Source: Nemertoderma westbladi
Lineage: Eukaryota; Animalia; Xenacoelomorpha
Direction of reading: 5' to 3'
DNA: 33,335 nt
Assembly: GCA_032718475.1 (NCBI GenBank)
Contig: JAUCBJ010002696.1
Location: forward strand, 1 to 33,335
Shown here: piece after piece, positions 1 to 33,335 of the stretch
Numbering within the stretch: the first letter of the stretch is position 1
Layout: each line of letters begins with the position of its first letter
The notes under the pieces: model-generated
What the model was told of the DNA's origin: nothing
Seen by the model: the letters and a program-made list of their open reading frames with translations, nothing else
Database searches by the model: none
Program-made: the position numbers and the translations under genes

Positions 1-684
1 GATCAGTTAGGCACTTGGCAGGATTTCCTCGACTTCTGGAGCCAGTAGGTGGAGTTATCATCACCCCATCATCATTATGATGATCTAAGGACATGCGTAG
101 AACATAGTCAACAACAATTATGAACAAGAATGGTGCAAGTGTGTCTCCCCGGAGGACGCCCCCTAACACTTCAAATGGTTCTGTGTCACCGTCAACAGTA
201 GACACAAATGTTGTCGAACCATCGTATACTGATCTGATTGCTGCAATAATTTCATCAGGAATCCCATATAATGAAAGTATGATGAACATACGTGAGCGAG
301 AGACCGACTCAAAGGCCTTGAGAAGTCAACAAGGATAACAGCCAGATGCCTGTCTTTCTTTTTTGATAACTCTTCAATTATCCTTCTAAGTGCCAAAATG
401 GGCTCCATGGTCCCACGACCTTTACGGAACCCATTCTGATTTCCACGGAGCAGTCTCTCAAGGGGATCCCTGATGCGATTTAATAGAATTATATTGTATA
501 GCATTGCAGCAATCGAGATCAATGAGATTCCCCGAAAAGAACCATAGAGTGTTGGTTGCCCTTCTTGGGAACTGGCACCAACTTTTTTTGTTTTCATTTC
601 TTGTGGGACTCATGTTGTACGGTACATGTCTACTATGATGCGATAGATGAGCTTTAAACACTCAGGTATTTTAAAGACCTCAGT
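1..684 (-). mobile_element. RTE-clade LINE fragment, copy 1 (frameshifted RT, continues off the window edge)
   Basis: Near-identical to about 30487-31158 of the long copy. Peptides RGISL, NQNGFRKGRGT and VDF are visible, but the frame is broken. Homology stops at about 684. Confidence 0.92.
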
Positions 685-1673
685 ACCTTTAGTCCCCGCG
701 GTCACTTAGTCGCATTATCGCGGGCACTAATGTCCCGCGAGATGTTAGTGCCCGCGAGACGTTAGTGCCCGCGAGACATTAGTGCCCGCGAGAAATTAGT
801 CCCCGCGAGACATTAGTGCCCGCGTCTAGCGACTTAGTTATTATATGTAATAAATACAACAGGCCAGAAAGATATTTCCCGCTTCTTTAGTTCCTGCCGA
901 TGATGCAAACGAGTCGTTACTTTCTTCAAACTTATAAGGTAATTTCCAGTCTTTAGTTCCCGCATCTCGTTATTTAACATTTTAATTTCAACTTGGGTCT
1001 TTTATGATTAAAAAATATATTAACCTCAGTTAGACATGGTATCAATTATATTATTTGGTTTTGCGGTAAAGTTTTCAAGGAATGAGGATTAAGCAACAGC
1101 GTTTGATTGTTTATAAGTAACTTACTTTTGATTGAGTATACTAATTTGTTGAACTTAACTGGAGACAGTGTGAATAAAAAAAACAAGGTGCAGTACTACA
1201 GTATAATCGTCGGAGGACGCACTAACCAATATATTTTAGTAATTAATTAATGCTCGACTGTCGACTGTCTGACATTTTGTCGACGAATTAAAAGTAAAGT
1301 AGCACTTTTAGTTAATTAAATTAGGGAATTAATTAAATTAGTGTATGTAAATGGACGACTTTGGTTGAATGGGTTATAAGTAAGAAGAAATACGGATTGC
1401 CTAATACTAACTTCAAATTCAGTGCGGGGTGCAGGGACTAATGACTCGCGGGGACTAACGTCTCACTTGCAGACAAGGTCCTCACGCACTAATGATTCGC
1501 GGGCACTAACGTCTCACTTGCAGACAAGGACCTCGGGAACTAATGACTCGCGGGCACTAACGTCTCACTTACAGACATGGTTCCCGGGCACTAATGACTC
1601 GCGGGCACTAAAGTCCTGAGACATTAGTGCCCGCGGGCACTAACGTCTCGCGGGCACTAACGTCCCCCAATCC
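685..1673. mobile_element. Foldback/MITE-like non-autonomous DNA element with inverted subterminal 17-bp repeat arrays
   Basis: The left arm (about 720-825) has tandem TTAGTGCCCGCGAGAC(A/G). The right arm (about 1430-1665) has the reverse complement, arranged as 51-bp (3x17) units, and ends ...ACGTCCCCCAATCC. The core is AT-rich and the left terminus looks lost. Superfamily not assignable. Confidence 0.7.
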
Positions 1674-1677
1674 TCCC

Positions 1678-2549
1678 ATACTGTCAACCCCTACAGGCAA
1701 CAGACCAACTATCCCACTGACTTATACAAAATCAACCAATAATGACGAGAGCAATATATGAGATAGAGGTTACACATTTAACCTGATAACAACCATTACG
1801 ATCAGAGAAAACGCCTAATATTAACAAACATTTCCACTCCCTATCACTATTCTACTACTAACAGTTAAACAAAACACCCCCCCCCCCCCCCCCCATACAA
1901 CTAACTGTTAATAACCCCCACCCCTCAACACTATCACTATGTCTACTGCGTGGTAGAACCGCCGTGACTCATCCTCAGAGGATGTGGTGATTGGCAGGTT
2001 GACGCCTGTAGCATTATATATACTACATTACAATCATCGTTGCGCTCGATTTCAATTAAATTAAATTTTTTAGTGGAGTTTGGATGATACACAATACCTA
2101 ACGACTTGAATTTATATTTCAAAAATATGTTAATGAATGATTTCCACTAATAAATTCCTACTATGTAATTGTACATAGATTACAGAATAAAAAGTATGCT
2201 TTACTAACAAAAATAAGAATAACTTTAAATATTAACAAATTTAACTATTTTGTTATTTGGAATGTCCGTTTCGTTTTATCCATTTGGTACAGGAAAGATA
2301 AATCACAGATACCATCCCTGCACCGAACATGAGAAAACCACAGTTAGTTAGGGCCCATTCTGGCCCATACTGTTTGGATATCAATCCACTGACCAGTGGG
2401 CCTAGACTGGCCCCTAACGCCCACAAACAGTTGTACATTCCAGACATCTTCCCGTATGTATCGTGGTTGTCGGGGAAACCCGCGGTGACAGCTCCCTCCA
2501 ATAGGATTGCAAACTGCGGGACCATGGTCATACTCCAGAACACAGCCAT
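1678..2549 (-). pseudogene. Partial duplicate of the SLC18B1-like gene (last ~98 codons plus downstream flank)
   Basis: Matches 3965-4958 almost exactly except for a 121-bp deletion (4337-4457). The track ORF 2253-2621 starts at GTG in unrelated sequence and joins the transporter frame at MAVFWS. Confidence 0.9.
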
Positions 2550-3299
2550 AAAGGGGGTCTCTTTATTGAGAGGCAGTATTATTATTGCCGCGGAACTGCC
2601 CCAACTCACCACCTCTCCCACTCTCGCTCTCCGACGAAAATGAACATAAAATCAACATACACCAACCCACTACCCTACCCCACACCGCGACACCCACCCA
2701 CACCTACGATCTGAAAGATTGTACCCAATACAAAAAAAAAACAGGATAAGTTGAATCATACAACTAAAGCGGTAAGCTTGCAAGACGAATGCATGATTTA
2801 CTGAGAATATCAGTCATAATCTCACTTCATGGAATACTGTACATATTGTTCAAAACTTTTACTAAATTAATTGCAATGCTCACCTATCATTTCGCGAGTG
2901 TCAATACATACTCTTACATACTCATGCATGTTAAAAATTAAGGTATAATTGGTACTGTACAAATCTGACAAATACTGGGATTGTAATTCAACTAGCATGA
3001 TATAAACTAACGAACAAATTGGCAATTAATATGGCTGATATTTACTTCCTTTTCATGTATATTTTTCAGAAATATTTCATTAATTTACATATTTCCAGGC
3101 CCTTTCACCCCATTTTACCAAATTTTTTACTTTCAGGGATTTTAATTTCCATGCGGTATAGGGTTCCGCAACTTTTAGTGGCAACACTAGAGACATCTAA
3201 CCCAGGGTAGGGTATTCCTTAAATACCCCCTGTAGGTGTTGGGCTGGGCACCTATGGGTAAGATACAGCATAGCGCACTACCCAACTAACAAATTTCCA

Positions 3300-4300
3300 A
3301 CTAAATCTTCCACTTTTTTTTCTCTAAAACGCTCAAACTACCGTCCCAACTTCAGAAAAACAGAATAAAATTGGATAGTTAGTAATAAATACTATTACTA
3401 TTTAATAAAGGTTCTATACCTATAATGATAATGGACAATATCTCTCCTAAATACACAACAAAACAATCCATCTATAAACACTATTCCCCTACCAATTAAC
3501 AGATTACCAATACATCTCACTATACCACATCAAAAATCAATGTCACACCACCACTGCCTTTTCATTACATTTATAATGATATCAACAACCCAAAGATACC
3601 CCATTTGCTATCATCTTATTGATAAAGCGCGATTTTATACCTCTGTTATAAGATAGAATTATGGAGATAAATTTCTACCCCTGTTATATGGAATATTCAC
3701 CAAGAACAAACCAACAACATCTATGGGAAATTTTTTAAAACGATTAAACATGTCAACTGTTGATTTATGACTCCAGCTAATGGACTATATAATAAACAAA
3801 CACCAGTGACTCTCGAATTACAGACCTTCCAACCACCACGCAATGCTCCCATTCCTACACGATTAATGAAACACTCATAACCGACCTTAGGATTAGCCTC
3901 CCCTCCATTCCCCACACGGCGGGCAGCATTATTAGTCCTTCAGAATATAAGTCATCAATATCAAATACTGTCAACCCCTACAGGCAACAGACCAACTATC
4001 CCACTGACTTATACAAAATCAACCAATAATGACGAGAGCAATATATGAGATAGAGGTTACACATTTAACCTGATAACAACCATTACGATCAGAGAAAACG
4101 CCTAATATTAACAAACATTTCCACTCCCTATCACTATTCTACTACTAACAGTTAAACAAAACACCCCCCCCCCCCCCCCCCCATACTACTAACTGTTAAT
4201 AACCCCCACCCCTCACCACTATCACTATGTCTACTGCGTGGTAGAACCGCCGTGACTCATCCTCAGAGGATGTGGTGATTGGCAGGTTGACGCCTGTAGC
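3300..4300 (+). mobile_element. Possible heavily decayed retroelement (Penelope-like?) ORF remnant
   Basis: Strong A/C strand bias and broken peptides near 3945-4120 (e.g. PYRQQT, DQRKRLIL) that loosely recall a GIY-YIG C-terminus. No intact motif. Confidence 0.2.
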
Positions 4301-4661
4301 ATTATATATACTACATTACAATAATCGTTGCGCTCGTCCTCCGCAAAATATAGCCAAAGTATATACCATACAGGATACAGCACAAAGTTATTCTACCGTT
4401 CTGATCCAAATGATATATCTCCCATTATTCGAAACCAGAGAGATCGTGTTTATTAGGATTTCAATTAAATTAAATTTTTTAGTGGAGTTTGGATGATACA
4501 CAATACCTAACGACTTGAATTTATATTTCAAAAATATGTTAATGAATGATTTCCACTAATAAATTCCTACTATGTAATTGTACATAGATTACAGAATAAA
4601 AAGTATGCTTTACTAACAAAAATAAGAATAACTTTAAATATTAACAAATTTAACTATTTTG

Positions 4662-5987
4662 TTATTTGGAATGTCCGTTTCGTTTTATCCATTTGGTACA
4701 GGAAAGATAAATCACAGATACCATCCCTGCACCGAACATGAGAAAACCACAGTTAGTTAGGGCCCATTCTGGCCCATACTGTTTGGATATCAATCCACTG
4801 ACCAGTGGGCCCAGACTGGCCCCTAACGCCCACAAACAGTTGTACATTCCAGACATCTTCCCGTATGTATCGTGGTTGTCGGGGAAACCCGCGGCAACAG
4901 CTCCCTCCAATAGGATTGCAAACTGCGGGACCATGGTCATACTCCAGAACACAGCCATGATGAGTGCTGAGCCGATAGACAGTACGATATGGTGTTCTAA
5001 CAAGAGGAAAGGAGCTGGCCCTATGGACATGTCCATCATGCCGGTACCGAATAGGCCGACTACAATTAGAATGTGTTTGTGTCCACGATCGGAGAGGAAT
5101 CCCCATATAGGAGCGCTTAATGCGAAGGCAACCGCGCTCCCTGTTAGTATACCACCGATTGCTATGGGGGCGAGTCCATAATTCATCGTAAAATACGGCT
5201 CGGCTAAGGGCAGAAGGTAATCGGAAGCAACGCTAATGCATAAAATAATCGAGAGGCCCCATAAAATGTGAATCTCCTTAAACAATCTCCATATAGAGCC
5301 GCCGGTTTCGACTATTTGTGTTTCTGGGTTTTGAAGTATACAAACTTGTATTATAAACAGGAATAACATTAGAGAACCGACTAGGTAGAATGGTAGTTGA
5401 AAGCCGCCTAATTCGTAAAGTCCAGCTCCCATTAGCGGCGCGAGAATCCCGGAAATACCGGATGTTAATTCCCAGAAACTGACGACTGTGGACAATCGAT
5501 CTGGGAAGTCACTCGCGATGATTGTGAAAGAGGCGGTGTGATAGGCGCTCGAGCCTAGACCTTCTAGTGTCCGCAGCACCATACATGACCAGAAGAAAGC
5601 AGTACCGTCGTGTATAAAGTGTAGGAAACCATACGAGATGGTGGAAACCGCGGCTAATATAACCCCGACTAGGTAGAGCGTTCGCACGCCCGTGTAAGCC
5701 AGTAGTACGCCGAATATAGGGCTCGTAATAAACTTTGTGATTTGGTATATCGCGAAAATTAATCCCACTTGGAACAGGTTGACACCCCGTTTGGCGGCTT
5801 CACCAGGGAAGAATGGAACCATAAGTACGTAACACGCTCCCGCAAAGAAGCTCAGTGTTAATAGACAAACGAGGTTGATGATTTGGTGTCGTGTGTATTT
5901 AATCTTTTCTGCCTTGTCAGGGATTATTTTATCTTTTTCGGAGTTTGGGGGAATTTCTTCCATTTTCGTATAACCAGGTAAAGACAT
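4662..5987 (-). CDS. SLC18B1: MFS-type transporter, SLC18B1-like (vesicular polyamine/amine transporter family), single coding exon, 441 aa
   Basis: Uninterrupted ATG-to-stop ORF with about 12 hydrophobic segments. Family-typical strings include PFFPGEAAKRG, LRTLEGLG, LYELGGFQLPF, APIWGFLSDR, GPAPFL and TYGKMSGM...LGASLGP. Confidence 0.9.
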   Translation of the reverse strand: MSLPGYTKMEEIPPNSEKDKIIPDKAEKIKYTRHQIINLVCLLTLSFFAGACYVLMVPFFPGEAAKRGVNLFQVGLIFAIYQITKFITSPIFGVLLAYTGVRTLYLVGVILAAVSTISYGFLHFIHDGTAFFWSCMVLRTLEGLGSSAYHTASFTIIASDFPDRLSTVVSFWELTSGISGILAPLMGAGLYELGGFQLPFYLVGSLMLFLFIIQVCILQNPETQIVETGGSIWRLFKEIHILWGLSIILCISVASDYLLPLAEPYFTMNYGLAPIAIGGILTGSAVAFALSAPIWGFLSDRGHKHILIVVGLFGTGMMDMSIGPAPFLLLEHHIVLSIGSALIMAVFWSMTMVPQFAILLEGAVAAGFPDNHDTYGKMSGMYNCLWALGASLGPLVSGLISKQYGPEWALTNCGFLMFGAGMVSVIYLSCTKWIKRNGHSK

Positions 5988-7654
5988 TGTTAAATAGGAT
6001 TTTAATTAGTTTTTGCTTTACAATTTATGATTGTAATTCATTTATAAACACGGAAATAACACATTCCCATTATATTGTATTGAATATACTGTCTAAAAGG
6101 ACAATAATGACTCCCTATATGAAATATGCTGCAGCCCCTAACTTGTTAATTATTTTATTTTATACATTAAAAACGTTTTCAACTCATTGTTAATAAATAA
6201 ATTAATTATGATTGTTAATAAATGTTGTTTGTTTAGTATATTAATATTTAATACAACAAAGTTAATTAAACTAATTATGATTTCATATTTGTATGTAATT
6301 ATAGAAATATTAATTAAATTTAATTTTAAACCGAAATTAATTATTCCAGCCCAAATGTACTATTATTTATAACAAATTTATATCCATAATAAAATTATTA
6401 GTGGTATTTAATCCTCTCTCTTGGGGGTGTTTTTATAATTTACAAATATTTTAGACTGCACATTATTAACCTTAAACAACAAAAATGATGCATCATGGTA
6501 TATAGACTTATTGTACTTATGTGCGTATTATACAATTCTTGTCTATTTATTGGTTTTTATGACTCGCTATTACGATTCAGTTGGAATAAGCATATTAGTC
6601 AATTATTGGGAATTTTGCCAGATGTTACTATAGGATATATTGATTATGTTTGGATGCCAAAAGATATAACAACGATAAGGGCACCCTTATATAACAGTTG
6701 GCCTTCTGTATATAAATTAATCTCTTGGAGTTCTAATCAATGACCATATACAGTATGTTATGTTCCATGAAGTACGAAATACTAAGGGGCGAGCCATGTT
6801 TGTTTGTAGCCTATACTATGTAGGCTGCTTTAGTTTTATAATAATATTAAAATATATTCATTTTCAATTTTCAAAGATTACGATATTCTAGTATGAATAT
6901 AACTTGAGGGGGGGGGGGGGGGGGGGGGGCTTCCTTCAAGATATGATAAAACCTCGTATATTGTTTTTGTTAGAATAATATGTCAGTATAACCTGCCCCT
7001 TTCCATTAATTGCTAAATAACATTGTTAATACGCCGGTTCGTAAAGCATAATTAATTCGTCAAGCAAGATGTAGGCCTAATGTAATATCGAATATGTCGA
7101 TTAGGCGCATGGGTGGATATGAATTCCATCTCGGCGATTTCATTTTTCCGTCTCAATTGTAAATTATCAATTAAAGGACAATGTGTAAGGGTACGTTACT
7201 CTAACCAAAACAATAAAATATGGTAATCAATAGGACACATCCGACCCAAAAACATTTCTTGGTTGCGCGGAAAAATTTGATTGTCGGACTGGCATCATTG
7301 GCTTACAACAGGGGCGACATTTTTAAAAAAAATGTATCAACTTTGAGGCATTTAGGCCTATGTAAATTAGTTCATATTTAAGGATCTGTAATACCACCTG
7401 GGTTGAAGTTCTCGGTCCATGACTTTGGTAAAATGTACATAGATATGTAGTGTAGGTCTTCTATGAAAATTTCTGCACAAAGGTATTGTTTTTAAAAAAT
7501 TTATGGGGGTTTTATTATGTTCGGGCTATATTTTTGGAATCAAATATTTTATGATAGACAAAGTGTAGCAGTTACAAAATCGGTTCCAGAAGATCCAAAT
7601 GGCCATGTTTTACAAAACCATTACTCATGATTGTAACCATAAAGCTGCTGTATG

Positions 7655-7845
7655 GTGGCCCATGAGTATCACAGAAAAATTTATGAAAAAATAGTAAAAT
7701 TTCCTTAGAAAAAAATTTCTTCAAAATTTTTTTTCCTAAAATAAAAATTTCCTACAAAAAATTAACTGAGAAAAAAATTTCCTTGTAAAAAATTTCACTA
7801 GAAAAAAATTAATGAGAAAATAAATTGGCCACTCTCATGGGCCAC
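7655..7845. mobile_element. Small inverted-repeat (MITE-like) remnant
   Basis: GTGGCCCATGAG (7655-7666) and CTCATGGGCCAC (7834-7845) form a perfect inverted pair around A/T-tract repeats of the AAAAATTTCCT type. Confidence 0.45.
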
Positions 7846-8202
7846 TGCTGACTGGCCACTGCACTGTAGGCGTAGGCCAAAACGTTTTATTTTGAGACAG
7901 TCTATGTAGCATAGGCTACTTTCTCATTTAGGTGGTGTCAGAGTGCAGGCAGAGTGACTATTACTGCTAATGAGGTATGTTAAAAAATTTCAGTTTAATA
8001 GACAGTGCATGCATCTCAATGAACTTTCACTGAATCTCACATCAAACATATTACGTCAAAAATCTCTAGAACCTCCGGAATATTCTACAAACTGCGTCAC
8101 ATATTTCCCCTTCGTATACTTCGCCAACTATATTTTTCACTTGTACACACCTATTTATTATATATAAATTTATGTTGGGCACAGATTTTGCAAAGTCGGC
8201 AA

Positions 8203-8276
8203 TGACGTCCAGGTGGGATCAACTGGTGACCTCTGGCTTGGAAGCCTGACGCTCTATCCATTCAGCTAGCCATTCA
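8203..8276 (-). mobile_element. tRNA-derived SINE head or tRNA pseudogene
   Basis: The minus strand reads GGC-TAGCTGAATGG-ATAGAGCG-TCAGGCTTCCAAGCCAGA-GGTCACC-AGTTGATCCC. This gives a box A, an anticodon-like hairpin and a degenerate box B, with no good acceptor stem. Confidence 0.55.
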
Positions 8277-8294
8277 TACCATAGTTATAATAAT

Positions 8295-8700
8295 ATGAAA
8301 CCTACAACCCATACACGTATAAAAATAAACAAACTCCTCTGCTGTATTACTTCGTCATACTGCCAAGCTTCTTCTAAACCTATCTATAAGTCTCTCGGCA
8401 TTCTACCTATTGACCTCCTCTATAAGCACCGAGTAGGATCCCCCATCTACGATGTAAACGCTAACCTATTTAAACTTGATTCTACTTTAGGCTCATTATT
8501 TACTAAACTTGCCTCTGTAGCCACAGATACCCAACTCGCCTTGTTACTACCGATATGGTTTCTCTATTCAGAAGGTCCACCTAACTAACTCCGAAGCTTC
8601 CATGAATTATCAAGGCCCTTCAATATGGAACGCATTACCACCTAAACTAAAACACTCAAAATCAAACAATTATTTTAGTCAGAGAATAAATGAGACTGGT
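8295..8700 (+). mobile_element. Degenerate 3' fragment of a CR1-group LINE (L2/Crack/Daphne-like)
   Basis: The peptides SSKPIYKSLGILPIDLLY and, in another frame, YQGPSIWNALPPKLK match the typical post-RT C-terminus of this group. Confidence 0.6.
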
Positions 8701-8840
8701 AATATCCCTGGAGTTAGATAGACACTTATCATCCAGTTTTTATATACCTCACCACGTATCATTTATTACAGTCGCTGCCATCCATTGCCTCTCAGAGTCT
8801 TCTATCCCAGAATGCTACTGTTACATTATTCAGCTGACCA

Positions 8841-9605
8841 TCTTCTTTCTCTTTCTATATATTATTATATTATTTTATATTATAATACAATTGTGAACGG
8901 GCTATCTATGTATGTCGTAGCTCTATCTCCGCCTAAACGCTCCGGTGGATCGTTACAAAATTTTGTGGTTTATATGTGTACTGACCACGGAATAGGAAAG
9001 TTACGCGTTAATTAATTAATTAATTCTCGAGATAATTAAGAATATGTAAGATCTTAACATGTTGAGCTCAACATATCCATTGCTCACGAACACACTTCAG
9101 CCAATTATAAGACGTCGGTGTGCGCTATTATTAAAGGTCAAGAAGGCTATATGAGTAATGAACTTGATTTCTTTTCATTATTATCATTAAAATCAAACAT
9201 TAACTGGGTTAGGTGGCTATTACAGCCTCTTCTGAAAGTTCTTCCCATTGCATTCTATGGGAAGATCTACAAGGTTACTCAATCTGCTATGTTAGGTGGT
9301 GTGCAAGCTGAATGACTGTTAGTTACACAGTCTGTTGGCTACTGTTGATTACAATGTACTCTCATCTAATAGTAATTGTTTTATTTATAAATCTTTGGGC
9401 CAACATTAATACTGTGGAGGCTGTATGCTTATTAGGCTGAGTTTTGTCGTTAGGTTATTATATTTTTTGATTCAACTTGTTAGATTGACCATAATTATAT
9501 TAATATTTGACTTCAGTAATTGAGCTATTCTATAGGAGTAATTTATATGATTTCTAAATATTTGCAAAAACGCATAGTAACTCTCGCTAAACCTATGATT
9601 ACTAG
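8841..9605 (+). mobile_element. Possible non-autonomous Helitron-like element
   Basis: A|TC start followed by a TATAT-rich head. CTATCTCCGCCTAAACGCTCCGGTGGATCGTTACAAAATTT resembles 5' motifs of invertebrate Helitron-N repeats. There is a candidate CTAG|T end at 9602-9606 with a weak hairpin (CATAG...CTATG). Boundaries uncertain. Confidence 0.3.
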
Positions 9606-10276
9606 TGTAGTATGTCATACTCACTCAAGTTAGGCCTAAGCCAACTGCAGTGGTTAAGTCAGTAATTCTCGAATGGAGTGGATACGGCACCGACGCTGAG
9701 CTTTCACCTTAGTGTTTGGCAGCTTAGTGTATAAATTTCGCACCAAGTGCTTTTCTTCTTGAAGGGGACACTAAAATTATACAGTACTTGGAAAATTTCG
9801 AAACTTTTGCCAGAATGACCAACATAAAGAAACAGTAGGCCGGCCTACAGTAATATCGTAAAATTTGGGCAATAATGTGAAACGTTAGGCATTCTATCTT
9901 TTTGCGAGTCAAAATCTGGAAAACGTTTGTCTATGAAAACTTTCATGTTTTATTTAAGGAATTTAAGTACTTGGAAATTTACAAAATTCTGGTAGGGTTA
10001 CTACCACTTTAGTCCTAAGAATTCTAAAATTGTCCAAGTTTGAGTAAAAAAATTCCATAGTCCTCGCATTTATTTTTTTTTGTATAATACGCATTACATT
10101 TATGGGGCCATTCGATTTCATTCTTTATTATTATTATTGACGTCATTATCTGAACTATGTCCTCCACGATTTCTTTTAAAACTTTCTCTGGGAAAATAAT
10201 TGTATCAAATTTACTACTTTTTACTGGATTCTGTAAGTCTGGGTCAATATTTTGTAGAGTAATAGCTAGTTTAGAC

Positions 10277-10311
10277 CCTAACGATAGATAATATAGTTAT
10301 CTATCGTTAGG
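10277..10311. repeat. Perfect 15-bp inverted repeat with 5-nt spacer
   Basis: CCTAACGATAGATAA-TATAG-TTATCTATCGTTAGG. Confidence 0.9.
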
Positions 10312-10647
10312 TTGCTACTGTGTAAGTTGCCTTTAGTGAAATTCCGCCTCACTCAAAGACCAGTTTTGAAATACATTGGCAATAATTGAAATAATGTTCA
10401 GCGGTAGGCCTACTTGAGTGATGAATGTATCAAATTATTTGTCCTTAACAACATTGAATAAACGATAATGCCATACAGTAGGATTACACTATATCTATAA
10501 TTATACAAGTTTACTTATATTACAGTTCTCAGAATTTTTTTTCTATCTTTTAAGTAGTTGAAGTAATATACATATGGAGGTTATCCTCTACTATAGCTAA
10601 ACTGTAGCACAAAATAGTGATCATTGTACAAAGTGATCATTGTTTTT

Positions 10648-10793
10648 CTAGTTCATTTGAGATATACTCTGTCGTTGGGACTGATCAAATTCGAATGTCG
10701 AGTTGTCTTTCCTCAACATTTCCTTGTATTTCTTGGGGCAAAGAAGTCGCAGAAAGGCTCGCCGATAACCGCGGTTGAAAAACACATAAATAA
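10648..10793 (-). CDS. Aminergic GPCR, last coding exon (end of TM7, helix 8, C-tail)
   Basis: Acceptor ttttgcag|TT in phase 1 completes NP-V-IYVFFNRGYRRAFLRLLC (NPxxY motif and helix 8). Stop at 10650-10648. Confidence 0.88.
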
Positions 10794-11233
10794 CTGCAAA
10801 ATAATACGATTTACATTTATTAATTAATACTAAAGTTCGGGTCAAGTCTACAGTACATACAGTATGAGAGAATTTAGAACTATTGTAATGTCTAGTAGAA
10901 ATGCTGCGATTTTTCTGTACGTCATACAAAAACGCCCGGCAAACAGGTAATCGTAACAATAGGTACCACTCCGTTGGTTTGGTTGCACTATCTGCCCACC
11001 TCTATCTTACTTAGCTAGATAAATTACAACCGCTCGCCTACAAAAAGCACATATAACTTACATACATACCGCACGTACTATACGCCCAGTTTCATTTAAA
11101 AGACACTACATTACATACAGTACTGATAAACCTCAACTTTATTATATATTTTTATAATGTGCTATTATGCATATATTATTTTTATATTGTGGTGCGAGCC
11201 CCATAATATAAAAATTTTATATTGTGTAATAAT

Positions 11234-12950
11234 TGACCCTTTGGAAACTTTCACCATGTGGAACCTTTGACCCTTTGGAAACTTTGACCCTGTGGAACCT
11301 TTGACCCTGTGGAACCTTTGACCCTGTGGAACCTTTGACCCTGTGGAACCTTTGACCCTGTGGAACCTTTGACCCTGTGGAACCTTTGACCCTGTGTTAC
11401 CTTTGACCCCGTGGAACCTTTGACCGTGAGTTACCTTTGACCCTGTGGAACCTTGGACCCTCTGGAACCTTTGATCCTGTAGAACCTTTGACCTATGGAA
11501 CATTTGGCCCTGTGGAACCTTTGACCCTGTGGTACCTTTGACCCTGTGGAACCTTTGACCCTCTGGTACCTTTGGCCCTGTGGAACCTTTGAACCTGTAG
11601 AACCTTTGACCCATGGAACATTTGACCCTGTGGAACCTTTGACCGTGTGTTACCTTTGACCCCGTGGAACCTTTGACCCTGAGTTACCTTTGGGCCTGTG
11701 GAACCTTTGACCCTGTAGAACCGTTGACCCATGGAACATTTGACCCCGTGGAACCTTTGACCCTGTGGTGCTTTTGACCCTGTGTTACCTTTGATCCCGT
11801 GAAACCTTTGACCCTGAGTTACTTTTGGCCCTGTGGAACCTTTGACCTATGGAACATTTGACCCTGTGGCACCTTTGACCCTGTGGTACCTTTGACCCTG
11901 TGGAACCTTTGACACTGTGGAACCTTTGACCGTGTGGAACCTTTGACCCTGTGGTACCTTTGACCCTGTGTTACCTTTGACCCCGTGGAACCTTTGACCG
12001 TGAGTTACCTTTGACCCTGTGGAACCTTGGACCCTCTGGAACCTTTGATCCTGTAGAACCTTTGACCTATGGAACATTTGGCCCTGTGGAACCTTTGACC
12101 CTGTGGTACCTTTGACCCTGTGGAACCTTTGACCCTCTGGAACCTTTGGCCCTGTGGAACCTTTGACCCTGTAGAACCTTTGACCCATGGAACATTTGAC
12201 CCTGTGGAACCTTTGACCGTGTGTTACCTTTGACCCCGTGGAACCTTTGACCCTGAGTTACCTTTGGGCCTGTGGAACCTTTGACCCTGTAGAACCGTTG
12301 ACCCATGGAACATTTGACCCTGTGGAACCTTAGACCCTGTGGTGCTTTTGACCCTGTGTTACCTTTGACCCCGTGAAACCCTTGACCCTGAATTACTTTT
12401 GGCCCTGTGGAACCTTTGACCTATGGAACATTTGACCCTGTGGCACCTTTGACCCTGTGGTACCTTTGACCCTGTGGAACCTTTGACACTGTGGAACCTT
12501 TGACCGTGTGGAACCTTTGACCCTGTGGTACCTTTGACCCTGTTGCACCTCTGACTCTGTAGAACATTTGACCCTGTGGAACCTTTGAACTGTGTTACCT
12601 TTGACCCCGTGGAACCTTTGACCCTGAGTAACCTTTAGCCCTGTGGAACCTTTGACCCATGGAACATTTGACCCTGTGTAACCTTTGACCCTGAGGAATA
12701 TTTGACCCTGTTGAACCTTTGACTCTGTAGAACATTTGACCCTGTGGAACCTTTGACCCTGTGTTACCTTTGACCCCGTGGAACCTTTGACCCTGAGTTA
12801 CCTTTGGCCCTGTGGAATCTTTGACCCTGTAGAACATTTGTCCCTGTGGAACCTTTGTCCCTTGACCCTGTGGAACCTTTGACCATGTGTTACCTTTCAC
12901 CCAGTGGAAACTTTTACCCCGTGGAAACTTTGACCCTGTGGAAAGTTTCC
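11234..12950. repeat. 17-bp satellite (consensus CCCTGTGGAACCTTTGA), about 100 monomers, with a 574-bp higher-order duplication
   Basis: The tandem array is directly visible. The diagnostic variant TGACCGTGAG recurs at 11421 and 11995, and the ORF-track duplicates are also offset by 574. Confidence 0.97.
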
Positions 12951-13080
12951 CAGGAAATAAGAAAATACCTGAGTGTTTAAAGCTCATCTATCCCATCATA
13001 GTAGACATGTACAGAACAACAAGAGTCCCACAAGAAATGAAAACAAATAAGTTGGTGCCAGTTCCCAAGAAGGGCAACCT

Positions 13081-13452
13081 TCTTGTTTTACACGTGGCAA
13101 TTTTTAGAGCAACTTTCTCGGCAACTAAAAACTTTTTTTGGAGCATCTGAATTTAATCGCTGTTTACACGTGGCAACTTTACCAGCAACTTGGCCTGCAA
13201 CTTTTAGGGCAACTTGGCTAGTTTGACTGTAAAATAGTGGGTCATTTTATCTACTAGCTAGTTTTTGATAATTTAATTTGATTATCCCGCTTTAATTCGC
13301 CAACGCAAATTCCTTCAAGTTGCCGTAAAAGTTGAGCAACTTTAATGGCAACATTTTTACGTGTTTACACGGAGCAACTTGATCGGCAACCTGGGTTGCT
13401 CTACAAGTTGCCGAGAAAGTTGCTCTAAAAGTTGCCACGTGTAAACAGACCT
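13081..13452. mobile_element. PIF/Harbinger-like MITE nested in RTE copy 2
   Basis: TIRs of about 40 bp (TTTACACGTGGCAA.TTTTAGAGCAACTTTCTCGGCAACT and its reverse complement). It is inserted at the TAA of the RTE sequence GGCAACC-TAA-CACTC. The right end ...GTAAACAGACCT|TAA is intact and the left tip and TSD are damaged. Confidence 0.8.
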
Positions 13453-14471
13453 TAACACTCTATGGTACTTTTCGGGGAATCCCATTAATCTCGATTGCTG
13501 CAAAGCTATACAATATAATTATATTAAATCGCATCAGGGATCCCATTGAGAGACTGCTCCGTGGAGATCAGAATGGGTTCCGTAAAGGTCGTGGGACCAT
13601 GGAGCCCATTTTGGCACTTAGAAGGATAATTGAAGAATTATCAAAAAAGAAAGACAGGAATCTGGCTGTTATCTTTGTTGACTGCTTCAAGGCCTTTGAT
13701 TCAGTCTCTCGCTCACGTATGTTCAGCATACTTTAATTATATGGGATTCCTGATGAAATTATTGCAGCAATCAGATCAGTATACGATGGTTCGACAACAT
13801 TTGTGTCTACTGTTGATGGTGACCCAGAACCATTTGAAGTATTATGGGGAGTCCTCCAAGGAGACACACTTGCGCCATTCTTGTTCACAATTGTGGTTGA
13901 CTATGTTCTACGCATAACCTTAGATCATCATAATGATGATGGTAACTCCACCTACTGGCTCCAGAAGTCGAGGAAATCCTGCCAAGTACGTAACTGATCT
14001 AGACTTTGCTGATGGAGTAGGAGTACTCTCAGAATCACAAGAGGGAGCCCAACGCCTCCTCAGCTTATTAGAACAGGCTGCTTCTAGTGTTGGTCTTTTT
14101 ATTCACCTCAAAAAGACCAACATTTTGACATTTAACTTTGAAAGTCCTCAGCAAGTCTCTGACCGGATGATCATAAGCTCAAAGGATGGTTTGTTTGAGC
14201 ATGTGGACGACTTCTGTTACCTGGGATCATGGATCCGGAAGTAAGGTGAGGACCTTCAAATACGTAAGGGAAAGACATGTGCAGCCTTAAATATGCTTTC
14301 CAGGATGTGGAAGTCACAAAAAATTAATCGTAAACTTAAGGTCCGATTATTTAGAACAGCAGTAGTTCCAGTACTCCTCTATGGGAGTCCATGCTGGGCT
14401 CTAACTGCTGAGGACACCCAATCTTTGGATGGCACATTCAAAAGAATGCTACGCCGGGTTCATTGTGTCAA

Positions 14472-14658
14472 TTATAAAGCTTCTTAGCTCAATGCTTCTA
14501 CCACACAACGCCAATCAGATGCAACAACCGGTATGGGAACTTCGAATTCAATAGCTGAAACACCACGGCCATCAGTTGCAGCACCGCGTCCAGCGCCCGC
14601 AACATCGCTCCCGTCAGCTATGACACCCTGCGCATCGGCTGAAGCAACACCCCCTGCA
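14472..14658 (+). other. ~187-bp foreign GC-rich, coding-like insert in RTE copy 2
   Basis: Splits the RTE sequence TGTCAA|GTACAATGC, which is contiguous in copy 3. It carries an open Pro/Ala/Ser/Thr-rich frame and has no TIR or TSD. Confidence 0.8.
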
Positions 14659-14993
14659 GTACAATGCACACATCTCCATATAACATTGGAGGTGTCTTAT
14701 TGGTTGCCCCAAGCCTGACTCTAGAACAAAGTCGCCTCCGCTTTGCAGGACATTGCTTTCGCCGTGAGGACCAGCCAGTGCATAATCTTGTGCTTTGGCA
14801 GCCTCATGGAGTGAATAAGCATGGTGGACAGCCCATGACTTTCTTGACACGCATCTTAAAGGACACTGGCCTTGAAGATGCGGATAATCTAGCAAATGTA
14901 ATGGGTGATAGGGAGTTGTGGCTTCGCAATTTTGTCGACAAACCAGCACAGCATTCTTAAAAATGCAGCATGCCGATCCTAGTAGTAGTAGTA

Positions 14994-15070
14994 GTGGAAA
15001 CTCTCACTCTTGGAAACTTTGATCCCGTGGAAACTTTGACCGTGTGGAACCTTTGACCCTGTGGAAAAGT
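14994..15070. repeat. Distal remnant of the 17-bp satellite beyond the RTE insertion
   Basis: About four degenerate monomers of the GTGGAA(A/C)CTTTGACC type immediately after the (TAG)n tail. Confidence 0.85.
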
Positions 15071-15267
15071 TTTTTTATCAAAATATCAATTATTATATAT
15101 ATATTTCAAAATATTGTATTATTTTATTATATTATAATTTACATTTACATAATTATTTTTTTACTTTAAAGTTAAACATTGTGTTGTGTAGTTGTGTAGA
15201 TATAGGCCTACAGTATATATGTAAAAAATACCATGCGGGGCGCGATTATCTTTCTGTTTTTTTTTAC

Positions 15268-15504
15268 CTGGATTTAATCCGGAATTCAGATATCCCAGCC
15301 ACAAGAATGTGAGAACCATCGGTTGACTAAAGTAACAGTCGCGACAAACAGCTTCAATAATATAGTTTATAAAAAATGGCATCCAACAAACCACGAAGCA
15401 CCCCATCACAATGGCCAGAGTTTTCGCTGCTTTTAATTCTTTATTTTTTGCTGAAAGTAACCTCTTTGCTGAACTTCCAATGCTCCTCATTCGAAGTGGT
15501 TTCA
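15268..15504 (-). CDS. Aminergic GPCR exon (end of ICL3, TM6, TM7)
   Basis: ELKAAKTLAIVMGCFVVCWMPFF...WLGYLNSGLNP. Acceptor ttttttag|TG and donor G|gtaaaa, both phase 1. Confidence 0.93.
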
Positions 15505-16119
15505 CTAAAAAATTAATGGGGTAATTTTATAGGATTGTTAGCTGTTTGATTGTACCAGAAAAGTAATGAACCAAAATTAATGTTATTTTGTAGGATTTGT
15601 GTTCAAAAAATAATTTCTTTGTTGAGTTTTACAAGAAATTAATGAGGGAATTTAGCAGGATTTGTGTTCAACGCATTATTTCTTTGTTATGAAACGAGTG
15701 ATGTCGAATTAATCCCTTATATTTATTAACATGACATGATGAATGCATTTTTCAATTTTAATAATCACTGCGCTTGTGTTATGTGTGGTATGATAAATTG
15801 TATCAAACAAGCAGCTCGTCCAATATTCTAATCAGATAAGCCTGGTATTAAGCCTGTCACATTACCAGGACCAGTCCATGTCCCAGCTGTCATGCATTTA
15901 CAGTTAACAACACCCAAGGCAAGCTTCTTTAAATCGACCAATCAGTAATTCGATTGTTAAAATAGATAGCAAGGTGTTTGCGGAGAAGAGCGTTTTTGAC
16001 CTCTATATTGGATAGGAACGTTTTATAATTACTGATTATGTTTGCTCTGGTGCTGATCGGATCGTGCTCTATAAGAGAGGTTAGCTAAAGGGCAAGGCTT
16101 CCAATTTAGTTCATGCCTC

Positions 16120-16235
16120 ATGTATGCAGTGATAGCAGGTGCGAATCCATAGCACATGCCGCACTAATCAAAGGAACCTTCCGGCCTCCTTCGGGAGGAG
16201 GACATATTAGGGGTGCAAAGGGCTGCTAAGTATTC
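16120..16235 (+). mobile_element. Possible decayed SINE remnant with C(UUCG)G hairpin
   Basis: A box-B-like GGTGCGAATCC (16138-16148) is followed by CCTCC-TTCG-GGAGG. No clear box A. Confidence 0.3.
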
Positions 16236-17531
16236 CCGTGATACCCTATATTGATTGGTAACTGTAAACAACATTAACTCCTTAAATCATCACTGTTTGG
16301 TAATGGATGGTTGCATCTTGTCCAAGAGCTCCATAAATTGTCACTTGCGAAAGTTTCATTCCTCAGTGACTCAATTAATTAATCATGGTCACCTCCTACG
16401 CAAAATGTTAAGAAATAACAGTTTTGAAAGAATAGTTTCCTTGAAAAAATGTTCATGAAATTAACACTCAATGAGTATTGAGATTGCTGGCCCCACGCGG
16501 AGCGATAATATGAGGTGTCCTGGCTTTGTGAATAGCTATGCAGTGGCAGATATAGGAATTCGGAAGTGGGGATTTCAGCTAAAGCTTCAACTCTATCCAA
16601 TATCCCCATATATTTTCATAATTAACATGAGATGTTCTAAACTGCACCAAAAAATCTGCTGAAAAAAATGTTAAAATTAGAAATGTGGATGTCAAGAATT
16701 AAAATTTTTAAATGCTTTTGGTGAAAGTCAATGTTAACAATTAATGTACACGCATTGGGGACTTCCATTTTGCCTTTTCTTTTCGACATTAGACTAATAA
16801 CTATTACGAATCCGGACTATAATCCGTACTGTAACTGCCACTCTTAGTCATTAAATTTTCTCAAAAAATAATATCTTCTATTTTAATAATCACCGAAAAT
16901 ATCCATGAATTTCCGAGAGATAAATTCCTGTAAATTTCCTAAATCATACAAGAAAGATAAATACTGGAATCATTGTGCTCTAAAAAACTATATACTACAG
17001 ATATATCTCTGAATCTCTCAAGACCATAACAATTTTTGAGCATCAGTGAAGGAATTGTTTAAGGACCCCATGGGGGATTTACCAGGGCTGTATGGTACTT
17101 AAAGCTAATGGCCATCCTAAAATTAGCCCTCACTTTCGAATAGGCATTTTTCTGCTCACAGTGATGTTCTTCTCCATATTTTTAAATACGGAGTAATCAC
17201 ATTTCCAATCACCGGTACAAATAATGGAATTGTATTAACACAACTGAAACTCATTTAACGTCAAGATATAAATTAGGCCTACATTATACCTTTAAATTAA
17301 GCATCCTCTATTTTGGATACAGGGGAGGGGGTGATTTCTAGGGTATTGACCCCCACCAGCTTCCACTCCGAAATAGTAATCCATTGATATTAAAAATCGT
17401 TATTAGTCACTTGTAAGTACTCTAGTTAGAACATATGTTTTAAATCATTAGCTGATATCAAATCACTTTAAAAAGTTTGATTTTCTATGTAGTTTCCGTT
17501 ACTTTTATAAATATTAATTTCAATAACCCAC

Positions 17532-17682
17532 CTGAATGTAAACTGTTTGAGCTATCACTAGGTGGTATCCTTGCTGTATCTGAAATTGCGTGATCTGAGG
17601 TGGAATTAGTAAGCTGTGTCGACATTGATCGCTGGGCAATGTATGTATGCGTATTAACAGCCTTGGCTTGATTCAAAGCGAT
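17532..17682 (-). CDS. Aminergic GPCR exon (ICL3)
   Basis: Acceptor ccattcag|ATC gives YFRIGQ-IALNQAKAVN. Donor G|gtgggt. The 151-nt length (phase 0 to phase 1) fits both neighbouring exons. Confidence 0.82.
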
Positions 17683-17860
17683 CTGAATGGAAATTTATTC
17701 GAAAATAAGAAGTGCTATGAAGAGCATAATAAAACATTAAATTATTTCTACAAAATTATAGCTACTGCTCGGATTAACTTTTAATTCAATATTGGTGACC
17801 TCACAACACCATCACAGTTCTCCATCACCAATAGGAGAATCGTTTAGGCTCGTTAAGTCA

Positions 17861-18745
17861 AGGAATGTCTGTTCACCACCATGGGTGATCTTGCACAATA
17901 AACATTTCCACTCTGTTTCCTAAAGGAATGCCTGTTCACCACCACGGGTATTCTTCCACAGTAAACCCCCCCAATCTGTTTCCTAATGGAATGCCTATTT
18001 ACCACCATTGGTGATTTCCACAGTAAACCCTTCCACTCTGTTTCGTAAAGGAATGCCTGTTCACCACCATGGGTGATCTTGCACAATAAACATTTCCACT
18101 CTGTTTCCTAAAGGAATGCCTATTTACCACCGTTGGTGATCTTCCACAGTAAACCCTTCCTCTCTGTTTCGTAAAGGAGTGCCTGTTCGCCACACCATGG
18201 GTGATCTTCCACAGTAAACCCTTCTACTCTGTTTCCTAAAGGAGTGCCTGTTCACCACCAACCACCATGGGTGATCATCCACAGTAAACCCTTCCACTCT
18301 GTTTCCTAAAGGAATTCATATTCACCGCCATGGGTGATCTTCCACAGGAAACCCTTCCACTCTGTTTCCTAAAGCAGTGCCTGTTCACCACCATGGGTGA
18401 TCTTCCACAGTAAACCCTTCCACTCTGTTTCCTAAAGGAATTCATATTCACCGCCATGGGTGATCTTCCACAGGAAACCCTTCCACTCTGTTTCCTAAAG
18501 CAGTGCCTGTTCACAACCATGGGTGATCTTCCTCAGTAAACCCCTACCGCTCTGTTTCCTAAAGCAGTGCCTGTTCACCACCATGGGTGATCTTCCACAG
18601 TAAACCCTTCCACTCTGTTTCCTAAAGGAATTCATGTTCACCACCATGGGTGATCTTCCACAGTAAACCCTTCCACTCTGTTTCCTAAAGGAATGCGTGT
18701 TCATCACCATGGGTGGTCTTCCAAAGGAAACAGTTCCACTCTGTA
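17861..18745. repeat. 63-bp minisatellite, about 14 copies
   Basis: Unit TCTTCCACAGTAAACCCTTCCACTCTGTTTCCTAAAGGAATGCCTGTTCACCACCATGGGTGA. The ORF track shows 21-aa periodicity, and alternating variants give a local 126-bp period. Confidence 0.96.
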
Positions 18746-18913
18746 TCCCAAGTTGCCTTAGATCCTATTTATCGACCATTTAAGGATGAAAGCCAGGGTT
18801 GAGCTAGGCTGCAGCATTTAAAGAACTGTGCTCAAACAGTGTTGCCCCATCTAGGTATCGAATCAGTGCTTCCAAATTGAAAGCCCGGAATGTCACCACT
18901 AGACCAATGTAAA
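18746..18913 (-). mobile_element. tRNA-derived SINE 5' region running directly into the 63-bp array
   Basis: Box A TGGTCTAGTGG (18906-18896) and box B-like GATTCGATACC (18864-18854). These are followed by CTCAACCCTGGCTTTCATCCTTAAATGGTCGATAAAT, which resembles a central block shared by many metazoan SINEs. Confidence 0.65.
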
Positions 18914-19124
18914 TCCCCAAAACATCTTTATCTTATCTTCCAGTGTCATTTAGTTGACATTTCATTAGCAATATCTGACTACTATTGCGTTCTCTCTTAC
19001 CAATTGACAGCGATGAACAAGACCATGGAAAGATTGATGTACCATGAAAGGTTTCATACTTCGTGCTTCGTGGAAATAAAGAACTCCGTGGAAGTAATGA
19101 ACTCGGTATGGCAGTCAAACTTAA

Positions 19125-19845
19125 CCTTATGTGGCCCGGGGGGGGGGGGGTTATTTTAGATTTTTTTTGCAATTTATCTGTATCTTTGAGTCATATCTGT
19201 TTGGGAAACCTAATTTTGTGACTTTTCCTAAAAGTTAATGGGCTATCCAACTGAGCAAACGCCACTTACATGACTGTGTTAATTTTCGTGCTGTGGTCCA
19301 ATTCTGGCACCCCATCTCCAATATTTTTCGTGCTAAAATTTTCAAAAGTTTTTGTAATTTAATAATATTAATTTACTGGCGGTATATAATGGTTTTTTGG
19401 ATGCTGATCACGATTGTTGAACTCAAATATAACATTCGAGAACATTTTTGGTAATTTTGAATGAGCCCTCTGGTGCACGAAAATCAAGTAGTGCAAATAT
19501 ATGATAATGTAAAATCACCACAAAATCAAATTGATTTTATGACCATATGGATTTTTTGGGATGCTGATCACGAATATGACACTGAAATATATCGTATTCC
19601 AACCAAATTAGATTTTTGCCGTTTGATAATTTTTGCTTCACCCCATTTTTTGTCCCACCAGTCAAGCACCAAAAATGATGGTTGCATTGCCAGAAAATAT
19701 TTTTAACAAGTTTTATCGTGATCAGCGACCTCGAAAACCCTTAGACCATCAAAATTGTATTTTTTGTGCCAAGATATAAAAAACTTATAAAATGCCCCCC
19801 CCCCCCCCCCCCGGGCCAATTACGTTGTAAAATAGCCCGGCAAGG
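19125..19845. mobile_element. piggyBac-like non-autonomous element (right end degraded)
   Basis: TTAA|CCTTATGTGGCCCGGG(G)n on the left and (C)nCCGGGCCA...ATAGCCCGGCAAGG|TTAT on the right. It shares internal blocks (TTGGGAA...TGACTTTTCCTAAAA and ATCAGCG.CCTCGAAAACC) with 20706-22281. Confidence 0.65.
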
Positions 19846-20261
19846 TTATTGTGGAATTTTGAATAGTTGTCACATAGGCCTCGCATTATAGAACGAATCC
19901 TTGTATTGAAATGAACTGAAATCCATGTCATATTCAGTCTTCACCTAGAATAACTAATTTAGGTAAAAGCTTTTCTAATGAAGATCGATATTATATTTCG
20001 CAACACACAAAAACATGATGTATAATTACATCCAGATACAGGCTAGAATTTCCAAGAAAACTGTTCGGTCAGTTGTATGTAAACAACAATGTTTTTTAAC
20101 AATATTTCAGTAGAGAAACTTACCATAGATAATGGAACAAAAGGGACCCAACCATTCTCCGTTATAAAGAGTATTTGTAAATATGTAATAGATTTCAAAT
20201 ATTATTCTTCCTTTACATCTGCAGAAACAAGCCTTATAGGAAATTTTGAAAGGGAACTAAC

Positions 20262-20414
20262 TTGTCCAATCCGAAAATAGGTGAACAACATTATAATCAT
20301 TGGTAAATAGAAGCTGGTAAAACTTGAGATAATCCTGAAAGCGATGTCGTAGGTAATAAGACACTGATCGGTAATTCCGATGACATCATCAGAGATTAAA
20401 TATCTCCACGCAAC
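20262..20414 (-). CDS. Aminergic GPCR exon (ECL2, TM5)
   Basis: VAWR...DQC...IISSFTSFYLPMIIMLFTYFRIGQ, with the ECL2 Cys and TM5 serines. Boundaries gcag|GTT and CAA|gttagt, 153 nt. Confidence 0.92.
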
Positions 20415-20705
20415 CTGCATGCAAATAATGTGAACATATTGTATATCATATGGAACTTAATAGATGATTAGGGAGGGATACATTCTACCATTGTTATACT
20501 TCCATTCAGAAATTTGTCACAATAAGAAGCACTTTGGACATTTGAGTTGTGAATTTTGACATATTGCATCTTGCCTAATTAGCAGCGCATGTCAGATATG
20601 CCAAATTTTATGGTTTTGATTAATTCATCTAGATTGTAAACATTGGAGTTGTATGTATTGTATGCATGATTTCATCTGTAGATTTCATACTGTGCGTGGG
20701 CTTAA

Positions 20706-22281
20706 CCCTATTAAACCCGGGGGGGGGGGGGTCAATATGACCCCCCCGTGGTTTTTTTATTATCATTCTGAAACAAACGCAGTTGGGAATCTGAAATTTT
20801 ATGACTTTTCCTAAAAATCTATTGTCTTCCTAGTAGTGAAAACCGTTTTCAAAAATATTGGGTACTTTTTGAGTTATAGCACCATTTTTTAACCCTACTT
20901 TTGGCACTTTTTTTGAGACGTTTTTTGAAAATTACATTTCATTAAATAGGAATTGTAACATCTCTAATTTTGATTTACACCGGTTTTTTGGTGTTAGAAA
21001 TTTGATGGAATTCATATCAATTGATTTAGAAATTTCAAACTTGTATTTTTCGGCGGGTACCAAATTTTGGTGCCAGCACCAAATTTTGAAATAAGTCAAT
21101 TTTGTAAATTGAACGTTTGAAACTTGTATTTTACGCAATTGGGGTTTTTTGGGTTTCTGGATTCGATGAAATATATACGAGTTGCACCAAGCGTATCAAA
21201 CTTGTATTTTTCGGTGCTGTGTGCAAATTTTGGTGCTAGCACGAAATTTTGAAAATCCATTCAATAGATAAAATTGCTTGTGACAATTTATTTCTTGCGT
21301 TTTAGAGGTTTATGGCTGTTCTGAATTCAATGGAAAATATAATTATCGAACTAGACATCTCAAACTTGTATTTTTCGGATATGGGTGCAAAATGTGGTGC
21401 TAGCACCAAATTTTGAAAACCATTAAATATATCAATTGATTGTGTCACCTTGTTTCTTGCGTTATACGGGTTTGTGATGGTTCTGAATTCAATGGAATCA
21501 GTAAAAATTTCATAAGAGTTCTCAAACTTGTATTTTTCGCCGGCGGGTGAAAATTGTTGTGCCAGCACCAAATTTTGGAAAATATGCAAATTGATAAGTA
21601 GATAGTATCACCTTGTTTCTTGCGTTATACGGGTTTATGAGGGTCCTGAATCCGATGGAATCAATAAAAACAGCACTGGACATCGCAAACTTGTACTTTT
21701 TGGTGATGGGTACGAAATTTGGTGCTAGCACCAAAATTTGCCAAATTACACCGAAAAATACAAGTAGCAATGATCTGGCATATTAGAAATGTATTCCATT
21801 AGAATCAGCGCCCTCGAAAACCTGAAAATGTGAATTTATAGCATCGTATAAGTGAATTAAAAATTTTGTGTTCTAACTGAAAAGTGCTGGTTACTTGTTT
21901 TTTTCATTTTTTTCCTACGCAGAGAGGACTAAACAGCCATTTATAGTAATCATATCATTTTTTAATATTTTCCAATGTATTTTGCACCCCAGAAAACCTG
22001 TATTGAAAAATAATTAGCCGAAAATCTAACTTTCAAATTTGGTGAAAATTGTGCACTATTTGTAATTTTGGTGCTGCAATATAACCACCCCAGTACATTT
22101 TTTCGAAAATTTTTTTTTTCGGTCGGATCCAGACAAGTGACACCTACGTACAAACAAAAAATCAGACGTTTTCGTAAATATTTGTAGATTTTAGAGGAGG
22201 GGGGGGGGGGGGGGGGGGGGGGGGTCAATATGACCCCCTCCCGGTATTTGTACAACATTTTATAGCCCGGTACTAATAGGG
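20706..22281. mobile_element. piggyBac-like non-autonomous element with TTAA TSDs and internal ~162-bp tandem repeats
   Basis: TTAA at 20702-20705 and 22282-22285. Termini CCCTATTAAACCCGGG and CCCGGTACTAATAGGG match at 13/16 as inverted repeats. The near-palindrome GGGGTCAATATGACCCC occurs near both ends. No transposase ORF. Confidence 0.88.
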
Positions 22282-22639
22282 TTAATACTAGTAAGCTAGA
22301 CTAATCATATATATATCTTCCTGATCATATACTGCCTGATGCACGATAATGACAATCATGCTGTTTTCTAAAACACAATTAATCTGGCCAGCAACATAAT
22401 ACATTTAAAAAGTATGGTAAAGGAAATTACTTAGGACCTAACTATATTAATTGAGGTAATTATTTTAAGGTTTCATTTATCTCTTCAGAAGTTTTGTGTA
22501 TTCATGTGCATAATTATCGATTCGTAGGTTATATTATCTCTAACAAACCAAATGATAATCTTGTTTCAGTTACCAAAACAACTGAGCAACATTAACGGCA
22601 ATATACCAGATAATCGAACGCCATCTACCGGACGTACAA

Positions 22640-23825
22640 GGTTACGCCGATGATAACCAACTATATCTTTCTTTTAAACCTGACAGTGAATCGAACGAGA
22701 ACGGAGTGGTAAAAGCTATGGAACTGTGCATTGATGAACTTCGCAATTGGTTCATAAACAACTGGCTAAAAATAAATGATACCAAAACGGAATTTCTAAT
22801 TATCGGTACTGATCAGCAACTATCGAAAGTAAATACATCATCAATTACAGTTGGCGGCCACACAATAAATAAAACTGACAACGTTCGCAACCTTGGCGCT
22901 TATTTTGATAGTACAATGTCTATGAACACCTTTGTCACCAAAACGTGTAGCAGTGCATTCTATCACCTGAGAAATATACAGCGAATTCAACCGTTTTTAA
23001 ACAAGACAACTACCGAGTCACTGATACACGCGTTTATATCGTCCAAACTAGATTATTGTAATGCACTTTATTACGGAATTCCGGACTATCAAATAGCGCG
23101 TCTACATAACGGGTTCAAAACGCGGCCGCTCGTTTGGTTTCGGGTGTTCGAAAGTTTGAACGCTGAAAGCACTGCATTGGCTGCCAGTAAAGAAGCGGAT
23201 TGAATATAAAATAATACTCATTGTTTTTAAATCCCTCCACAACAAAGCGCCGAAATACATCGATGAACTCATCAGCGTCTACCGCTCACCATACCATAGT
23301 CGATATACTGATGCGCTTGTACTCCGTGTTCCGCCGCACAAACACACCACACTCGGCCTTCGCGCCTTTGCAGTGTCCGGCCCAACCCTGTGGAACCAGC
23401 TACCGCGGCACATTCGCCTCACTCCAACAATAGATGAATTTAAATCACTGCTAAAAACGCACCTATTTAAGACAAGTTATTCTTATTAGTTCATTTTTTC
23501 ACGTTCTTTTCAACTCATCTTTATTTGTTTTAACCCCGCCAGCGTCGTTTTAACTCATCCTTCATTTGTTTTTCAACGCCAGCATTGGCTTTAAACTCAT
23601 ACGTCATTTGTTTATAGAACTCGTCTGTGTTTGTTTTAACTTGTCCTTCAATTGTTTCAACTCGGCCAACAACCCATTGTTTGTTCTAACTCAATACTTG
23701 TCTGTTTTTAATTATGACATATTTTTTTATTTTTACTTCATTGATTGCCTTTCGTGCAGCGCCTAGAATAATTAGTATCATTTTTAAATAGGCGCTATAT
23801 AAATTATACATTATTATTATTATTA
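22640..23825 (+). mobile_element. L2-clade LINE, 5'-truncated 3' end
   Basis: In-frame GYADDNQLYLSF...LKINDTKTEFLIIG...VRNLG...SKLDYCN, with a frameshift near 23105. It ends in the stem AGCGCCTA/TAGGCGCT (23758-23796) and an (ATT)n tail. Confidence 0.9.
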
Positions 23826-24142
23826 ACATTTCTTTCTTTGTTGTGGATATAGAATTTAGTTCATCTGTCACTGCGAAACTAACACATTTTCTCAATAAGT
23901 GTGGTTTCATAACATCACATATTCGCTTTCCTAAACTGCGTTCATGAATTTATTTGTAAACCAATTACAGCGAGAGTACGTTCGTGAGTGCGTTATTGTT
24001 GGGTGAATGTGTAATTGAAATTTTTTAGGTGGATTGAAACCATGAATAAATTATTACTTGGTCTTAATATATATATTTTATCCGCACCTGTCGCTCTGTG
24101 CACAATGAACCTACTGTAGCCGTGCACTACTGGTGATCTTAC

Positions 24143-24355
24143 CTGGGCAACGGCAAGAATAGCCGATAGAATCCAAACCAGTAGTATCATCATGATGCAG
24201 CGTTTTGTTGTCATTCTCTGAGTGTAGGAGAACGGCTGAGTAATTGCCCAAAATCGGTCCAAACTGATGAAGCAAAGATTTAGGATGCTGGCTGTGCAGC
24301 AGAGTATATCGGACGAGGTGAACAGCAAACAGAACCCACGGCCTAGTACCCAAAC
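24143..24355 (-). CDS. Aminergic GPCR exon (TM3, DRF motif, TM4)
   Basis: WVLGRGFC...SSDILCCTASILNLCFISLDRFWAITQPFSY, including the amine-binding Asp3.32. Boundaries ttacag|GTT and CAG|gtaaga, 213 nt. Confidence 0.95.
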
Positions 24356-25449
24356 CTGTAAAGGGGACATATTATTGCATTAATACATGCGATGCGACTA
24401 AATATGACTGCATGGTGACATGGGTAGTTCCATTATCTATATATGAATATGGTTGGATTGGACTGTGTTATTTCATCATCTTTCAATTCAGTCGAAATAT
24501 TGTACAAATAAATTGTACATTTAATGGTATTGGCTTTACAATATGAAACAGTAAGAGTCTACAATTATATAGTTAGTGTTTGTACATCTATCTGATTTGT
24601 CTTAGATCGCAATTACTTAAAGCAATGCGTAACAATTTGGCTCTAGCAATCAATTCGGGATATGGCACTAATGATACATTATTTTCGGCTTATTAAGCCA
24701 AGATGGCTGCAATTAAGAATGAAGTGTTTTTAAATATATCACAAATTATTATATACGGACTAGGTTGTATTTTCGTACAGCAAAGTCACTTTGAATGGAG
24801 TTCATCTAATTAGTTGACCTAAGCTTTTGGTAATGATTGAATACATTTACATGACAAAAAAAAACATAAATTGATTGATACCGCCCAGGCCCACCCACCC
24901 TCAACCCGTATTTAGTAGGCCTAATCCGAATGTTGACTATGTGGTTTATAAATAAGTAGTATTATTACTGGCCATCTGCATCTATGACCAGTTGACTTAC
25001 TGGGAGTTAAAACTTGGGATACGAGTAGTGCCCCGCCCTGATAACAATTTTGTTAATGAGATTTTTTTGTTTTTCACAGTCACATACATATAATATTTAT
25101 ATACAGTATATAAGGCTTGAGCAAAAACAAGGGAATTGGCCAGTATGTCAATAATACCTTTACATTCGCGGTGACATAAACATATAAACTGATAACGTAA
25201 AATAGGAACTATTTTACAATTTGAAAATTATTATTTTAGGTTGGGTGGGGGGAGGGGGGGGGGGGGGGGGGGTGGGCAAGTAGGGAGGAACCAAAACAAT
25301 AAATAAGAGTTTGGAATATAGATTAATACCAATTGTATCTTTATGGAGAAGCAACAACCATATGTAGCCTTCATCTCGAATAGGTTGCCGTTCGTCTAAA
25401 CAAAAATTGTAATATATCATAATGAAATTCATAGGGTGCATCCACTCAC

Positions 25450-25632
25450 CTGCATCAGCTGGTATGCTAGAGATATGGGCATAATAAATGATGCTACCAG
25501 TATGTCTGAAAATGCTAGAGATACTATAAAGTAATTGGTGCATGTGTGAAGTCGGTAATCTGTCTTCACTGCCAACACAACAAGAATATTACCCACGATG
25601 GACCACAATGTTAAAGGAGGCAACGTGATTAA
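25450..25632 (-). CDS. Aminergic GPCR exon (TM1-TM2); whole gene resembles invertebrate D1-like dopamine receptor Dop1R2/INDR
   Basis: SIVGNILVVLAV...LHTCTNYFIVSLAFSDILV. Boundaries ttctag|TTA and CAG|gtgagt, 183 nt. The subtype is judged from remembered motifs only, so an octopamine or adrenergic type is not excluded. Confidence 0.92.
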
Positions 25633-25800
25633 CTAGAAAATAACAAAATAATTGTAATTATATATATTTCTAATTTAAGTATAATTGGGGATAGATTTTA
25701 GACTGAAGATATTAGTGTGGTATTTCTTAAGATAAAACAATTATCCGAAAATATAATTAAATTTAGAATTAATTAATATACTACTTTTGGCTACACAAAC

Positions 25801-25974
25801 ATAGCAATTTGTTTTCCAAATATGAATATTATCACATAACAATTTGAACAACAGCAGTTTCGGGTTTCGGGTTTTAGCCTTTGTGGTTAGTCCAGTTTGA
25901 GGGATAAATTCATGTTCAGTGGTCACTACTGTATTGTCGACCCAGAAACGAACTGATTTACAGACCCTATGCAT
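25801..25974 (-). CDS. Candidate first (N-terminal) coding exon of the GPCR
   Basis: An ATG ORF with a possible phase-0 donor TAT|gtttgt would give ...IHIWKTNCY-LITLPP. The donor is weak and there is no N-glycosylation sequon, so this is tentative. Confidence 0.25.
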
Positions 25975-26487
25975 AGTTGGTCGGCACCGGATACGGAGGT
26001 CTTCTTATCGAAAAACAAAAAAGCAGAAATCCTTAACATAGTCTACATATCCAAACAGAGAAGACATATATGTTATTTTTATGGATCAACTATTTGTTAA
26101 AATCTCTGTTTTTTACTGCTGAAAAAAAGAAAAATTTATTGGAGAACAATAAGTAACCTCTGAACTCTCTTCCGAATCCCACACAAAAACAGCTCACAAG
26201 ATCCCTTTCATGATTATGTAGAATATGTTTGCTGCTATCGAGATCTGACAAATTCCACGGTATGACCCAAAATTCTAAAGGTTACTTTTCATGGGGATGG
26301 GAAACAACCGATGTGCCTTGGATACCAGTGATGCTTACCAGTAATGCTAGTAATTCCATTTTTAATACAACCTGGCATTACACGTACTTCTTCTGACAGC
26401 CTGACTTCTGACTTCTTCTGAGACCCTCAGAATGTATTACTTGATTTTTGGTATGTTTTGTCTAGTAACATGCATACATCCATATTG

Positions 26488-26590
26488 GAGTTTGGGGGAC
26501 ATGTTATAGTGCCGCGAGATGTTATTGCTCACGGGCACTAATGGTTCACATCTGAGTGCACGATAACCATGTCTGCAAGTGAGACATGGA
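26488..26590. mobile_element. Degenerate terminal fragment of the 685-1673 element family (opposite orientation)
   Basis: TTGGGGGAC..GTTA..GTGCCGCGAGATGTTA...GGGCACTAATG...AACCATGTCTGCAAGTGAGAC matches the reverse complement of about 1560-1673. Confidence 0.65.
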
Positions 26591-26706
26591 GATGGACATC
26601 ACCCTAGGAGGCATTGTTGGCTGTATCTATGCATGCACCTCTTCGGTCATGTACTCAGCCAGGTACAGTACATTCCCAATATATCAGCATCATCAAGACC
26701 AGTTCC

Positions 26707-27270
26707 GGGCCTGCTGCACACTAGAGATGCAAGATGAAAAATAGGACATCCACGATGTTCTATTTTTTGTGAGTTATAGAATACATGGTAGACTATCGGA
26801 GGCCATACACTAGAGATGCAAGATACATGATAAATTGTTTGAAATGTACATTAAAAAAAGAACAACTAAGGATACAAAAGTGCATCAAATATACCAATGG
26901 ACATGCGAGTATAATTTGCAAATTTCTTTGGATCATCTCGCAGTTGATCATATATCTTTACCATAACGCCAGCCACAGGTTTCTTGTAATTTATTTGATG
27001 TATCCAATGCTCTCATGAAATGAGTTTAGTTTGTTCCCACAAAATATATTCAGAGTAAGTTTCAATAACTTCATCACCACTGTCACCCATTGAAAATTAA
27101 ATGATATGTGGATGTCCAGGAAAAAAATATAATTGGAATAAAATTTAAACGTAAATAAATAAATATAATAAAAGCTATCAATATATAAAATAAAATACGA
27201 TGCATCTCCAGTGTATGTCCAGGAACGATTTTTGCATCTTGCATCTTGAATCTCTAATGCGCGGTGGGTC
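26707..27270. mobile_element. Old MITE with nested inverted repeats (possibly PIF/Harbinger)
   Basis: GGCCATACACTAGAGATGCA (26801-26820) and TGCATCTCCAGTGTATGTCC (27201-27220) match at 18/20 as inverted repeats. Outer pair TAGAGATGCAAGATG / CATCTTGAATCTCTA. The right end is followed by TTA. Confidence 0.6.
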
Positions 27271-29655
27271 TTAGAGCAGATGATTTATGAATGAATGTCT
27301 TGCCACCAGATTTCCTCGCAAGAAACAGCTGTCATAAACAAAATCATGAACAGTCCATTACTTACTAATCATCTATTGCGCCAACAGAGTGGTTGCACTG
27401 GAATTTGGCAAAACGATGTATTAAAATGCATAATTTGATAAAGGAGCATTGAATCCTCCTTCCTATAAACCATGAAGATTATCAAGGGTTTTGTTGAACT
27501 TTGAAGAAAAATGCAGAAGAGGATGCCATAAAGTGGCCAGGCTGACTAGACTAGTTACCATAATTGTCATGTTAATCAAACCAAAGACATTAGCTATAAT
27601 GTATACAAAAGTAATTAGTTTATCATCCATAGACCCTCCAGCTATTTAACGTCTGAGTGAGTCAGAATAATGAAAATTACCAGGATAATAGTTAGATTTA
27701 TTAGAGTTAGATAATAGATAAAAAAAGGGGGGGGGGGTTGGAAACTGACTGTTCATTGAAAAAAATTATTTCCATCAATATTGCACCATTCGCACTACAG
27801 CTAGTCACTGTGAGGGAATAGTTATGTACATAAATGTTGGCAATTGGCGGCGGGACAGGCAGACGAAACAACCACTGGAATCCGTCATGATATTTCTGTA
27901 GCAATTAAATCTATTTTAAGAATTGTATTCACTCCTCCCGAATGTTGGCTCTGTGCAATAATGGGCATCATAGTGAAAGTAATTTTAAATATAAAGGTTA
28001 ATTTGGTATGGGGTGAGTGTGTTGATATCCTTCAACCCAGTGAGTATAGTGCAAAAACCTTACTCTGAGATGGGGATGCATTGTGTAATATAATGATATC
28101 AATAAAATTCAGTAAAGGACGCAATGGTGTACAGTTTCAACCAACGGTTATCATATCAGATCCCTCAGGAACAAACATTTCCTTCCTCTGGCCTCCAGCT
28201 TAGGCATTATGTTCATGCGAACAGTGCATATGGGGGACATACCCTAATCGGCACAGGTAATCTTATATGACGCCAATTCGTGGAACCCTATTAATAATAT
28301 AACTGTCTTTCTGTTATCTGATATTGAGGTTAATCAAAATGTAAAAGCTTGTGCAGTAGAGCCTAATGCAGTATACCTCCCACGGGATATATACGTATAA
28401 ATAATATGTAGGCCTATTCCTTGTACAGTAAATATAAACGCCAGTCACTGCTACAGTAATGCATGGGTACCTAAATGTTCTTCCATCGTAAAGTTACCAA
28501 GCACGTTGTTAATTTTAAGTTGGTAGCATTATCGTATTCCTTTACTGGTATGTTTGTATGTGGGTGTGGCTCTCATAGATGTAAGGGAAGAAAATAACTC
28601 AAGGATGAGAATAACAAACCGAGTTGTAACGAAATACAAGACGAAAGGGAATGAAAATCAATTATCTACCAAACCAGAAATTCATATTAAAGTAAACCCA
28701 ATTAAAGTAGCATATAGGACGCCATACTGGGAAGAAAATTTTTGCTTTCAGGGTCAATGCCCTGATTAAATGACATTGTAATGAGAACGCCCTTTGATTT
28801 TTTTATTATTATACCAAGGGCACACATGTTAGTAGTTTGTATGTTATAATCATTAACATATAACATTAACATATAAACATAACCATTAACCTCAACCTTC
28901 ATTAATACAGTACCATTCTTCTTTGATTTATAAACCTCTGTGAGACAGAATACTGGAGAAAGTACTTTACTGTATTACTATTTTGACAACTTGTCGAACA
29001 AAATGGCAAACAATTAAAACTTTAAACTCTTTCATAATTCTCAAAAAACCACACTATGCCGTAGCTTCTTTCTTAGCTGTCAAATTATCCGACCCACGCA
29101 ATATATTTTGTAACAATGATATGAAATTTTACGAAATTTGTCTTAAAAAAAACTGAAACATTTGACAAACCATGCATATCAATTTTCAATTAATTTCTCA
29201 TTTAATGGTTTATTTTCAGGGACACCGAACTTAACATATAAACGTACATTTTCCAAATACATTAAAACGGATGCTGATATGAAAACGGAATTAGTATTTT
29301 CTGGGAAGAAGAAGCGAGTGGGAGTAGCGAAATTGAAGGGCTATGCCATATTAGGTAGTACCGAATTTGGCATGTTTAGCTTCTTAATAGAAAATGTGAT
29401 AAATTTTTTATGCATATTGACAAACAGCTATAGGTTTTATATTTCTATGATTATAACGAATACTGTTAATCAGACTGCTTCAATGCATACGAAAACAAAT
29501 ATGTTGTACTGTGTGTTGTATGTAGTTTAATCAAAGGATTAGTATGCTTAACAACATGATGATATCAATTCTTCTATGGGTTTACCACAATTACACAATT
29601 ACATTTTGTATAGTGTATAAAATTTTCCCAAATATTTTACCCACTAAACCAAGCA

Positions 29656-31280
29656 ACTACTACTACTACTAGGATCGGCATGCTGCATTGCAGCTGCATT
29701 TTTAAGAATGCTGTGCCGGCTTGTCAACAAAATTGTACCGCCACAACTCCCTATCACCCATGACATTTGCTAGATCATCCGCATCTTCAAGGCCAGTGTC
29801 CTTTAAGATGCGTCCTAAGAAAGTCATGGGCTGTCCACCATGCTTATTCACTCCATGAGGCTGCCAAAGTACAAGATTATGCACTGGCTGGTCCTCACGG
29901 CGAAAGCAATGTCCTGCAAAGCGGAGGCGATTTTGTTCTAGTGTCAAGCTTGGGGGAACCAATGAGACACCTCCAATGTTATATAGCGTTTGGTTGGAGA
30001 TGTGTGCATTGTACTTGACACCATGAACCCGGCGTAGCATTCTTGTGAATGTGCCATCCAGAGATTTGGTGTCCTCAGCAGTTAGAGCCCAGCATGGACT
30101 CCCGTAGAGGAGTACTGGAACTACTGCTGCTCTAAATAATCGGACCTTAAGTTTCCGATTAATTCTCGGTGACTTCCAAATCCTGGAAAGCCTATTCAAG
30201 GCTGCCCATGCCTTTCCCTTACGTATTCGAAGGTCCTCACCTGACTTCCGGATCCATGATCCCAGGTAACAGAAGTCGTCCACATGCTCAAGCATACCAT
30301 CCTTTGAGCTTATGCTCATCCGATCAGAGACTTGCTGAGGACTTTCAAAGTTAACTCTCAAAATTTTGGTCTTTCTGGAGTTAATAAAAAGACCAACACT
30401 AAAAGCAGCATGTTCTAATGAGCTGAGGAGCCGTTGGGCTCCCTCTAATGATTCTGAGAGTACTCCTAAGTCATCAGCAAAGTCTAGATCAGTTAGGTAC
30501 TTGGCAGGATTTCCTCGACTTCTGGAGCCAGTAGGTGGAGTTATCATCACCCCATCATCATTATGATGATCTAAGGACATGCGTAGAACATAGTCAACCA
30601 CAATAATGAACAAGAATGGTGCAAGTGTGTCGCCTTGGAGGACGCCCCATAACACTTCAAATGGTTCTGTGTCACCGTCAACAGTAGACACAAATGTTGT
30701 CGAACCATCATATACTGATCTGATTGCTGCAATAATTTCATCAGGAATCCCATATAATGAAAGTATGCTGAACATACGTGAGCGAGAGACTGAATCAAAG
30801 TCAACAAAGATAACAGCCAGATGCCTGTCTTTCTTTTTTGATAACTCTTCAATTATCCTTCTAAGTGCCAAAATGGGCTCCATGGTCCCACGACCTTTAC
30901 GGAACCCATTCTGATTTCCACGGAGCAGTCTCTCAATGGGATCCCTGATGCGATTTAATAGAATCCTATTGTATAGCTTTGCAGCAATCGAGTTCAATGA
31001 GATTCCCCGAAAAGAACCATAGAGTGTTAGGTTGCCCTTCTTGGGAACTGGCACCAACTTATTTGTTTTCATTTCTTGTGGGACTCTTGTTGTTCGGTAC
31101 ATGTCTACTATGATGGGATAGATGAGCTTTAAACACTCAGGTATTTTAAAGACCTCAGGGGGAACACCATCTACTCCACTGGCACGATTGGTCTTAATGC
31201 TCTTTGCAGCAGCCTTCACTTCTGCAAAGGAGATATCGCCAATGGGAATATCTGGGAATACAGACTCAGACACTTTTACT
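29656..31280 (-). mobile_element. RTE-clade LINE, copy 3 (longest, 5'-truncated before the RT, (TAG)n tail)
   Basis: An open RT frame, a very short 3' UTR and an (ACT)5 run at 29656-29670 on the plus strand. No APE endonuclease upstream, and an in-frame stop at 31330-31328. Confidence 0.95.
29702..31273 (-). pseudogene. RTE reverse transcriptase ORF remnant (523 codons open, GTG start, 12-bp in-frame deletion in a core motif)
   Basis: Contains PKKG, RGISL, QNGFR, GVLQGD.LAP.LF, DFADD, YLGS and RLRFAGHC. It reads VDFDS where copy 2 reads VDCFKAFDS. Confidence 0.9.
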
Positions 31281-31431
31281 TCTATAAAACTTCTGATACT
31301 ACTGATTCTACTTCTGATAAATGCTGGTTAAGTAAATTAATTAATTACTTTAATTACATATAGAAGTAATGTGAATGGTTTTGTTCTGAAGTATGGAAAA
31401 AATGAGAAAGCGCGCCACCGGGGGTTGAACC

Positions 31432-31477
31432 AGCGCTATACGTACGTTTCGGGCTAACAGGCCTCATTAGTAGCGCT
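31432..31477 (-). ncRNA. Hammerhead ribozyme copy 1, mutated core (CUAAUGA, G5A) plus stem II mismatch; predicted inactive
   Basis: AGCGCTA-CTAATGA-GGCCTGTTAGCCC-GAAA-CGTACG-TA-TAGCGCT, with substitutions at 31468 and 31453. Confidence 0.85.
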
Positions 31478-31738
31478 AACCAGCTCAGCCACTAGCCCCT
31501 GAACTTCTCACTCCCACATAATCCACTTCTATTGAACGGGCAGTCTTAAGTTGCATATATTCTATCTCTAACAGCGGACCTAACGGCCTCAAGTATGCTA
31601 GAGTGAAACAGGAGGGAAGTACAAATAAATAAATATTCAGCTCGGTATTGCTGCCAGGTGATATTAATTAAATAAATTGGAGATGAGCTGTTGCAACTGT
31701 AATTAAAGGTGTAATATTATGGGTTTGTTCAGAAGTGG

Positions 31739-31744
31739 AAAAAA
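31739..31744 (-). terminator. Pol III T6 terminator candidate (repeated every 340 bp)
   Basis: ...CGCGCTCCCA-TTTTTT, 16 nt after box B. Confidence 0.6.
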
Positions 31745-31760
31745 TGGGAGCGCGTCACCG

Positions 31761-31831
31761 GGGGTTGAACCAGCGCTATACGTACGTTTCGGCCTAACAG
31801 GCCTCATCAGTAGCGCTAACCAGCTCAGCCA
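31761..31831 (-). promoter_or_regulatory. tRNA-type Pol III internal promoter flanking the hammerhead (repeated every 340 bp)
   Basis: Box A TGGCTGAGCTGG (31831-31820) and box B GGTTCAACCCC (31771-31761). Confidence 0.7.
31772..31817 (-). ncRNA. Minimal type I hammerhead ribozyme, copy 2
   Basis: Stem I AGCGCUA/UAGCGCU, core CUGAUGA, stem II GGCC-UGUUA-GGCC, GAAA, palindromic stem III ACGUACGU and a GUA triplet. Predicted cut between 31779 and 31778. Confidence 0.92.
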
Positions 31832-32111
31832 CTAGCCCCTGACACTCACAGTCCCACCTAATCCACTTCTATTGAACGGGCAGTCTTAAGTTGCATATAT
31901 TCTATCTCTAACAGCGGACCTAACGGCCTCAAGTATGCTAGAGTGAAACAGGAGGGAAGTACAAATAAATAAATATTCAGCTCGGTATTGCTGCCAGGTG
32001 ATATTAATTAAATAAATTGGAGATGAGCTGTTGCAACTGTAATTAAAGGTGTAATATTATGGGTTTGTTCAGAAGTGGAAAAAATGGGAGCGCGTCACCG
32101 GGGGTTGAACC

Positions 32112-32157
32112 AGCGCTATACGTACGTTTCGGCCTAACAGGCCTCATCAGTAGCGCT
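32112..32157 (-). ncRNA. Minimal type I hammerhead ribozyme, copy 3
   Basis: Identical to 31772-31817. Confidence 0.92.
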
Positions 32158-32451
32158 AACCAGCTCAGCCACTAGCCCCTGACACTCACAGTCCCACCTA
32201 ATCCACTTCTATTGAACGGGCAGTCTTAAGTTGCATATATTCTATCTCTAACAGCGGACCTAACGGCCTCAAGTATGCTAGAGTGAAACAGGAGGGAAGT
32301 ACAAATAAATAAATATTCAGCTCGGTATTGCTGCCAGGTGATATTAATTAAATAAATTGGAGATGAGCTGTTGCAACTGTAATTAAAGGTGTAATATTAT
32401 GGGTTTGTTCAGAAGTGGAAAAAATGGGAGCGCGTCACCGGGGGTTGAACC

Positions 32452-32497
32452 AGCGCTATACGTACGTTTCGGCCTAACAGGCCTCATCAGTAGCGCT
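32452..32497 (-). ncRNA. Minimal type I hammerhead ribozyme, copy 4
   Basis: Identical to 31772-31817. Confidence 0.92.
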
Positions 32498-32791
32498 AAC
32501 CAGCTCAGCCACTAGCCCCTGACACTCACAGTCCCACCTAATCCACTTCTATTGAACGGGCAGTCTTAAGTTGCATATATTCTATCTCTAACAGCGGACC
32601 TAACGGCCTCAAGTATGCTAGAGTGAAACAGGAGGGAAGTACAAATAAATAAATATTCAGCTCGGTATTGCTGCCAGGTGATATTAATTAAATAAATTGG
32701 AGATGAGCTGTTGCAACTGTAATTAAAGGTGTAATATTATGGGTTTGTTCAGAAGTGGAAAAAATGGGAGCGCGTCACCGGGGGTTGAACC

Positions 32792-32837
32792 AGCGCTATA
32801 CGTACGTTTCGGCCTAACAGGCCTCATCAGTAGCGCT
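32792..32837 (-). ncRNA. Minimal type I hammerhead ribozyme, copy 5
   Basis: Identical to 31772-31817. Confidence 0.92.
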
Positions 32838-33020
32838 AACCAGCTCAGCCACTAGCCCCTGACACTCACAGTCCCACCTAATCCACTTCTATTGAACGGG
32901 CAGTCTTAAGTTGCATATATTCTATCTCTAACAGCGGACCTAACGGCCTCAAGTATGCTAGAGTGAAACAGGAGGGAAGTACAAATAAATAAATATTCAG
33001 CTCGGTATTGCTGCCAGGTG

Positions 33021-33133
33021 ATATTAATTAAATAAATTGGAGATGAGCTGTTGCAACTGTAATTAAAGGTGTAATATTATGGGTTTGTTCAACAGCAGCT
33101 CAACAGCTCATCTCCAATTTATTTAATTAATAT
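33021..33133. repeat. 33-bp inverted copy at the array boundary
   Basis: ATATTAATTAAATAAATTGGAGATGAGCTGTTG (33021-33053) is the exact reverse complement of 33101-33133. Confidence 0.9.
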
Positions 33134-33335
33134 TTATTATACATGATTATGCTAATGTAATGTACTTATTTTACAAAATATATTTACTTATTTGTGTTAT
33201 TTATACTTATAGGTGTTTTATTTATTAGTTATAATTTGATTTATATTTCTCGGTATTGTGATGAACTACTATGTATCGACGGAAAATGAATTTCTTGAGG
33301 TGATTGTACGAGCTTGACACGTTGGCAGGTACTGC

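Follow-up and report, generated by a model that had tools for sequence, protein, structure and literature searches.

A type I hammerhead ribozyme nested between tRNA-like box A and box B in a 340-bp tandem array of Nemertoderma westbladi: a possible Pol III-driven retrozyme

The window, by which we mean the whole stretch of 33,335 nt analysed (Nemertoderma westbladi, GCA_032718475.1, contig JAUCBJ010002696.1), contains a tandem array of hammerhead ribozyme motifs among protein-coding and repetitive sequences (Table 1). With its GPCR exons split by introns, its LINE fragments and its satellites, it has the look of invertebrate genomic DNA. About 5.7 kb downstream of the array, and in its sense, is the TM1-2 exon of an intron-split rhodopsin-family GPCR, which by reading appears aminergic-like. 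A 5'-truncated LINE, RTE-like by reading, begins about 40 nt past the array 3' end, and LINE-related pieces elsewhere in the window represent two more copies, one of them inverted. The remaining protein-coding feature is an intronless MFS transporter frame, for which a protein search returned a single homolog at E below 1e-40 (33% identical).

Table 1. Features of the window (copies of the 340-bp unit are numbered in the direction of the minus strand)
Feature	Position	Strand	Remark
Tandem array, putative non-LTR retrozyme type	31366..33091	-	about 5 copies of 340-bp unit
Copy 1, box A-hammerhead-box B-T6	32759..32860	-	identical to copy 4
Copy 2, box A-hammerhead-box B-T6	32419..32520	-	identical to copy 4
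Copy 3, box A-hammerhead-box B-T6	32079..32180	-	identical to copy 4
Box A, copy 4	31831-31820	-	tRNA positions 8-19
Type I hammerhead, copy 4	31817-31772	-	46 nt, canonical
Box B, copy 4	31771-31761	-	tRNA positions 52-62
T6, copy 4	31744-31739	-	candidate Pol III terminator
Copy 5	31395..31500	-	boxes and T6 intact, hammerhead damaged
Long imperfect rod extending helix I	31727..31877	-	folding prediction
A/C-rich stretch just outside rod	31707..31728	-	array end (31366-31375 equivalent) and ends of other copies
Degenerate partial second copy of hammerhead 5' half	31915..31940, each unit	-	score reached by 2 of 2000 shuffles
Inverted copy, 33 nt, of unit sequence 33021-33053	33101..33133	+	at array 5' end
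LINE, 5'-truncated	29656-31327	-	541-aa open RT frame (RVT_1), TAG microsatellite tail
LINE-related pieces	1-672; 12962-14995
GPCR exons (7tm_1)	about 25450-25620; 23993-24379; 15161-15526	-	array sense
MFS transporter frame	4662-6005	-	447 aa
Near-identical partial duplicate of MFS 3' end	about 1678-2651
Tandem array, period 17	11233-12943		about 101 copies
Tandem array, period 63	17860-18748
Tandem array, period 163	21196-21740
Tandem arrays, 17 bp and 51 bp	734-824; 1437-1664		mutually inverted

The motif considered in most detail below is copy 4 of a head-to-tail array with a 340-bp unit, 5.0 copies and 98% matches over 31375-33091, an array that the original prediction does not mention. 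The units are free of mismatches from 33091 down to about 31520, the final ~150 nt belonging to a diverged, damaged family member, and this perfect identity could stem from assembly polishing or from unequal crossing-over. Copy 5 carries a core change at 31468 and a helix II mismatch at 31453, at which most family members have the intact letters. Animal non-LTR retrozymes are recognized in DNA by two or more tandem units in succession that have a full type I hammerhead folding below -5 kcal/mol, the units being non-coding, 150-450 bp long and under 50% GC (PMC7229834 and 10.64898/2026.07.22.740005). The array has four consecutive intact units out of five, a hammerhead motif folding at -15.7 kcal/mol over its 46 nt, a 340-bp unit, GC of 0.43-0.44 (31-33 kb) and no ORF of 100 aa. 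It therefore qualifies, at the DNA level, as an animal non-LTR retrozyme. As in the described animal elements, the units stand head to tail with one canonical type I hammerhead each, and there are few of them at the locus (same sources). The degenerate hammerhead half sits about 122 nt upstream of the intact ribozyme; the unit may descend from an old dimer.

Box A, a type I hammerhead, box B and T6 follow one another on the minus strand at 31840-31739, which confirms the layout given in the original prediction. The hammerhead comprises a 7-bp helix I, CUGAUGA, a helix II of 4-5 bp, GAAA, and a 2-bp helix III with a GUAC loop. Metazoan type I hammerheads are described as having a helix I of about 6 bp, a 4-bp helix II, a short helix III and a palindromic loop (PMC4209133); judged by its letters against that description, the 46-nt motif is a canonical member. 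An Rfam search of the whole window gave no family at gathering score, and a search of 141 nt matched RF00163 (Hammerhead_1) to 31773-31816 with 23.3 bits and E 8.4e-4, the gathering score being 34. Cleavage is predicted, from the motif, after GUA at 31779/31778. This site falls between the boxes and 34 nt before T6, in keeping with the earlier proposal that the cut parts box A from box B, and the predicted pieces of 60-62 and about 38 nt agree with the ~60 and 38 nt then suggested.

For the promoter boxes we used a strict consensus, TRGCNNARYNGG for box A and GGTTCRANNCC for box B. Pairs of strict boxes 35-110 nt apart occur five times in the 33 kb, every one of them inside the 340-bp array; in copy 4 the spacing is 60 nt from start to start. 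When the 50 nt on each side of the ribozyme were dinucleotide-shuffled 20,000 times, the strict box A arose 186 times and the strict box B 69 times, a joint chance of about 3e-5; with a relaxed consensus the counts rose to 2284 and 493 (joint 3e-3). Since runs of at least five T appeared in 8522 of the 20,000 shuffles, T6 by itself is not beyond chance. It is the sole run of at least four T in the minus strand of the unit, and it begins 6 nt past tRNA position 73, so that the tRNA-gene geometry is complete. The spacer from T6 to the next ribozyme region, 238 nt with 77 T, has no T4; this was equalled by 361 of 5000 shuffles and 17 of 136 genomic windows (P about 0.07-0.13) and is suggestive.

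Both halves flanking the ribozyme are tRNA-like, their best score against 31 E. coli tRNAs being reached by none of 1000 shuffles, although this test overlaps that of the boxes and the two are not independent. The best match is Ile-GAU (20 of 25 identical, 5' half). The strands of helix I correspond to the former D-stem 3' strand (about positions 21-27) and to about positions 45-51. Comparison with the 31 E. coli and 98 viral tRNAs did not fix the parent isotype; Ala was considered and not supported. A working tRNA, discounted in the original prediction, is likewise not indicated here: ARAGORN reported none at its default or at a 90% threshold with introns, RF00005 gave no match at E 10, and folding predicted no cloverleaf (D-arm and T-arm pair probabilities 0.00). 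ARAGORN calls at thresholds of 80% and below were rejected as inconsistent folds on both strands. The accompanying statement that the acceptor stem does not pair holds for the strict stem, but for the 100-nt RNA folding predicts a closing helix of 5 bp in a shifted register (P 0.6-0.99). The tRNA-derived head with boxes A and B is a feature of tRNA-derived, LINE-mobilised SINEs. The SINE monomer pattern (start at the head, A-rich or simple-repeat tail, target-site duplication) was not found, the array being permuted and tandem, with no tail and with no target-site duplication detected at it in the window.

The position of the ribozyme invites the idea that a tRNA gene became a ribozyme in place, the anticodon loop turning into the CUGAUGA core and the D- and T-stem strands into helix I, with the gene's own Pol III promoter driving a self-circularising retroelement that rebuilds this promoter only through the circle. 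We regard this as very doubtful. One family variant has four additional nucleotides at 31808 (one contig with 31% of the depth in run X5, and one low-depth contig each in runs X1 and X3), which leaves exactly six nucleotides between tRNA positions 25 and 32 and places CUGAUGA in anticodon-loop register; the insertion may be a slippage product. The anticodon loop of E. coli Ile-GAU reads CUGAUAA. The pattern CUGANGA retrieves 98 tRNAs, 91 of them Phe-GAA; with a mean of 35.8 and a best score of 50.0, against 54.5 for Ile, the Phe tRNAs have no advantage over others in fitting the flanking halves. Recombination of an existing hammerhead at a 7-nt match explains the register equally well. Under the preferred reading given below, the family would possibly record the origin of a hammerhead in the anticodon loop of a tRNA.

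The family was surveyed in four public DNA runs from three samples, one of which may be the source of the window. Over a 211-nt stretch, 1207, 1820, 929 and 74 family contigs were obtained; contig depth is not copy number, and because 74 to 1820 contigs occur in runs from three samples we regard the family as abundant. A variant at 31878 that reached 48% in one survey is missing from the 211-nt variant list, so the ends of the surveyed stretch are unreliable. Substitutions at 4% or more in any of the four runs gave 29 variant rows, 18 of them within 31739-31840. None of these 18 falls on the 14 fixed box letters or the six T of T6 (hypergeometric P 0.013), and the same test on the seven commonest variants, hand-picked, gave P 0.21; sequence conservation of the boxes among family members is thus suggestive only. 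Loops II and III take up common changes, as do the G-U wobble of pair 10.1-11.1 and the purine position of box A. In the core, two changes attain 4%, both in X5 alone (1-2 contigs), and the test for sparing of the core is weak (P 0.44-0.70). A minor variant has a box A lacking GG, seen in at least nine loose-end contigs of X3 (agreement 0.6) and in one joint contig each of X3 and X5. Among the matches listed, loose-end consensuses of other subfamilies keep a run of T6-T7 while the letters before it are changed. On the conservation of box A, box B and T6 asked for by the original prediction, then, the bulk of the family appears to keep all three, but the GG-less box A and the low power of the test qualify the answer.

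Folding shifts attention from the 100-nt RNA to the whole unit. The 102-nt region folds no better than its shuffles (z -0.31), whereas the 161 nt at 31722-31882, bounds that were picked after the unit fold had been viewed, fold as one rod (z -3.5, 0 of 200 shuffles). In a scan of ten registers of the unit (minus strand) only that of the rod had z near -3, the other nine ranging from -0.6 to +1.3. A helix between box A (31827-31822) and box B, formed across a GGUU bulge, is predicted as a distal extension of helix I (P 0.75 in both rod and circle folds). The outer arms join 31852-31877 to 31727-31749, so that in a unit-length RNA T6 is predicted to lie inside the rod, and the 31852-31877 arm is upstream of any likely Pol III start. 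Pairing of the upstream flank with the downstream segment is strong (-34.0 versus -18.1 +/- 3.4 kcal/mol, 0 of 2000 shuffles); the part of the rod beyond T6 is not significant alone (291 of 2000 shuffles), the stability of the whole unit is ordinary (z -1.0; when circular, matched by 29 of 150 shuffles), as is that of the copy 5 equivalent (z +0.4; flank pairing 764 of 2000). Of the 29 variants, compared with the predicted rod, 12 are unpaired, nine keep a pair and eight break one. The pair-breaking variant at 31845 is common (27-29% in X1 and X3) and the other breakers are rarer. A G-to-A change at 31824, considered as a strengthener of the helix between the boxes, lowered its P from 0.75 to 0.66 and is compatible only.

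Because the predicted rod requires an RNA that continues from one unit into its neighbour, a unit-length RNA is the likelier selected form; and as the rod needs flanking sequence and the end of the array lies about 30 nt beyond T6, such an RNA is also likely the mobile form, rather than the 100-nt RNA. The original prediction had made its main story an RNA of about 100 nt, self-contained and made by Pol III from its own promoter, cut by way of a dimer into the two pieces mentioned above. The complete tRNA-gene geometry fits such an RNA, for which helices I and II and the 5-bp closing helix are all predicted. A dimer is allowed by the 8-nt palindrome and folds stably through helix III, and the loop III variant at 31783 leaves it possible by G-U pairs; here that proposal stands, but a dimer may be needless, given that monomer clones with a 2-bp helix III self-cleaved (PMC7229834). 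As an account of the locus, however, we find the 100-nt RNA distinctly improbable and do not support it as the main story: it leaves the 340-bp unit in tandem, the 161-nt rod and the ends beyond T6 unexplained, and its own fold is no better than that of shuffles. A 100-nt RNA may well exist as a by-product.

Since the box letters also pair in the rod, structure alone could conserve them. This is the basis of a second explanation, in which the boxes of the retrozyme are left over from a captured tRNA and kept solely as distal helix I, the RNA arising from Pol II or other host read-through. The predicted helix between the boxes suits it, as does the GG-less box A, which by eye pairs better with box B. 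Retrozymes seem to be promoterless and to depend on read-through according to a review (PMC7761336), and T6 would not stop Pol II; host read-through is a real alternative here because the array is in sense with the downstream GPCR gene. Nonetheless both boxes fit the strict consensus even where the rod gives a letter weak pairing or none (G18, G19, A58), they and T6 are retained in the damaged copy 5, and the T-rich spacer has no T4, a suggestive point. We judge this explanation unlikely, though deserving serious weight.

The ends of the family members bear on a third possibility. Other copies end at 31707 (at least six contigs) and 31709 (at least five contigs) against unlike, AT-rich flanks (run X1), the same register as that in which the array itself ends, A/C-rich and about 30 nt past T6, before AT-rich DNA. 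Together with the inverted 5' end these shared 3' ends look, at the level of sequence, like retrotransposition. Inverted 5' segments are typical of Penelope-like elements. It is improbable, in our view, that the array is a Penelope-like pLTR fragment or a dead SINE-like head which recombination has amplified as a satellite and whose RNA has lost its mobility. Li et al. 2026 trace retrozymes back to pLTRs, suggest that they multiply locally and observed cleavage for just one of nine tested elements (10.64898/2026.07.22.740005), and identical units are consistent with recent unequal crossing-over; on the other side stand the resemblance to retrotransposition and, by the weak test given above, the sparing of the catalytic core by common variants.

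Our preferred reading, to which we give about an even chance, is that the motif is one unit of a five-copy hammerhead array on a tRNA-like scaffold, a likely non-LTR retrozyme that Pol III would transcribe with the two boxes as promoter, that would be cut between them, and that would spread as a re-ligated circular RNA probably copied by a Penelope-type reverse transcriptase. TFIIIC would bind the boxes and Pol III would start near 31840. Most transcripts would end at T6, the 100-nt RNA and its 60- and 38-nt pieces being by-products, while some would read through T6, the spacer and the next ribozyme. Two cuts would then free a 340-nt monomer with box B first and box A last, which RtcB would close into a circle. 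The weak step is the read-through, as T6 should be a strong stop; a single such event suffices because the spacer has no T4. T5 terminators of human Pol III showed no read-through in vitro and some in cells (PMC3141230), and a Cassandra transcript runs from a start in one 5S-like copy to an end in the one after it (PMC10886601). RtcB joined retrozyme monomers with 5'-OH and cyclic-phosphate ends into circles in vitro, and the invertebrate type has a tetraloop on a 2-bp helix III; coral and mussel monomer clones of this type self-cleaved (PMC7229834).

In the same reading a Penelope-type enzyme would nick AT-rich DNA, begin in the A/C-rich stretch near 31710 and copy the circle in rolling fashion; if given a cut, linear monomer, the enzyme would drop off after about 70 nt, short of box A. 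As the cut splits the promoter and copying of the linear monomer would stop before box A, a complete promoter would be had only via a re-joined or uncut site. One Penelope enzyme is reported to nick AT-rich DNA and to take an A/C-rich stem loop within its RNA as starting point (PMC11167929). By analogy, the stretch at 31707-31728 is a candidate start of reverse transcription, and the shared 3' ends near 31707-31709 would match both the target and the internal start. No Penelope element was found within the window. This family lends itself to a direct test of how animal retrozymes are transcribed, having within 100 nt a single terminator, a single cut site and two boxes that can be altered by point mutation. 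Should the model be right, the splitting of the promoter by the cut would make propagation depend on RNA re-ligation, which would give circles and tandem arrays an inherent reason, and one set of bases would act both as promoter in the DNA and as helix in the RNA. On its letters, the interest of the locus lies more in a retroelement than in a gene for a small RNA, with the ribozyme apparently at the anticodon-arm position of a tRNA-derived promoter. It would also be the natural counterpart of an engineered design. Cotten and Birnstiel reportedly built in 1989 a tRNA-ribozyme cassette with a hammerhead between boxes A and B, driven by Pol III; such cassettes have the same nested order, but are synthetic and trans-acting and not natural mobile elements.

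Among natural systems the closest are the schistosome Sm-alpha and Sj-alpha repeats, of about 335 bp, which, as the original prediction correctly stated for Sm-alpha, combine a Pol III promoter with a type I hammerhead; their multimers are cut to unit length and tandem copies are needed for propagation (PMC6765202, PMC2770079). In Sm-alpha the promoter precedes the ribozyme, and cutting leaves it intact at the monomer's 3' end (PMC6765202), whereas here the cut falls between the boxes, whose strands form helix I, and T6 follows shortly after it. Animal non-LTR retrozymes are apparently promoterless according to the review (PMC7761336); in the present array the ribozyme has a tRNA-derived box A, box B and T6 around it. 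Hammerheads of Penelope-like elements and their pLTRs share the type I fold, short palindromic helix III, tandem copies, AT-rich targets and A/C-rich 3' end (PMC4209133, PMC11167929), but the present array has no RT/GIY-YIG ORF, a canonical and not minimal ribozyme, and no partner element in the window. The TRIMs Cassandra, Helenus and Ajax likewise have an internal Pol III promoter in a repeated unit, with transcription running from copy to copy in Cassandra, yet are LTR elements with PBS/PPT and no ribozyme (PMC10886601).

In agreement with the earlier remark that no natural nested case was known, we found none in the literature, with most subscription papers and Repbase outside coverage; the available portions of PMC4918200, PMC8490949 and PMC6155905 hold nothing on this layout, and the words "tRNA", "Pol III" and "box" are absent from the main text of Li, Clavereau and Pollet 2026 (10.64898/2026.07.22.740005). 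Some families among the published retrozyme sequences of Cervera and de la Pena 2020 may hide it. A search for the core followed by box B gave 107 metagenome loci, two of which (L025, L045) form both type I hammerhead helices, neither with a box A, and three viral loci, none with a box A by inspection; these collections hold little animal DNA, and the blank therefore says little. Seven metagenome loci (L002, L008, L014, L024, L043, L082, L089) have hammerhead cores, apparently of type III, followed by a T-loop-like GGTTCRA, which was part of the search pattern and may reflect selection.

Two further observations on the family may be mentioned. None of the runs with family contigs is on record as RNA. 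In X4, whose nature as RNA is only a guess, one contig of 371 nt at 32433-32802 (three changes and one gap, depth 5.5) equals one unit plus 30, a length to be expected of a closed loop of 31-letter words but given by a DNA array as well. In X3 and X5, one contig per run joins back 46 nt at 31774-31819 with 19 letters between, implying two hammerhead cores 65 nt apart.
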